From an uncultured Gemmatimonadales bacterium (GTDB taxonomy: Bacteria > Gemmatimonadota > Gemmatimonadetes > Gemmatimonadales > Gemmatimonadaceae): DNA of 64,000 nucleotides. A program made the translations under genes and the position numbers. Shown one piece after another: positions 1 to 64,000 of this stretch. Under the pieces are notes generated by a model. It searched no databases. It was not told where the DNA came from and saw nothing but the letters and a program-made list of their open reading frames with translations. The stretch is taken from assembly GCA_963850905.1 (NCBI GenBank), contig CAWKMU010000003.1:2560001-2624000 (forward strand), read 5' to 3'. The stretch's first letter is position 1; each line of letters starts with the position of its first letter.

Positions 1-402
1 GAGGCGATCGCCGCGTACGCGGCCGATGGGATTGTCCTGTCCACCCCAACGGGGTCCACGGCGTACAGCCTGTCGGCCGGCGGACCCATCGTCGAGCCGA
101 CGGTCGACTCCATCATCCTGACGCCCATCTCGCCGCACACGCTCGCGATTCGGCCCCTCGTGCTGCCGGCGACGGCGGCGATCCGCATCTGGGCTGAGGA
201 CGGTCCGGAAGAGCTCCTCGTGACCGTCGACGGACAGGTGGGGACGACGTTCGCCGAGGGCGAGGTCCTGGAAGTCAGGAGAGCGGGGCGGCCCGTGCTG
301 CTCGTGCGATTCTCTGGGACCACGTACTACGGCCGACTGCGCAAGAAACTCGGATGGGGCGGGACGCCGAGCGGCAGTCAGCTGCTCGAGCAGCGAGGCT
401 AG
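1..402 (+). CDS. nadK: NAD kinase, 5' truncated by window edge
   Basis: Frame from base 1 reads ADGIVLSTPTGSTAYSLSAGGPI...TPISPHTL...VDGQ, the NAD kinase signature; stop TAG at 400-402; usual position upstream of recN. Confidence 0.95.
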   Translation, partial: EAIAAYAADGIVLSTPTGSTAYSLSAGGPIVEPTVDSIILTPISPHTLAIRPLVLPATAAIRIWAEDGPEELLVTVDGQVGTTFAEGEVLEVRRAGRPVLLVRFSGTTYYGRLRKKLGWGGTPSGSQLLEQRG

Positions 403-404
403 GC

Positions 405-2123
405 GTGCTGACCGAGCTTCGCATCAAGAATTTCGCGATCATCGAATCCCTGTCGCTTCCGTTGGCGCCCGGTCTCAACGTGCTGTCCGGCGAGACCGGC
501 GCCGGCAAGTCCATCATTGTCGGGGCGCTGGGCCTGTTGTTGGGCGAGCGGGCGACGTCGGACATCGTTCGGAGCGGTGCGGATCGCACAACGGTGGAAG
601 GCGTCTTTGACGCAGAAGGTCGACCAGAGATTGCGGCCGGCCTGGACGCGCGCGGGATCGACTTCGAGGATGCGCAGGTGGTCTTGCGGCGCGAGGTCAC
701 GGCAGCGGGCCGCACGAGGGCGTGGATCAACGGTACGACGGTCACCGCCTCCGTACTGGCCGCGATCGGGCGTCTTTTGGTCAACATCCACGGCCAGCAC
801 GAGGCGCAGACCCTCCTCGAGCCGCCGGTTCAGCAGGGCATTCTTGACGCTTTCGGCGGCGCGACTGAGCTCTCGGACCGTGTCGCGACGGCGTTCGCTG
901 CGCTCGCTGAGGTGCGGCGACTGAAGACGGAGCTCACCAACCGGCGTGCGGACGCCGAGCGGCGTGCGGACTACTTGCGCCATGTTGTGCGTGAGATCGA
1001 AGACGCCAAGCTCTCCGTCGGTGAGGATGTCCGCCTCGAGGACGAGGCTAGGCGGCTCGAGCACGCCGACGAGCTGCGCACGCTGGCCGAAAGCGTCGCC
1101 GAGGTTCTCGACGGCAGTGGTGATGAGGACGGCGTCTTGAGTCAGCTGGCGCTCGTGCACCGGTCGCTCCTCGGACTGGAGCGAATCGACGGCAGCGTTG
1201 GCCGCTTCCAGGAACTGTACGACGCCGCCTACTATGCGTTGGAGGAGTTGTCGCGAGACTCGGACGCCTACGCACAGGCGGTCGATCTGGATCCGCACCG
1301 GCTCGCCGAGGTCCAGCGGCGGCGTGATCTCATCTTCGGCCTCCTCAAGAAACACGGGCCGGCGCTCGAGGATGTGATCGAGACTGGTCGGCGCTCGCGG
1401 GCCGAGCTGGACCTCGTCGACTCAGCGGGGTTTGACATCCGGCAACTCGAGGCCCGCGAGCGGACCGCGCGCGAGCAGCTGGCCGAGGCGGCGGCGGCTT
1501 TGACCGCGGCACGCGAGGCCGCAGCCGCGCGTTTGAGTCACGCCGTCGACCAGATCATGCCGGAGCTCGGCCTGGTCGACAGTCATTTCAGTGTCGCCCT
1601 GGAGCGGCGAGCCGAACCGGGTCCGCAGGGTGCCGAAGATGTCGAGTTTCGCGTGGTGCTCAACGTCGGCCACGACGCACGTCCGCTCGCGCGCGTCGCG
1701 TCCGGCGGTGAGCTCTCACGCATCATGCTGGCGCTGACCACAATCCTCGCGCGACTCGATCGCGTGTCCACGCTCGTATTCGACGAAGTGGATGCGGGGA
1801 TCGGCGGCCGCGTGGGCGCGAAGGTCGGAGCGACGCTGCGAAAGGCCGCGACCCACCATCAGGTGTTTGCCATCTCGCACCTGCCACAGATCGCGTCGGC
1901 GGCGCACCACCACATTGTCGTGAGCAAGGGCGCTCGCGGCGGCGTCACGACGGCCGACGTGCAGGTGGTCGACGGCGAAGCCCGCGTTCGGGAAATCGCC
2001 CGCATGCTTGGCGGCGACCCTGAGCGTGAGGTCAGCCTCGCGCATGCGAGGGAGTTGTTGGGAGGGTCGAACGGGCGCGGCGCCCGCGTGCGGGAGAGGG
2101 AAGCCGCGGAGAGGAGAGAGTAG
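405..2123 (+). CDS. recN: DNA repair protein RecN
   Basis: GTG start; L-x-I-KNFAII, Walker A GETGAGKS, HGQH, SGGE signature, FDEVDAGIGG, SHLPQIA. Confidence 0.96.
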   Translation: MLTELRIKNFAIIESLSLPLAPGLNVLSGETGAGKSIIVGALGLLLGERATSDIVRSGADRTTVEGVFDAEGRPEIAAGLDARGIDFEDAQVVLRREVTAAGRTRAWINGTTVTASVLAAIGRLLVNIHGQHEAQTLLEPPVQQGILDAFGGATELSDRVATAFAALAEVRRLKTELTNRRADAERRADYLRHVVREIEDAKLSVGEDVRLEDEARRLEHADELRTLAESVAEVLDGSGDEDGVLSQLALVHRSLLGLERIDGSVGRFQELYDAAYYALEELSRDSDAYAQAVDLDPHRLAEVQRRRDLIFGLLKKHGPALEDVIETGRRSRAELDLVDSAGFDIRQLEARERTAREQLAEAAAALTAAREAAAARLSHAVDQIMPELGLVDSHFSVALERRAEPGPQGAEDVEFRVVLNVGHDARPLARVASGGELSRIMLALTTILARLDRVSTLVFDEVDAGIGGRVGAKVGATLRKAATHHQVFAISHLPQIASAAHHHIVVSKGARGGVTTADVQVVDGEARVREIARMLGGDPEREVSLAHARELLGGSNGRGARVREREAAERRE

Positions 2124-2131
2124 CAGAACAG

Positions 2132-2218
2132 CAGGGGTCAGGGATCAGGGGTCAGGGAAAGACCACGGCACGTGCCGAATAGCACGCGGTGTTGTCGTTC
2201 CCTGGTCCCTGACCCCTG
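2132..2218. repeat. Heptamer tandem repeat (CAGGGGT/CAGGGAT x4) with inverted partner (CCCTG units x3)
   Basis: caggggt cagggat caggggt cagggaa at 2132-2159 and ttccctg gtccctg acccctg at 2198-2218, between convergent genes; same unit recurs at ~62317-62337. Confidence 0.75.
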
Positions 2219-2222
2219 TAGT

Positions 2223-3974
2223 TCACCGTTTGAACGCCCCTCCGTGGCCCAGCAGCCTGACGTACACTCGCATCAACACCTCGTCGCTCCCGATTCGCGG
2301 CAGCGAGCCGTACGCGCCGGCGGAGCCGGTGAGCGTCTGGAAGTGGAAGTACGTGATATCGAATGGCAAGCGCGAGGCGTGTCGGGTCGCGGCAGCCACG
2401 GTCGAGAAAGTGATGCCGAGTCCGACCAATTGCTGGGTCGATGCCGTACCGGCGCCGAGCAGATCGGCATTGAGAGCGACAGGACCGAAACCCGTGGCGG
2501 CAGAATCGAGCGTGAACGTGCCCGAGTACTTGTCTGCGCTCCTGTTCACGTACCGATATTGGGCCACGATGCCCACGTACGAGTTGATGGTCAATTGCGG
2601 GTTGAAGGTGAAGTCGAGGACACGGCCCAGCGAGCGCGTCACCGTTTGGCGTGTGAAGAGTGGAGCGAAAACGTCTCCCAACCCGAGGGGAATCCGCGCT
2701 GACACCTGATCGGTAAGCGGCTGCGTGCCGCCGAACACGAGTGAGGCCCAGAAGTGAGAGCCGAAGAGGAGATCCGTCTGGGCGTGCAGCCCGACGGCAT
2801 TTGCCCCCGTGCCGGTCCCGACTCCGACTAGCGCATCGGGTGAGTTGGGCGTGCCGGTCCCGAGTTGAAATGTTCCGGTGAGCGCGAGCCGGTAGTTGAA
2901 GCCATGCGGGTGGACACGCGCGCTGTCGCTCCCGTGGAAGGAATCCAGGAGCAGTGCGGTCGCACCGAGCTGAATGTCACCGATGCCGTACTGGTCGACG
3001 GACTGGAGCGAGTCGTACGCGAGTCCGATGGCATTGGTGGTCAGCAAAGCCTGCGCATCGCCGAGCCCGAGGGGCGGTGCGCCAACCGGTCCCTGGCTCG
3101 CGATGCCCGGGCCGCCAGTCAGGGAGTCGAAGTGCGCGTAGCGAGCCGCAAACGACTGCATCCGCTGATTGATGGCGGCCAGTGCGGCGCTGCTGCCGAT
3201 CGGCACGACGGGGGCCGGCGCTCGGCCGTCACCGCCATACACCTGTGAGAGCGACGACGCGAAGGAATTGCTCTGCGCAACCAGCGCGGACGCGGTCGAC
3301 CGTTGGGCATTGAGCGAGGGGCAGTAGGAGGCGCTCGCGGGGTTGGCTGCGCACGCCGCGAGGGCGCTCTGGAGATTCGCGGCCGCGTGCGCAAACTGCC
3401 CGTACAGCATGGTATCGATGGCGCGCGACGCCGCGATATACAGCGCCGGATTGAAACCCACGTTCCCGGTGCTGCCCCCCGGATTGGGATTGAATAGGAT
3501 CTCGTTGTGGGTGTGCACGATCGGCACGAGGGCATGGAGCGTCAGCCGGTGCGTGATGCCGATGTCGAGACCGATCGGGGCCGTCTGGACCAGAACGCTG
3601 GACGTGGTCTGGACGCTGCCGAGTGAGACGCCGAGAGTCGGGTCCAGAGTCAGCGCGCGAAGGGAGCTCTGGAGTGGCGCAAGGATCGGCAACTCAGCCG
3701 GCCCAAGAGAGTCCAGCGACAGGTCGCTGCCCAGCGGTTGCAGGCCGCCGGTGCCGTAGCGGGAGTTGTAGCGCGTATCGATGAACGCGCCGGAGAGGCG
3801 CACCACGCCGCCTGGCAGGGTCAGCGCGTCGTCATCGATCGCTGACACCGCTTGTGCCCCCGCCACGCGAGTGCTGCCGGCCACGAGACCGGCGAGCAGG
3901 ATGACTGCGGGGATCGGGCACGCGTGTCGCGTCGCACTGCAGTAGAAGCGCGTCCTTCGAATCGAGAGGGCCAA
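2223..3974 (-). CDS. Secreted/outer-membrane hypothetical protein (start uncertain)
   Basis: 583-aa ORF, hydrophobic N-terminal segment ending AGA-Q, GIGDIQLG motif and alternating beta-strand pattern in the C-terminal half. Confidence 0.6.
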   Translation of the reverse strand: MALSIRRTRFYCSATRHACPIPAVILLAGLVAGSTRVAGAQAVSAIDDDALTLPGGVVRLSGAFIDTRYNSRYGTGGLQPLGSDLSLDSLGPAELPILAPLQSSLRALTLDPTLGVSLGSVQTTSSVLVQTAPIGLDIGITHRLTLHALVPIVHTHNEILFNPNPGGSTGNVGFNPALYIAASRAIDTMLYGQFAHAAANLQSALAACAANPASASYCPSLNAQRSTASALVAQSNSFASSLSQVYGGDGRAPAPVVPIGSSAALAAINQRMQSFAARYAHFDSLTGGPGIASQGPVGAPPLGLGDAQALLTTNAIGLAYDSLQSVDQYGIGDIQLGATALLLDSFHGSDSARVHPHGFNYRLALTGTFQLGTGTPNSPDALVGVGTGTGANAVGLHAQTDLLFGSHFWASLVFGGTQPLTDQVSARIPLGLGDVFAPLFTRQTVTRSLGRVLDFTFNPQLTINSYVGIVAQYRYVNRSADKYSGTFTLDSAATGFGPVALNADLLGAGTASTQQLVGLGITFSTVAAATRHASRLPFDITYFHFQTLTGSAGAYGSLPRIGSDEVLMRVYVRLLGHGGAFKR

Positions 3975-4127
3975 CGGCTAACCAGGGTGTAAACAACCGA
4001 CTCGGCGGCCCTGAGAATGGCACGTCGAGGCACGGTGGTGCAATGGATAAACGGCACAGCTCAGGCGATCTTCCGCGACAATGCTAACACAACACCCCCT
4101 GTCGCGCCGCCGCCTGGGCCCGGTTCC

Positions 4128-5954
4128 GTGAGCGAGTACCCCGGACCGGTCGTGCCGGTCCCTCCGGTCTCGTGGCAGCTCACCGGCAACCACTGGTTCG
4201 CTGTCCCATGCATTCACCCCGCCGACGGTTCCATCCACGCGGTCGGGGTTGTCCACCGGGGGTCGCGCTCTGCGGTCGAGTTTGCGGGCGGCCCGAATTT
4301 CACCGACGGTCATGGGCCAGCCCTGTTGCGGCCGCGAATCGTGATCGACGGCGCCGAGCATGCATTGGCGACCGAGGGCATCGCCTGGGAGCACGTCCAT
4401 GGCTGGCTGCCGACCTTCACCGCGGCGATGAGCAAAGGGCAGTTTGTCGCCCGCGGTACTATCTTCGCCCCCGTCGGTCGGGATGCGGATGTCCCCGGCG
4501 CCATCTACGTGATCACTCTCGAGAATCGCAACGGCGAGAATGCCGAGGTGTCGATCACGTTGGAGGGAACGCTCGCTCATCGACAGGCACGTGTTCGGAC
4601 CGCGCGCACGTTCGGCGATGCACACCGCGCGATCCGGTGTGCCGGCGACGCGGTGCTGTTGGATGGCGCCGGGCTTCCCGGGACCGCCGCGCTAGCGATC
4701 GCCGCCGATGACGGCGTGGCGGTCACGATCGACAGCGCCGAGGGCGTGCCCCGCTTCACGCTGCGCAGCGCCGCGGTCGTGCAGCCCGGCACCACGATGC
4801 AGGTCGCGTTCTATGTGGCCGCGGCGCCCGAGCGCGATGGCGCGGCAGCGACGGTGCTCGCGATGAAGCGGCGGGGCTGGCGGTCACTCCTCACGGCCAC
4901 GGGTGAAGCCCTCCGCACGCTGGAGCAGAGCACGGGGAGCCCGGCGCTGGATCGCATGGTCAACCGCAACCTGCTCTTCGCGTACTTCTACGCGACGGCG
5001 CGGGCGATCGATGACGCCCGCTTCTATTTGATGCGGTCACGCGCGCCGTGGAATGGCCGTGGTGTCACGGTTCGCGACTGGGACGCGCTCACATGGACCG
5101 TGCCAGCGGTGCAACTCGCGGACGCAGGCCTGGCGCGAGAGTTGATCATCCGGGCGTGTGAGATCCACGGGGTCGCACCCGGTCGGGGCGTGCACTACAT
5201 CGACGGCGCGCTCTTCGAGCCCGGCTTCTCGATCGAGGGCGTCGCGTCCTTTGCGTGGGCGACTGAGCGCTATATCCGGGAAACCGGAGATGATCAGATC
5301 GTCGAGGAGCCGGCGCTCGCGGACACGTTGTACGCGAGCTCCGATGATCTGTCGGCGCGCCGCCACCGCGACGTACCGCTGTACGAGAGTGAGGTGTACC
5401 CCTCGGGCGCACCGGTGCCCTTGCCGTATACCATCCATGCGAACGCCGTCGCCGCGCTCGCGCTGGATGTGTTCCGACGGACCCTCGACGCGGAGACGGC
5501 CAAGGACGTCGAGGATCCAAGCGCGGTTCGAGCAGCGTTGCTACGGCACTTCACGGTCGATCGCGAAGGGAAGCCGCAACTCATGTCCGTGACCGATCTG
5601 CACGGTGAGTCCGGTCGGCGGGACGATGCAGTGGGGTCGGTGCTGTGGCTGCCGCTCTATGAGGCGGTCGATCGGCAGGACTCGGTGTATCGACGCACGG
5701 TCAAGGGTCTCGCTGGGAACGGCGAGGCGGAAGGCGAGCCCATCGCGCTCGCGCGTCAGTGCGCACGGCTCGTCGGGCCAGATGCGGGATCCGCGCTGGC
5801 GTGGTTGCGGCAGGCGCCTCTCGACAACGGCCTTGCAGCCGAGCTCCTGGATGTGGACGGTCGCGCGGTCGCCAACGGCGCCGACGCATCGCTCTCCGGA
5901 TTACTCGCTTACGCGATCTGGTACGCGGTCCACGCGCTGGGAGTGACGCCGTGA
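4128..5954 (+). CDS. Putative six-hairpin glycosidase (GH125/GH15-like)
   Basis: Long ORF (track start 4017; GTG 4128 preferred) with RDWDAL motif and helical C-terminal domain ending in GLAAE..D..G; adjacent to galK. Confidence 0.5.
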   Translation: MSEYPGPVVPVPPVSWQLTGNHWFAVPCIHPADGSIHAVGVVHRGSRSAVEFAGGPNFTDGHGPALLRPRIVIDGAEHALATEGIAWEHVHGWLPTFTAAMSKGQFVARGTIFAPVGRDADVPGAIYVITLENRNGENAEVSITLEGTLAHRQARVRTARTFGDAHRAIRCAGDAVLLDGAGLPGTAALAIAADDGVAVTIDSAEGVPRFTLRSAAVVQPGTTMQVAFYVAAAPERDGAAATVLAMKRRGWRSLLTATGEALRTLEQSTGSPALDRMVNRNLLFAYFYATARAIDDARFYLMRSRAPWNGRGVTVRDWDALTWTVPAVQLADAGLARELIIRACEIHGVAPGRGVHYIDGALFEPGFSIEGVASFAWATERYIRETGDDQIVEEPALADTLYASSDDLSARRHRDVPLYESEVYPSGAPVPLPYTIHANAVAALALDVFRRTLDAETAKDVEDPSAVRAALLRHFTVDREGKPQLMSVTDLHGESGRRDDAVGSVLWLPLYEAVDRQDSVYRRTVKGLAGNGEAEGEPIALARQCARLVGPDAGSALAWLRQAPLDNGLAAELLDVDGRAVANGADASLSGLLAYAIWYAVHALGVTP

Positions 5955-5972
5955 GGGTGGGGCGGGAACTGC

Positions 5973-6090
5973 GGGTTAGGGGTTTCGGGTTTGGGGTAAC
6001 TGCTACGAACCGCCGACGCTGAGGATCGTCGGGATGCCTCGCTTGCAGCGGTTTTCCCCAGACCCCAAACCCCAGACCCCAGACCCCGAG
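5973..6090. repeat. Heptamer repeats (GGGTTTN / CCCCAGA) in inverted arrangement
   Basis: gggttaggggtttcgggtttggggt followed by ccccagaccccaaaccccagaccccagaccccgag. Confidence 0.7.
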
Positions 6091-6098
6091 TTGCCGTC

Positions 6099-7238
6099 AT
6101 GACCCTCGCGACGGACTCTCAGGTCTACGCCCTCTTCGACCATCATTTCGGTGGCGAACCGACGGTGGTCGCGTCGGCCGGAGGCCGCGTCAATCTGATC
6201 GGCGAGCACATGGACTACAATGGGGGCGAGGCGTTGCCGATTGCGATCCAGCAACGCACGTATGTCGCGGCGCGCCCGTGCGCCGGCACACGCTCGCAGG
6301 TCGTCTCTGCAGGACACACGGACCGCGGCTCGTTCGACGCCGTATCGCCGGAGCGCTCCGGCGCCTGGTGGGACTACGTCGCCGGCGTGGCGCTCGAGCT
6401 GCGGCTGGCGGGCCGAGCCGCGGTAGCGGCTGATATCGCGATCTGGAGCGAGATCCCCACTGGTGCGGGCCTCTCTTCATCCGCGGCGCTCGAGGTCGCG
6501 TCGGGGTGGGCGCTCCTGGGGCTGGGCTCGGAAGAGATGTCGGACGAGGCGGTCGCGCTGACGGCGTGGCGGGCCGAGGTGGAGTTCGTGGGCATGCCGT
6601 GCGGCATCATGGATCAGTTTGCGATCGCGCTCGCGCGTGAAGGAGAGGCATTGCACCTCGAGTGCGACCGCGCTCGGTGGTCGCATGTCCCCATGACCGA
6701 TCCGGTGCTCATCTTCGACACCGGCGTCGCACGCGCCTTGCGCGGCTCGGCCTATGCGCAGCGCCGGGCCGAGTGCGCGGAGGCGTTCGCGCTCCTGAAG
6801 CGCCCGTATCCGGAGCTGCCACGACTCGCGGCCGCGACGACCCAGATGCTGGATGCCGTCACGCTCCCGGCTCCGATCGATCGGCGCGCGCGCCACGTCG
6901 TGACCGAGAACGAACGTGTCCGCGCGGTCGTTGCAGCGCTACGGGATGGGATGCCGATCAGCGGTGCACTGTTGTCCGCGTCGCATCGGTCGCTGCGCGA
7001 CGATTTCGAATGCTCGACGCCCGAGCTGGACTGGTTCGTCGAGCGCGCGATGCGCTGCCCTGGCGTGCGGGGTGCACGGCTCACGGGTGCGGGATGGGGC
7101 GGCTGCGGGATCGCGGTTGGTGATGAGGACGCGTTACGGGCTGCGGTGCCGCTCCTCTTGACGGAGTACAGCCGCCGGTTCGAGCACGGCGCGCGTGCGT
7201 GGGTGACGCACGCCGCTGGCGGACCGTCGGTGGTGTAG
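6099..7238 (+). CDS. galK: Galactokinase
   Basis: GRVNLIGEHMDYN, GHMP motif PTGAGLSSSAA, CGIMDQ, GARLTGAGWGG. Confidence 0.95.
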   Translation: MTLATDSQVYALFDHHFGGEPTVVASAGGRVNLIGEHMDYNGGEALPIAIQQRTYVAARPCAGTRSQVVSAGHTDRGSFDAVSPERSGAWWDYVAGVALELRLAGRAAVAADIAIWSEIPTGAGLSSSAALEVASGWALLGLGSEEMSDEAVALTAWRAEVEFVGMPCGIMDQFAIALAREGEALHLECDRARWSHVPMTDPVLIFDTGVARALRGSAYAQRRAECAEAFALLKRPYPELPRLAAATTQMLDAVTLPAPIDRRARHVVTENERVRAVVAALRDGMPISGALLSASHRSLRDDFECSTPELDWFVERAMRCPGVRGARLTGAGWGGCGIAVGDEDALRAAVPLLLTEYSRRFEHGARAWVTHAAGGPSVV

Positions 7239-7258
7239 CGGGCGGCCGCTTCGCGGCC

Positions 7259-7340
7259 GAGAAAGTAGACCTGCAGAGAGTAGAAAGTAGATTAAGCGGT
7301 CCTTGTCCACTTTCTACTTTCTGTGCTTCTGCTTTCTCGG
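7259..7340. repeat. AAAGTAG heptamer family with inverted partner (CTACTTT)
   Basis: aaagtag/agagtag/aaagtag then ccactttctactttct...gctttctcgg; same family at ~47369-47407 and ~63337-63413. Confidence 0.65.
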
Positions 7341-7366
7341 GCGCTTTGGCGCCCGGGCGGCTCGGC

Positions 7367-7395
7367 TTGATGGGGTCCGGTGGGCCGGGTATACT
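7367..7395 (+). promoter_or_regulatory. sigma70-type promoter of tRNA-Gly
   Basis: TTGATG-17 bp-TATACT, 20 bp upstream of the tRNA. Confidence 0.7.
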
Positions 7396-7415
7396 AGAGT
7401 CGCACGGTACGTTGT

Positions 7416-7488
7416 GCGGGAATAGCTCAGTTGGTAGAGCACAACCTTGCCAAGGTTGGGGTCGCGGGTTCGAGTCCCGTTTCCCGCT
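7416..7488 (+). tRNA. tRNA-Gly(GCC)
   Basis: Cloverleaf: GCGGGAA/TTCCCGC acceptor, AGCTCAGTTGGTAGAGC D arm, CAACC-TTGCCAA-GGTTG anticodon arm (GCC 7449-7451), GGTTCGAGTCC T arm; CCA not encoded. Confidence 0.98.
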
Positions 7489-7495
7489 TTGAGAT

Positions 7496-7527
7496 AAGCC
7501 GCTGACTCGTTGGGAGTTGGCGGCTTT
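7496..7527 (+). terminator. Intrinsic terminator after tRNA-Gly
   Basis: AAGCCGCTGACTC-gttgg-GAGTTGGCGGCTT hairpin (G-U pairs) then short T run. Confidence 0.7.
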
Positions 7528-7561
7528 CGTCTTCGTGCCAAGCACTTGCTACACGCGGGTC

Positions 7562-7581
7562 TGGCACTACGCTTGGCACTA
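7562..7581 (+). repeat. 20-bp direct repeat, putative integrase arm-type site (left)
   Basis: TGGCACTACGCTTGGCACTA (internal tandem TGGCACTA), identical to 15820-15839. Confidence 0.75.
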
Positions 7582-7627
7582 AGCACAAGCGGCGGTCCTC
7601 AGATTGTGGTGAACGGAGAGCGACCTC

Positions 7628-8291
7628 ATGGCGAAGTTTGACGTCAACGTTCGAGCTGCCGGAGGAAGGTGAATATCAGGCGGTGTGCACCGACGTCGTC
7701 GACCTGGGCGAGTTCCATAACGAGAAGTGGAACAAGATCGACCACCGCATCGCGTTTCTTTTCCAGCTCGACTGTCTCGACTCGCACGGCCACCGCTTCG
7801 AGATCGCGAAGCGGTGCAACCTGGCAATGGGCGAGAAGGCCGTGCTCCGCACCTTTCTCGAGCAGTGGCGTGCCAAGCGCTACACCGGCCAGGAACTCGA
7901 GCGGCGGCTTGAGTTGGACGCGTTCGTCGGCATGAACGCGATGATCGTGGTCGAGCACGCCGTCGTGAACGAGAAGACCTACGCCAACATCCTGAGTATC
8001 CGACCGCTGCCGAAGGGCGGCGTCCCGATCGCGCCACTCAACTACACCCGCCGCGACTACTGGAATACGACGGCTCGCGCGTCAAACGGATCGACCGGTA
8101 GCACATCACGGCCAGCGGCATTCGCCGGGAGCGGCACCACCACCAAGCCAGCACCGAAGCTGGTCCGATCGGCAGTCACGCCGCCGCGTGGCGCGGCGCT
8201 GCCACGCGAGAACAACTTCAGCGACTTCGACGTGCCAGTCGATGAGCAGGGTGGCCATCCGTCCGACACCGAGCAGCGGGGGGCCGCATAA
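7628..8291 (+). CDS. Phage ssDNA-binding/replication-initiation-like protein (NGO0469-like), +1 frameshift just after the start
   Basis: GEYQAVCTDVVDLG...EKAVLRTFLEQWR...KTYANILSIRPLPKG with low-complexity acidic tail; GGAG RBS and ATG 7628 are one base out of frame with the 7638 ORF (aagTttg). Confidence 0.65.
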
Positions 8292-8301
8292 CCGTCAACG
8301 G

Positions 8302-8335
8302 CACTGCCCCGGGAGCACGGGGGCCCGGGGCAGTG
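8302..8335. promoter_or_regulatory. Perfect 12-bp inverted repeat upstream of primase
   Basis: CACTGCCCCGGG-10 nt-CCCGGGGCAGTG. Confidence 0.55.
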
Positions 8336-8357
8336 GACGACGGCAGGCGGTACGACG

Positions 8358-10553
8358 ATGATGATGCTCTCGTTGCTCGACGCTGCGCTGACCTACGCGC
8401 GCCGGGGCTGGGCCGTCTTTCCCTGCCATGACACGCGGGCCCGGAAGTGCAGCTGCGGCCATCCAGACTGTGACTCACCCGGCAAGCACCCGCGCACGGC
8501 GCATGGCGGCAAGGATGCCACGACGGACGCGGATGTCATTCGCGGCTGGTGGACTAAGTGGCGCGATGCGAACATCGGCATCGCCACGGGGGCTGTGAGC
8601 CGTCTGGTGGTGGTGGATGTCGATGGCTCAGATGCGGAGTGTGCCATCGCGCCATACCTCGCGGCCGTGACGGGTCCGTTGTTCGTGGTGCGCACCGGTC
8701 GGGGGCGACACCTCTATTTCGCTGAGCCAGCGACGCCGCTCGGCAACCGCGCCAACGTCCTGCCGCATGTCGATGTCCGTGGAACTGGTGGGTATGTCAT
8801 TGGCGCCCCGAGAGTGCATGTCACGGGCCCAGTGTACGAGACTGACGACCTACTGGCGCCACTGCCGATCATCCCGGACCCCTTGTTCGCATTGCTCGCC
8901 CCATCATCGGCGTCACCAGCGCTGGCCAATGGCGAGGGTTCGCTCTGGACTCCCGCACTACACGGACCTGACGAAATCGACCGGCGGGTCCGGGGCTACA
9001 TGGCGACGCTGCCAACGGGGATGCATGACGGGGACGGCCGCGACAATGTCGCGTACCAGCTGGCGACCTTCGTGGGTCGCGATCTGGGGCAGCCGTTCGA
9101 TGTTGCGCTCGAGTTCCTCAAGGAATGGGACCGAGGGAACGCGGAGCCACTCGGGGATGCGCTGCTCGAGGTCAAGCTCACCTCGGCGCTCAATAGCAAA
9201 TCACCGACGGCGCGCGCGATCGGTTCAGGACTCGACCGACCGATGGTGCCACGGCCGATTGTCAGCGACACGCCGACGGCAGCGGACGATGATGGTCGTG
9301 GTGATGAGGATGTGGGACTCGTGCCCTGGCCAGCGGATTTGGCGGATGTCGCTTATCGCGGAATCGCCGGTGAGTTCGTGCGCGTGGTCGGGGACGCGAC
9401 CGAAGCCGACGCCAGTGCCGTCCTGGTGCAGTTCCTGGTCGCCGCTGGCAATCTGATGGGGCGACACCACTACGTCACGTTGGACGTGGCCGAGCACTAC
9501 TCCAACCTGAACGTCGTCCTGGTGGGCTCGACCTCGCTGGGTCGGAAGGGGACGGCCTGGTCGGTCGTGCGCGCACTGCTCAAGGCCGTCGAGCCCGAGT
9601 TCGATCGCCGCGTGGTCTCTGGGTTCCAGAGCGGGGAAGGGCTCATTCATCAGGTGCGTGACGCCGAATGGGGCGTCGACAAGAACGGGATGCCGACCTT
9701 GATCGATGAGGGCGTCGAGGACAAGCGGTGTCTGATCGTCGAGAGTGAGTTCGGCCGGATGCTGCGCACGATGGCGAAGGACGGTTCGACACTGTCGCCA
9801 GTCTTTCGGCTGGCGTTCGACACTGGCACGCTTAACATCCCCGCCAAGACGACGCGGAACAAAGCGACGGGTGCGCACCTCTCGATGGTCGGGCACGTCA
9901 CCAAAGCCGAACTCCGCCGTCGGCTGGAGGCGGACGAGATCGAGAACGGGTTCGCGAATCGGATGCTGTGGTGGGCCTCGCGCCGATCGAAAGTGCTGCC
10001 ACGGGGTGGGGCGATCGACGTCGATCGGTTCAAGACTGTTGTGGCTGACCTGGGGATCGCCCTGCGACTCGCAACCGCTCAAGAGGAGATGGCGTTCAGT
10101 GTCACCGGTGCGGCGTGCTTCGATGCCATGTATCGGGAGGATTTCGGGATCGAGGTGTCCGGACGACTCAATGATCTCACGGCGCGTGGGTCGGCCATCA
10201 TCGCGCGGCTGGCGCTGATCTATGCGTTGTTGGATCTGGCCCAATCAATCGGGCCTGAGCATGTCGAGGCTGCGCGGGCGGTGTGGGACCGGAGCGTGGC
10301 GACCGTGGCGTACATCCTGGGCGCCAGCCTCACAGACCCGCTGGTCGGTCGACTGATTGAGGTATTTCGCACCCGGGGAGAAGGCCGGGTTTTTCGCACA
10401 GCCGAACTCTATAACGCGTTGGGCCACAGCGTGACCCGGAACAAGCTGCACGACGCGCTCGAGCTGCTCGAGGACCGGGAAATGATTCGGCACGACACGG
10501 TCCACGGCCGTGGTCGGCCGGTCCACCAGTTCTGGTGGGTCGGCCGTGCTTAA
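8358..10553 (+). CDS. Bifunctional primase-polymerase fused to DUF3987-type helicase-like ATPase
   Basis: GWAVFPC, CSC..C..PGKHP, NIGIATG, VVDVD, TGRGRHLYF, DVRGTGGYV (Prim-Pol); G.TSLGRKG, SGEGL, ESEFG, NGFANR; winged-helix-like C-terminus. Confidence 0.88.
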   Translation: MMMLSLLDAALTYARRGWAVFPCHDTRARKCSCGHPDCDSPGKHPRTAHGGKDATTDADVIRGWWTKWRDANIGIATGAVSRLVVVDVDGSDAECAIAPYLAAVTGPLFVVRTGRGRHLYFAEPATPLGNRANVLPHVDVRGTGGYVIGAPRVHVTGPVYETDDLLAPLPIIPDPLFALLAPSSASPALANGEGSLWTPALHGPDEIDRRVRGYMATLPTGMHDGDGRDNVAYQLATFVGRDLGQPFDVALEFLKEWDRGNAEPLGDALLEVKLTSALNSKSPTARAIGSGLDRPMVPRPIVSDTPTAADDDGRGDEDVGLVPWPADLADVAYRGIAGEFVRVVGDATEADASAVLVQFLVAAGNLMGRHHYVTLDVAEHYSNLNVVLVGSTSLGRKGTAWSVVRALLKAVEPEFDRRVVSGFQSGEGLIHQVRDAEWGVDKNGMPTLIDEGVEDKRCLIVESEFGRMLRTMAKDGSTLSPVFRLAFDTGTLNIPAKTTRNKATGAHLSMVGHVTKAELRRRLEADEIENGFANRMLWWASRRSKVLPRGGAIDVDRFKTVVADLGIALRLATAQEEMAFSVTGAACFDAMYREDFGIEVSGRLNDLTARGSAIIARLALIYALLDLAQSIGPEHVEAARAVWDRSVATVAYILGASLTDPLVGRLIEVFRTRGEGRVFRTAELYNALGHSVTRNKLHDALELLEDREMIRHDTVHGRGRPVHQFWWVGRA

Positions 10554-10627
10554 TTCCTTAGTTCCCTTTTCTCCGGAGTGTTTCCCGGAGCAAAAACGGT
10601 CCAGAATTAAGGGAGTTAAGGAATTAA
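10550..10627. repeat. AT-rich 19-bp inverted repeat, candidate replication origin
   Basis: TTAATTCCTTAGTTCCCTT (10550-10568) vs AAGGGAGTTAAGGAATTAA (10609-10627), 17/19 complementary; directly after the primase stop. Confidence 0.6.
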
Positions 10628-10654
10628 GTCACTCGGTAGTGCGGAATACCACGG

Positions 10655-11074
10655 ATGACTGACCTGCTCACGTGGGCTCAAGGCCGGACGTGGCCAGTCC
10701 CTTACGCGGACCCGCCGTGGCCCTACCGCTTCTCGCGATCGAAGCGTCGGCGCGTCGAACGGCACTTCCACACGATGAGTGTTGACGAGATTGCCGCCGA
10801 GCCAGTGGCCGACATTGCCGAGCGGAACGCAGTGCTCTTCCTCTGGGGGACGGCCCCAAAGCGACGTGAGGCGCAGGCCGTCATGGCTGCGTGGGGGTTT
10901 GAGTACGTGACCGACTGGGTGTGGGACAAGCGGCGCACTCCGCGCGACCTTGGCGCTGGCTACTGGGGCCGTGTCAATCACGAGTACGTCCTGATTGGCA
11001 GGCGCGGCAAGAGGGGCGTCACGCTGGTGTTACCCTTCTTCGGACCATTCGCTCGGACCGTGCCGAAGCGTTGA
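10655..11074 (+). pseudogene. MT-A70 family N6-adenine methyltransferase, C-terminally truncated
   Basis: YADPPW, TMSVDEI, LFLW, AWGFEY, GYW.R..HEYVLIG; the expected HS.KP and ELFAR motifs are absent. Confidence 0.75.
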
Positions 11075-11397
11075 CCCAGCTTAGGGGGCCAGCCTGCAAA
11101 CCTTTTCGGCGGCTGGGCGGTCTCAACACGAGTATCCGGCTGCGCCATCTGGCTGTCGCGGCCTGGCGTACGGGCGACACCGCTGGCTTCAAGGGGGCTG
11201 TGTCCTTCGCACTCCAAGGGTCATGGGCAGATAACGCCAGCTCTCATCCATGAAACTCGTCCGCTATGGTGCGTCCAACATGATCGTCGACACGCCCCAT
11301 TCCGGTTATTCGTACCGAACTGATTGGGCATCTGACCGTGACCGAGGTCTTCTACGAGCCACGCGTGAGGCTCAGAACACATTTCCACGAGCTCCGC

Positions 11398-12864
11398 ATG
11401 AAACGGGTTCTGCTGCGTTTGATCGTATTTGGGGGTTTAGTCGCCACTCGACCTGCATGGGCCGATCAACTCGATTTTCGGCTCCAGCCGCCGAAGCGTG
11501 CGTTGACGCAGGCGCCGGCGGAGTTATCGGGGCTTTGGCTTTGGCGAACTGAGGGCTACGGATACGTCATACAGGTGGTCGGTGACTTGCTCAAGGCGTT
11601 CGAGGTGACTGATCTGAGCTGTATCCCGAGTTTCCAGGCGCGTCAGGTCGAGCAGGACGGATCGCGCGTCGTTTTCCAGCGAGTGGACGACTCGTCGAGG
11701 CTCGTATTCGTCGGTGCCACGGGAGCGGCCGATCAAGGCCGCCTGACCTATACTAACGCCGAATCGGACATGATTTTGCATCGCGTGGACTCATTCCCCG
11801 CGGTCTGTGACCGGACCACGGCCGATAACTCTATCACCAACTTCGACGTGTTCTGGGAAACGTATCGAGAGCAGTATCCGTTTTTTCATCTCCACCACGT
11901 GGACTGGCAAGCCACGCGTGATCACTTTCGCCCTCGCGTCATCCATGCGTCGCCCCCTGAGCTCTTCGGTGTGCTCCGCGCGATGATCGAGCCGCTTCAC
12001 GATCACCACACCTACATCTACTCGACCACGGACACATTGCTCGACTATGGCGGTGAGCGCCCCGATCCCGATCCGATCGGTGACGCCGGTCGTGCGCGGG
12101 CGCTCGAGATCATACAGAATCGTTTCCTCGTCGTTCCTCTCCGTTCGTTGGCCAACGGCAAGGTGTCGTTCGGCATGCTGCGGGACTCCATCGGATATCT
12201 GCGGCTGATGGGGTTCGGGGCGTACTATCCGGACAGAAGCTACGAGCGGCAGGGAGAGGATAGGTTCGCGGCCGATCTGCGTGCGCTGGACGCCGCGCTC
12301 GACACGATCTTCGCGTCCTCCGCTGGATGGCGAGGGCTCGTCATCGACATGCGGCTCAGTCACGGTGGTGCCAGTGCACTCGGCTTGGCGATCGCCAGCC
12401 GGCTGGCGACGGCGCCTTACACGGCTTATGCCATAGTTGCGCGTCGCGATCCAAATGACCCGACGCTCATGACCGCTCCGCAGCTCGCCATGGTCGTGCC
12501 AAGCGCGCGGCCGGGATGGCATGGGCCGGTGGTCGAGCTCACAAGCCGCTACAGCGTAAGCGCCGTCGAGACATTCACGCAGGCGCTCATGGGCCGCCGT
12601 CCGGCGGTCGATCGAATCGGAGAGCACACGAATGGAGTGTTCTCTGGTGTCCCGAACCGTCACCTGCCGAACGGGTGGATCTTTGGCCTCCCCAACGAGC
12701 TCTATCTCACCGAGCGCGGTACAAGCTTCGACGTCTCCGGGATCCCACCGACGATCCCCGTTCCGACGCTCAGGACGGCGGATCTCGCCGCGGGCAGGGA
12801 TCCGGGACTCGATCGCGCGATCGCAGTGCTGTCGGCGGGACGGGTGGACTCGCCGAAGAAGTAG
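11398..12864 (+). CDS. Secreted S41 family peptidase (cargo)
   Basis: Signal peptide ending AWA; NFDVFW, IGYLRL, LVIDMR..GG, SAVETF (catalytic Ser), IGEHTNG, GIPP. Confidence 0.85.
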   Translation: MKRVLLRLIVFGGLVATRPAWADQLDFRLQPPKRALTQAPAELSGLWLWRTEGYGYVIQVVGDLLKAFEVTDLSCIPSFQARQVEQDGSRVVFQRVDDSSRLVFVGATGAADQGRLTYTNAESDMILHRVDSFPAVCDRTTADNSITNFDVFWETYREQYPFFHLHHVDWQATRDHFRPRVIHASPPELFGVLRAMIEPLHDHHTYIYSTTDTLLDYGGERPDPDPIGDAGRARALEIIQNRFLVVPLRSLANGKVSFGMLRDSIGYLRLMGFGAYYPDRSYERQGEDRFAADLRALDAALDTIFASSAGWRGLVIDMRLSHGGASALGLAIASRLATAPYTAYAIVARRDPNDPTLMTAPQLAMVVPSARPGWHGPVVELTSRYSVSAVETFTQALMGRRPAVDRIGEHTNGVFSGVPNRHLPNGWIFGLPNELYLTERGTSFDVSGIPPTIPVPTLRTADLAAGRDPGLDRAIAVLSAGRVDSPKK

Positions 12865-12919
12865 TCGGGTTACCTTGCCGCCGCCGCCCATTAAACGCAG
12901 TCCGGTCGTGCAACGGCCA

Positions 12920-13162
12920 ATGACAAGCAAGATCCCGGACCCGGAGCGTCCGGCCGTCGTCGTCCACGTCCAGGGCAGTCCGTCGTTTCTCCTCATGCGG
13001 AACGCCCAGGCGATTCAAGCACACCGCAGGGACATTGCGGCGTTCAATGCGAAGCCCGCGCGCGCTGTGGACGCCCGTCGGGAGCGCACGCGCAAGGCCG
13101 CCGAGCGCGAAGCGATCGCCGAGAAGCGTCAGCAGATGGGAACGATCGGCGTCGGGTCCTAA
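12920..13162 (+). CDS. Small basic hypothetical protein
   Basis: 80-aa ORF from ATG 12920 ending 19 bp before the TerS-like gene. Confidence 0.35.
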   Translation: MTSKIPDPERPAVVVHVQGSPSFLLMRNAQAIQAHRRDIAAFNAKPARAVDARRERTRKAAEREAIAEKRQQMGTIGVGS

Positions 13163-13181
13163 ATCGGGTAATAGTGAACCG

Positions 13182-13688
13182 GTGGCTCGATACTGTACCA
13201 TTTGTCGCCATCCTCGACGTCGCGCGATCGAGCGATCGCTGTGGTGCGCGACAGAGTACGAGATCGCCGCGCGATACCGCGTTAGCCGAGCAGCTGTCCA
13301 GCGCCATGCGGCCGAGCACGTCAAGGTCCAACGCGACGAGCAGATGCAGCACGCGGTCGCCGCCGCCTGGTCCGACTTTGAGACGGTGTGGCAACGTGCG
13401 GTGGCGCATGTGGTGAAGGTCGAGCAACACGGCGAGTATCGGGACGTCATCTCGGCCCTCGCACTCATGGGCTCGCTCTGGGAGAAACGCACCCGGGCGC
13501 TCGGCATGGTGTCGGCACCGTCGGTGCATGTCGACGCGTCGCAGCGGACGGCGAACGTGACGCAGCTCATCTCGAGCGGCGCTCGGTTCGGCACCATGAT
13601 CGAACAGCTCGAGCCATCGTTTCCCGGTATCACGGCTGCCATCGTGCGACAACTCACGGCACCATCGAATGACGTGCATACCGAGTGA
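13182..13688 (+). CDS. Zn-finger/HTH protein, putative terminase small subunit
   Basis: CTICRHP...IAARYRVSRAAVQRH...H followed by helical region; overlaps the start of the terminase ATPase. Confidence 0.6.
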   Translation: MARYCTICRHPRRRAIERSLWCATEYEIAARYRVSRAAVQRHAAEHVKVQRDEQMQHAVAAAWSDFETVWQRAVAHVVKVEQHGEYRDVISALALMGSLWEKRTRALGMVSAPSVHVDASQRTANVTQLISSGARFGTMIEQLEPSFPGITAAIVRQLTAPSNDVHTE

Positions 13689-14460
13689 CCTCGAGTGCCG
13701 CGCTGCGCTCTGGGCGCTGGATCCGGCGGCGTTCGCTCGAGCGTGTGGCTTTGAGCCGGATCCGTGGCAGCTCGAGGCGTTGCGCAGTGCACACCGCCAG
13801 CTCGCGTTCAACTGCTCGCGGCAGAGCGGAAAGACGACGACGACGGCGGTACTGGCTGCCCGGGAGGCCGTCTTGCATCCCGAATCGCTGACGCTGGTCT
13901 ACGCCCGAGCACAGCGGCAAGCCGTCGAACTCTTGCGGAAGGTGAAGGGCGCGCTGGCCGCATTAGGTGACGCCGCACCGCCGCTCATTCGCGACAACGA
14001 GCAGGACGTGGAACTAGAGACGCATGCCAGAGTGTTGGCGCTGCCATCGACGGAACACACGACGCGCGGCTTCAGTGCGCCACGGCTCGTCGTGTTCGAC
14101 GAAGCGGCGAGAGTAAGTGACGACCTGTATTACGCTGTAAGGCCTATGCTCGCGGTATCACAAGGCCGATTGGTTCTCTTGTCGAGCAGCTGGAACGCGT
14201 CCGGCTTTTTCTACGAGGTGATGACCGGCGGCGATCCCAACTGGCACCGCATTGCTGTGCCCGCGTCCAAGTGTCCGCGACTGTCGAAAGCGTGGCTGGC
14301 CGAAGAGCGTGACGCCATTGGCGAGCGCGCGTATCGCCGCGAATACCAGTTGGAGTTCGGCAGCACCGACGAAACCGTGTTCGACCGTGACGTCATCGAC
14401 CGGTTCTTTTGCTCGACGTATCCGCCGCTGCACCCGCCGCCGCTGCGTCGGATCGCATGA
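13669..14460 (+). CDS. Terminase large subunit, stand-alone ATPase domain
   Basis: PDPWQ Q-motif, CSRQSGKTT Walker A, VVFDEAA Walker B, LLSS motif III, GFFY, REYQLEF. Confidence 0.88.
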   Translation: MTCIPSDLECRAALWALDPAAFARACGFEPDPWQLEALRSAHRQLAFNCSRQSGKTTTTAVLAAREAVLHPESLTLVYARAQRQAVELLRKVKGALAALGDAAPPLIRDNEQDVELETHARVLALPSTEHTTRGFSAPRLVVFDEAARVSDDLYYAVRPMLAVSQGRLVLLSSSWNASGFFYEVMTGGDPNWHRIAVPASKCPRLSKAWLAEERDAIGERAYRREYQLEFGSTDETVFDRDVIDRFFCSTYPPLHPPPLRRIA

Positions 14461-15312
14461 GGCGCGCCGTCGTCGGTTTTGATCCCGGCAAGCTGCGCGA
14501 TCGCGCGGGACTCTCCGTCATGTGGATCGACGATCACGTGCTGCCGTACGCCGAGCAAGTCAACGGGTTGTTCGGCGGCAACGATCACGCCGTCAACGTG
14601 TTGCCCTTTCCCGGCGAATCCGCACAGTCCCACGCGACCCGCGTCCGGCAAGTCGAGCGCGAAGAACCCGGCGCCATCGCCACGGCGCTCGTAGAGAACC
14701 GGCGACAGCAGCCGATCCGTCGCACTGGCGATATCGTGCATATGCGAACTCTTGCCGCGCGGCATGTCGTATCCGGACATGGCGCGACGGATCGTGCGGG
14801 AGTTGGCGCTCCCCGCGTTGCAGGCGCCGAGCGGCGGCAGTATCGTCACGCTCACCACGCCGTTCTTGGTGTTCGATCAAGGCGGCGTCGGTGAAGCCCT
14901 CTCCGACATTTTCCGCGAGATGAGGATCACCCACCGCCGCGGGATCTGGAGCACCACCGGCGACAAGCCGCATTTCGAGAAAGGCACGTGGTACGTCTCG
15001 AAGTACGAACTGGTGACGACGACCCAGGTGGCCATGCAGCGAGACCCGCCGGACCTCCAATGCGTCGAGAGTATCCCGGACGTCCACGCTCTGCGCGCCG
15101 AGTTGAACAACTATCGCGTCGTCGAGAGTCCGTCGGGCCGCGACATCTTCGGCGCGCAAGAGGACAGTCGGGACGACGAGCGGCGGATCAACGACGACCT
15201 GCTGTCGTCCATTTTCGTCGCCTGGTGGTTCGGTAGTAAAAAGCTGGAACTCACCGTGCCGACGGGCGCGGACTACGCGTCGGTTGTGCGCCCAGTCGCC
15301 CGCCCCGATTGA
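14457..15312 (+). CDS. Terminase large subunit, stand-alone RNase H-like nuclease domain (+1 frameshift at ~14751)
   Basis: ATGA overlap with ATPase; VGFDPG..D in the first frame; LPRGMSYP, FDQGGVG and NDDLL..IFVAWW in the 14752 frame; removing one base at 14751 joins them. Confidence 0.75.
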
Positions 15313-15718
15313 TCCGGACTCATCCAACAGCGTGACGTACCTGAATGCGCACGGCTGCACCGCGTACTTCGACGCGAAGGGCCGGTTTAGCACCTATACC
15401 TGCGATAAGGACTCCGCTGCGACGCATCGGTTTTTGGCCGCCTTCGAGCGCGAGATAGAAACTCGTGAACGCATGGAAAAGGAGGGAGGCGTGCTTCACG
15501 CATTAAGTGAGGATCTGGAGGCATTGCAGGCCTTGGGCGGAGCGAATGCCACATCCGCTGACACTCGCGCAAATTATGACGAGACCCTCAGACTCCATGC
15601 AGCGGCGCAAGAGACCTACGACTCCCTAGATGCCGCACACGCGATCGCCGCAGAGGATGTTGAGCACGAAAATGCGGTGCGCAGGTACCATGAGGCCCAC
15701 CCGAGTTCACCCCAGTAA
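15284..15718 (+). CDS. Hypothetical acidic helical protein (start uncertain)
   Basis: Co-oriented ORF filling the gap between nuclease and right end; no motif recognised. Confidence 0.4.
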   Translation: MCAQSPAPIDPDSSNSVTYLNAHGCTAYFDAKGRFSTYTCDKDSAATHRFLAAFEREIETRERMEKEGGVLHALSEDLEALQALGGANATSADTRANYDETLRLHAAAQETYDSLDAAHAIAAEDVEHENAVRRYHEAHPSSPQ

Positions 15719-15819
15719 CAGCAAGGTGGTCGCTCAGGGCTTGCTTCAAGCTGCTGGACGGAACAGACTTTATTTCCTTAATTCCCGAGCGCTCTGACGG
15801 CTTTTTTGGCCTCGATCCT

Positions 15820-15839
15820 TGGCACTACGCTTGGCACTA
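15820..15839 (+). repeat. 20-bp direct repeat, putative arm-type site (right)
   Basis: Identical to 7562-7581. Confidence 0.75.
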
Positions 15840-15924
15840 TAGGTCGTGCATTCCGGTATCGCGCTGTGATGTGCGGTGGTGCGGCGTGAGAGTGCGGCAG
15901 GGACTGTACCTCTGGTGGTACAGT

Positions 15925-15967
15925 CTTGCCAAGGTTGGGGTCGCGGGTTCGAGTCCCGTTTCCCGCT
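15925..15967 (+). repeat. attR: duplicated 3' half of tRNA-Gly
   Basis: CTTGCCAAGGTTGGGGTCGCGGGTTCGAGTCCCGTTTCCCGCT identical to 7446-7488; starts at the anticodon loop; no 5' half. Confidence 0.95.
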
Positions 15968-15974
15968 CTGAGAT

Positions 15975-16009
15975 AAGCTCGTAGCCGTCACGCGGTTACG
16001 AGCTTTTTT
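15975..16009 (+). terminator. Intrinsic terminator after attR
   Basis: AAGCTCGTAGCCG-tcacg-CGGTTACGAGCTT then T run. Confidence 0.8.
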
Positions 16010-16262
16010 CGTCTCCTGCGGGGGATGGGCCTCCTCTTGAGTGCAGTGCGGGTGCAGTAGAGGTCAGCAAGTCCTCTCGCTTGTTTCGTTCCGCGCCAGT
16101 GGGCAGAAACCGACCACAGAGCTCGAGCGTGAGGCGCGGAGAGGCGTGACCCGGCCGGGTCTGCGGCACGGGAATCGGTGTGCCGATGCAGGCGCGGATC
16201 GCGGCTGCGTCCCGAGCAACTCAGTGTTATAGCGCGCGCATGCGTGCTGCGCGACTGGTGTC

Positions 16263-16328
16263 ATAGCGACTGCCTATTGTCCCGATCCAAACAAAGTATT
16301 TGGCGCGCGAACGGTGCCTGCGTACCCT
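16263..16328 (+). promoter_or_regulatory. LysR-type regulated promoter, copy A
   Basis: ATAG-N7-CTAT-N11-AAACAAAGTA-TTTGGC-N18-TACCCT; same spacing as copies at 19687 and 57460. Confidence 0.7.
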
Positions 16329-16365
16329 TGCTTACCGACAGCCCGCGTACCGCAGGAGGACCGTG

Positions 16366-17677
16366 ATGACGAGCGCCGTCAGCGACCTGATGACCCAATC
16401 GTCGACGTCGAAGAGTGGCCTTCGGATGGCGATGATCGCGGGGGCCGGACTGACATTGTCGATCGTCGCTCTGTTGGCCCGGATGGCTGGCATACTGGCC
16501 GCCGGCCCCACCACACTGATCGTGCTGATCGGCGCGGCAATCGGCATCAAGGTCGCCTTTTCGTACGCTGCGAACGCAGCGTCGGCGCCGAGCCGCGCGC
16601 GAGTGGCGAGTATCGTTTCGACGGTGGGGTTGGCGATCTCCGGAGTGACGATACTCGCCGCGCTCCCGCATCTCACCAAGTCGGCGGGAATCGGAACTTT
16701 CGGCATCGACCTCCTCGCACAGATGTGGACGCTGACGGTTCTCGCGGTAGCCGCTGGATCAGTGCGGACGCTGGGGTGGCGCACGTTTGTCGGCGCTGGC
16801 ACCGCGGGGTTTCTCGCCGTGTCCGCGCTCGCCGTTGCCCTCGGAAGTCCGGTCGTGACCGCCTTTGCCCCGTCAGGTATCGCGGCGGCAGGTCGATCAA
16901 GCCTATTCGCCGTCGCCGCGTGGGTGCCATTCACCGAGGAGCTGTGCAAGCAAATCCCGGCGGCCTTTGTCATTATCGTTGCGCTGCGCCGTAGGGCTGT
17001 ACGACCGTCAGCGCTCGATCTCATGCTGCTGAGCGCCTGGACTGGCGCCGGATTCGCGTTGTACGAGAACGCCATCTACGGCAGGGGGTTCTTTCAACTG
17101 TTCGCGGTGCCGCCGTTCACGCTGCTATTTCCCGCTGAGTACACGGGCAGGTCGCTTGCAGCGGCGGGCTATGGGATCCGAATGACGAATTCGGGCTTGG
17201 CCCAGCTGCATGGCGGTCATTCTCGTACTCTCCGCTCTCATCGGACTCGGCATTGGCCTCAGCCTGCTCTACAGGAAACGATTCCGTCGTCCAGGTCTCT
17301 TCCTGCTCGCCGCGGCGCTGACGTCACTTCTCGAACACGCCGTGGCCGGCACGTTTGCGGTGGCCGGTATGGACCCGCCGGCGTACGCTGAACTTTTGTT
17401 GACACTGACCCTCGGTGGATATCTCTCGTCGCTCCTGCTGATCGTGGGAATCGGGTACGCGCTTTATATCGAGCGGCGCGCGATCGGCGCGGTCGCCTCT
17501 CGCCCACAGGATTGGTTGCGGCTGCTCCGGCCTGAAGCGTGGTTTCAGCTCTCCCCGGCCGAGGCCCAGCGCCGCGCCGTGCTCCTCGCGCGGGCGCAAC
17601 TCGGGGAGGTTGCCTCTTCATCGATGCAGCTGAACTCGTCTCCATCCATGGCAGCGGGTCAGGGGAGTCTCCGATGA
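16366..17677 (+). CDS. PrsW-family intramembrane glutamic protease (+1 frameshift at ~17221)
   Basis: AGGAGG RBS; multi-TM; PFTEELCK, GAGFALYEN, GH|LVLSALIGLG across the shift, LLEHA. Confidence 0.75.
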
Positions 17678-18504
17678 TCGACTTCCTGTTTACGGTCCTG
17701 CATTGGTGCGCGAGCTGCGCCCCGGCAGGTAACGGCGTTTCATTGGCGGTGGGCGCCCTCGGTGGGGGGGCAGGCGCAGCCGGAGGGATGGATGGAATGA
17801 GTGGCCTGGCCGGCGGAGGCTCGGGAGACGAACCCTTGTGGCAGATCTCGGGGACACAGAACGCCGATGGGTCGACCACGACGACGACGACAGCACCCGA
17901 CGGCACCGTCACGAACACGGTGACGACGCAGACCACGTACAACGCCGACGGGAGCAGCACGACGACGGGATCCGACGGCAGTACGACGACGACGCTGCCG
18001 GACACTCCCGTAGAAGGCGACCCCACGGCGGGCACCGCCGAGGCGAGCGACCAACCCTTATGGCAGGTCTCGGGGACACAGAACGCCGATGGGTCGACCA
18101 CGACGACGACGACAGCACCCGACGGCACCGTCACGAACACGGGGACGACGCAGACGACGTACAACGCCGACGGGAGCAGCACGACGACGGGATCCGACGG
18201 CAGTACGACGACGACGCTGCCGGACACTCCCGTAGAAGGCGACCCCACGGCGGGCACCGCCGAGGCGAGCGACCAACCCTTATGGCAGGTCTCGGGGACA
18301 CAGAACGCCGATGGGTCGACCACGACGACGACGACAGCACCCGACGGCACCGTCACGAACACGGGGACGACGCAGACGACGTACAACGCCGACGGGAGCA
18401 GCACGACGACGGGATCTGACGGCAGTACGACGACGACGCTGCCGGAGACCACCGTGGAAGGCGACCCCACCGCGACCACCGGCGAGGCAATCGCCCACCG
18501 GTAA
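17674..18504 (+). CDS. Thr/Asp/Gly-rich protein with three 74-aa tandem repeats
   Basis: ATGA overlap with PrsW stop, GGGGAG RBS; hydrophobic/Gly-rich N-terminus then D.PLWQ.SGTQNADGSTTTT...VEGDPTA x3. Confidence 0.7.
   Translation: MIDFLFTVLHWCASCAPAGNGVSLAVGALGGGAGAAGGMDGMSGLAGGGSGDEPLWQISGTQNADGSTTTTTTAPDGTVTNTVTTQTTYNADGSSTTTGSDGSTTTTLPDTPVEGDPTAGTAEASDQPLWQVSGTQNADGSTTTTTTAPDGTVTNTGTTQTTYNADGSSTTTGSDGSTTTTLPDTPVEGDPTAGTAEASDQPLWQVSGTQNADGSTTTTTTAPDGTVTNTGTTQTTYNADGSSTTTGSDGSTTTTLPETTVEGDPTATTGEAIAHR
17827..18473 (+). repeat. 222-bp near-identical tandem repeat x~3 (coding)
   Basis: Unit starts at 17827, 18049, 18271. Confidence 0.95.
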
Positions 18505-18548
18505 CCAGTCGAAGCGGCGTAAGACCGCCGTGCTGAGGCTTCGCTCTC

Positions 18549-18597
18549 GATAAGCCGCTGACTCTTTGTGAGTTAGCGGCTTTTGCGTTGATGCCAA
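18549..18597 (+). repeat. Diverged copy of the post-tRNA terminator/left-end sequence
   Basis: 41/49 ungapped identity to 7493-7541; hairpin AAGCCGCTGACTC/GAGTTAGCGGCTT retained. Confidence 0.8.
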
Positions 18598-18688
18598 ACT
18601 GCCATACCCCGGTCGCGGGACCGACACGCCTTCAACCCTGCGCGCGCATGTAACTGTCTAAGCGTTCACACCTTGAACGGAGCGTTGG

Positions 18689-19582
18689 GTGAACAGTTGC
18701 GGCCGGATACTTCGGGGCGTCGTCTTCGCCGGTCTCACGACTATGGCGATGTCAGGCGCCGAGGCGCAGGTGACCAGAGCTGACACGTTCGATTGGACCG
18801 GCCGCCTGCCTCCCGGGGCCACCCTCCGTGTCTTTGGCACCGACGGGGCGATCACGGTCTCGCGGGCCAGTGGTGACCAGGTGGTTGTCCATGGCCAACG
18901 ACAGTCCGACTACGGCCAGCATCACGACGATGGGCGCTGGACCGAGGGACCACTCGCGTTCGAGCGTTTGCAAGACGGCGACAACGTCACGCTGTGCGCC
19001 TACGAGGCGGACGAGGGATCATGCAGCGCAGACGGCGTGCACGAACACACGCACCACCACCGTTGGGACTCGAGCCCGTCCGCGGACTTCACCATCCAGG
19101 TGCCGGCGGGAATCCGGATCACGCTGGGTACCGGGGACGGCGACGTCAACGTTCGCGGCGCCGGCGCGGAGGTCTCCGCTTCGACGGGCGACGGTGACAT
19201 CACGGTCGACGAGACCAGCGGGCCGGTGCGCGCGTCGAGTGGTGATGGCAGGGTGTCGATTTCGACCACGACGGGGCCCGTCGAGGCGTCCACGGGCGAC
19301 GGTGCGATCGAAGTGCACATGTCATCCCTTTCCCATCCCCAAGACCTGCATTTCAGCACGGGGGATGGGTCGGTCACGCTCTACCTGCCAGCATCCATCT
19401 CCGCGGAGCTCGACATCAATACGGGGGACGGGCACATCGAGAGCGAGTTCCCCCTGGAAGTCCAGGGTCGACTCCACGCCCCGCACATCCACGCCGCAAT
19501 CGGCGGCGGCGGTCCGACGCGCTTGAGCATAACAACCGGGGATGGCGACGTTCGCATCAGAAAAGAAGCCGGTAGCCAGTAG
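18689..19582 (+). CDS. DUF4097/putative adhesin beta-strand repeat protein, secreted
   Basis: Signal peptide; DFTIQVP followed by repeated (S/T)TGDG.(I/V).(V/I) units. Confidence 0.85.
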   Translation: MNSCGRILRGVVFAGLTTMAMSGAEAQVTRADTFDWTGRLPPGATLRVFGTDGAITVSRASGDQVVVHGQRQSDYGQHHDDGRWTEGPLAFERLQDGDNVTLCAYEADEGSCSADGVHEHTHHHRWDSSPSADFTIQVPAGIRITLGTGDGDVNVRGAGAEVSASTGDGDITVDETSGPVRASSGDGRVSISTTTGPVEASTGDGAIEVHMSSLSHPQDLHFSTGDGSVTLYLPASISAELDINTGDGHIESEFPLEVQGRLHAPHIHAAIGGGGPTRLSITTGDGDVRIRKEAGSQ

Positions 19583-19686
19583 TCGGTCGCACCATGCGTT
19601 GGGTGACGCGAGACAACGCCTCGAGTCTGCCAAGGCCCTTCACGAAATGCCTCCCTTGGCAGTCCAGTCGGAGTCCGTCGCCGCGC

Positions 19687-19752
19687 ATAGCCGTCGCCTA
19701 TCGGCATTGTTGAAACAAAGTATTGGAGGCGCAGGTCGCGGGGGCCTAACAT
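19687..19752 (+). promoter_or_regulatory. LysR-type regulated promoter, copy B
   Basis: ATAG-N7-CTAT-N11-AAACAAAGTA-TTGGAG-N18-TAACAT. Confidence 0.75.
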
Positions 19753-19805
19753 GCGAGTGCGTACACGGTCACGCACATCGTCTGGCTCGCGGATTGGAGG
19801 TCGCT

Positions 19806-20273
19806 ATGGCACCGCACGTCGTTGGCACGCGTCGCCGTCTCGCTGCGGCGCTCCTCGTCGCTCTCGCACCCGTCGCGCTTTCCGCTCAACAGTCAGCGGC
19901 CAAGGGTGACTCGGGGGCGAAGAACAGTGGAACGTCCGCTCCGTCGGCCCAGGTTGGCGGGAGCGCAGCAGGCAACTCGTTGGTGCTGCCGACCTCAGGG
20001 AGCGCACCCCAGGAGGCGGTGCACAACACGACCACTCTGACCAATACCCAGATCGTCCACCCCTGGACCGGATCGAGCGGCACGGGAACGAGCGGAAGCT
20101 CGGGCTCCATCTGGCGATCCTGGACGGACACGTCATCGCACCTGCCCAATCTGAATGGCAAAGGCAACGACGTCGCGATCGAGCACATCCATCTCTCCCC
20201 GGGAAACATCGTGACCGGGTCCCCCCCGGGATCGAACAAGGACTCGACGTCGAAGAAGACGTCTCATCCGTAG
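19806..20273 (+). CDS. Secreted low-complexity protein with tail-tube-like motif
   Basis: GGAGG RBS, signal peptide ending LSA-Q, Ser/Gly/Thr-rich; contains PNLNGKGNDVAIEHIHL. Confidence 0.7.
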   Translation: MAPHVVGTRRRLAAALLVALAPVALSAQQSAAKGDSGAKNSGTSAPSAQVGGSAAGNSLVLPTSGSAPQEAVHNTTTLTNTQIVHPWTGSSGTGTSGSSGSIWRSWTDTSSHLPNLNGKGNDVAIEHIHLSPGNIVTGSPPGSNKDSTSKKTSHP

Positions 20274-20376
20274 AGCGGCGACCTCAGCCCATCCGCAGCC
20301 CGTCGTTCGCGGTCAGCCCCGCGAACTGCCGCCCCGTCCTGGCTATTTTTACCCCATACACACGGGAGGCGTAGAC

Positions 20377-21177
20377 ATGGCGGACACGATCGTGCTGATC
20401 AACGGGCTGTGGTTGACCGGGCTATCCTGGGAACACTGGGTCGAGCGCTACACCGCTCGCGGATATCGCGTGATCGCGAGGAGCTGGCCGGGAATGGAGG
20501 GCGACATCGAGGCGCTTCGGCGCGATCCATCGGCCATCGCCGGGCTCGGTCTCGACGCGATCGTCGATCACTATGATCGGATCGTGCGCGAGCTCGATCA
20601 TCCGCCGATCATCATGGGCCACTCGTTCGGTGGGCTGATCACTCAGATCCTGGTCGACCGCGGGCTTGGCACGGCAGGTGTGGCTATCCACCCAGCACCG
20701 ATCAAGGGCATCTGGGTGTTGCCATTCTCTGAGCTCAAGTCGGCCTTTCCCGCGCTCAAAAATCCCTTCGAGCAGCATCGCGCCGTAGCGCTCACGCTCC
20801 AGCAATTCAACTACGGCTTCACCAATTATTTGAGCGAGGAGGAGACGCGGCCGATCTATGAGCGCTATGCGGTGCCCGGACCGAACCACGTCCTTTTCCA
20901 GGCGAGCTTCGCCAATTTCAATCCCCACGCCGCCACGACGGTCAATGTCCACAACGACGAGCGCGCCCCGCTCCTCCTGATCGCGGGCGGCAAGGACCAC
21001 ACGGTCCCCGCCTCTGTGACGCAGGCGAACTACAAGCTGTTCGGGCACTCCACGGCCATCACCGACTTCAAGGAGTTTCCCGATCGTACGCACTGGACGA
21101 TCGGGCAGCCGGGCTGGGAGGACGTCGCCGACTACGCGCTCGACTGGGCGAGCCATCACGTTCCTGCTGCGCGCTGA
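20377..21177 (+). CDS. Alpha/beta hydrolase
   Basis: GGAGG RBS; GHSFGG nucleophile elbow, LLLIAGGKDH, C-terminal His (RTHW). Confidence 0.9.
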   Translation: MADTIVLINGLWLTGLSWEHWVERYTARGYRVIARSWPGMEGDIEALRRDPSAIAGLGLDAIVDHYDRIVRELDHPPIIMGHSFGGLITQILVDRGLGTAGVAIHPAPIKGIWVLPFSELKSAFPALKNPFEQHRAVALTLQQFNYGFTNYLSEEETRPIYERYAVPGPNHVLFQASFANFNPHAATTVNVHNDERAPLLLIAGGKDHTVPASVTQANYKLFGHSTAITDFKEFPDRTHWTIGQPGWEDVADYALDWASHHVPAAR

Positions 21178-21266
21178 TTGGCCGTCGGCCATCCCAAGCG
21201 TGATGCAGTGTCGTCTCCTTTCTCCTCTCTCCTTCCCCCTCTCTACGTGGCGAAGCGCCGTCCGGG

Positions 21267-21857
21267 CTAACCGCTAGAGGAAATCGCTCGCAGCGCCGAA
21301 TCGGCGCGCGCCGCAAACGCGCTGGCGTCGAGAAACGAACCAGAGAGGCCAGGTCGCCGCGGGAGATGCAGTTGGTGCATCCAGAAGTCCGGCGCTGGCG
21401 GCAGCGCGCCATCCCATCGCGCCTGTGGGCCATAGATCATGTACAGGTCCCAGGCGTCCTGGCCCAGTGTGAGAACGGTGTCGTACTGATGAACGAGCAC
21501 CGCTGAGTCATCCCAGAACTGCTGCGCGCGCGCGTCGGGAACGAAACGCGTGGCCGTGGGGACGTCCGACTCCTCACCGAACAGCTTCGGCACCCATACG
21601 ACGAACGCGGCAAGACGCGGATCTGGTTGTTTGGCGAGCAGGACCTGCTCGACTTCGGAAGCGCCCCGAAGACACTCGCCTCACGTTGGTGCAACCAGCA
21701 TGATGATGCGGACCTTCCCGACATTGGCATTGAACGCCGCCCGCAGGGGCGCGGCTGTCGCTCCGAGGACGCGATAGCTCGACGGCGGTCCCTTGGGCAT
21801 GCACGCACTCGCAAAGAAGGTGAATACGCCGGCGAGCACCACCTGGAAGCGCTTCAT
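21267..21857 (-). CDS. Thioredoxin-like selenoprotein lipoprotein (UxxC; in-frame UGA at codon 59, 21683-21681)
   Basis: ATG 21857 overlaps upstream stop; lipobox FASAC; RAAFNANVGKVRIIMLVAPT-U-GECLRGA continues in frame into the 21267..21593 ORF (VVWVP, QFWD, AWDLY..YGP..RW, FWMHQL). Confidence 0.82.
21653..21671 (-). promoter_or_regulatory. Candidate bacterial SECIS hairpin
   Basis: CUUCGGG-GCGCU-UCCGAAG; loop starts with G, 16 nt after the UGA. Confidence 0.45.
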
Positions 21858-22573
21858 CGCTCAATGACCCACAGTGCTGCACCGGCAATCCAGGCGATGC
21901 TCGCGATCGTGAGGCTCATTCGCATCCAGCGCCCAACGCCTATCGAGCAGGCCGGCCCGGCCGATCTAGCGCGGTACACGCGCCAATAACCCCCGAAGAT
22001 CAAGAGACCGGAAACGAGCAACAGAGGGAGCCGATAGGGTGCGAGCCCGGCCGCGGCGACCGCGCCGCCCGCTCCCAGCAGGAGAACCGTGATGGGGCCG
22101 GCGCAGCACAACCCGGCGAGCGCCGCCACTGACGCACTGGCGAGTCCACCGATCGCTGCGCCAGCTGCCAACAGCGACGGTTTGGCGGCGGCGCTTGTTC
22201 CACCCCGGGTCGGAGCGTGTGCTGGGCTGGCGTCGGATGGCGAAGCAATCCCTTCACGGACTCCGTCAGCGGCGCTCAACGCGGCCAGAATCATCGGCGC
22301 GGTCGGCGCCGGCACGAGCACACCTCCCGGGTCAACATAGATCCGGCAGCCCGAACCGGCATCGAGCGGCGTACAACCTGCCACGTCGCGCCCCGCGACG
22401 AGCACGCTCGGCGAGGCGTAGCCACGGACATAAGCTGGCGCATTCGGCGCGGTGCGCTCCCACTCCGTCCACACCGCTGCGCGGCCCAAACGAGTCATGG
22501 CTTCCCGCAGGTGTTCGCGAGCCTCGTCCACATGCGGGCACGCCTGGTCGAAGATCAACTCAATGCTCGACAT
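21854..22573 (-). CDS. Thioredoxin-like domain fused to MerT-like metal transporter
   Basis: N-term IELIFDQACPH...SPSVLVAGRD...CRIY; C-term three TM with LCCAGP, APYRLPL and a loop Cys; start overlaps merR stop. Confidence 0.75.
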   Translation of the reverse strand: MSSIELIFDQACPHVDEAREHLREAMTRLGRAAVWTEWERTAPNAPAYVRGYASPSVLVAGRDVAGCTPLDAGSGCRIYVDPGGVLVPAPTAPMILAALSAADGVREGIASPSDASPAHAPTRGGTSAAAKPSLLAAGAAIGGLASASVAALAGLCCAGPITVLLLGAGGAVAAAGLAPYRLPLLLVSGLLIFGGYWRVYRARSAGPACSIGVGRWMRMSLTIASIAWIAGAALWVIER

Positions 22574-22974
22574 CACGCGTCCGCCGGCTTCTCGAGAGCG
22601 TGGAGAATCGGGCAGTCGCCGGTGAGGTCCTGCCTCCGACACGCTGCGGCGAGCTCCGACAAGGTGTCCCGGATGCGCTGAAGGTGAGCCAGGCGCTCGT
22701 CGATTCGATCGATGGCCGCTTCGGCCCTGGATTCGACCCTCGCGCACGCGCGCTCGGACGTGACACGCAACGCCAGAAGCTGGGAGATTTCATCGAGCGT
22801 GAACCCCAGCGCTTGCGCGTGTTTGATGAAGCGGACCCGATTGACGGCGTCGGGCTGGTAGTCCCGATACCCCGATGGCTGGCGACTCGGCGCCGGCAAG
22901 AGCCCTCGGCGCTCGTAATATCGGAGGGTCTGGATGTTGACCGCGGCCTGCGCGGCGATTTGCCCGATCCGCAT
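22573..22974 (-). CDS. merR: Hg(II)-type MerR family regulator
   Basis: IGQIA...TLRYYERRGLL HTH, AQALGFTLDEI, three Cys (77, 112, 121; C-x8-CP) spaced like Tn21/Tn501 MerR C82/C117/C126. Confidence 0.85.
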   Translation of the reverse strand: MRIGQIAAQAAVNIQTLRYYERRGLLPAPSRQPSGYRDYQPDAVNRVRFIKHAQALGFTLDEISQLLALRVTSERACARVESRAEAAIDRIDERLAHLQRIRDTLSELAAACRRQDLTGDCPILHALEKPADA

Positions 22975-22980
22975 AGTCGT

Positions 22981-23012
22981 AGGCTAAACCGTATACCGCA
23001 GTATAGGGTCAA
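22981..23012 (-). promoter_or_regulatory. MerR operator/promoter, 20-bp spacer
   Basis: TTGACC-CTATACtgcgGTATACGGTT-TAGCCT; dyad inside the spacer; merR ATG 6 nt after the -10. Confidence 0.85.
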
Positions 23013-23141
23013 CCCCGGCCCTAAACCAATGGCAGCGACAGCCGTGAGGCCGTCGCTGCCATCGGTCGTGCAGTATCCTTCCGTTTCGAGGCGCTTCAGG
23101 GAGGTCGTCCCATCACACCTCTGGTGCGTTCACGTGCCGCG

Positions 23142-24752
23142 TTAGGGTGACGGCGTCGGTGGCGTGAGTGGCGTCGTGGGTGACAATCGGGCGTCGATAT
23201 AACTCTCGCCGCCGCGGTCTCGTGCCCGGATCGCTAGTGTGTTCGTCGCGCCGAGGTTCAGCAAGGAATTGCTCACGGTGAAGACGAAACCCGGAGCGTC
23301 CTGCGCGGCGCAGCCCTCGTGGATCACGAACAGTGGCGTCCCGCCGCTCGCGGTCGGTGTCACCGCTGTCCCGTTCACGAAGACTTCGACGTCGTTGTCG
23401 ACGGCAATGCCGACCTGCAGGTCCTGCGTCCACGATGCGGGGACGAAGAACGTGCTGCGCAGCAGGAAGATCGTGGATGGGTCTTGATCCAGGTTACCGG
23501 TGCTTGTTTGAATCGGGAAGGTCGGCCACACCGTGTTGAGGTAGGGCAGGGCGCTGAGCGCACACCCAAAGCCTTCACTCCCACTGCCGAACGGCGCATT
23601 GCCGAAGGCGGATGTGTTCACCACCCACGTGGGGTCGGGCACAAAGCTCGGCGCCTGGAAGCCCGGGATGTCGCCGGTTGCCGGCGCCGGAATCCCCGTG
23701 AAGGTCGGCGCGTGGTAAGTCCACTGACCGTTCCGGTACGCGTCGAAATCGTTTACGTCGACGATGCCAAATGGGCTGAATGACTTCGTCTTGCCGGTGA
23801 TGCCCCCACCCGTCACTAACGCATAGGCATCCGGGACGGCGAAGTCCGACAGCCTCGAGGCCAACTCTGAGGCCAATCCACCCACGTCGCCCTTCCGCGC
23901 GAGCTCGAGCAGATTTCGCCGTGGCGCCATGCCCAGGCCCACATCGCAGGCGAGGCCCAGATTGCCCGACGCTAAAGGAAGGACCTGTGCGGAATCTGCG
24001 CTCACGTTATGTGCGATGAACAGCTGACTCAGCGGCACGTGCACCTGGGTCGTGTCGACGCAGTCTTCGACTGTGAACGGCGGCGCCGATGCGCCCAGCT
24101 GCGGCGCTGGAGTGACCGAGTAGTCATAGAACGGCGGGAACTGTGCGAGCGGCGTGCAGAGCGGCCCCGAATACTGTGTGCACGTTGGCGTCTTGGCGTT
24201 GTCGGGGAGCCGCGTGATGACGACCACCTCTTGCGGCAGCTGCTGGGCGGCGAAGAGCGCCAGGCCGGCAGTCGCGGTTCCGGTCTTGATGATCGTATCG
24301 GTATTCGGCGGGACGATGGCCACAACGTTGTCGTCGAGGTTCGGCGACAGGTTGACGGTCAAGCCGACGTTGCAAAAGAGGCCGTTACCAAACGCAACGA
24401 CCGCCTGCGCCCCAGCGGTCGTCCCGGCGCCGGTCAACTTCCCCGCGTCGGACTGCTTCATGGTGAACGCGAACAGTTGCGCAGCGAGTTTCTGCGCTCC
24501 CGACATGTCATGATGATTGTACGCAATGATCGTAAGCTCGAAATCCGCGATGACGAGGCCGCGGAGGCCGGGAGGGAACAAATTGCGGATCATCGCTCTG
24601 ACGTCGTCCGGCGACGCGCATCCCGCGTTACCCCTGGTCTGCACGTTCGCTCTGACAGCTCCCGTCGGAATGCTCGAGAGGGAATTTGGATCCGTCGAGC
24701 ACGCGGCCATTGTGAGTGCAATTCCTACAGCACCTGCCTTACGCCATTTCAT
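23142..24752 (-). CDS. Lipoprotein with C-terminal galactose-binding-like jelly roll
   Basis: Lipobox MAAC; AVDNDVEVFVNG...NTLAIRARDRGG motif. Confidence 0.65.
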   Translation of the reverse strand: MKWRKAGAVGIALTMAACSTDPNSLSSIPTGAVRANVQTRGNAGCASPDDVRAMIRNLFPPGLRGLVIADFELTIIAYNHHDMSGAQKLAAQLFAFTMKQSDAGKLTGAGTTAGAQAVVAFGNGLFCNVGLTVNLSPNLDDNVVAIVPPNTDTIIKTGTATAGLALFAAQQLPQEVVVITRLPDNAKTPTCTQYSGPLCTPLAQFPPFYDYSVTPAPQLGASAPPFTVEDCVDTTQVHVPLSQLFIAHNVSADSAQVLPLASGNLGLACDVGLGMAPRRNLLELARKGDVGGLASELASRLSDFAVPDAYALVTGGGITGKTKSFSPFGIVDVNDFDAYRNGQWTYHAPTFTGIPAPATGDIPGFQAPSFVPDPTWVVNTSAFGNAPFGSGSEGFGCALSALPYLNTVWPTFPIQTSTGNLDQDPSTIFLLRSTFFVPASWTQDLQVGIAVDNDVEVFVNGTAVTPTASGGTPLFVIHEGCAAQDAPGFVFTVSNSLLNLGATNTLAIRARDRGGESYIDARLSPTTPLTPPTPSP

Positions 24753-24847
24753 ACAGTCCCTCTGCTCAGAGTGAAGACACGGAACCCACTGCGGGCAGCC
24801 GCGCGATGCGGCGTGTCCGCCCTGCACTTACCGGAGCGATGGTGTGG

Positions 24848-27388
24848 TTATTGGGCGCTCGTCCCCTTGGTCAGGAGCGCCTGGTAGCGCGGATCGTCGC
24901 GCAACGCTCGGAATCGCCAGCTGTTGTCGTCCGCCATTCCGTTGCCCTGGGCCGGGTTGGCGGTCACGTAGATCTTGAGTTCCCGCAGCGCCGCGTCCTT
25001 GTTGCCCGCGAGCAGCCAGGCGAAAGCCTTGTCCATGCTGATGTCTCTCGTCGGGTCGGCCGCCGCGGGAACGTCGGCTCGTGCCAGCACGTGTCCGACG
25101 CTGTCCGGCAGCTTCGCCTTGGCCACGACTGCCGCGGCCAGGGCCTGCCCCTGCCCACGCCGGAACGCGGTGTCGCCGCCGGCCGCGCGTGCGACGAGGT
25201 TGTCGGCCAGCCGCCACGCACGCGGGACATCCGCGCTCTCCGCCGGTGTAGCCAGGAGACGCAGCGCACACTCCGCGAACCGCGGTTCCTGCGGGAACCG
25301 ATGGGCTCCTACGTCGCACCAGTGCTTCGCTTCAGGGAACTGCTCGAGATCAAACGACGTACTGAACAGCCGCCACAGTACGAGATCGGCGTTGCTCAGA
25401 TAGGCGTCCTCCTCGTAGGCTCGGCGGGCAGCGATCTTGGAGTCTGTCATGTCGAGCTTCACCGCGTACAGGTGACTCAGTGCCGCCCACGCACCGGCCT
25501 GGGATGGATTGAGGGTCGTGGCTTCCTCCAAGTCCTTCTGCGCGGCTTGGAGTGAATCGTCCGCCTTCTTCTCGTCCGGCTCGATGTTCAGGAGGTAGCG
25601 CCAATATCGCAGCGTCCCGCGCAACTCGAACGCCGTCGGATTCTTCGGCGAAAGCGCGAGCGCTTCTGCGGTGCGTGCGACCCCGCTGTCGATCCACGGG
25701 GCAGCGCGCAGCGGATTGTCGCCAAAGAACCGCGAGGCGCGGTAATCGATCAGCGCACGTTTGACCTGGGGCTCGGCCCACTGCCCATCGAGCGCGTGCG
25801 CCTGGATCAACAGGCTGTCGGCCGCGCGGAATGCGGCGAGCACGCCGGCGGTATCGTTGGCCGCCATGCGCTGCTCGCCGTCGTCTCGCCGCTGCTCGGC
25901 GCGCTGCACCAGCGCCCACGCGTCGGCATTCTGCGTCGCCCCCCGCTGCGCTCGCAGCTCGATCTCCTCCCCCAAACGACTCCGGACCATCCGGGCGACC
26001 TGGGCGACGAGCGTGTCCTTGAGGGCCAGCACCTGGGCGGCTGGCTGGTCGAAGCTGGCCCGCTCGAAGTCGGCGCCGCTCGCTGCATCGACGAGCCGCA
26101 CGTTGACGTGGAGTCGGCCGCCCTCCTGATCGATGTCACCGCGCACCAAGGTGCCGACCCCCAGTGCGCGCCCGATGCTGTCGGGTCGGACGGTGGTGCC
26201 TTGGAATGGCTGCACCCCGCCACGAGAGATGATCGAGAGGTTGCGGACGTCGGAGAGCTGATCGATCAGGCCATTGGTGAGGCCGTTGGCAACGTAGCCG
26301 AGAGTGTGCTGCGGGGACAGGTCGTCGAAATACAGGACCGCGATCTTGCGGGCGTCCGCCGCGGTCGACGACCCGGACGAGCCATGGTGCAAGAATCGCC
26401 AGCCCGCGAAGGACGCAACTGCGATCAGTGGAATGGCAATGAGCGCCGCGATCGCCGGCCACCGTCGTGCAGGCGGCGGCGGTGCCTCCAACGCACGAGT
26501 GCCGCCAGCCCGTGCACGTGTCGTCGCCGTATAGCGCGAGATCTGAGCCTGTTCGGGATGCCGAAGGGCCTCGCTGAATTCGTGAGCTGTCTGGAAACGA
26601 TCGGCCGGTACCTTCTCGAGGCCCCGGAGAACGACGGCTTCCAGCTCCGGGGACACGGTTGGCCGAACGATGGTCAGAGCGGGCACTTGATCCAGCGCAT
26701 GCCGAGCGATGAGTGCTTGCGCCGAGGTGCCGGCGAAGGGAGGTTGCCCGGCCAGCATCTCGTACACCACACACGCCAGACTGTAGATGTCCGTCCGCCC
26801 GTCGATGTTGCGCTCGGCCGATCCCTGTTCGGGGCTCATATACTGCGGCGTGCCAAGCGTCAGCCCCGTCTGGGTGAGCTTTTCCTCACCTGCGGCGACC
26901 GCGGCTCGCGCGATGCCGAAGTCGACGACCATCGCGTGCCCGTCTTCCAGCAGGATGTTCTCAGGCTTTATGTCACGGTGCACGACCCCCTGAGCGTGCG
27001 CGTAATCGAGGGCGTCCGCTACCTCAGCTCCGATTAGCGCCGCCTCGTCGATTCCCAATGGGCCGGCGCTGTCCAATCGCGCGCGCAGCGACTCGCCGGC
27101 GACGAAGGGCATGACATAGTACAGCTGTCCTTCCCATTCGCCTGAATCGTACAGCGGCAAGATCCGCGGGTGACTGAAGCGCGTCGCCACGGTGATCTCT
27201 CGGCGGAATCGATCGGCACCAACGGCCAGGCCGATCTCGGGGAGCAGCACCTTGACGGCCACGTCGCGGTCATCGCGGATGTCATGGGCGAGATAGACCG
27301 TGGCCATTCCACCCCGTCCAATCTCTCGCAGGACGCGGTAGCGTTCATTCAACAGAACATTGGTCCACTGCGCGACAGCCTGTGCCAC
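24848..27388 (-). CDS. Ser/Thr protein kinase with TM, TolB_N-like and TPR regions
   Basis: IGRGGMATVY, VAVK, HRDIKPEN, DFG, GTPQYMSPEQ; TM segment; IAVLYF; helical repeats. Confidence 0.93.
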   Translation of the reverse strand: MAQAVAQWTNVLLNERYRVLREIGRGGMATVYLAHDIRDDRDVAVKVLLPEIGLAVGADRFRREITVATRFSHPRILPLYDSGEWEGQLYYVMPFVAGESLRARLDSAGPLGIDEAALIGAEVADALDYAHAQGVVHRDIKPENILLEDGHAMVVDFGIARAAVAAGEEKLTQTGLTLGTPQYMSPEQGSAERNIDGRTDIYSLACVVYEMLAGQPPFAGTSAQALIARHALDQVPALTIVRPTVSPELEAVVLRGLEKVPADRFQTAHEFSEALRHPEQAQISRYTATTRARAGGTRALEAPPPPARRWPAIAALIAIPLIAVASFAGWRFLHHGSSGSSTAADARKIAVLYFDDLSPQHTLGYVANGLTNGLIDQLSDVRNLSIISRGGVQPFQGTTVRPDSIGRALGVGTLVRGDIDQEGGRLHVNVRLVDAASGADFERASFDQPAAQVLALKDTLVAQVARMVRSRLGEEIELRAQRGATQNADAWALVQRAEQRRDDGEQRMAANDTAGVLAAFRAADSLLIQAHALDGQWAEPQVKRALIDYRASRFFGDNPLRAAPWIDSGVARTAEALALSPKNPTAFELRGTLRYWRYLLNIEPDEKKADDSLQAAQKDLEEATTLNPSQAGAWAALSHLYAVKLDMTDSKIAARRAYEEDAYLSNADLVLWRLFSTSFDLEQFPEAKHWCDVGAHRFPQEPRFAECALRLLATPAESADVPRAWRLADNLVARAAGGDTAFRRGQGQALAAAVVAKAKLPDSVGHVLARADVPAAADPTRDISMDKAFAWLLAGNKDAALRELKIYVTANPAQGNGMADDNSWRFRALRDDPRYQALLTKGTSAQ

Positions 27389-27673
27389 CCGTGCCTCGCC
27401 GGATTCTCGCTCGCATAAGCTATGGGTACGGCGTGCGACAGGCCACGCTGACGTTGGGACGACAGGAGTTTATTCCGACGCCGGGTGCGCCCTTCGCAAA
27501 GGGGTTCGACAAGTCTCGACGTCCCTGAAACGCTGCCGCTCGTACCCGGGGCTGGTGACGCGACGCATCACGTGTGGCGCGTCTGCCGCAGGGCAGGGTC
27601 GTTCTGCCACGTCAATGGTGAAGCGCCCCGTGCGTCTGCTCACTCAGCCGCCAGCGGGGCGCTCGTCGCTCAG

Positions 27674-28177
27674 CTAACTCGTCGTCGTTGGCGCGTCGAG
27701 CGCCGCTTTCCAGCTGCCATCCGCCTGCCTCGACCACACGACGACGTACTTCCAGTTGCTCGTGTGCGGTTTGCCAGCCTTGTCGGTGGTCGTGAGGGCG
27801 TAGGAGCCGATCTCGTAGGCGACATCGCCAGAGATCACGATCTTGTCGGGCGCGAAGGTCAGCGCGAATCCTGGGAGGGCCATCACCGCGGCCCAACCCT
27901 TCTGGACCGCGTCCCGCCCGGTCGCCATGGGGTCGCCTGGCGGCATGAGCACGCCGTCCTCCGTGTAGTAGGACGCGGCCTGCTGTGCATTCTTACTTGC
28001 GATGGCCTTGGCCCACGCCGAGTCGATGGCGCGGATCGCGGCTTCATCCGCGGCCCGGTGGTCGGCTTGCGGAGGCGCCTGGGCGGTTTGGGTCTGCTGA
28101 TCCGCCCTCGTGCAGACGGTACCGGCGAGGGCGATGCCAACGAGCGAGAGCGCGACGGCCACTGGGCGGGACGGCAT
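27674..28177 (-). CDS. DUF4440/SnoaL-like (NTF2-fold) secreted protein
   Basis: GAGGTG RBS; ADEAAIR, YTEDGVLMPPG, GDVAYEIG, KYVVVWSRQADGSWK. Confidence 0.85.
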   Translation of the reverse strand: MPSRPVAVALSLVGIALAGTVCTRADQQTQTAQAPPQADHRAADEAAIRAIDSAWAKAIASKNAQQAASYYTEDGVLMPPGDPMATGRDAVQKGWAAVMALPGFALTFAPDKIVISGDVAYEIGSYALTTTDKAGKPHTSNWKYVVVWSRQADGSWKAALDAPTTTS

Positions 28178-28521
28178 GTGACACCTCATGCGTGCGAGGA
28201 AGAGTCACCGGGCAGAACTCGGGGGGCGAAGATTACGACGCCCGGCGCGTGGTGTCCAGCGAGAGCGGCTGCGTTGCGCACACCGAGAGCGGGGCGACGC
28301 CGTGGGGTCCCGACGGAACAGCGTCAGGTGGCGAGCCCCGCTCTACCATACAAGCACAACCGGTCCCTCGAATATATGGGTGCCAAAACATCCGCGCAAG
28401 TCGGCGGCCAACGTCGGCGCACGCCAATGCGGCCGCCGCTAGGAGATTGAGGATCGGCGGCTACGGGCGACGCACGCGTCGCCCTGCGGCGATGCCCATG
28501 AGTTGTGAGGGTCGGACGGAT

Positions 28522-28722
28522 TCACCCGAACGTATGCGTATGCGCGGACGCCCGGGTCGAGGAACTCGATCGTGATCGTCCGATTGGCGATCGTACCGTG
28601 CTGGCGGACGAGCTAATAGAGCCGCTGTTCGGTGACTGTTCCGCTCCCATCGTGCCGCGTGTCCGACCCATGGTCGCCCATGGGCTCCTGACCATCGATC
28701 CGCACACGGAACCGATTCGGAG
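28522..28722 (-). pseudogene. DipZ C-terminal domain fragment
   Basis: RFRVRIDGQEP.GDHG.D...DGSGTVTEQRLY*LVRQ...TIEFLDPGVRAYA|TFG*; in-frame TAG at 28615-28613 and terminal frameshift. Confidence 0.75.
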
Positions 28723-28723
28723 G

Positions 28724-28969
28724 TTAGTGGAGAAGCTTCGCCTTCTTCGCCGCGAACTCCTTCTGAGTCAGTACGCCGGCGTCGCGCAGCTCGGCGAGCT
28801 TCTTGAGCTGATCCACTGCCTCGTCGGTAATCTTCCCCGGCTTGGCGCTGGCCCGGTGCGTGGCAGCCTGTTGGCGCGCCACACGCCCCGATACCGATTG
28901 GGCGGTCCCCGCTATCACGGCCGTCCGTCCCACGGTCCGCACTAGTCCGCGCGGTCTCCCTCTTCGCAT
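28724..28969 (-). CDS. SHOCT domain protein
   Basis: GGAGG RBS; RTAVIAGTA..VSGRV; QLKKLAELRDAGVLTQKEFAAKKAKLL. Confidence 0.85.
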   Translation of the reverse strand: MRRGRPRGLVRTVGRTAVIAGTAQSVSGRVARQQAATHRASAKPGKITDEAVDQLKKLAELRDAGVLTQKEFAAKKAKLLH

Positions 28970-29630
28970 CTGACCTCCTTCCTAACGTTGGCTGTGCGTG
29001 GACTAACTCGCTGCGACCGGAAGGTGGGCGGGCCGGCCGAGCCGAAACTCACGCACGGACTCGCTCGGAACTGAGACGTGCCGTCCCTCGGCAGCTGCGG
29101 GCGCGGCTGTGCCTGCGCCAGCACCCGCAGCAACTGCAGCTTCTGTACCTTCACCAGCATGCCACTGCGGAAGCGAGCGAATGTACAGCCGCTGATGCCG
29201 GCGACGACGGAGCTCGAGAACGCACTGGCCGCGACGGACGCCAGCATTGAAGGAGCCGGGCACGTAAGTCGTGAGGAGGGGGCGAGCATTTCGACGCGGT
29301 GGGCCGGCCCGTGATGAGCCCGATTGAACGATGTCTGCGGTGTGTTCGGTCCGACGAATCCCATGTGATCACACCTCGACCGCGCGCATCGATGACGCGG
29401 GACCCCGACCCACCCACGGCGACTACCGGACGAGCTTCGCAAAACGCGTGATCCAGTCGCTGCCACGCTTCAGATTCGACGCTGCGCATATCGCGGGATG
29501 CGTCGTGCCGCAGTTCGTGCGACAGCGGTTTGGCTACCGCATCTCGAACGAAGGGCAATGACTCGAGTCATCGTTGATTGAGCGTCTGAGAGCGCGGTAG
29601 ACTGTCCTCAGTGACACGGGAGGCGACGTC

Positions 29631-30909
29631 ATGAAGTCAATGATGGGAGTCGTTCCGGTGGCCGCGCTGTGCGCGTGGGGTCTTTGCGTGCAGATGCAAC
29701 CAGCCACGCAAGTTCTTCCTGCGGAGGCCTCGAGACGCGGACCCTCGTCTCGTATTGCGCCAGCGCCCACGGAGCCCGTACTGACCTACACGCCTGGCTC
29801 GACCATCAAGCTCGAACAGCTGATTGGTGACGAGGACAAGCAATTGCGTCAACCGACGTTGAGCCAAACCGTCACACGATACGGGATCGTGGGGACTGAC
29901 CTAGGCAATTCCTTTGAGCATGGGGGCCGAGTCTATTTCCTCTTCGGCGACACCATGGGGCGTTTGGACCGCGCCCTGGATGTGATCGGGACGACGGATG
30001 CGACGGATCCTGAGAGCGGCGTTCGTTTGGATTTCCTCACGTCCGGCAGCGACTATTTGACGATTCAGCCACCGGGTGTCAGCATGGGACCGTTCGAGGT
30101 GCCCGTGGCAGGTATCAGCCTGGCCGATCAGGCGTACGTCGCTGTCTCGACGAACCATTCGGAAGATCGGGCGACGGATCGGTCCGTGCTGACGAAATTC
30201 ACGCCGCCCGCAGCTTTCCAACCGTTGCGGACGATCTCGCAGCTCCCCGAGGGGCATTTCGTCAAGATGTCGTTGCACACGCAGCCCGGGCCGATCGCCG
30301 GGCTCCCTCCCGGCGGGCCGTTCGTGCTGGTGTGGGGCACAGGCGAGTACCGCAAGAGCGACGCGTACTTGTCTGTCGTGCCAGTGGCTCAGTTCGAAAC
30401 TGGCAACGGGACGCGGTACTTCGCTGGCTTGGATGGGAGCGGTGCTCCGACCTGGAGCGAGAAGGAAACCGACGCGCGGCCGACCGTCCAAAACGGCACC
30501 ATGGGCGATCTATCCGTGACGTGGTGCAACGAGCTCGGTGCATGGCTGATGACGTACGACAGTCGAGATCCGGCGCCGCGTGGCATCTCTGTTTTCATAC
30601 TCCCGCACGCCGTGGGGACCTTGGAGCGAGCCGCAGATCATTTTCAATGCGGTGCGGGATGGTGCCATCGGGAAATTCATCCACAACCCCCAGGCCAATC
30701 CGGACGATGGGCTTGCAGGACCCGCAATCGGAAAAGGTCAGGCGAATCCCCAGGCCGTTCGTGGTGGCGCCTACGCGCCGTACGTCATCGAGCGGTGGAC
30801 CAAGGTGCAGGGCTCCGAGCTGCGCCTCTACTACGTGCTGTCGACGTGGAACCCCTACACCGTCGTCCTGATGAAATCACGACTGCGTGTCGAGAATGAC
30901 AGTACGTAG
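29631..30909 (+). CDS. Secreted DUF4185-like beta-propeller glycosidase (+1 frameshift at ~30588)
   Basis: GGAGG RBS; GTDLG, LFGDT; PWGPWSEP, AYAPY and STWNPY in the 30580 frame. Confidence 0.7.
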
Positions 30910-31240
30910 GCTCGGGTGCTGCGCGCCGATCGTGCCGGTTGCAGGCGCGCCGCGTGATCGATGCGGGTTCATTCTCCTGGCGGCGGTGCTCAGCACGGAC
31001 GCGGCTGTCCGAAGACGTGGATCTCGCGGATGTCGGTTCAGGCCTGGCAGAGCTCCTGCGACGCTGCGTCCCCGGGATACCAAAGTCCACTGGCTGATCG
31101 GTCTTTGTCGGCGCAACGATTTCATCGTGTCCCGACGTCGTGCGCGCCGAGCATCCACCAGGATGCCGACGCCGTGCCTCACTGGTGCCGACGGACGGCT
31201 CTACTGCGTGTCTCTCGAGACCTGACCGAGGTGAGCAGCG

Positions 31241-32509
31241 ATGCAGAACAACCTCAACGCGACCATCGATGCCGATGCTGAACGACTGGTCCGCATCTTC
31301 AAGGACATACACCAGAACCCAGAGCTCGGCTTCACCGAGACTCGCACAGCGGGCATCGTCGCGAAGGAGCTGACCGCGCTCGGGTATGAGGTCAAGACCG
31401 GCATCGCCAAAACTGGCGTCGTGGGCATCTTGCGAAACGGCGACGGGCCGGTGGTGATGTATCGAGCCGACATGGATTGCAACGCCGTCAAGGAAACTAC
31501 GGGACTGCCATACGCCAGCACCAAGACGGCCGTACGCAAAGACTCGGACGGCGAGGACGAGGAGGTGCCGCTGATGCACGCGTGTGGGCACGACGCGCAC
31601 ACGACGTGGCTGCTGGGGTTGGCGAAGGCGATGGCTGCGGCCAAGTCCGAGTGGAAGGGCACGTTGGTGGTGGCTGGTCAACCGGCCGAGGAATTGGCCG
31701 CGGGCGCGAAGGCAATGGTGCGAGACGGGATGTACAACAAGGGCGTCCCGAAGCCGGATTATCTCGTCGGCTTGCACACCGCTCCTTTGCCGACAGGTAC
31801 GGTTGTATGCAAACCGGGCGACATGTTCGCGGGTTCGGATGTGCTCGACGTCACGTTTCACGGCATTGGCGGGCACGGCTCGTCGCCCCATCTCACCAAG
31901 GACCCAGTGCTGATGGCATGCGCAGCCGTGGTCCAGTACCAGTTCGTCGTCAGCCGCGCGATCGATCCACTCCGCGCGGCCGTGATCACGGTGGGCGCGA
32001 TTCAGGCCGGGACTGACAACAATGTGATTCCGGCGAGCGCGCTCCTGAAACTCAACTTGCGCTGGTATGACGAAACGGACCGGGACATCCTGCTCGCCGG
32101 CATCGAGCGTATCAACCAGTCCATTGCCTCGGCCTACAACCTCCCAGACCACCTCCGACCGACAACGGTGATGAAGGGCGGCGTCAAAGTGTTGGCGAAC
32201 GACGCCGAGATGGCGCGCGCCGTCGAGCCGGTGCTGCAATCATTGCTTGGCACTCGGGCGGTGTTGACTGACATGCCAAAGGTGATGGGCTCAGAGGATT
32301 TTCATCACCTGGTTCTCGACAACGACAAACACCGCTATCTGTTTCTCTTGGTTGGCACCGCAAAGCCGGAACACGTCAAGAGGGCGCAGGCCGAAGGGCT
32401 GCAGTTTCCCTACACCAACCACAGCCCCGATTATCAGGTAGATCTCGACGCGATTGCGCTGGGCGCCAAGATCGGGGTGGCATCGGTTGCGGCGCTGTTT
32501 GCGGCCTGA
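31241..32509 (+). CDS. M20 family amidohydrolase
   Basis: HQNPELGFTE, RADMD, MHACGHD.H, QPAEE, GGHGS.PH, MGSEDF, NHSP. Confidence 0.92.
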   Translation: MQNNLNATIDADAERLVRIFKDIHQNPELGFTETRTAGIVAKELTALGYEVKTGIAKTGVVGILRNGDGPVVMYRADMDCNAVKETTGLPYASTKTAVRKDSDGEDEEVPLMHACGHDAHTTWLLGLAKAMAAAKSEWKGTLVVAGQPAEELAAGAKAMVRDGMYNKGVPKPDYLVGLHTAPLPTGTVVCKPGDMFAGSDVLDVTFHGIGGHGSSPHLTKDPVLMACAAVVQYQFVVSRAIDPLRAAVITVGAIQAGTDNNVIPASALLKLNLRWYDETDRDILLAGIERINQSIASAYNLPDHLRPTTVMKGGVKVLANDAEMARAVEPVLQSLLGTRAVLTDMPKVMGSEDFHHLVLDNDKHRYLFLLVGTAKPEHVKRAQAEGLQFPYTNHSPDYQVDLDAIALGAKIGVASVAALFAA

Positions 32510-32580
32510 ATGCCGACGACTTTGACGCTCATGCAGGTGGCCGTCGCGGGCGATGACAGCGGCCGGGAGGTCATGTGCAT

Positions 32581-33030
32581 TCATTGCCCAATGAGTACCG
32601 TCGGCGAGCCGGTCGTAACCACTCCGTTGCCGACTTTGTCATTGAGGCGTGCCGCGGGCATCCCGCCCCCGTTGATCATCACCATCGCGCCCTTGAGGCC
32701 GAGGGTAGCGCCGCCGTTCAGCGTTCCGCCCGCGACGGCGGTCACCATGAACTGCTGGTTGGTTTTGATCGTGACGTTACCAGGCGCTGTGATGGTGAAG
32801 TTCGTGGCGTCGCCGTTGACGAGCTGCAACTTGGTCTGCAACGCGGCGACCTGCTGCTGGAGGGTCGCGACCGCCTGTTGAAGCGCGGCGATCTGCTGTG
32901 CCGGGGTTGCGACGGTCGTCGGATACGCGCGCATGATCGTCGGGTTCTGCACGGTCGGCGTCTGCGCCGAAAGCGCGGTGCCCAACGTGACGCTGAGTAC
33001 TGCTGTGCAGCCGATGATCACATAACGCAT
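32581..33030 (-). CDS. Secreted protein: signal peptide, coiled coil, Gp5/VgrG-tail-like strands, PAAR-like end
   Basis: AAGGAG RBS; signal ending LSA-Q; IAALQQAVATLQQQVAALQ; LGLKGAMVMIN; MPAARLND...GVVTTGSPTVLIG. Confidence 0.7.
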   Translation of the reverse strand: MRYVIIGCTAVLSVTLGTALSAQTPTVQNPTIMRAYPTTVATPAQQIAALQQAVATLQQQVAALQTKLQLVNGDATNFTITAPGNVTIKTNQQFMVTAVAGGTLNGGATLGLKGAMVMINGGGMPAARLNDKVGNGVVTTGSPTVLIGQ

Positions 33031-33273
33031 CGCTTCTCCTTCGAGAGAGGGGACGGCCGACTCGCCGCATTACCTCGTTTTACGGTCCCAACGAGCGGAA
33101 CGTCTCACGGACAGCGAGGCTCCGTTCGCCGGCGCCAACCCTCGCCCTCGATATGGGGGCCTGGCCGATCCCGGGATACTGCGTCTCGAGCGGCGCAAAC
33201 CGGACGGCGGCGTCAAAGGGCGCTCGCCGCTAATTTGCGATGACGCCGTCGGTCGTAACATGTTGCTGCCTGC

Positions 33274-33357
33274 GCCGGGGTGGCGAAATCGGTAGACGCA
33301 AGGGACTTAAAATCCCTTGGGGGAAACCCCGTGCGGGTTCGAGTCCCGCCCCCGGCA
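33274..33357 (+). tRNA. tRNA-Leu(TAA)
   Basis: GCCGGGG/CCCCGGC acceptor, AGGGA-CTTAAAA-TCCCT anticodon arm, long variable arm GGGG-AAA-CCCC, GGTTCGAGTCC T arm, discriminator A. Confidence 0.96.
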
Positions 33358-33487
33358 TCGCCATGTCACACAGCGCGTTAGGCGTTTCAGTCTGATCGTC
33401 CATTTCTGGCACTGATGCGGTGGCCGTGACCACAGGTGTGACCACGCACCGTGTTCGGTCCTTCGGCCGGCGCCTCATCGAGCGACC

Positions 33488-33874
33488 TTGAGCGCACGCC
33501 GGCGCAGCTACCGCGTGCACGATGCCATTTTCGTCGTGCCGCCCGCCAAGGCGTTCAAGAATGTCCGCGTGCTACTGGGCGATGGTCGGGCGACGGTCCG
33601 GTATTTCAAGCCGGAGCACGGACCGATGTGTGTCTACCAGTTCGAGAAGGGAGAGAGCAGAGAAGTGACCGAGGGCGCGCTTCTCAAGCAGCTCGGAACG
33701 GCCGGCATTGCGGGCACGCCCAACCTATCGTTCAACCCGCAGGCCAACGCTCCCCGCAAAGTAGTTATCCGATCATCTGGAAATGGCTCGGTCATCTTCC
33801 CGGGCAACTCTACCGCAACGGAAACCACTGCATGTGACGCCGGACGCGGAACACCCGAGCGGGAGCGCCACTAA
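33488..33874 (+). CDS. Hypothetical protein
   Basis: Protein-like composition in the N-terminal ~90 aa; 3' end overlaps the convergent gene. Confidence 0.35.
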   Translation: MSARRRSYRVHDAIFVVPPAKAFKNVRVLLGDGRATVRYFKPEHGPMCVYQFEKGESREVTEGALLKQLGTAGIAGTPNLSFNPQANAPRKVVIRSSGNGSVIFPGNSTATETTACDAGRGTPERERH

Positions 33875-35132
33875 ACGTCGTCGGGATCGGAGCAAACGAA
33901 CAGGGACATCCCTTTACCACTTGATAGTCGGTCCCATCGGCATTGATGAACCCATGGTCAACCGCGATGATGGTTCCGTCTGGCGAGTAGGACAACTTAT
34001 TCTCCCATCCGGTCGCGCTGGTCAGTTGGGTGACGTTGGTCCCATCGGTGTTCATCGTGTAGAGATAGGTTACCGCATCACCACTACAACACGCCGGCCC
34101 CTGATTCGAGCCCACAAGGGCAATGTGCTGCCCATCTGGTGATGCCGTGACGGCGACGACGGACCAGTTGACCAGCAATGCCTGACCACCTGGGGGCGGA
34201 AGAGTGAGCCACAAATCGGCCGTCCCAAAACAGCCTTGGTCGCACCAATACGTGATGCCTTGGCCATTCGCCGTCCACGCCGCCGGACCAGCCTCGTCTT
34301 CCTCAAAGTACTCGGACGAGAAGATTGTGCCGAGCGTGTCGATGACAATGACGCCTGGGCTACAACAATCGGCGGGGGTGCCTGGGCCAATATCAGGTGC
34401 ACCAGTGGGTTGACCGACATACATAATGAGAGAGTCGTTCGGTGACCACCGGGGACTGAAAGGTGGATACTGAGTGTACAGTGCCGGACCAACCTTGTGG
34501 ACGTTGGTGCCGTTGGCATCCATGAGAAACACGCCCACACTGTCAGGAACGCGCGAAGGAGAAAGGAACACAATTTTGCTATGGTCAGGTGACAGGTCAG
34601 GCAGCGTGTCGTTCTCGCCTGAGGTCAGTTGTCGAAATCCGGAGCCGTTGGCGTTCATAATGAAAACGCCAGTGCTGTTGTTTCCCACCACCAGCGCGTT
34701 GGGTGGGAGTCCGGTGGCCGCGAAGGTGCCGTAGGTCTCGGCAACGCCAGTACTACTGACACTGCGCGCGGCGAGTGTCTGTGGACCTAAGCGCGGTCCG
34801 AGCGTCCACAGTTCATCGGCGTAGCCGGACGCGTCGGTCATCACCGCGGGAGCGAACACCGAGCCCCCGCCCGAGGTCACGACGAAGCTGATCGTGAAGT
34901 TAGGAACCGCCGCTCCAGCAGCGTTGAGTACCCTTACCCGTATGGGATTGGGCAACTGCGCATCCGCCGGACCGTTCTGCGCATTCCCTGATACGACGCT
35001 CAGGGTGATGTCAGTGGCGGTCGCGGTAGGCGCAGATGGTGCTACAGGCAATGGCGAACTGCATCCAGCGAGAGCCCCGACAAGCGCGAGCAGACCTCCA
35101 GTCAGGCTGGGTCGAACAAATGCAATGCTCAT
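33810..35132 (-). CDS. Lipoprotein with Ig-like domain and TolB/PD40 beta-propeller
   Basis: Lipobox LAGC; VSGNAQ.G, TDASG.A..WTLG; repeats SPD..KIVF, MNANG, WSP, YSPDG. Confidence 0.8.
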   Translation of the reverse strand: MSIAFVRPSLTGGLLALVGALAGCSSPLPVAPSAPTATATDITLSVVSGNAQNGPADAQLPNPIRVRVLNAAGAAVPNFTISFVVTSGGGSVFAPAVMTDASGYADELWTLGPRLGPQTLAARSVSSTGVAETYGTFAATGLPPNALVVGNNSTGVFIMNANGSGFRQLTSGENDTLPDLSPDHSKIVFLSPSRVPDSVGVFLMDANGTNVHKVGPALYTQYPPFSPRWSPNDSLIMYVGQPTGAPDIGPGTPADCCSPGVIVIDTLGTIFSSEYFEEDEAGPAAWTANGQGITYWCDQGCFGTADLWLTLPPPGGQALLVNWSVVAVTASPDGQHIALVGSNQGPACCSGDAVTYLYTMNTDGTNVTQLTSATGWENKLSYSPDGTIIAVDHGFINADGTDYQVVKGCPCSFAPIPTTFSGAPARVFRVRRHMQWFPLR

Positions 35133-35305
35133 TTTGCACCGATCGCCGTCGGAGTTGCCCGAGCTACTGGTGTCGGGCGCACGGTCAAAGACTGACCACA
35201 CCACTCTTGGCGTCGCGTCGAACGGGAGCGCATGCGTGTTCGATTGGCAGCGCACCTTCAATCAACGGGCCCCTGGCCCGATTAGCTAGCTTGTGGTCGA
35301 GCCCG

Positions 35306-35530
35306 TCACCTGAGCGTCGTCATCGGTCGCGTGATCCGCTGGTGGATCGAGCGCACAGGCGTCGGCGTAAGCATCGATCCCCGGAGGGACGAGTAAGAAA
35401 GCCCGGACAATGAGTCGGTGTCAGACCTCGAGCCCGGTCGCCCGCTGCCGTACCGCCTCGCCGCATCGTGGAATAACCAGCGATGCCGGTCGTCGAGCCA
35501 GATCGGAGTGCGGACGCGTCCACATTGCAA
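35306..35530 (-). other. Small ORF or gene relic, paralog 1
   Basis: IWLDDRHRWLF...RGSMLTPTPVRSI, homologous to 36487-36729. Confidence 0.45.
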
Positions 35531-35583
35531 GCCCCGCTAGCTGACCGGAGTTGTCCAACCTATGCCGCCTAACGGCGGATCAC

Positions 35584-36483
35584 TCACACGGCGCGAACGC
35601 TCAGGCCAGTGTTACGAAGCTCATGCAGCAGGCTGTCGGGCCCAGCGAGGTGATACAATCCCGTGATGACGAGCGCGGGCGTCTGATTCGCCAACATCGC
35701 GGTGAACCGCGGCACCCACGCCTTGTTCCGCTCCACGACCAGCTTCGGATATAAATCCGGGTAGCTCGTCTTGAATCCGGCCACTCGCGCATCGGCCGGC
35801 CCGCTATCACCGCGCGACCAGGCGGTGAAAATGCGCGAGTTTTCGGCCTCGCCTGCCAGGATCATGTCGAGCGAATAGCGGAGGAACTGCACATCCTGCT
35901 CGGGTGTCAGGCCGCCAAACCACGCGATCACATCGTCCTTCGTGGGAAACTCGCTCGACACGCGAACGTTTGCCGACAGCGCCTCGGCCACCAGGACCTT
36001 CTGCGCGGCGTCGGCCATGTGCATAACACTGTAGTAGGAATCCTCGAGGACACCCCCAGCCACCCAGGGACGATACGTCGCGAGACTCGCCACCGGAACG
36101 TGCGTAAGATCGGCGACCTTGGCCAGCCGCTGTTGATCGGTGCCCGTGAGCCAATTCGCGAGTGGGCGCGCCTGGTCCACCCCGTACCGCGCGATGAGGT
36201 CCTGAACCTTCTGCTTGTACACATCGTTGGTCTCGGTCCACACCACGGAACACTTGGGCACCAGCGCTTCGATCCGACTATCGTGCCAACTAACCGGACG
36301 CGGCGGCGTCTCCCCCATGAGATAGACGCGGTGGCCATTGCCCTCCACGGCATAGAGCGGCCAGCCATCCGCCAAGATTTCGCGGACTCGCCCCGTCCAG
36401 GTAACGCCAGTCAGCGCCGCCAATCCCAAAAGAAAATCCCGCCTCGACTGGCGGCTCGGGTGCTCTCGGAAAGGATCGGTCAT
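35584..36483 (-). CDS. TraB/GumN family protein, Tat-exported
   Basis: SRRDFL twin-arginine signal; VYLMG, RPW, LVVERNKAWV, G.YHLAGPDSL. Confidence 0.8.
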   Translation of the reverse strand: MTDPFREHPSRQSRRDFLLGLAALTGVTWTGRVREILADGWPLYAVEGNGHRVYLMGETPPRPVSWHDSRIEALVPKCSVVWTETNDVYKQKVQDLIARYGVDQARPLANWLTGTDQQRLAKVADLTHVPVASLATYRPWVAGGVLEDSYYSVMHMADAAQKVLVAEALSANVRVSSEFPTKDDVIAWFGGLTPEQDVQFLRYSLDMILAGEAENSRIFTAWSRGDSGPADARVAGFKTSYPDLYPKLVVERNKAWVPRFTAMLANQTPALVITGLYHLAGPDSLLHELRNTGLSVRAV

Positions 36484-36486
36484 GGC

Positions 36487-36729
36487 TCATAGATACGACG
36501 CCCGCTCACCGTCGGTTTCAGTACATGGTTCGTAGCCGCCCAGTACAGTGCGGACTTGGATCGAGCGCACCGGCGTCGGTGTCAGTATCGACCCCCGGTG
36601 AGTGGACAAGCGCGGAGGATTAGTCTGTGACTGGACCTCAAGCGCGCCGGAACCGATCTGAAGGAATTCGGCCCGTGCGTCTCGAAAGAGCAAGCGATGG
36701 CGCGGGTCGAGCCAGATGAGGCACGGCAC
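36487..36729 (-). other. Small ORF or gene relic, paralog 2
   Basis: IWLDPRHRLLF...RGSILTPTPVRSI. Confidence 0.45.
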
Positions 36730-36767
36730 GCCATAGGCTGACGGGCATACGACAGCCTAACGTCATC

Positions 36768-37094
36768 TCAAGTCGACGTAAGCTCCACCACGGGATTGAC
36801 GCGGGTCGTGCGGAACGCAGGTATGCTCGCTGCTGCTAGCGCTACCAGCGCGAACGCGGCGGCGACGCCGCCGAAGATCACCGGATCGTGCGGGCTGACG
36901 CCAATGAAGAGTCCCGCGAGCATGCGGGTTAGCATCCATGCGGCAACCGATCCCACCACGATCCCTGTACCGGTCAGCACCAGTGCTCGTCGCATGACAT
37001 CACTAATCACGTCTGTGTTCTTGGCGCCGAGGGCGATCCGGACAGCGATTTCTCGATGGCGCTGGGCGAGTGCGCGGCGGTGGAGGCGAACCAT
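36768..37094 (-). pseudogene. C-terminal fragment of FtsX/ADOP-type ABC permease
   Basis: QRHREIAVRIALGA...GVSPHDP...IPAFRTTRVNP; only the last ~100 aa are present. Confidence 0.75.
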
Positions 37095-37190
37095 GGTACA
37101 TGCTCACGCAAGATGGCTGCGTCTGGGACGAATTCTCGGTTTGAGACTTCCGCCCGGAGCGCGGTGGGGCATGGGCCGCTTGAGGGAAAA

Positions 37191-37730
37191 ATGATGCAGC
37201 TATCGGGCGACCTTTCTCAGGTTTCGATCTCATCGCCCCGACTGATTCTGAGATCCTCCACGGCGGCCGATGACGACGAGGTTTTCGTGGAAAGCAATGC
37301 CGCAATTGCCCGTTTCATGTCGTGGAATCCGTCGGCTTCGCGCAAAGAATTTGACGGAATTCGCAAAGCGATCTTGGCGCAGATGTTGGCGGGTGAGGGA
37401 CTGTCTTTGGCAGTACGCCTATCGTCGACGGGGGAATTTCTGGGCTCCGCTGGTTTGCATCCTGCCGACGCAGACTTGTTGGAGACAGGAATCTGGATCA
37501 AACAATCAGCGCAGAGGCGGGGATACGGTCGGGAGGCGGTTGCCGCAGTCGTGGCGTGGGCATCGCACAGATTTCGCCCATCGGGTCTACTTTGGCCCGT
37601 CGTGGACGACAACATTCCAAGCCGCAGATTGGTGGAATCTTTGGGTGGCCAAATTATCGGCTCGCGCCGGCGGCAGAAGGCGGGGGACGTTGAACGAACG
37701 CTGCTCCTTTACCGAATTCCGGTTGGCTAG
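37191..37730 (+). CDS. RimJ/RimL-type GNAT acetyltransferase
   Basis: PRLILR, ETGIWI, QRRGYGREA, NIPSRRLVESLG. Confidence 0.85.
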   Translation: MMQLSGDLSQVSISSPRLILRSSTAADDDEVFVESNAAIARFMSWNPSASRKEFDGIRKAILAQMLAGEGLSLAVRLSSTGEFLGSAGLHPADADLLETGIWIKQSAQRRGYGREAVAAVVAWASHRFRPSGLLWPVVDDNIPSRRLVESLGGQIIGSRRRQKAGDVERTLLLYRIPVG

Positions 37731-37781
37731 TTTCAGCGGTCCCGCCCGCCGGCATGGTTGCACCAACCACACTCCTTTCGA

Positions 37782-38303
37782 TCAGGAACTGGCCGAACTG
37801 AAGGAGCGGCGATCGGTAGCGGTCGCGCGTTGGTGGAGACACGTCGAGAGGCTCAACACCACGATGCAGGCCGCGGCCACCGCCGCCGACAGCGCGCCGG
37901 CGCGATCGCGGCGCACCCAGAGCGTAAGAAACCCGGCCACGGCGGCAATGATCCAGAACCAGAGCCCAGGCCCCACGAACATTGCCTGCCACACCCGCCC
38001 GCCGTTGTACAGCGTCCCGGCGAACACACCACCCACGACGGTCCCGAACAGGGCGACATAGAGTCCCGTCGCGATCGGACCGAACCGCGGGCGGAGAAAG
38101 GGCAGACTGCCCAACACCACGACCGTCGCGATCACTGGCAGCGACGCGTACGCAAGCATGAGCCCGCCCATCAACCCGCCGAGGATGGCGCCGCTAATCG
38201 TCCCGCCGCCCAACAGCCCGGCGACGACCGCCTCAATGGGAAACGCGGCCGCCATCACCGCCACCGCGATCCCCACGCTCACCCACCAGCGTCGTTGCGT
38301 CAC
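37782..38303 (-). CDS. Integral membrane hypothetical protein
   Basis: About five hydrophobic segments. Confidence 0.55.
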   Translation of the reverse strand: MTQRRWWVSVGIAVAVMAAAFPIEAVVAGLLGGGTISGAILGGLMGGLMLAYASLPVIATVVVLGSLPFLRPRFGPIATGLYVALFGTVVGGVFAGTLYNGGRVWQAMFVGPGLWFWIIAAVAGFLTLWVRRDRAGALSAAVAAACIVVLSLSTCLHQRATATDRRSFSSASS

Positions 38304-38405
38304 GCGCCCATAATAACAGAATCGCCCGCGCTCCCATACGCTGGCGATCCTGCCGTCATTGCTGGCCCAGTCGTTGGAGTAACCAGCTGGAATCCTCCGC
38401 TCGTA

Positions 38406-38816
38406 TCACGCAGGCAGCGGATGGGTGCCTTTCGCTGTGGAGTCAGCGATCCGTGCCCGCCAGAGTGCGATCACCCCGAGAGTGCCACTAACGGCGTTGA
38501 CCGCGCCGGCCATTGTGTTGAGTAGTCCGTGCGAGCCCTGCAGGATGGTTGCGAAATGATTCGCAGCGACAAGGAAATTCAACACCACGAGCGCGGTAAC
38601 GAGCAGTCTGCCGGCGACGGGATCCGCGCGACGTAACGTCCGCACGATCACGATGTACATGCTGAGATTCCAGAATGCGATCTCGCGCTGCCATCCCGGA
38701 GCGGCGCCCCATGGACTCATGGCCCCCAGTTGCGCGGGAAGGAAAAACAGGCCGAGACAAGACAGGGCTGTAAGGACAGCGAGTAGGAGCAGGTACGCGC
38801 GGACGAGTCTTCCCAC
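38406..38816 (-). CDS. Four-TM membrane protein
   Basis: AGGAGG RBS; PWG.APGWQREIAFWN and four hydrophobic helices. Confidence 0.7.
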   Translation of the reverse strand: MGRLVRAYLLLLAVLTALSCLGLFFLPAQLGAMSPWGAAPGWQREIAFWNLSMYIVIVRTLRRADPVAGRLLVTALVVLNFLVAANHFATILQGSHGLLNTMAGAVNAVSGTLGVIALWRARIADSTAKGTHPLPA

Positions 38817-38870
38817 GTTATCCTCCTGTCGGCGGTGAGGGAGGATTAATAGCGCCCTCGTGAGAAGCGA

Positions 38871-39338
38871 TCACGCGCCCGGCGCGGCCTGTTCCTCATA
38901 GAACGCTGTGATGAGAGCCGCTACCAACATCTCCGCCCGCAACTCGGCGCGTCCGGGGTAATGACGGCCCGTGCCATCCCAGACTTTGCGAAACGCGGTC
39001 ACGAGCTGCTCGACCGGCAGGCCGTCGGCCCGCGCTTGGTGCACGATCCGGCGGATAATGCTGGAGAGGCGTCGCCGGTCCGGGTGGTGAGCGCGTGCTG
39101 GCGCCACGTCGGCGCGCAGCTCATCGATCGCGCGTTCCAGCGCCCGAGATCGGGCCGGACCTTCCGCTCCCGAATGCCCTGGACCCTTCGTCGCTTCGGT
39201 CTCGTCCACGCTTGGGTCCCGGTTAGCGTGGAGCACGTGGACGCGACTGGAACGCCTGGCGCTCGGAAGGTTGCCCAAGACGTCTGGTTCTGAGAGGAAC
39301 GCACGTTGTGAACCACAGGCGGGCGCCGCGTCCCGCAC
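38871..39338 (-). CDS. Small helical hypothetical protein, tandem paralog 2 (true start probably downstream)
   Basis: QARADGLPVEQLVTAFRKVWD...LVAALITAFYE. Confidence 0.65.
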   Translation of the reverse strand: MRDAAPACGSQRAFLSEPDVLGNLPSARRSSRVHVLHANRDPSVDETEATKGPGHSGAEGPARSRALERAIDELRADVAPARAHHPDRRRLSSIIRRIVHQARADGLPVEQLVTAFRKVWDGTGRHYPGRAELRAEMLVAALITAFYEEQAAPGA

Positions 39339-39359
39339 TCTGCTCGAACCTCGGCCACG

Positions 39360-39713
39360 TCAGACGGGGGATCGCGTCGCACCCGGGTCATGTTCGTAGT
39401 AGGCGGTAATCAAGGCGCTGACCACACTCCAGCGGATCTCGTCGCGTCTCGACTCTCGGGCGTGGCCCGCTCCGGGTAGGTTATCCCAGACGTGGGCAAA
39501 CGCCACCACGGCCTGCTCCGCCCGGAGGCCGTCGATCCGCGCTTGTTGGGCGACCCAATGAATGAGATGCGGCATGTGTCCATCGAGATTCGCATCGGTG
39601 AGGTGCTGTGTGATCTCGTCGCGGAGGTCGCCGAGAGTGGCTGTGAGTGCGGCACTCAACGGCTGATGCGCGCGGGTCCCACCACTCGGGTGGTTCGGTC
39701 CTGTCGCGTCCAT
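39360..39713 (-). CDS. Small helical hypothetical protein, tandem paralog 1
   Basis: QARIDGLRAEQAVVAFAHVWD...VVSALITAYYE. Confidence 0.7.
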   Translation of the reverse strand: MDATGPNHPSGGTRAHQPLSAALTATLGDLRDEITQHLTDANLDGHMPHLIHWVAQQARIDGLRAEQAVVAFAHVWDNLPGAGHARESRRDEIRWSVVSALITAYYEHDPGATRSPV

Positions 39714-39811
39714 TGTCGGGGTCCGTCACGGGTACCGCGAGCAAGAAGCCATCAGGATGCTGCGGCGCGGCAGAGGGCTCGCGGACCCAGAGTGGCGATT
39801 AGGACAATATA

Positions 39812-39876
39812 CTATTGAGCACAATTAAATGCTAGTGGGCATAATTAACAGCTATTTGATTGAGCACAAGTAAATG
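39812..39876. promoter_or_regulatory. AT-rich array of three ~20-bp direct repeats
   Basis: CTATTGAGCACAATTAAATG / CTAGTGGGCATAATTAACAG / ATTGAGCACAAGTAAATG. Confidence 0.65.
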
Positions 39877-39974
39877 GGATGTGAATGCCAGCGCCCGTAC
39901 CACGATCGTCGAGGACGGGTGGTGCAGACACTGATCGACGAGGCGGCCATGACGCCCGAAAAGCCCCGTTGGGT

Positions 39975-41390
39975 TCATTTCCCGGCGTGCACCGGTTGCG
40001 CTGGCGGCGCAGGTGGCGGCGCGGGTAACGGCTCGAACTCGTGCTCGGGAATCGCGAACCCCTTCGCGAAATCGGGATCGCCCTCGTCGCCCAGTGCGCG
40101 CTCCGCCACATATTGTCCCATCACCGGTCCGAACTTGAAACCCTCGGCGTTGCCGCCGCCCGCGATGAGCAGGTTGGTGATCTGCGGGTGCCGCGTGACA
40201 ATGAAATTCCGACTGGCGCTGATCTCGTAATGGCAGGCGTGCGTCAGGAGTAGCGGGGCATCCGCGAGCAGTGGGAAGCGGTGCGCCACGAACCGCCGCG
40301 GGCCCGCGATCTGGGTGTCCGCCGACCAGCGGTCGCTCAGATCGGGATCGAGTTGCGCCGGAGGGACGGGCGGTCGCTGGGACGGACCGCGCCGCGGCCC
40401 CGGCGCCCGCTCGCTCCCCCGCACCCGAAAACCGACACTGTCCACCGGGAGCGCCGCCCATCCAGTGACACCCGGGAAGTTGTAGCTGGGGAGGTTGGGA
40501 TACGTGAACCGCTGATCGTTCACCGGCGTGCCGAAGTAGCACACGTAGCCGAGCGGCGTCACCATCTTCTTGCCGAAAATCTCCGGGAACGTCTTACCTA
40601 ACCACGGTCCGGGCGCGAACACGTACGACTCGGCGCGCAGCGTCTGGCCGGTGTCGAGCGTGACCTCGGAGATGCGCCCCGATGTCGCCCGCAAGGGAAG
40701 CTGGACGCGTCCGATGACGATCCGGCCGCCCAGCCGCTCGAAGGCCGCAGCCACCGCCTGGCACCCGCGCCGCGCGCGCACCACGCCGGCATCGGGTTCG
40801 TACATCACGACGTTGATGTCGTCGATGGAGAAAACGGGGAACTCCTTCGCCACGTCGCGTGCGTCAAGCACCTGGTACGGGATGTGGTGCTTGTCCCACC
40901 ACTTCTTGGTGTTGATCAGGAACGGCTCCCAGTCCTCGCGGAACATGAGGTCGCCGGTCGTGTGAAACAGGTTGAGGCGCATGTCGCGGCCCCACTCGTC
41001 GTCGAACGCGCGCCAGCGCTTCATCGCCTCGCGCGCCCACAGCATCCACAATTCCTGCTTGTCGGGGTCGCGATCGCCGTACGACGAGCGCACGCCGCGG
41101 CTTTCGTCGCCCGACGTCGCGCGCGCGTTGCCGGGACCGTACGCATCCACGAGCGTGACCTTCGCGCCCATACGGCGCAGGTGGAGCGCGGTCCATCCGC
41201 CCCACACGCCGGCACCGATCACGATGATGTCGGGTGACCCGCCGACGAGCGGGATGCGCCGGTGCGGCCGGATGCCAGGAACGGCCGGATTCTGCGCGTC
41301 CGCCGCGCAGCCGCCGAGCATGAGGAGGCCGGCACTCGCGCCGGCAACTTTCAGGAACTCGCGGCGGGGGAGCCCGGAGTTCTCGGCCAT
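39975..41390 (-). CDS. Tat-exported FAD-dependent amine/sarcosine oxidase-like lipoprotein
   Basis: PRREFLK Tat motif, LGGC lipobox, IVIGAGVWG, SGDESR, ACHYE, GFKFGP. Confidence 0.85.
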   Translation of the reverse strand: MAENSGLPRREFLKVAGASAGLLMLGGCAADAQNPAVPGIRPHRRIPLVGGSPDIIVIGAGVWGGWTALHLRRMGAKVTLVDAYGPGNARATSGDESRGVRSSYGDRDPDKQELWMLWAREAMKRWRAFDDEWGRDMRLNLFHTTGDLMFREDWEPFLINTKKWWDKHHIPYQVLDARDVAKEFPVFSIDDINVVMYEPDAGVVRARRGCQAVAAAFERLGGRIVIGRVQLPLRATSGRISEVTLDTGQTLRAESYVFAPGPWLGKTFPEIFGKKMVTPLGYVCYFGTPVNDQRFTYPNLPSYNFPGVTGWAALPVDSVGFRVRGSERAPGPRRGPSQRPPVPPAQLDPDLSDRWSADTQIAGPRRFVAHRFPLLADAPLLLTHACHYEISASRNFIVTRHPQITNLLIAGGGNAEGFKFGPVMGQYVAERALGDEGDPDFAKGFAIPEHEFEPLPAPPPAPPAQPVHAGK

Positions 41391-41453
41391 GACGTCGCCC
41401 TTGGTGAGGTTGTGCAAACATGTCGAGGGCGCGCGCCGAGGTCAAACGGCGCC

Positions 41454-41506
41454 GTGTCATCCCGAGCGCAGCACAGTGTCATGCCGAGCTTCGCTCGGGA
41501 TGACAC
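41454..41506. repeat. TGTCATCCCGAGCG-type palindromic repeat element
   Basis: Perfect 15-bp IR GTGTCATCCCGAGCG / CGCTCGGGATGACAC with an internal partial duplicate. Confidence 0.8.
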
Positions 41507-41581
41507 CTTCGACCCTACCGACACCCGACACCACGCGTAGATTGGTGCCCGTCGCCGAAGCTACCAGGCGGAGGAGGTTCG

Positions 41582-42112
41582 ATGCGCGTACAACGCCCGC
41601 TCGTTGCCGTCGCTCTCGTGTGCTCGCTCGCCGCGTGCAGCGGGGAGAAGCCATGGCACGATCCGCTCGGCGCCCACATGGCCCACGCCGTCTATCAGCC
41701 CGGTTCGCCCCTCGACCTGCGTCCCGGTCCCAGCCCCGAAGCGGTGAGCGCTCTCAACGCATCGTTCCCCGCCGCGACGTACAGCGCTGACCAGGCATCG
41801 GCCGGCAAGCAGATCTACGATTCCACGTGCGCCCACTGCCACCCGAGCGGCCAGCTCGACGGCGCCACGTTCTCCAACACATGGAAGAACCGGCGGCTGT
41901 ACGACCTCTATTCGCTCATCAGCAACACTATGCCCCAGGACCGGCCGGGAAGCCTGTCGGACACGCAGTACGTGAACGTGATCGCGTACCTCCTGCAGCG
42001 TAATCAGGTCCCGAGCGGCGCCGCGAAGTTGAACATCGACACGTTGGGCATGAAGAAGCTTCGCATCGACGTCGGCGGAGCCGCTGCCGCCACGGCTTCT
42101 GGAGGCCAATGA
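41582..42112 (+). CDS. Mono-haem cytochrome c lipoprotein
   Basis: GGAGG RBS; LAAC lipobox; CAHCH; TMPQDRPGSL. Confidence 0.88.
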   Translation: MRVQRPLVAVALVCSLAACSGEKPWHDPLGAHMAHAVYQPGSPLDLRPGPSPEAVSALNASFPAATYSADQASAGKQIYDSTCAHCHPSGQLDGATFSNTWKNRRLYDLYSLISNTMPQDRPGSLSDTQYVNVIAYLLQRNQVPSGAAKLNIDTLGMKKLRIDVGGAAAATASGGQ

Positions 42113-43164
42113 TGCGTGCCCTGAGGCCGCGCTTCGCGGCCCTGCTCGCCATCGGAGCGCCGCTCACGCTCGCGGCACAGGCGACGATGCAACCGGTGAA
42201 CGACCTGCCCAATCCCTATCGCACGATCGAAGGCTGGGCGACGCTGCCCGAGGGGCGCTCGTGGGGCTCCACGAGCGCGGTGGCGATCGATCGCGACGGG
42301 CGGAGCGTGTGGGTCGCCGAACGCTGTGGCGCGAACGGCTGCGCCACCTCGTCCCTCGACCCGGTCCTGGAGTTCGATGCGAACGGGAATCTCGTGAGGC
42401 ACTTCGGCGCCGGACTCATGGTCTCGCCGCACGACATCTTCGTCGATCGCGACGACAACGTGTGGGTCGTGGACTGCGCTTGCACCTATGGCCGGGACGG
42501 GCCGCCCATACAATCACCGCCACGGGGCCACCAGATCTTCGAGTTCAGCCACGAGGGCAAGCTGCTGCGCACCCTCGGCGTGCCGGGCGGGAGCCGCGAC
42601 TCCCTGTTCTTCCAGCCCAACGCCATCTATGTCGCGCCGAACGGCGACTTCTTCGTGGCCGAGGGCCACTCGTCGGCGCCCGGCAGCGTCGCTCGACTGT
42701 TCAAGTTCTCGAACGACGGAAAGCTGATCAAGACATGGGGCTCGTTTGGCAGCGGACCCGACGATTGGGATCAGCCGCACGCCTTGGCCATGGACTCACG
42801 CGGCCGCTTGTTCGTCGGCGATCGCGGCAACAACCGCATCAAGATCCTCGATCAGGATGGCAACCTGCTCGACACGTGGTACCAGTTCAGTCGCCCGAGC
42901 GGGATCTGGATCGACGCGCACGACAACATTTACGTCGGCGATTCCGAGTCGGGCTCGGTCGGTTCCGGCCGCTCGCGCCTGTGGAAGCGCGGCATCCGCA
43001 TCGGCAGCGCGAAGACGGGGCAGGTGACCGCGTTCATTCCCGACCCCGTCGAAAACGCCACCAACACCAGCGCCGCAGAAGGCGTGGCTGTGGATTCGCG
43101 CGGCGTGATCTACGGCGCCGAGGTGGGGCCGAAGGACGTCAAACGGTATGAGAAAAATCCGTAG
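42109..43164 (+). CDS. NHL-repeat (PAL-like) secreted protein
   Basis: Signal peptide; PHDIFVD, DQPHALAMDSRGRLFVGDRGNNRI. Confidence 0.85.
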   Translation: MMRALRPRFAALLAIGAPLTLAAQATMQPVNDLPNPYRTIEGWATLPEGRSWGSTSAVAIDRDGRSVWVAERCGANGCATSSLDPVLEFDANGNLVRHFGAGLMVSPHDIFVDRDDNVWVVDCACTYGRDGPPIQSPPRGHQIFEFSHEGKLLRTLGVPGGSRDSLFFQPNAIYVAPNGDFFVAEGHSSAPGSVARLFKFSNDGKLIKTWGSFGSGPDDWDQPHALAMDSRGRLFVGDRGNNRIKILDQDGNLLDTWYQFSRPSGIWIDAHDNIYVGDSESGSVGSGRSRLWKRGIRIGSAKTGQVTAFIPDPVENATNTSAAEGVAVDSRGVIYGAEVGPKDVKRYEKNP

Positions 43165-43182
43165 AGACCTAGGCGTCTAGCG

Positions 43183-45396
43183 TCACGGCAGTTTCAGCGC
43201 CATCAGACTCGTATGCGCACCCTGCCCGGTGGCGAACACAATGTACTGCTTCCCCTGGTGCATGAACGTCATCGGCACCGCGGTCGTGCGCGACGGGACC
43301 TGCACCGCGCCCACCTGCTTCCCCGTCTTCTTGTCCAGCGCGAACAGCTGTGACGTCGGATCGGGGCCCGTGGCCGGCGCGCCGCGCGCCCTCCCGCCGC
43401 CGCCCAGGCGTCCCGTCCCGTAGATCACCAGCGTCTTCGTGGTGATCACCTCCGGCTGACCGTTGAACACGGGCACCGGCGGCAGATCGACTCCGGAAAA
43501 CAACGGGTCTGTGGTCTCCGGCTTCGCCATCACGCCCGCGTTAGCCATCCACCATGCCTTGTCGCCGCTGTTCAGATCGTAGCCGGTGATGCCACCGAAC
43601 TCCCGCGGCTTGAGGATCGACACGCCGCCGATCGTCGTGGGCACCCGAGCACCGAACGCGGGCCGCGAGAAGAGCTCGGTGTCGGGCACGTAGTTCGCGG
43701 GCTTGGGGAGTGCGCCGATTAGGCCGCAACTGTTGTGCACTTGGCTGTACTGGAACTCGGAGCAGGGATCGTGCACGATCTCCATTGTGTTGAGCCCCGT
43801 TTGCGCCGCTACGTAAAGCATGCCCGTCGTCGGATCGGCCGCCGCACCGCCGTCAATGTTCACGCCGCCGCTCGCGCCCGGTGCATACCACGAGCAGTCG
43901 TAGTGACTCGGCCCCGATCCGTCGGCGGATGACGCGGGGATGTAGTACGGACCCATGCGGCACCGTTTGGCGAGCTTGAGCGCCGAGTCCTTGATCGCCG
44001 GCGTGTAGTCGATGAGATCGGATTCCTGCAATCCCTGCTGCGCATACGGCGCCGGCTTGCTGGGAATCGGCTGGGTGGGCCAGCTCTCTTCCCCCGGTAC
44101 CTCGCTCTTCTCGACCGGCGTCTCCGGAATCGGCCAGATCGGCTGTCCCGTCACCCGATCGAGCACGTAGACCCACCCCTGCTTCGTCGTCGCGGCGATG
44201 ATCTTCCGCAGGCGACCATCGACAGTGACGTCGAGGAGGTTGGGCGCCATCGGGAAATCGTAATCCCATATGTCATGGTGCACGGCCTGGAAATTCCATC
44301 TGCGCTGTCCGGTCTTCACATCAATCGCGACAATGTTGTTCGCGAACAGATTCTTACCGGGACGAAGGCCGCCGTATTCGTCGTTGAGTCCCTCGCCCAC
44401 GGGAATGTAGACCAGCCCCAGCGCCGGATCGGCGGTGTACGTGGCCCACGCGTCTGCCTTGCCGACGCCCGCCGTGCCGATCTTCGTGCCGTTCTTCCAG
44501 GTCTCAGTGCCGAACTCGCCGGCCTGTGGGATGAGATTGAATTTCCAGAGCTGTCTACCGGTGCGCGCGTCGAAGCCGCGGATGAAGCCGGGCACGTTAC
44601 GGATACGCAGGGGGAAGTACCCGTGGATGGCGGAGTTGCCCACGACGATCACGTCGTTCACGATGATCCCCGGCGAGCTGCTGGCGATCTGTCCCAGCGC
44701 CGGATCGATGCCGATCGTGCCGTCGGCGCCGGTCTTCGTCGTCGAGTCCCACTTCTCGCCCGGACGGGCTTTGCGCGCCGGCGCAGCCTCGGAGATGATG
44801 AGCGGACCGGAATCGTCCACGGCGAGCGGTACGAGTGGCAGGCCGAGTCCCGCCTCGAGATCCACGACCCCGTTCTTGCCGAAGCTCGGATCGAGCTTGC
44901 CGGTCGTCGCGTCGATCGACGCCAGGTGGTAGCCGGGCGTGATGACGATCACGCGCTCGGCACTGCCGTCGGTCCAGTACATCAAGCCACGGCCAGAATA
45001 CCGGCGAGGAGCCTTCTGCCACCGTATGCCTTCGTCCATGCGCCAACGCCAGAGCAGTTGGCCCGTAGCCGGATCGAGAGCGACCGCGTCGCGATGTTCC
45101 GTGGCCACCGTGAACAGCCTGCCGTTGGCGTAGAGCGGCGTGCTCCGGTAGTACTCGTCCACGCCGTATTTCCCGGCGTCCCACTGCCAGGCGACCTGTA
45201 GCGAGTTGAAGTTCGAGGCGTCGATCTGGTCGAGATCGGAGTAACGCGTGCTCCAGGCGTCAGCACCCCAGAAGCGCCATTCACCGGGCTTGTTGCCGCG
45301 CTCCAGCCCCGCGGGGTTTTGTGCGCCAACGGCGTTCGCGGCGAAGAGCCCGAGGCCGCCGAGCACGGCGAGGAGACTCGTGGTGCGCGAAATCAT
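43183..45396 (-). CDS. PQQ-dependent (glucose/quinate-like) dehydrogenase, secreted
   Basis: TRYSDLDQI...LQVAW, STPL, GRGLMYW, HHDIWDYD, GGVN, PMTF..GKQYIV. Confidence 0.9.
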   Translation of the reverse strand: MISRTTSLLAVLGGLGLFAANAVGAQNPAGLERGNKPGEWRFWGADAWSTRYSDLDQIDASNFNSLQVAWQWDAGKYGVDEYYRSTPLYANGRLFTVATEHRDAVALDPATGQLLWRWRMDEGIRWQKAPRRYSGRGLMYWTDGSAERVIVITPGYHLASIDATTGKLDPSFGKNGVVDLEAGLGLPLVPLAVDDSGPLIISEAAPARKARPGEKWDSTTKTGADGTIGIDPALGQIASSSPGIIVNDVIVVGNSAIHGYFPLRIRNVPGFIRGFDARTGRQLWKFNLIPQAGEFGTETWKNGTKIGTAGVGKADAWATYTADPALGLVYIPVGEGLNDEYGGLRPGKNLFANNIVAIDVKTGQRRWNFQAVHHDIWDYDFPMAPNLLDVTVDGRLRKIIAATTKQGWVYVLDRVTGQPIWPIPETPVEKSEVPGEESWPTQPIPSKPAPYAQQGLQESDLIDYTPAIKDSALKLAKRCRMGPYYIPASSADGSGPSHYDCSWYAPGASGGVNIDGGAAADPTTGMLYVAAQTGLNTMEIVHDPCSEFQYSQVHNSCGLIGALPKPANYVPDTELFSRPAFGARVPTTIGGVSILKPREFGGITGYDLNSGDKAWWMANAGVMAKPETTDPLFSGVDLPPVPVFNGQPEVITTKTLVIYGTGRLGGGGRARGAPATGPDPTSQLFALDKKTGKQVGAVQVPSRTTAVPMTFMHQGKQYIVFATGQGAHTSLMALKLP

Positions 45397-45857
45397 GGAG
45401 ACTGCCCTCTGGTGGTGGAGGTTGCGGGACTGCTCTTCGCGTCGATCCGGATCTGTCGCAGCGCGGCCGTGTCGGGTAACAACTCCGTTGGCCCCGCCGG
45501 CATCTGGTTCATTTTCAGCAGGTAGGCCACCACGTCGGCCACGTCGTGCGGATCGAGGCTGCCCGGATCGTTCTTGGGCATGTTCGTGGCAACGTAGGTG
45601 AACAGGTCGGCGACCGACTTGTGCAGCCAATACGTGGCGAACGTGGCGCCCGTGTGCGACGCCGGCGTGTGGCATCCGCGGCAGCTGCCCAAGTACACGT
45701 CCTGGCCGCGCGAGGCTTGGTCCGCGGTGTAGATGCCACTCAGCGTCGTCGTCGTCGCGCCGGCGTGCCGCGTCGAGGTATCGCTCTGCGCGCCGGCCCG
45801 ATGCCCGAACGCGCCCACCCCCAGCGCCACGGCGATCACGATCAGGCTGCGTCGCAT
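45393..45857 (-). CDS. Mono-haem cytochrome c
   Basis: Signal peptide; GIYTADQASRG, CRGCH, NMPKNDPGSL; ATGA-coupled to the dehydrogenase. Confidence 0.88.
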   Translation of the reverse strand: MRRSLIVIAVALGVGAFGHRAGAQSDTSTRHAGATTTTLSGIYTADQASRGQDVYLGSCRGCHTPASHTGATFATYWLHKSVADLFTYVATNMPKNDPGSLDPHDVADVVAYLLKMNQMPAGPTELLPDTAALRQIRIDAKSSPATSTTRGQSP

Positions 45858-45863
45858 CGGTTT

Positions 45864-45914
45864 GTAGGGGCGACGCCATGCGTCGCCTTGTAGGGGCGAC
45901 GCCATACGTCGCCC
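45864..45914 (+). repeat. Two tandem GTAG-type REP elements
   Basis: GTAGGGGCGACG-ccatg/ccata-CGTCGCC x2. Confidence 0.8.
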
Positions 45915-45942
45915 ACGGGTAGGCGCAACATCATGTCAGGTG

Positions 45943-47307
45943 TCAATCCGTCCCGGCCAGGGCGGCGCCGCCCGCGCGGCGCGCGAGCCGGCGATACAGC
46001 TCGTACGTCGCCCAGCCGGCGCCGGCGACCACGACCAGCAGCATGGCGGCGCGCATGGCGCCGGCGGCGAATTCCGCGTCGAGCGCGGGCAAGGTCAGCT
46101 CGTACCGCGACAGCACCGCCCACCGATCCAGCATCCAGTGCCAGGCCGTGTGCGCGACGAACGCCGAGAGAATGATCGTCCCCATGCGTTCGGCCACCGC
46201 GTGCCGGAACAGCCAGTTCAGCGCGGGCACGGCGAGCGCGAGGACGAACAGCTGTCCCAGCTCTACGCCCAGGTTGAACGACACCAGCGACGCGGCCAGG
46301 TGCGCTCCGGCGAACTGCATGGACTGGCGCAGCGTGAAGGAGAAGCCGAAGCCGTGCACGAGTCCGAACCCGAACGCCACCAGCCATCGACGCTCCAGGC
46401 TGGCGCCCACGATGTTCTCGATCGCCATGTACACGATCGACGCCGCGATCAACACCTCGATCAGCGGCGGGAACCACAGGGCGCTCGGCGCGAATCCGCT
46501 CGCCGACGCGATGAGTGTGATCGAATGCGCGATGGTGAACGCGGTCACGATCGCGATCAGCGGGCGGAGACGGCGGAACGGGATCACCAGACAGAGCAGA
46601 AACAGCAGGTGGTCCGTGCCGCTCGGGATGTGCTCGAAGCCGAGGAGGACGAAGCGCGCCGCGGCCTGATACCAGCTCGGGTCGAGGTGCACGAGCCCGG
46701 GATCGCCCAGGTACTCGAAATCGCGCTCGCCGCCGCCCGGCAGCACGAACCGCAGCACGGTCGTCGTGTGCACACCGAGGCGCGCGAGCGTCGGCTCGAT
46801 GGAGAACCGCGACGCCGCGTCACGAATCGGGTACTCGAGCTCCACGTCGAGCATCGCCTGATTCCACATCAGCTCGGTGCCCGTTGTAGCGGAGCCACCG
46901 GACACGTGGGCGAGCGCGCCCTCGTACGTCGTGAACGAGCGGTCGGAGGGGAGCGAAACCCGGGCCGCCACGACCCTCGGCGCGCCGAGTCGCTCCGCGC
47001 CCTCGTACATGCGGAGGTCGTTGGCGATCCACACCCTGGCCGCGTCGCCCAGCAGGGTCCCGTCGGCCAGGCTGTCGAGGTCGAGATAGCCGGGGCCGTG
47101 CACCGGGAAGTTCACGTCGCGCATGGCCGCGAGCGGCACGCGCATGACCACGCGAAGCGAATGCGCCTCGGGCTTCACGAAGGCGAGCACGGTGACGCTG
47201 CTCGGAATGTCGTGGGCGTATTGCTTCTCAGGCAGCGCCAACAGGCCGACAAGAGCCGCGGCGACAGCCAGGACTGGACGTTGGAGTCTGCCCGGCCGTA
47301 GAATCAC
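45943..47307 (-). CDS. HupE/UreJ family membrane protein
   Basis: Signal with AHD; GFEHI..G.DHLLF, FTIAHSITL, FGLVHGFGF, FNLGVELGQ; GTG 47307 lies 7 nt after TATAAT. Confidence 0.88.
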   Translation of the reverse strand: MILRPGRLQRPVLAVAAALVGLLALPEKQYAHDIPSSVTVLAFVKPEAHSLRVVMRVPLAAMRDVNFPVHGPGYLDLDSLADGTLLGDAARVWIANDLRMYEGAERLGAPRVVAARVSLPSDRSFTTYEGALAHVSGGSATTGTELMWNQAMLDVELEYPIRDAASRFSIEPTLARLGVHTTTVLRFVLPGGGERDFEYLGDPGLVHLDPSWYQAAARFVLLGFEHIPSGTDHLLFLLCLVIPFRRLRPLIAIVTAFTIAHSITLIASASGFAPSALWFPPLIEVLIAASIVYMAIENIVGASLERRWLVAFGFGLVHGFGFSFTLRQSMQFAGAHLAASLVSFNLGVELGQLFVLALAVPALNWLFRHAVAERMGTIILSAFVAHTAWHWMLDRWAVLSRYELTLPALDAEFAAGAMRAAMLLVVVAGAGWATYELYRRLARRAGGAALAGTD

Positions 47308-47416
47308 GGCCACGATTATATCGGCTGGTCTTGAAGGCGGACAGGTGCCGGCGGGCCCGGCGGGCCCGCAGAAAGCAGAAAGTAGTAGTAGAGAGTAGAA
47401 AGGAGAGGGAGGCCAA

Positions 47417-48661
47417 ATGAACAGACGGAGTCTATTGCTCGGTGGGTTGCTGCTCCTCGCGCCTCAGGCCCCGCGCTTCGCCGCGGACCCCATGTGGCCC
47501 AAGCCAATGCCCAACCACTGGATCCTCGGCTCGGTCACGGGCGTGGCGGTCGACGCGCGCGACCACGTGTTCGTCGTCAACCTCACCGACACCTTCAACC
47601 AGCGTACCGAGACCGGGCTCGAGTTGAGCCCGCCGTCCGCGGAGTGCTGCATGCCGGCGCCGAATGTCATCGAGTACGATGCCGCCGGGAACGTGGTCGG
47701 CCACTTCGGCGGCCAGGGCGAGGGCTACGAGTGGCCCGAGATGAACGCCGGCGTCGCCGTCGATCCGAAAGGCAACGTCTGGATCGGCGGGCAAGGCGGC
47801 CCCGATTCGCGCATCCTGAAGTTCGCGCCCAACGGGAAGTTCATCGCCCAGTTCGGCGAGGGCGCGGCCACCCCGGCGGCCGCCGGCACCCAGCGCGGCG
47901 GCGACACCGCATACGGCGGCGTGTCGCGAACCTCGGCGCCCCAGCTTCGCACCCGCGGGCCCGTTCGTGCGCCCGCGCAGCCAGCCAACAGCAACAGCAC
48001 GACGGCGTTTGGCGGTCCCGCGCGCTTTTCCTTCAATGCCGGGGCCAACGAAGCCTACGTCGCCGACGGATATCGCAACCACCGCGTCGCCGTGATCGAC
48101 ATGACCAGCGGCGCGATCAAACGGTACTGGGGCGCCTACGGCAAAAAGCCGGACGACGCCGCGGTCGCGAAGTACGATCCGTCCGCCCCGGCACCGACGC
48201 AGTTCGGCGTCGTGCGCTGCGCTGCGCTCTCCGCCGACGGCTACGTGTACGTGTGCGATTCGAACAACGACCGCATCCAGGTCTTCACGAAGGAGGGCAA
48301 GTTCGTGAAGGAATTGCGGGTGGCACCACAGACGCTTGGCGCAGGCTCGGTGTGGGACATCGCGTTCTCGCGCGATCCCGCGCAACGGTACCTCTACGTC
48401 GCCGACGGCATGAATGAGGTCGTGCACGTGCTCGACCGCCACTCCCTGACCGAGCTCACCAGCTTCGGCGACGGCGGCCGCCAGCCGGGGCAGTTCTATG
48501 CCCTCGACGCAATCGCCGTGGACTCGAAGGGCAACCTCTACACCGCCGAAACCTACGAGGGCAAGCGTGTGCAGAAGTTCACGTTCAACGGAGTGGACCC
48601 GGTAACGACGGCGAATGCCGGCACCGTGTGGCCGCAGTCGACACGGAGTGCCCGCCCATGA
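47417..48661 (+). CDS. NHL-repeat (PAL-like) secreted protein
   Basis: DPMWPKPMPNHWILG, CC.PAP, YVADGY.N.RV, NDRIQVF. Confidence 0.85.
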   Translation: MNRRSLLLGGLLLLAPQAPRFAADPMWPKPMPNHWILGSVTGVAVDARDHVFVVNLTDTFNQRTETGLELSPPSAECCMPAPNVIEYDAAGNVVGHFGGQGEGYEWPEMNAGVAVDPKGNVWIGGQGGPDSRILKFAPNGKFIAQFGEGAATPAAAGTQRGGDTAYGGVSRTSAPQLRTRGPVRAPAQPANSNSTTAFGGPARFSFNAGANEAYVADGYRNHRVAVIDMTSGAIKRYWGAYGKKPDDAAVAKYDPSAPAPTQFGVVRCAALSADGYVYVCDSNNDRIQVFTKEGKFVKELRVAPQTLGAGSVWDIAFSRDPAQRYLYVADGMNEVVHVLDRHSLTELTSFGDGGRQPGQFYALDAIAVDSKGNLYTAETYEGKRVQKFTFNGVDPVTTANAGTVWPQSTRSARP

Positions 48662-49887
48662 TCCGCGCCCGCCGCCTTCTCATTGCCGCCGCGTTGGGCG
48701 CGACCTTCGTTGCCCTGGACGCAGGCCAGCACGCCCTCGAGGCCCGTGCGCGTTCGCACGACGTTACCGCTCCGCGCTTCGAGGTCGACCCACTCTGGCC
48801 CAAGCCGCTGCCCCACCACTGGGTGCTCGGCAACGTGATTGGCATCGGCGTGGACGCCAACGACCACGTGTTCATCGTCCACCGCAACGACACCTTCGAC
48901 GCGCAGACGGAGATCGGCGCGGCACAGAATCCGAAGCTCAGCGACTGCTGCGTGCCGGCCCCGCCGGTGCTGGAGTTCGATCCTGCGGGCAACCTGGTGA
49001 ACGCGTGGGGTGGGCCGAACAAGGACTACGATTGGCCCGCGTCGAACCACGGCATCTCCATCGACAACAAGGACAACGTGTGGATCGGCGGCAACGGCAC
49101 CTGTCCGCCGTCCGGCAAGTCGGATTGCCCGGCGGGCACGATCGACTCGTTCATCCTCAAGTTCACCCATGACGGCAAGTTCCTGATGGAGATCGGCTCG
49201 CCGCACGCAACGGTGAATAGCAACGCCACGGACCACTTCGGCCGCGTGGCCAAGATCTCGTTCGATGTCGCCGCCAACGAGGCGTTCATCGCCGACGGCT
49301 ACGGCAACAAGCGCGTCGCTGTGATCGACATGGACAACGGGAAGATCAAGCGCTTCTGGGGCGCGTACGCCCACGTGCCGTCGGACTCCAACCCGGGACC
49401 GTACGTTCCCGGCGCGCCGCTCGACCCGCAGTTCCGCAACCCCGTGCATTGCGCCGAGCCCACGCACGACGGGCTCGTGTACGTATGCGACCGCGTGAAC
49501 GACCGCATCCAGGTCTTCACCAAGCCCGGCCAGTTCGTGAAGGAGCAGATCATCAAGCCTTTTACGCGCGGCGATGGCTCCGTCTGGGACATCGCGTTCT
49601 CGCGCGATCCTGATCAAAAGTACATCTATCTCGCCGACGGCAAGAACGAGCAGGTGTACGTCGTCGACCGCCAGTCACTGGACATCATCACCAGCTTCGG
49701 CGACGGCGGCCGCCAGCCCGGCGAGTTCTTCGCCGTCCACAGCATCGCCACGGATTCCAAGGGGAACATCTACACGGGCGAGACCTACGAGGGAAAGCGC
49801 GTGCAGAAGTTCGTCTACATGGGGATGGGCAACGTGGCGGAGCATCAGGGCGTGGTGTGGCCATTTGCCCGCGAAGCGGGCAAATAG
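48658..49887 (+). CDS. NHL-repeat (PAL-like) secreted protein, paralog
   Basis: DPLWPKPLPHHWVLG, CCVPAPP, NHGI, NPVHC, VHSIATD; ATGA-coupled to the previous gene. Confidence 0.88.
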   Translation: MIRARRLLIAAALGATFVALDAGQHALEARARSHDVTAPRFEVDPLWPKPLPHHWVLGNVIGIGVDANDHVFIVHRNDTFDAQTEIGAAQNPKLSDCCVPAPPVLEFDPAGNLVNAWGGPNKDYDWPASNHGISIDNKDNVWIGGNGTCPPSGKSDCPAGTIDSFILKFTHDGKFLMEIGSPHATVNSNATDHFGRVAKISFDVAANEAFIADGYGNKRVAVIDMDNGKIKRFWGAYAHVPSDSNPGPYVPGAPLDPQFRNPVHCAEPTHDGLVYVCDRVNDRIQVFTKPGQFVKEQIIKPFTRGDGSVWDIAFSRDPDQKYIYLADGKNEQVYVVDRQSLDIITSFGDGGRQPGEFFAVHSIATDSKGNIYTGETYEGKRVQKFVYMGMGNVAEHQGVVWPFAREAGK

Positions 49888-49929
49888 AGAGCAGCGACAT
49901 TGCGTAACTCTTCTCTCGGAGATCCTTGA

Positions 49930-51582
49930 GTGACTTCAAACTCCAAACTGGCCGCCGTGCTGTTTGCAGGAGCCTTCATTTTTGCGCAGGCACGCGCAGG
50001 TGCCCAGGAGGACACAACCGCACAACGCGACACGAGCGCACACAAGGGCGCGGCGACGAGCAAGAATACAGTGGAACCACCAGCGCCACCGGACGCGATC
50101 ACGCGAGGGACGATCGATGCTGGCGGCCAGCACATAGCCTATACCGCGATCGCCGGGACGATCACAGTGGGCGCGACCGATGAGGAGGACGCACAGTTAG
50201 GTCCGGACGGGAGGCCGCAAGGCGGCAGTCAGCTGGCGCTCAATGCGCCGAAAGAACTGAAGGACGCACCGCCCGTGGCGCGAATGTTCTACGTGGCGTA
50301 CTTCAAAACGGGCACGAAGCCGGAGGAGCGCCCCGTCACATTTTTGTATAACGGTGGTCCCGGCAGCTCGACGGTGTGGCTGCATATGGGATCGCTCGGT
50401 CCCAAGCACGTGGTCACGGCAAGCGATGCCCACCTGGCCGGCGCGCCGTACACGCTAGCCGACAATCCTTACACACTGCTCGATGTGAGCGACCTGGTTT
50501 TCATCGATATGCCTGGCACGGGCTTCGGGCGTCTGCTCGGCAAAGAGCCTGGCAAAGCATTCTGGGGCCTGGATCAGGATGCAAATGCTTATACGCGGTT
50601 CATCGCGCGGTTTCTCTCTAAGTACGGCCGCTGGAACTCGCCCAAGTACCTCTTTGGTGAGAGCTACGGCACCACCCGCTCGGCTGTGCTGGCTGCCGAC
50701 CTGCAACGCAAGAGCATCGACCTGAATGGCGTGATGCTGCTTTCACAGATCTTCAACTTCACCGACGATATCGACTTCCCAGCCGACAATTCCATCTCGG
50801 ATCTCGCGTCCCAGTTGGGGCTGCCCACGTTCGCAGCCACGGCGTGGTATCACAAGAAGCTGCCGCAGCAGCCTGCTGCGCTCGAGTCGTTCCTAACCGA
50901 GGTGGAGCAGTTCGCCATGGGGCCCTATGCGCACGCACTGGCGCAGGGCACCGATTTGAGCACTTCCGAGGAGCAGCAGGTCGCCGAGAAGCTGCACCAG
51001 TATACGGGCCTGCCCGCCGCTTATTGGGTCAAGGCGAACCTTCGGGCGAACGGCGGGGAGTTTCGTAAGATGTTGCAGGACAGCAACGACGTGACAACCG
51101 GCCGGCTCGATACACGCTTCTCCGGTCCGGATCTCGACCCGTTGAGCGAGACCGGGCAGTACGACCCGCAAAGCGCGGCGATCGGGTCGGCGTACATCGC
51201 GCTGTTCAACGATTATGTCCGCAAGGTCTTGAAGTATGGTGAGGGACAGACGTATCTGCCGTCGGCGCTATTCAACGGCGCGCACTGGCAGTGGAGAGAG
51301 ACGAACAGTGAGGCCGGGGCGAACGTCTCAGGTGATTTGGCGCGAGCGATGAAGATGAATCCGCGGCTGAAGGTGATGGTGAACGGCGGCTACTTCGACC
51401 TGGCCACACCGTTCTTCACCGCAGAATACGAAGACAAACATCTGCCCATTCCACAGTCACTCGCGAAGAACATCGAGTACGACTGGTACGAGTCGGGACA
51501 CATGGTTTACGTGCGGGACCAGAGCCTGAAGCAACTGCACGATCGCGCGGCGGCGTTCATCACAAACAGCGCGAAGGGATGA
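49930..51582 (+). CDS. S10 family serine carboxypeptidase, secreted
   Basis: NGGPGSS, FID.PGTGF, GESYG, GYFDLATP, YESGHM. Confidence 0.92.
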   Translation: MTSNSKLAAVLFAGAFIFAQARAGAQEDTTAQRDTSAHKGAATSKNTVEPPAPPDAITRGTIDAGGQHIAYTAIAGTITVGATDEEDAQLGPDGRPQGGSQLALNAPKELKDAPPVARMFYVAYFKTGTKPEERPVTFLYNGGPGSSTVWLHMGSLGPKHVVTASDAHLAGAPYTLADNPYTLLDVSDLVFIDMPGTGFGRLLGKEPGKAFWGLDQDANAYTRFIARFLSKYGRWNSPKYLFGESYGTTRSAVLAADLQRKSIDLNGVMLLSQIFNFTDDIDFPADNSISDLASQLGLPTFAATAWYHKKLPQQPAALESFLTEVEQFAMGPYAHALAQGTDLSTSEEQQVAEKLHQYTGLPAAYWVKANLRANGGEFRKMLQDSNDVTTGRLDTRFSGPDLDPLSETGQYDPQSAAIGSAYIALFNDYVRKVLKYGEGQTYLPSALFNGAHWQWRETNSEAGANVSGDLARAMKMNPRLKVMVNGGYFDLATPFFTAEYEDKHLPIPQSLAKNIEYDWYESGHMVYVRDQSLKQLHDRAAAFITNSAKG

Positions 51583-51731
51583 GGCTGCGCGCCGGCCACC
51601 GGCCTGCGGTGCTCGACGTGGTGGGCCTTTACGCGGCCACTGTTAGGGGTCGCGCGCGGGCTATCCGCTGAGCGCCGTTGGATGCGCCCTTTGCTTATTG
51701 CCAGACTGACACCTGACACGTGAGCCAGGTG

Positions 51732-52127
51732 TCAGTGAACCACGACTACGCCGCTAATGTTGTGGATCAGGCAATGATAGGTGAACGTGCCAGCGGTCGT
51801 AAACGTCCGCGAGATGTTGGTGTTCGAGGAGGCCGGGATGCTGTCCGGCGCATTGGCGACAGCGTCGAAGTGCACGTTGTGCGTCACGCTCCCAAATTGG
51901 TAGGTCACCGCCGTCCCGGCGGCGACGCTATCTGGCGTCGGGCTGAAGTAGTAATTCCCACCAGACCCGTAGGCGCCGCCGGTCGTTGTCGAGCTGGCAA
52001 TGATCGTGCTGCTCGCGCCGCCCATCGTGCCACCCGTTGGCGCGGTGCTGCTGCTGCTGCAGGCAACGCCGTTTGCAAGGAGCACGAGTGCCGGTACGAC
52101 CCAAGTCCGCTGTGAGCGCATCGTCAT
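51732..52127 (-). CDS. Cupredoxin (plastocyanin-like) lipoprotein
   Basis: Lipobox GVAC; FSP, HNVHF, GTFTYHCLIH. Confidence 0.8.
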   Translation of the reverse strand: MTMRSQRTWVVPALVLLANGVACSSSSTAPTGGTMGGASSTIIASSTTTGGAYGSGGNYYFSPTPDSVAAGTAVTYQFGSVTHNVHFDAVANAPDSIPASSNTNISRTFTTAGTFTYHCLIHNISGVVVVH

Positions 52128-52428
52128 CACTCCCCCTGGATAGTGTCGTGCATTTGAGCCGTGATCTGCAGGTCGCCAAGGCGCGCGTCGCGGTCTCGTG
52201 TCTCGGCCTCCATTGAGCGGGCAAGCCAACGAAATCCTGTCGGGTGTGGGACGAACGCCCGATATGCTGGGGTGAAGGGAAGGGTGGTGAGGGTGAGAGG
52301 AGACTGGGCGTCGGATGAGTCTGCCACTCACTATCCTGGCGAAAGGGATGCTCGCCATCCGGGGTTACTCTCTCTGAGTCGTGACCGGACGGTACTGCAG
52401 AAGCCGCCGTGCCTCGATAAAGACTCCC

Positions 52429-53349
52429 TCACGGAACCGCGGCGTGAGCCGTTTCGGTCGCATACGACCCGTGCTCGAGATCTTCGAGAATCGTCGGTCG
52501 GCTGGGCCGCCAACCGAGACGCGAGCGCGCATGCTCCGAACTCAGTCGCTGGTCCAAAACCAGGGCGTCAGCCAGCGGACCCAGAGTGGCGCGCGCCTCC
52601 TCGTAGGGCCAACTGACCGTGCGCCCGTTCAAGCCAGCGCCGAAACTTGCTGCCTTCGCCATATCTCGGACTCGATAGGCCGTCGCATCCGCGCCGTTGA
52701 AGACCTCGCCCGCTTCGGCGTCGGCGAACGCCAACGCGAAGAGATCCCCAAGGTCATCGACGTGTACCACAGGCCAATGATTCTCGCCCGTCCCGACGAA
52801 GCGCACCGCGCCGAGTTGGTGCGCGGAATTGAAGAACAGCGAAGGCAGACCTGCGCCGTGACCGTACGCATCTCCTGGGCGGATGACCACTCCTCGGACG
52901 CCCTGCTCGCTGGCGGTCCGCACGATGTGCTCGAGCGCCGGACGCGTGACGACAATGTCCGGCGGATTGGGCGGTGCCGATTCGTCAACTGCGCGACCTT
53001 GCGTCGAGCCGTAGTACCATGCACCGCTCGTGAAGACGAGCGGGCGCTGCGATCCGGCGAACGCGCCGATGAGAGCCTCGAGCGCTCCACGCTCGACGGC
53101 GAATGGGTCCTCCTTCGGAGTTCCTCGAAACGCTACGGCGTAGATCGCGCCATCGGTCCCCGCGGCGGCCGCTTTGAGCGCAGCCGGGTCTCGAATATCC
53201 GCCTTCACCGCGCGGTCGCCGCGGGCCTCGAGCGTCGCGACCACCTTCGCGTCTTGCACAGTGCCGATGACTTCGTACCCCTTGGCCCGCAGTGCTCGAC
53301 TTACCCCACTGCCGACGTAGCCAGCCGCTCCGATCACAAGGGCTTTCAT
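52429..53349 (-). CDS. NAD-dependent epimerase/dehydratase (atypical SDR)
   Basis: GGAGG RBS; GAAGYVG, FTSG, IRP..YG, VHVDDL, LGWRP. Confidence 0.88.
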   Translation of the reverse strand: MKALVIGAAGYVGSGVSRALRAKGYEVIGTVQDAKVVATLEARGDRAVKADIRDPAALKAAAAGTDGAIYAVAFRGTPKEDPFAVERGALEALIGAFAGSQRPLVFTSGAWYYGSTQGRAVDESAPPNPPDIVVTRPALEHIVRTASEQGVRGVVIRPGDAYGHGAGLPSLFFNSAHQLGAVRFVGTGENHWPVVHVDDLGDLFALAFADAEAGEVFNGADATAYRVRDMAKAASFGAGLNGRTVSWPYEEARATLGPLADALVLDQRLSSEHARSRLGWRPSRPTILEDLEHGSYATETAHAAVP

Positions 53350-53679
53350 GGATGATCCTCCGTCTGGTGCTGTGCGGTTCGCTGCCGGATAGCCCGAGCT
53401 GAGGGGCTTCTGTGGGATGGTCTCTGGTGGGCGGATGACGACCCGGCTCGGGACTTTAGTGCGACCAGAAGCGCTTGTCCCTGCAAGTAGCGGGCGCCCG
53501 CGATGCACGAGCCCGTCTTCGCGCGCACTGCAACCGTACCGTTCGTGCGACCTCAGCCGAATCGCCCTAGGTCGACGTAAGGGCCACCACGCGGTGTCGG
53601 CCGTGGCTCGCCATTCGCGTCCTGAGGCTCGGACAGGACAATGAGCACCGCGAACGCACCAGGCGCCGGAGGATCAACA

Positions 53680-53946
53680 ATGTCGAGTCATCGCCATCTC
53701 TCAGCAGTCAACCAGCACACGCTGCACCAGATCTTTCAGCACGGCACGCCGGCACTCGAATGGGCCGACTTACTCCACTTGGTCGAAGAGGTTGGCCATG
53801 TCTCCCCCAAAGGCAATGGCAGGTACCAATTGGTGGTCAATGACGTGCACCATGAACTCACTCGGCCACATCACGACCGGATCAGTGACCCCGCCGATCT
53901 CACCTCGATCCGCACGCTCTTTGAACGGGGACGCATCACACCGTGA
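53680..53946 (+). CDS. HicA-like small protein
   Basis: GGAGG RBS; TLHQIFQH...LEWADL..L..VG...NG...RPH pattern. Confidence 0.55.
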   Translation: MSSHRHLSAVNQHTLHQIFQHGTPALEWADLLHLVEEVGHVSPKGNGRYQLVVNDVHHELTRPHHDRISDPADLTSIRTLFERGRITP

Positions 53947-54015
53947 CTTTCTCGGTGAATCAGGTCCTTCACCGCAGGCATCGTCTCTAGCGGCGTACCC
54001 GACTCCGGCGCGTCG

Positions 54016-56577
54016 TCACTGGCCACGCAGGGCGCGGACGGCGTCGACCGTTGCCGCGCGGCGGGCAGGCATGTACGCCGCAAGGCCCGCGACCGCGATC
54101 AAGACTGTCACACCAGCCACGAGGGTCACCGGATCGAGCGGGGATACCCGGTACAGGAGCGCGCTGATCGAGCGCCCGAGCAGCGCCGCGGCAGCGATGC
54201 CGAGGACCGATCCGATGGCCGCGAGTCCAACCGCCTCGCCGAGGATCAACCGGAGGATCCCGCGAGAAGACGCGCCGAGCGCCAGGCGAATGCTGACTTC
54301 TTTGGTGCGGGCACGGGCGAGGTGGCTCATGACGCCGAAGATGCCGACGGCCGCGAGCGCGAGGGCAATGCTCGCAAAGGCGCCAAGCACGGCGAGCAGC
54401 ACGCGCGGCGCGCGCGTCAATGCAGCGAGCAGCTCATCGAGCGTCGCCGCGGACGCGATTGGCTCCGCCGCATTGACCGCGCCGATCTCGTGCCGTACGG
54501 GAGTCAGCAGCGTCCGGGGCAATGCGGCGGCGCGCATGACGAACACCACGCCGCCGGTCGGATTCTGTGCGTACGGGATGTAGAGCTCCGGGGCGGGGGG
54601 TTGGTCGAGCTCCTGGTCATGGACGTCGCCAACGACGCCAACGATCTCATGCTCCGCCGGATCGCTGGCGAACCTGACCGTGAGTCGCTGACCGACCGGA
54701 TCGGCGGTACCCCAGTAGTCGCGCGCGAATGCCGCGCTCACGATGGCGACGCGCGGGTGCGTGGCATCGTCCGTCGGGAGGAACGTCCGTCCGGCGCGCA
54801 GCGGAATGCCCATCGCGGCCATATACCCCGGCGTGACCGCGGCCGCATGCACCGTCGGCCAGACCTGCGCCGACCCGAGCGGACGTCCGCGGATCTCGAA
54901 GGAGGCCTGCGCCGGCCCAATGACGCCGCCGAATGGCAGGGCCGTCGTCAGTCCAGCGCGCCGGACACCCGGGATCGTCGAGAGCCGATCCTCCACCGTG
55001 CGCACAAAAGTCGCGCGGGCGCTGTCCGTCCGATACAAGGCCTCGGTCTGTAGCGTCACCGTCATCACGTTCGCCGGGTCGAAGCCAGGCGCGACCCGAA
55101 GCAGCCCTCGGACACTCTTCACGAAGAGGCCCGCGCCCACGACCAGCAGGAGGGCCAGCGCGACCTCGCTCACCACCAACGTCTGCTGCACTCGCCGGCC
55201 CTTGCGAGGACCGCGCGTGGGCGTCAACGCCAATGCGAGCGCGATGACTGCAGCGAAGAGCGCGCCGGGCGCAACGCGTAGCTCGTCGATGCGCGGGAGA
55301 AATCCAGCACCGAGCGCGCGCGCGCCGCGCATCGCCAGGACGGTGAGGCCGACGCTGACGGCCCACCCCACAGCGGCGAGCAGCGCATTCTCGGCCAGCA
55401 GCTGGCGCACGACGCGCCAGCGGCCAGCGCCCAGGGCAACGCGAATCGACAGCTCCGGCTCCCGCTCGACCGCGCGCGACAAGAGCAGCATCGTGAGGTT
55501 CGCGGCGGTCAGGAGCAACAGCAGCCCGACGGACGCAAACAGGAGCAACAGGCGTGCACGAACGTGGTCGACCAGATCCTCGCGCAGCGGTACGAGCGCA
55601 ACGCCAACCCCGCGGTCGGCGGCCGGATACTCCTCCCCGAGGCTTCGAGCTATCTGGTGCATTTCGCCGCGCGCCTGCTCGAGCGACACGCCCGGCCGGA
55701 GGCGGCCGATGGCGACGAAATACGCTTCGTTGCGGAGCAGCAGCTCGTCCGGCTGAGGGATTTTGGGGACCCAGATCCCTGGGCCCGGCGGGAATCGAAC
55801 ACCCGGGCCCATGACGCCGATCACCTGCGCTGGCTGGCCGTTGAGGACGAGCGTGCGGCCCACCAGCGTGGAATCCGCGTTGAACCGCGTCCGCCACAGG
55901 TCGTAATCGAGCACGACGACCCCGTCACGGCCGGGCCGATATTCGTCAGGCGCGAACGTTCGGCCTAGCATGGCCGGCGCGCGCAACGTCTCGAAAAACC
56001 CTTGTGTGACACGCCACGCGTGGAAGCGCTCGGGCCCCTCGGGTGCCGTGTACCGGACGCCGTATGGTTCGGCTGCCGCGAGTGCGACGAACGACCGCGA
56101 CCGATCGCGCCAGTCGAGAAGATTCGGCAATGAGACCGCGCCGCGCTCTTCGCCGTGCGTCGGATCGGTCTGGTAGATCGTCACCACGCGGTCGGCGTCG
56201 GCGTAGGGCAGCGGAGCCCACAGCACACCGTATACGACCGCAAAGATGGTCGTCGCGCTCGTGAGGCCAATGACGAGCGTCAGGACCACGACCGTCGCGA
56301 AGCCAGGCCGGCGCCGCAGCGCGCGAGCGGCAAAGCTCAGGTCCCGGCGCAAATCTTCAATCGGCTCGACACCGCGGATCCCGCGGAGCGCGTCCTTCAC
56401 GGCCGCGATGCGGCCGAATCGGCGCCGCGCCGTCGTCGCCGCGGTCGCGTCGTCTAGCCCCTGACGCGCGAGATCCTCTGCCTCGAGCGTGAGGTGCAGC
56501 CCGATCTCGTCATCCAGATCCCGCTCGGCTGCCGGCCGTCGGAAAACAGCGCGAAGCTTTCGCAGCATGCTCATCAC
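54016..56577 (-). CDS. ADOP-type duplicated MacB/FtsX ABC permease
   Basis: LDDEI..HL...ARRRFG prefix, two periplasmic/FtsX halves (SIRVALGA, SIRLALGA). Confidence 0.9.
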   Translation of the reverse strand: MMSMLRKLRAVFRRPAAERDLDDEIGLHLTLEAEDLARQGLDDATAATTARRRFGRIAAVKDALRGIRGVEPIEDLRRDLSFAARALRRRPGFATVVVLTLVIGLTSATTIFAVVYGVLWAPLPYADADRVVTIYQTDPTHGEERGAVSLPNLLDWRDRSRSFVALAAAEPYGVRYTAPEGPERFHAWRVTQGFFETLRAPAMLGRTFAPDEYRPGRDGVVVLDYDLWRTRFNADSTLVGRTLVLNGQPAQVIGVMGPGVRFPPGPGIWVPKIPQPDELLLRNEAYFVAIGRLRPGVSLEQARGEMHQIARSLGEEYPAADRGVGVALVPLREDLVDHVRARLLLLFASVGLLLLLTAANLTMLLLSRAVEREPELSIRVALGAGRWRVVRQLLAENALLAAVGWAVSVGLTVLAMRGARALGAGFLPRIDELRVAPGALFAAVIALALALTPTRGPRKGRRVQQTLVVSEVALALLLVVGAGLFVKSVRGLLRVAPGFDPANVMTVTLQTEALYRTDSARATFVRTVEDRLSTIPGVRRAGLTTALPFGGVIGPAQASFEIRGRPLGSAQVWPTVHAAAVTPGYMAAMGIPLRAGRTFLPTDDATHPRVAIVSAAFARDYWGTADPVGQRLTVRFASDPAEHEIVGVVGDVHDQELDQPPAPELYIPYAQNPTGGVVFVMRAAALPRTLLTPVRHEIGAVNAAEPIASAATLDELLAALTRAPRVLLAVLGAFASIALALAAVGIFGVMSHLARARTKEVSIRLALGASSRGILRLILGEAVGLAAIGSVLGIAAAALLGRSISALLYRVSPLDPVTLVAGVTVLIAVAGLAAYMPARRAATVDAVRALRGQ

Positions 56578-56900
56578 GCTGGTCGTAGTACCTGCGTCAC
56601 CGCCGCGACGAACGCAAGCCAGCCGCGCTCCTCGCGCGCCAGTGCGCGAGCGCCGTGCGTGGTCAGTTCATATACCTTGGCGCGCCGCCCCGTCTCCGCA
56701 ACCGTCCACTCCGCCGCGAGCCAGCCTTCGTTCTCCAGGCGGTGCAGGGCCGGGTACAACGATCCCTGATTCACCTGGAACACATCACCCGAGCGCTCGC
56801 GAATGCGCCGCGAGATCGCCCATCCATGTAACGGGCCGTCCGTCAGCGTGCGTAGAATGAGGAGGTCGAGGGTTCCCTGGAGGCGATCGTCCGGGCTCAC
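56574..56900 (-). CDS. PadR family regulator (Acidobacteria type)
   Basis: LQGTLDLLIL, HGWAI, GSLYPALHRLE, RRAKVY.LT..G. Confidence 0.92.
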   Translation of the reverse strand: MSPDDRLQGTLDLLILRTLTDGPLHGWAISRRIRERSGDVFQVNQGSLYPALHRLENEGWLAAEWTVAETGRRAKVYELTTHGARALAREERGWLAFVAAVTQVLRPA

Positions 56901-56907
56901 CTTGGCT

Positions 56908-56936
56908 ATTATTGTCGGCAGCCGACAACAAGTCAA
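56908..56936 (-). promoter_or_regulatory. padR promoter with palindromic operator
   Basis: TTGACT-17 bp-AATAAT; TTGTCGGC-n-GCCGACAA (56912-56928) within it; GTG 7 nt after the -10. Confidence 0.75.
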
Positions 56937-57442
56937 TGGACCCTCTCCTCTCCTTCTACCGCCGCCAGTCGACCGACGATCGCGGACGCACGCTCGATCA
57001 GGTTCGGGCGCTCGACGTGCGTGAGCTGGAGCGCGTCCACGACTACATCCAGTGGCTCTTCCCGTTGCCCGAACCGAGTGGCGCGAATCCAATGGCTCCG
57101 ACACTCACGCCAGAGGCGATCGCGGCCTTCCGCAGCGATGCAACGCTCCAGCGGGAGCTTCTGGCATCGTTTGCGCTCATGCTGACTTTTTACGGCTTCC
57201 GCGTGGCGCACGGCACGACGCGCATCGAGCGCGCGCCGAATGCCAGCAACCGCATCGCGGAGTGGCTCCGACCCGGCAACCATAACTTTCTGCGCCTGAC
57301 TCGAATCATGCGCTCGCTCAACGTGCTCGGTCTCGCCGAGTACGCGCGGTCATTCCTGGGCCAGCTTGAGCAGCTGTACAGCGAGCACCCGCAAATCGTC
57401 GGCGACCGAACGATCGGCTATTGGCGCCGCGCCGCCGGCTAA
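56936..57442 (+). CDS. Opioid growth factor receptor (OGFr) conserved-domain protein
   Basis: LE..HDYIQWLFP...S..NP.AP, ML.FYG, NHNFLRLTRIMRSL. Confidence 0.85.
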   Translation: MDPLLSFYRRQSTDDRGRTLDQVRALDVRELERVHDYIQWLFPLPEPSGANPMAPTLTPEAIAAFRSDATLQRELLASFALMLTFYGFRVAHGTTRIERAPNASNRIAEWLRPGNHNFLRLTRIMRSLNVLGLAEYARSFLGQLEQLYSEHPQIVGDRTIGYWRRAAG

Positions 57443-57459
57443 AGCGGCACACCCGACGT

Positions 57460-57525
57460 ATAGGCGACATCTATCAGCCTGGTCGAAACAAAGTATTGGA
57501 GTAACAATCGGAGCCCGAATAGCAT
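57460..57525 (+). promoter_or_regulatory. LysR-type regulated promoter, copy C
   Basis: ATAG-N7-CTAT-N11-AAACAAAGTA-TTGGAG-N18-TAGCAT. Confidence 0.75.
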
Positions 57526-57573
57526 GTGTCAGATCACCCGCCGCACCTGTCCGCCGACATGCAGGGAGGCACC

Positions 57574-58062
57574 ATGACTACTTGGGATCTCAGGCGACCG
57601 ATCGTCCGCGCGATGGCATGCGCGGTGGTCGGTATGCTCAGCCTTTCGGCAATCGTGATAGCACAGACTCCGTCAGGGGTGCGCTGTGCTGATGGGGCCG
57701 TCGTTACCACAGTTGCGATCTGCAACCAGTTGCACCATGGCGTCGCGAAAGTCGATGCACGCATGATGCCGTATGGGGGCGGCGCTCAGACTTCAACGCC
57801 GCCCGACACGAGTAAGCACACGGGTTCGATGGAGATCAACGGCTTCAGCCAGGGGGTGGGGCGACAGCTAAACGCGACGACCTCGCCTACGCCGTCCAGC
57901 ATCGGTGGGATACCAGCGGGAAGCACCGTGCCGCTGGTGAAGCCGCCCAGCGGCAACTCCGGCGGGATGCCTGCGCCGACGGGGCAGGTGTCTCTGCCGC
58001 CCGGAGTCGTCATACCGCCGCCCGACACCACGACGAAGCAACCCAAGGGCAAGAGTCCGTAG
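57574..58062 (+). CDS. Secreted Pro/Ser/Thr-rich protein with CxDG...C..HHGV module and Hcp-like motif
   Basis: GGAGG RBS; signal ending VIA-Q; CADG..C..HHGV (DUF3761-like); DTSKHTGSMEINGFSQGVGR. Confidence 0.7.
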   Translation: MTTWDLRRPIVRAMACAVVGMLSLSAIVIAQTPSGVRCADGAVVTTVAICNQLHHGVAKVDARMMPYGGGAQTSTPPDTSKHTGSMEINGFSQGVGRQLNATTSPTPSSIGGIPAGSTVPLVKPPSGNSGGMPAPTGQVSLPPGVVIPPPDTTTKQPKGKSP

Positions 58063-58276
58063 CCGAGACAGAGAGCGGCGCCGGCAGCCGTTCGGGTCCC
58101 GCGTTCAGCGCGGGACCTGTTGGCGTTCAGGTGAACTGCCGATCACCCCGGTGGACGAGCCGTTCCTGATCGCTCCCTCCTTCACCAGTATTACGGGCAA
58201 CCCGTGTCAACGCCGGCTTGACGGATACGCCGAGGGTCGAGCCGCGTCCCTCATCCAACCCGCGTCGGGAGCTGCA

Positions 58277-58813
58277 ATGCGATCTGCCAGCCTTGGTGTC
58301 CTCACAGCATTCGGCGGTTTCACGTTGGTCGCGCTGCACGGGCCCGTCGGCAGTACCGGCCCGATCGCGCTCAGCCAGCACGCGTCCGTGAGCCAGTCGA
58401 TCGCGGAGACCCAGATCACGATCGAGTACAACCGCCCCGTCGCCCGCGGTCGTGTCCTGTTCGGTGGCGTCGTCCCCTGGGGCAAGACGTGGTGTCCTGG
58501 AGCGGATACCGCGACACGGCTCACTGTGAGTCGACCGATTCAGGTCAACGGCGCGACGCTTCCAGCTGGCAGCTACAGCATCTGGGCGATCCCCGACACC
58601 GTCCGGTGGACCGTGATCTTCAGCCGCGCGGCCCATGTCTTTCACATTCCGTATCCCGAGGGACAGGATGCCCTCAGGGTCACGGCCGCCCCTCGCGCCG
58701 CGCCCCACATGGAGACACTCGCCTTCTACTTCCCCGTGGTCGATTCCACGCGCGCCGAGTTGGTACTCCACTGGGGGGAGACAGAAGTGCCCCTGGCGAT
58801 CGTGGCGCCCTAG
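58277..58813 (+). CDS. DUF2911 domain protein
   Basis: SQ.A.VSQ.I...ITIEYNRP..RGR.LFGGVVPWG..W..GAD.AT, LPAGSYSIWAIP. Confidence 0.85.
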   Translation: MRSASLGVLTAFGGFTLVALHGPVGSTGPIALSQHASVSQSIAETQITIEYNRPVARGRVLFGGVVPWGKTWCPGADTATRLTVSRPIQVNGATLPAGSYSIWAIPDTVRWTVIFSRAAHVFHIPYPEGQDALRVTAAPRAAPHMETLAFYFPVVDSTRAELVLHWGETEVPLAIVAP

Positions 58814-58830
58814 GGCCGGCTCGAAGCCAA

Positions 58831-59346
58831 ATGATCCGGATGCGATCATGCTTGCTCGCCGTCGCGCTCGCCACGGTGATCCTTGTTGGGTGCGCCAAGC
58901 ACCCGCCGTCGCCTTCGCCGCTCCACGCCACACCCATGGTCGTAGCCATGTTGCCGGGCGATGCCAGCGAGCGATTGGCGAGGTCGACGACCATGACCAA
59001 ACCGCTTCGCGGAGTGATTCGCAACGCCACCGCGTGGAGTGTCTTCTGGGCGCGAGCCGCGCAGGAGTCCTCGGCAGCCCCGTTGGAGCTGCCGCAAGTC
59101 GACTTCAGTCGCGAGATGCTGTTAGTCGCCTGTGACGGAAGGCGCCCCAACGGATATCGAATCGAGATTCCGGGGGCCGCGCTCCGCAACGACACGCTGT
59201 TTGTATTGGTGCGCGGCCACGAGGAGGCCGCGGCAACACCCGCCGCAGCTTACTCCCCGATCGCTGTGGTACGAGTGCAACGGACCAATGGACCCGTCGT
59301 GTTCCGGCTCGATGAGCCGACGAGGGTCACGCGACCGGCGAACTGA
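58831..59346 (+). CDS. Lipoprotein with PrcB C-terminal-like domain
   Basis: LVGC lipobox; W..FW...P.VDFSREM...G.RP.GY.IEI...SP..VVRV. Confidence 0.65.
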   Translation: MIRMRSCLLAVALATVILVGCAKHPPSPSPLHATPMVVAMLPGDASERLARSTTMTKPLRGVIRNATAWSVFWARAAQESSAAPLELPQVDFSREMLLVACDGRRPNGYRIEIPGAALRNDTLFVLVRGHEEAAATPAAAYSPIAVVRVQRTNGPVVFRLDEPTRVTRPAN

Positions 59347-59460
59347 GCGGCGAACGCTCGAGACAGCTCCGAGGATCGGCGTGCGCCGGCTTGCGGGAAA
59401 TTCGCACCACACGGAATTTCCAGTCTAGCAGTTCGCCACCCTTTGATTTCGGATGACCTC

Positions 59461-59682
59461 ATGGCAGCTGATGAACCGGTCCGCATCGTTCTAACGCCCG
59501 ATCAACGCGAGGTCGTGCGTCGCCTTTCTGGCCAAAACATTGAGGCCATCGAGCTCACCCCCGACGCCTCCGACAAGAGCGGGGGCGCGTTGCGGCTCCT
59601 GTGGCGGTTATCGGCCGCGACCGGGATCCCGCGGCAGGCATGGTTCAAGTCGGAGTCGCCACCGACACCGAAGTCCGAGTAG
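59461..59682 (+). CDS. Small hypothetical protein upstream of kinase
   Basis: 73-aa ORF VRIVLTPDQREVVRRLSGQNIEAIELT..., 8 bp before the kinase ATG. Confidence 0.55.
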   Translation: MAADEPVRIVLTPDQREVVRRLSGQNIEAIELTPDASDKSGGALRLLWRLSAATGIPRQAWFKSESPPTPKSE

Positions 59683-59690
59683 CGCCTCAA

Positions 59691-60659
59691 ATGTCGACCG
59701 TCCCCAATGCCCGGGTGGCACCGACCGCCTCGACAGCGGAGTCGCCGACGGCCGACGCGAATCAGCTGACTGGGCGCCTCCTCGACGACCGCTACCGAAT
59801 GCTCAGGAAAATCGGCGAGGGAGGCATGTGTGTGGTCTACCTCGCCGAAGACACGACGAGCGGTGAACGCGTAGCGATCAAGGTGCTGCTGCCGACGCTC
59901 ATGGCCGATTCGACTTCCATGGCACGCCTGCGTCGAGAGGCGGCACTGGCCGGGCAACTGGCCCACCCCAACGTGTGCCATATCATCCGCCTGGGCGAGT
60001 CGCCGGACGGTTTCGACTATGCCGTCATGCCGTTCGTGCAAGGCGAACTGTTGTGCGATCGGGTGGCGCGCGCGGGGCACTTGCCGCTGAAAGTCACGGC
60101 TGGATTCGCCCGTGACATTTGCGCCGGGCTGAGTCTCGCGCACAGACTCGGCATCATTCATCGCGACCTCAAGCCCGAGAACATCATGATCGTCGCCGGC
60201 CCCGACCAGGCGGAGCGGGCCGTCGTGATCGACTTCAGCCTCGCGACTGCCGCAGACGTCCAGGCACTCACCACCCCTGGTCTGGTGGTCGGCACGCCGG
60301 AGTTCATGAGCCCAGAACAGCTCCGTGGACAGGAGGTCGACACCCGTTCCGACATCTATTCGCTCGCCTTCATGGTGTACGAGATGCTGACCGGGCGGCT
60401 CCCGTTCGAGGGCAGCACGCAGCAGGAGATCATGATCGCCCGACTGAGAGGGTCGTCGATCCCGATCCGCGCCAGACGTCCCGACCTCGATATCCCAGCG
60501 CCGGTCGAACGGGTGCTCGCTCGCGGGCTGGCGCACGACGCAGACGAGCGCTACGAGACGGTGGAGGCGTTCGGCGCCGCCCTGTCATCGGCGGCGGCCG
60601 GGAAGGATTCCGAAGGCAACACCGTGTTGGGTTGGATCCGCGCCTCGGTAGGTCTGTAG
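59691..60659 (+). CDS. Cytoplasmic Ser/Thr protein kinase (DFS instead of DFG)
   Basis: IGEGGM, VAIK, HRDLKPEN, IDFSLA, GTPEFMSPEQ. Confidence 0.9.
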   Translation: MSTVPNARVAPTASTAESPTADANQLTGRLLDDRYRMLRKIGEGGMCVVYLAEDTTSGERVAIKVLLPTLMADSTSMARLRREAALAGQLAHPNVCHIIRLGESPDGFDYAVMPFVQGELLCDRVARAGHLPLKVTAGFARDICAGLSLAHRLGIIHRDLKPENIMIVAGPDQAERAVVIDFSLATAADVQALTTPGLVVGTPEFMSPEQLRGQEVDTRSDIYSLAFMVYEMLTGRLPFEGSTQQEIMIARLRGSSIPIRARRPDLDIPAPVERVLARGLAHDADERYETVEAFGAALSSAAAGKDSEGNTVLGWIRASVGL

Positions 60660-60907
60660 CAAGCCCTACGGTTGGCCCCCGAGCGGTGAGGGCCGCGGCC
60701 CGCGAACGGTTCCCGAAGACGTTCACCCCGCGATTTCGGTGATTCGCCCCTCGGCGATTGCTCGAAGGCCTCGCCGGCGGCACGCTCCGATTATCACAAC
60801 GAGCGCCCGGCAGTTGGTCTCTCCAATGGAGTCGCCTTCGGATGGGCCGAAGGCGCGGGAGCAGACCTCATTTGGCCTGGTCAGCCCTCAACGCGGGAGA
60901 AGCGAGG

Positions 60908-61099
60908 ATGCCGCAATTCGATTTCGAACTGATCGTCGATGGCGAGGCGGTGCAGCTCATCCGCGTTTTCAAGAAAACGTTCGACGAGGCGCGCATCGCC
61001 GCCGAGGAGAGTGCGGCGGACTACCGCGACTCGACAATGGGCGCATGTGGACCCTATTTGCTGGAGTTTATTAGAGAGATCCCCGTCAGCACTGACTAG
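60908..61099 (+). CDS. Small hypothetical protein
   Basis: 63-aa ORF with protein-like composition; weak RBS. Confidence 0.4.
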   Translation: MPQFDFELIVDGEAVQLIRVFKKTFDEARIAAEESAADYRDSTMGACGPYLLEFIREIPVSTD

Positions 61100-61344
61100 G
61101 AGCGCGACCAACCAGGCCGATCCCCCCGGCCTCAGGTCGCGTGGCAGTCAGGCGCCAATAACTGCCCGAGTCGGGTCGATAGTATTGCCGGACGCGAGGG
61201 CAGTATCTCGCCGGCCAGCCGGACCATCCGCTCCATGCAAACCAGCGGAGCCCTGGGGCTGTCTCACCACCGGTCGCGGGGCTCCGGCTACCTCCAGCGT
61301 GTGCCGAACCCCGAGGAGATTCTCGTCACGCACAGGAGCACAGC

Positions 61345-62313
61345 ATGCGCACGACACCGTCGATCGGTCTCGCGGTCGCACTCATAGCCTCGCCGTTCGC
61401 CATCACGGGATTGGCCCACGCCCAATCGTCGCCGACCGGTACGTGGGTGGTCCGACTCTATGAGAGTCGCGGTCCCGCTACAGTCGAACTCCGCTTCGAG
61501 ACGTGGCAATCGCGCAATGACCGGGACGAGACGAGCTCCGATGTGCTGGTGACGACGCTCGTCGGCGTCACGACCGACCAGCTGCGGGGCACAGACGGAC
61601 CCATCGAATTCAAGGTCGTGCGAGACGCAGGGACGTTTACCTGCCAGGGACGCGGCGGGCGTGGCAGGGCAGCTGGTACCTTCGACTTCGCCCCAAACTC
61701 GGCTTTTCCGGCCGCTATGGGCCAGCGCGGGCTCGAGCGTCCCAGTGTCGAGCAGCAGTTTCAACTCGCGCTCTACGACATCGGCTACGCCTTTGTCGAC
61801 GAGATCAAGGCCGAAGGCTACCGATCGCCGTCGATGGATGACTTGATCGAAGCGGGCCAGCACGGGGTCGACATCGAATTCGTGCAGGGGCTCGACTCCC
61901 TCGGCTATCGACTTGGAGAGATGGGCTCGCTCGTCGAGCTACGCGACCACGGCGTCGATCCCCACTACGTGCGGGCGCTGGCCGCGCTCGGCTACACCAA
62001 GCTCAGTGCGCACGCGCTGCTCGAACTGCGCGACCACGGAGTCGACTCGCACTACATCAACGAGTTGAGCCGCGCTGGATTCGCCGGCGCGTCGACCAAT
62101 GACCTCCTTGCCGCGCGCGACCATGGCGTCAAGGGTACGGACGCGGCGGCGTTCAAAGAGATGGGATATGACCATATGACCATCGAAGACCTGGTCGATC
62201 TGCGGGACCACGGTGTCACGCCACAATTCGCGTCGCGCGTGCGCCAGGCCGATGGACACCTGCCTTCCGTCCGAGAATTGATCGAGCGTCGCGATCGGGG
62301 CGATCGGGATTAA
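61345..62313 (+). CDS. Secreted protein with helical L.(E/D)LRDHGV repeats
   Basis: AGGAG RBS; signal ending AHA-Q; RDAGTF.C.G and five ~35-aa HGV repeats. Confidence 0.8.
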   Translation: MRTTPSIGLAVALIASPFAITGLAHAQSSPTGTWVVRLYESRGPATVELRFETWQSRNDRDETSSDVLVTTLVGVTTDQLRGTDGPIEFKVVRDAGTFTCQGRGGRGRAAGTFDFAPNSAFPAAMGQRGLERPSVEQQFQLALYDIGYAFVDEIKAEGYRSPSMDDLIEAGQHGVDIEFVQGLDSLGYRLGEMGSLVELRDHGVDPHYVRALAALGYTKLSAHALLELRDHGVDSHYINELSRAGFAGASTNDLLAARDHGVKGTDAAAFKEMGYDHMTIEDLVDLRDHGVTPQFASRVRQADGHLPSVRELIERRDRGDRD

Positions 62314-62371
62314 ACACAGGGGTCAGGGGTCAGGGAACAGCAACGAGAACCGCAACGACAACGGCAACAGC

Positions 62372-62514
62372 GGGCGGGCTAAAGCCCGCCCCTACACGTT
62401 CCTGCGGACGGCGGTGTCAAAGGACTCGTCGACCTGCGCACGCGAATGCGCGTACGCCATCCCGATCACATGCGCTCCACGCCGACATGTAGGGGCGGCC
62501 TTCAGGCCGCCCCT
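62372..62514. repeat. Pair of GTAG-type REPs in opposite orientation
   Basis: GGGCGGGCtaaaGCCCGCCCCTAC (62372-62395, minus) and GTAGGGGCGGCCttcaGGCCGCCCCT (62489-62514, plus). Confidence 0.75.
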
Positions 62515-62541
62515 GTTGTGTGTGGCGGCTGTCTTTGCCGT

Positions 62542-63273
62542 TCACCTGGTAATCGTCAGCGGCGTCACCGACACGTGCAAGTTGTGATTGATGCGGATCC
62601 CGGCGATCCCATCGATCGCCAAGCTGCCTTTCGGGAGGGTGGCGACCGGCTTGTCGTTCACGATGAAGTGCACGGCATCCGGCGCGACATGGACGGTGAT
62701 CGCGTAGCTCGCTTTTCCGGAGGCATCGGCCTTGGGCACGTTCGGACTCGCGGTGAACTCGACGACCGTGCGCGCCGAGGCCCCGTCTCGGGCCTTGATC
62801 GCGTACATGCCGTTCCCTCGAACGATGAAGTACGTGTAGCGCTGGCTCGAGTCGGCGAGATGCTGCCCGCCGAAGATCACGCCGTACGCCTCCGGGTGAT
62901 GCGGCGCCTCCAGCTGGTCGATCTGCGTGTGCAAGGTGTAGCTCCCGCTGGCCGTGTCCGTCGCCTTGTAGAGGATGTGCGCCGGGCCGGTCTGCACTTC
63001 CCATCCACCGCCAGCGGCGGGCGTGTACTTGGCATCAGCAATCGACTTGGCCGCGTCGTCGGTCCGGCCGACATATCCGGCGGGCACGCCACTGCCATTG
63101 GCGGTCTGATCGGGATCCCCGTTGGGGGCCGGGCTCGCTGCGGCCGCGGCGGGCGCGGCTCCGGACGCCGCCGTATTGGTGCTTGCCGCGTTGTTGGCTG
63201 ACTGGCTGCCGCTGCATGCGACAAGCAGGGCTGCAGCGAGGGGGAGGGTCGATTCGAGCGAAAGGACACGCAT
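62542..63273 (-). CDS. Lipoprotein with beta-sandwich domain
   Basis: AGGAG RBS; LVAC lipobox; HPEAYGVIFGG, YTYF.VR..G, GIAGIRINHNL. Confidence 0.75.
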   Translation of the reverse strand: MRVLSLESTLPLAAALLVACSGSQSANNAASTNTAASGAAPAAAAASPAPNGDPDQTANGSGVPAGYVGRTDDAAKSIADAKYTPAAGGGWEVQTGPAHILYKATDTASGSYTLHTQIDQLEAPHHPEAYGVIFGGQHLADSSQRYTYFIVRGNGMYAIKARDGASARTVVEFTASPNVPKADASGKASYAITVHVAPDAVHFIVNDKPVATLPKGSLAIDGIAGIRINHNLHVSVTPLTITR

Positions 63274-63434
63274 GGGAGAAACTCCTAGGGGCCGGGTGAC
63301 GGGCAGCGGGCGCCATCGCGCCCGAGAGTGTAGCGTAGCAGAAAGTAGAAAGTAGACAACTGCCGGGCGTTTGGCCGTTGTCGACCTTCGACTTTCTGCA
63401 GTCCTACTTTCTCGGGCGCAGAGCGCCCGCGCGT

Positions 63435-64000
63435 TCAGTAACGCCAGCTCCTCGTATCGCCACCGCTTGGTGCGGTCTTGATGATCCACGTAGCCATCGC
63501 GGGCATGAAGCGCTGATGGATGGTGAGTGCGCCATACAGGTTGGGGTGCGCCATGTCGCCGGTGAAGCAGTGCTCACGGCGGTCGCCGTAGATGACCTCG
63601 GCGTCGGCTGGCGGATTCTTGGCGGCTTTGAAGAAATCCTCGAGATAGTAGACGGCGTTGTTCAGATACCCGTTGTCCATCGTACCGCTGGTGACATGGA
63701 TCTTCCCCCGCAGCTTGGGGCCGAGCTTTGCCCAGTCACGCTCCATGATGTTCCGCAGGTCGTAGTGGTCTTTCCAATACTGCGCCACAGTCGGATCGAT
63801 CTGGCCGGTCAAGCGGTCGAACAGGGGCTTGAAGTATCCATCATCGCCGACCGGGCCGAAAACGGACTCCCATGCGTCGTGCTGGCCGCCTGAACGCCCG
63901 TGCGGCCCGCCGATCGCGAGCTCGACCTGGTTGCGGTCCATGAAGGTCGAGTAGAGACGGCCGCGATAGTCACGGTAGCCGGGCTTGTACGTGTGCTTCC
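63435..64000 (-). CDS. Putative esterase-like protein, C-terminal part (5' outside window)
   Basis: GRSGGQ.DAWE.VF.P, W...YDL, KLRGKIH...GTMD..YLN.AV. Confidence 0.6.
   Translation of the reverse strand, partial: KHTYKPGYRDYRGRLYSTFMDRNQVELAIGGPHGRSGGQHDAWESVFGPVGDDGYFKPLFDRLTGQIDPTVAQYWKDHYDLRNIMERDWAKLGPKLRGKIHVTSGTMDNGYLNNAVYYLEDFFKAAKNPPADAEVIYGDRREHCFTGDMAHPNLYGALTIHQRFMPAMATWIIKTAPSGGDTRSWRY

Follow-up and report, generated by a model that had tools for sequence, protein, structure and literature searches.

The window, a stretch of 64,000 nucleotides from an uncultured Gemmatimonadales bacterium, contains an att-bounded island that is borne by a tRNA-Gly(GCC) gene and encodes, with all genes on the plus strand, an SSB-like protein, a Prim-Pol/helicase, a TerS-like protein and a split TerL. 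The tRNA gene (7416..7488, plus strand, from tRNA prediction) is the integration target. The island is bounded by a perfect 43-bp repeat (7446-7488 and 15925-15967) with a spacing of 8,479 bp, which is the island length; the coordinates of this duplication, which the first-pass annotation had placed from the anticodon loop onwards, were confirmed. If one mismatch is allowed, the repeat extends to 54 bp, with the attL core at 7446..7499 and the attR core, a duplicate of the tRNA 3' half, at 15925..15978 (both plus strand). The anticodon loop TTGCCAA begins one base inside the repeat, and these 7 bp (7447-7453) would be the site of crossover.

Using a repeat search, we additionally identified arm-type repeats at both island ends, which the first-pass annotation had missed. 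The left one (7562..7581, plus strand) consists of two TGGCACTA units 4 nt apart and is located 115 nt from the loop, and the right one (15820..15839, plus strand) is located 106 nt from the crossover loop. Both 20-bp arms are identical to each other and have no other copies in the genome (chance expectation 0). Only 46 bp (7582..7627) separate the left arm from the first ATG; at this place relatives have an integrase and regulators. A weak scan with chance-level performance revealed no promoter-like site upstream of the operon within the island, which counts against the reading preferred below. Outside attR a profile match indicated the C-terminal remnant of a tyrosine integrase (16047..16217, minus strand) in a flank common to G278. 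It was rejected as the island's own integrase because it lies outside attR, beside a different repeat that is also common to G278; the remnant evidently goes back to an earlier island that used this tRNA-Gly and had a related integrase. A third att-like relic is located near 18549.

The SSB-like (DUF669-like) protein of 217 aa (7638..8291, plus strand) matched phrog_862 (E 6.5e-4) and has DUF669-like atlas neighbours. An ATG at 7628 with a ribosome-site-like motif is out of frame with this gene, and the identical 217-aa call was obtained on the host contig and on a separate 8,453-bp contig described below. Downstream follow an intact protein of 731 aa with a Prim-Pol fused to a helicase-like domain (8358..10553, plus strand; PF09250, E 2e-36; helicase/primase PHROGs) and a truncated MT-A70 methyltransferase (10655..11074, plus strand), whose match spans only positions 6-109 of 172. 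This truncation counts against the preferred reading. The native methyltransferase sequence stops at 11002, and at 11003 a mobile cassette of 1,926 bp starts (11003..12928, plus strand). This cassette contains an S41 peptidase gene (11250-12864; PF03572) with a frame break near 11305 in the host assembly, and it is present at other sites in four of nine other genomes of the genus with 97-100% identity. A function of the S41 peptidase as prohead protease or core gene was rejected, since the cassette occurs at unrelated sites and the protein belongs to a 215-member cluster. An 81-aa ORF without family match begins in the cassette end (12919..13162, plus strand). The 144-aa cargo ORF (15284..15718, plus strand) has an 83% paralog in the tRNA-Ile island of this genome and gave no usable match in an atlas search.

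The TerS-like gene (13182..13688, plus strand) encodes a CxxC..H knuckle/HTH followed by long helices. The protein showed no family match, and neither PDB nor BFVD contained a significant match (E<=0.001) to its predicted structure (pLDDT 79, pTM 0.49); among hits named 'terminase small subunit' the lowest E was 0.05. The first-pass assignment as TerS-like is based on position and homology; placed upstream of the ATPase, as in islands and phages, the product may fulfil this role. The other co-oriented genes reported initially (SSB-like, Prim-Pol/helicase, MT-A70, S41 and the two TerL genes) were all recovered on the plus strand with profile matches. TerL is divided into a stand-alone ATPase of 263 aa (13669..14460, plus strand; Terminase_6N; phrog_7579, E 1e-51) and a stand-alone nuclease (14457..15312, plus strand; phrog_27743), which together with the TerS-like gene form one operon of separate genes. 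The ATPase has intact Walker A and Walker B motifs and at most about 54% identity to any other match. Two properties of this protein count against the preferred reading: it differs at 12 near-invariant family columns, the STP.G.R stretch included, and it forms a long branch in the tree. The nuclease is interrupted near 14750 and appears here as two frames. Its frameshift was rejected as a sign of decay because the second copy encodes one intact 284-aa protein; the three conserved acidic motifs are present.

The separation of ATPase and nuclease is natural: the ATPase ends before the nuclease domain in 137 of 167 ATPase loci, and among the 46 loci in which a portal or head gene is visible, 25 have the split form. 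A weak search among 1,688 candidates yielded no longer, fused nuclease forms. In phage loci the three-gene TerS/ATPase/nuclease module stands where the terminase is expected, ahead of the portal gene. A quick FastTree tree of 91 of the 167 loci, from which 76 were excluded because their length did not permit classification, shows the ATPases of islands and phages intermingled. With a single ATPase query no relative was found in viral contigs; an alignment query was required.

As noted in the first-pass annotation, integrase, portal and capsid genes are absent. PF00589 (tyrosine integrase) gave no match within the island. An integrase remnant was likewise sought inside it and none was found, the best domain for the cognate integrase family profile having an E of 0.31, versus 2e-6 for the control remnant outside. 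PF00239, PF05065 (capsid) and PF04860 (portal) are absent from the entire assembly, which is 82% complete, and six custom portal/capsid profiles reached a best E of 0.07. PHROG and profile searches of the island revealed no portal, capsid or tail remnant, and it contains no protease, no head-tail joining genes and no capsid-morphogenesis gene of the PICI type. No regulator family (alpA, merR, stl homolog) was found among the scanned island ORFs. Because the 82%-complete assembly also contains neither an intact cognate integrase nor a second Terminase_6N gene, a helper is not on hand in it, and this counts against the preferred reading.

The island belongs to a widely distributed family of tRNA islands that encode TerS and a two-gene terminase. 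Split-terminase, portal-less tRNA islands with an integrase were identified in L008, L033, L036, L065, L085, L120, L121, G169 and G305, and complete portal-less relatives have a size of 8.8-16.3 kb. The first-pass annotation had named beforehand, as the sign of a simple deletion derivative, relatives that all carry integrase and capsid or portal genes. The integrase part of this expectation held for the complete att-bounded relatives (7/7) and the remainder did not, with a portal in none of the seven and a capsid gene in one. The absence of the portal is therefore a trait of the family, and both counts indicate that TerS and TerL without portal characterize a real family and not prophage decay. 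In L033, L085 and L120, which have the gene order seen here, the integrase gene separates the left end from the replication genes; as only 46 bp are present at this position and all seven complete relatives contain the gene, its absence is best read as a deletion, most likely in this copy, and not as a design of the family. The gap at 7582..7627 would mark the point at which integrase and regulators were deleted.

Further relatives show different states of preservation. G169 and G305, both from the host's order, have the arrangement tRNA-integrase-nuclease-ATPase-TerS, and the arm type of G169 is the one found here. In G334 the same left arm is followed by a broken integrase with 52% identity to the G169 integrase. 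G405 is an 8.7-kb island with both arms, the right one with two changes, in which an integrase was not found. The left arm-to-loop distance of 115 nt recurs in G405 and G334, and the exact arm pattern occurs in 3 of 301 family genomes (the island's own, G334 and G405); at that site all three are without an intact integrase. G188 contains the arms, TerS and a broken TerL without integrase; because its repeat is inverted and does not form a direct att pair, G188 was left out of the complete islands. L100, a 15.9-kb contig with a terminal repeat, has a primase, TerS and split TerL, and an integrase was not found. The cargo of the relatives is defence-like (Schlafen/AlbA, NB-ARC/TPR, HsdR-like). 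For the best family-level integrase matches, TGGCACTA arms were absent from the stretches examined. A second host for the island was not found, and none of the nine other genomes of the genus contains its primase or terminase, the latter result counting against the preferred reading. Islands with a split terminase and without a portal were not encountered in the literature searched; supplementary satellite catalogues may contain such elements.

The arm was matched 145 times in 120 viral loci, and only one of these matches, in the phage record G757, has the core at 106 nt; G757 is also the only one of these loci with this integrase. The record comprises 66.4 kb with direct terminal repeats and genes for integrase, TerS, TerL, portal, scaffold and capsid. 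Its arm agrees with the island arm at 19 of 20 positions and lies beside the intact integrase, and its arm-to-crossover distance of 106 nt is equal to that of the island's right arm. The island, with its att cores and arms intact, thus matches in sequence and in spacing the putative integrase site of another element. The TerL of G757 is of a different, unsplit type, and the record was missed by the split-ATPase alignment, phrog_2 and PF04466. Against the preferred reading, the crossover loop of G757 is of the tRNA-Met type, its second arm has a spacing of 69 nt versus 115 nt in the island, and the record establishes no link between its host and the organism carrying the island.

The separate 8,453-bp contig, deposited in ENA, encodes partners of the SSB, primase, methyltransferase, TerS/ATPase, nuclease and last ORF. 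As these extend from the SSB to the last ORF, at least 8,080 bases of the contig lie inside the island. Primase, TerS, ATPase and nuclease each have an intact version in the island, on the contig or in both, and none of the four flanking host proteins found in the collection has a partner on such a contig. Judged from its encoded proteins, with the ends unseen, the contig hints at an excised copy. It is 26 bp shorter than the island and has its own frameshifts and substitutions, and in four public sequencing runs the coverage falls mostly on the tRNA and the S41 cassette. These findings count against the preferred reading. Public runs match at most 0.21 of the words. An att junction was not seen in the four public runs, which are contigs and as such cannot show absence.

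The arm match to the complete phage G757 and the unit-length contig support excision by a helper. The first-pass annotation had left the choice between a helper-dependent satellite and a decayed element, and each branch gained evidence, the former from the G757 arm and the contig and the latter from the loss of regulators and the truncation of the methyltransferase. New here are the exact 20-bp arms matching a complete phage and the separate unit-length contig.

We propose, at a probability of about one half, that the island began as an integrase-bearing satellite, lost its integrase and regulators, and is probably still excisable by a helper and packageable into helper proheads. Its ancestor would quite probably have entered the tRNA-Gly anticodon loop via its own TGGCACTA-arm tyrosine integrase, and a deletion adjoining the left arm likely removed integrase and regulators. 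At slightly better than even odds, an 8,479-bp circle could be excised by the subfamily integrase of an incoming or resident element, or by RecA on the 43-bp repeat. This circle would be replicated by the Prim-Pol/helicase and SSB. We are more hesitant about packaging by this copy, in which TerS might pick the island DNA while ATPase and nuclease act as a two-chain TerL on the helper portal and fill helper proheads. For re-integration the helper integrase would be needed again. A live satellite that borrows integrase and empty heads from a temperate phage and supplies its own two-chain motor, with the roles known from PICIs reversed, seems rather unlikely to us.

It is improbable, but to be reckoned with, that the island is a dead relic, stuck and decaying after the loss of integrase and regulators, and that the 8,453-bp contig arose as a by-product of assembly (strain bubble or low-coverage duplicate). 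The missing regulators, the truncated methyltransferase, the first ATG out of frame, the drifted ATPase and the absence of a helper from the assembly fit such a relic, as do the broken islands with such arms in G334, G405 and G188 and the relics gathered at this tRNA-Gly. However, the arms are identical over 20 bp, unlike the right arm of G405; the four replication and packaging genes are preserved in one copy or the other; and none of the four tested host genes has a counterpart on the extra contig. The agreement with G757 in arm sequence and spacing, the lack of an integrase remnant inside the island and the unit-length contig would also suit a stable integrase-less satellite that travels unchanged and is integrated in trans, with a temperate phage lending integrase, excisionase and proheads. 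G188 and L100 are without integrase as well, but these cases are not close kin, G188 is broken and all seven complete tRNA-linked relatives have the gene; without a second host, we regard such a satellite as quite improbable. Very doubtful is interference, in which TerS or the free ATPase and nuclease poison the motor of the helper and the island is anti-phage cargo. A satellite manipulating the phage packaging motor is reported in the accessible part of PMC11417361, the ATPase departs from its family at conserved positions, and relatives carry defence-like cargo; yet both Walker motifs and all three nuclease motifs are retained, and phages keep the same module at the terminase position. That the island is what remains of a full prophage after loss of the integrase and of every virion gene is highly improbable. 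Phages with portal and capsid also have split terminases of this family, and the ATPases are intermixed, but the armed att ends lie 8.5 kb apart, the size of complete portal-less relatives, and portal, capsid and tail remnants are absent.

Described satellites, as far as the accessible parts of the sources extend, either borrow TerL (PICIs, VEIMEs, tycheposons) or make complete heads (cf-PICIs). A family of portal-less elements that bring a two-chain TerL of their own would, if true, represent a third way of packaging. It opens to testing whether a terminase can act on the portal of another element and with ATPase and nuclease not covalently joined. This copy would be a snapshot of an autonomous integrating element turning into a hitchhiker. 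With a candidate donor integrase named and the att geometry defined, excision in trans becomes testable. Satellite finders anchored on the integrase would overlook such copies. Should the island be only a relic, it would be an ordinary decayed family member.

The first-pass conclusion that neither PICI nor cf-PICI fits, and that any spread needs a helper, stood up to comparison with the core sets of SatelliteFinder, in which TerL is listed as a cf-PICI-specific component in the accessible part of PMC10085698. The island resembles a PICI in its size of about 9 kb, its integration at a tRNA, the order of primase-replicase and putative TerS, the lack of virion and lysis genes and a presumable helper dependence; it differs by the absence of integrase, regulator and capsid-morphogenesis gene and by its own TerL in two genes (PMC10085698). 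With cf-PICIs it shares TerL and a putative TerS beside a replication module, but it is without capsid, portal, protease, head-tail adaptor and connector, and its TerL is split and of the Terminase_6N type (PMC10085698). The PICI-like tycheposons and VEIMEs carry TerS or MCP, and a helper large terminase is presumed for them in the accessible parts of the reports (10.1101/2020.12.28.424599; PMC9618062). These tyrosine-integrase elements are similar in tRNA targeting, tandem stacking, partial tRNAs and integrase fragments left behind, and a TerS or capsid gene, whereas the island lacks an integrase and encodes a TerL itself. Mobilisation in trans is also known for units without an integrase, namely the CR2-sul2 unit, which the GIsul2 integrase mobilises (PMC9376610), and CALINs and MITEs (PMC11389934). 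Like the island they retain att sites, take the recombinase from elsewhere and arise by gene loss; according to the accessible portions of these papers they are without replication or DNA-packaging genes, and for the island trans-excision is only presumed. The split-terminase, portal-less islands differ in possessing an integrase, and they share with this island the TerS-ATPase-nuclease module, the upstream replication gene, the att and arm repeats and a size in the range of 9-16 kb.

The tRNA-Gly(GCC) gene was located at 7416-7488 of the window with ARAGORN, and its 3' half is duplicated 8,479 bp further on. The duplication is perfect over 43 bp from 7446 and has one mismatch when taken to 54 bp (attL core 7446-7499, attR core 15925-15978). 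All genes called between the att copies are located on the + strand: an SSB-like protein (phrog_862, E 6.5e-4, with DUF669-like neighbours), a Prim-Pol/helicase of 731 aa, a truncated MT-A70 methyltransferase, an S41 peptidase, a TerS-like gene, a Terminase_6N ATPase of 263 aa, a terminase nuclease and a 144-aa ORF. The att-bounded island of 8,479 bp with co-oriented genes, as described in the first-pass annotation, is a real feature. By position and homology the TerS-like gene is a putative TerS; a fold search gave no significant match. Inside the element no tyrosine recombinase was found, and the host assembly (4.49 Mb, 82% complete) gave zero matches to the resolvase, PF05065 capsid and PF04860 portal families, in agreement with the earlier view that the element has neither recombinase nor portal and capsid. 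The only Terminase_6N match in this assembly is the element's own ATPase. Judging by how related proteins are named, the host probably belongs to Gemmatimonadota.

The methyltransferase gene is interrupted at 11002 by a cassette of 1,926 bp (11003-12928) with the S41 gene. The cassette is part of a cluster of 215 members, whose names derive from three families. The cassette was also detected at other sites in four of nine other genomes of the genus (G401, G403, G404 and G405; loci L249-L252) with 97-100% identity. It has sharp ends, spans species at unrelated sites and is covered in soil runs; no transposase or integrase was recognised within it. The same cassette is present with a 50% SSB homolog in a decayed tRNA-Val island (L388, G401:C8, 6387-15200), and a rolling-circle-Rep-like ORF, identified by eye, was seen there and in the tRNA-Ile island of the window genome. 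No regulators are left in the element. The ATPase has kept its Walker motifs, and 12 near-invariant family columns are altered, including the STP.G.R stretch.

Using cluster look-ups, a second copy was identified on an 8,453-bp ENA contig, which encodes the same SSB protein together with variants of the primase, methyltransferase, TerS/ATPase, nuclease and last ORF and covers at least 8,080 bp of the 8,479-bp unit. This contig has frameshifts of its own and a few substitutions. Because its nuclease is intact (284 aa, three of three acidic motifs), the broken nuclease frame in the window most likely reflects an assembly error. A Xer-like gene of the window genome, which is split over two frames, suggests indel errors in the assembly. 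Known from its proteins alone, the contig may be an assembly bubble. Of ten flanking host proteins, four are present in the collection, and for none of these does a contig of this kind encode a partner. The contig is most simply explained as an excised copy that was assembled separately. The element is not covered in the public sequencing runs examined.

Both ends of the element contain an identical 20-bp arm (7562-7581 and 15820-15839), consisting of paired TGGCACTA units with a 4-nt gap; the window genome has no further copy. A search of 301 family genomes found exact matches to the pattern in 3, all from the window's genus and at the same tRNA. In G334 a broken tyrosine integrase follows directly after the arm. 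G405 has, at the same tRNA-Gly, an island of 8.7 kb (L212:2386-11119) with arms at both ends that carries IS copies, an AAA_21/RloB pair and RusA; a search of this island for an integrase found none. In G169, a relative from the host's order, a near-identical arm is located upstream of an integrase that is intact and belongs to the same subfamily, and different short repeats adjoin other integrases of the same family. Due to this co-occurrence and position, we read the motif as a putative arm-type site bound by a single integrase subfamily. Other tRNA-linked integrases of the window genome (Ile, Leu, Ser) have their own repeats (C3:68500-72800, C3:3514980, C3:3390429, C4:41904); the tRNA-Leu integrase contains a stop, and a relaxase-like ORF was seen by eye in the tRNA-Ser island.

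In the close relative G278 the island is absent, and the tRNA runs straight into the sequence found after attR in the window. This sequence is an older island, with an integrase C-terminal remnant outside attR (16047-16217) and a further att-like/terminator relic near 18549. The relics between 15979 and 18600 also comprise a TGCAG-type repeat near 16042-16060, a PrsW-family gene split over two frames and a gene containing a 222-bp unit three times in tandem (17822-18487). A palindromic intergenic repeat of about 115 bp (7240-7360 and 63307-63433) has many copies in the window genome and its genus relatives.

For the stand-alone ATPase, 937 relatives were obtained (8,000 candidates scored). With a long ATPase match required, the protein stops short of the nuclease domain in 137 of 167 fetched loci. 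A portal or head gene is in view at 46 of the 167 (25 split, 21 full-length) and missing for at least 4 kb downstream at 35; 10 loci were classed as islands by hand, and 76 were too short for classing. Window aside, a tRNA repeat, in some cases short or imperfect, encloses the terminase genes in 7 of 37 loci examined for att repeats (L008, L033, L036, L065, L085, L120 and L121; 8.8-16.3 kb). The earlier scenario of a simple deletion derivative, with relatives carrying an integrase and capsid or portal genes, holds for the integrase (7/7) and not for the portal (0/7), and scaffold and capsid genes were found in L085 alone. In all of these loci a very divergent capsid gene could escape the greedy ORF picks and the six-frame scans with profiles built for this analysis. 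L085 (scaffold and major capsid genes at 7932-9445, no portal, 8.8-kb split-terminase island) stands midway between the capsid-less and the capsid-forming types. L033, L085 and L120 have the gene order of the window, but in them an integrase separates the left end from the replication genes; the window has 46 bp at this point. In G169 and G305, both from the host's order, integrase, nuclease, ATPase and TerS are consecutive at a tRNA. The broken island G188 and the terminally repeated 15.9-kb contig L100 contain the terminase module, and no integrase was found in them, which counts against a simple integrase-always rule. In a quick ATPase tree phage and island ATPases are interspersed, with that of the window on a long branch. 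Large unassigned proteins lie before or after the terminase in L008 (11408-14425, 1,005 aa, tape-measure-like by eye) and in L121:3676-11774 and L127:3527-6364 (424 aa, 945 aa); L121 and L100 encode primase-helicase proteins of more than 1,100 aa, with an archaeal-type primase domain in L121. A literature search, limited to the main texts of an incomplete collection, turned up no publication on split-terminase, portal-less islands.

An arm scan of viral contigs (at least 120 loci) revealed a candidate integrase donor, the complete temperate phage G757 (L298/L397). This record has 66.4 kb with direct terminal repeats and encodes an intact integrase of 399 aa, with 46% identity to the G169 integrase, as well as TerS, unsplit TerL, portal, scaffold and capsid. 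Its arm shares 19 of 20 bases with the window arm and is located 106 nt ahead of an anticodon-loop-like core, the identical spacing as in attR; among the matches listed, it is the only one of 145 with such a core at 106 nt. G757 differs in its tRNA-Met-type loop and in the spacing of the other arm. Lambda-family recombination requires the same 7-bp overlap only between the two partners, and attL and attR of the element have the same overlap. No intact member of the G757/G169 integrase family was found in the host assembly (82% complete). The attP core of the phage resembles the tRNA-Gly 3' arm, with a tRNA-Met loop, and is followed by a full tRNA-Met gene adjoining the integrase.

Most likely an integrase-bearing satellite entered at tRNA-Gly, displacing the older relics downstream, and afterwards lost its integrase and regulators; the missing integrase of the window copy is probably due to deletion. 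Since att cores and arms survive, a phage or island supplying the cognate integrase could excise the element, with RecA acting on the 43-bp repeat as a possible fallback route. The excised circle could be copied by the element's own primase-helicase, and TerS and the two-chain TerL would load the DNA into helper proheads. Gene content, family, arm match and second contig were observed directly; excision, replication and packaging are deduced. There is a testable case for continued mobilisation of the element in trans.

For integrase-less att units mobilised in trans there is precedent in the consulted parts of PMC9376610 and PMC11389934. According to the sections available, tycheposons and VEIMEs carry TerS or a capsid gene, with TerL presumably from the helper (10.1101/2020.12.28.424599, PMC9618062), and EPIPs carry TerS and a serine integrase (excerpts of PMC12822802); the portions seen of PMC4936722 and 10.1101/2025.02.15.638363 contain no closer system. 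As the first-pass annotation had proposed, the element fits neither PICIs nor cf-PICIs. It resembles PICIs in its proposed mode of working, but has no integrase, regulator or capsid-morphogenesis gene and is not a member; with cf-PICIs, as far as the accessible text of PMC10085698 describes them, it shares TerL, but not the head genes.
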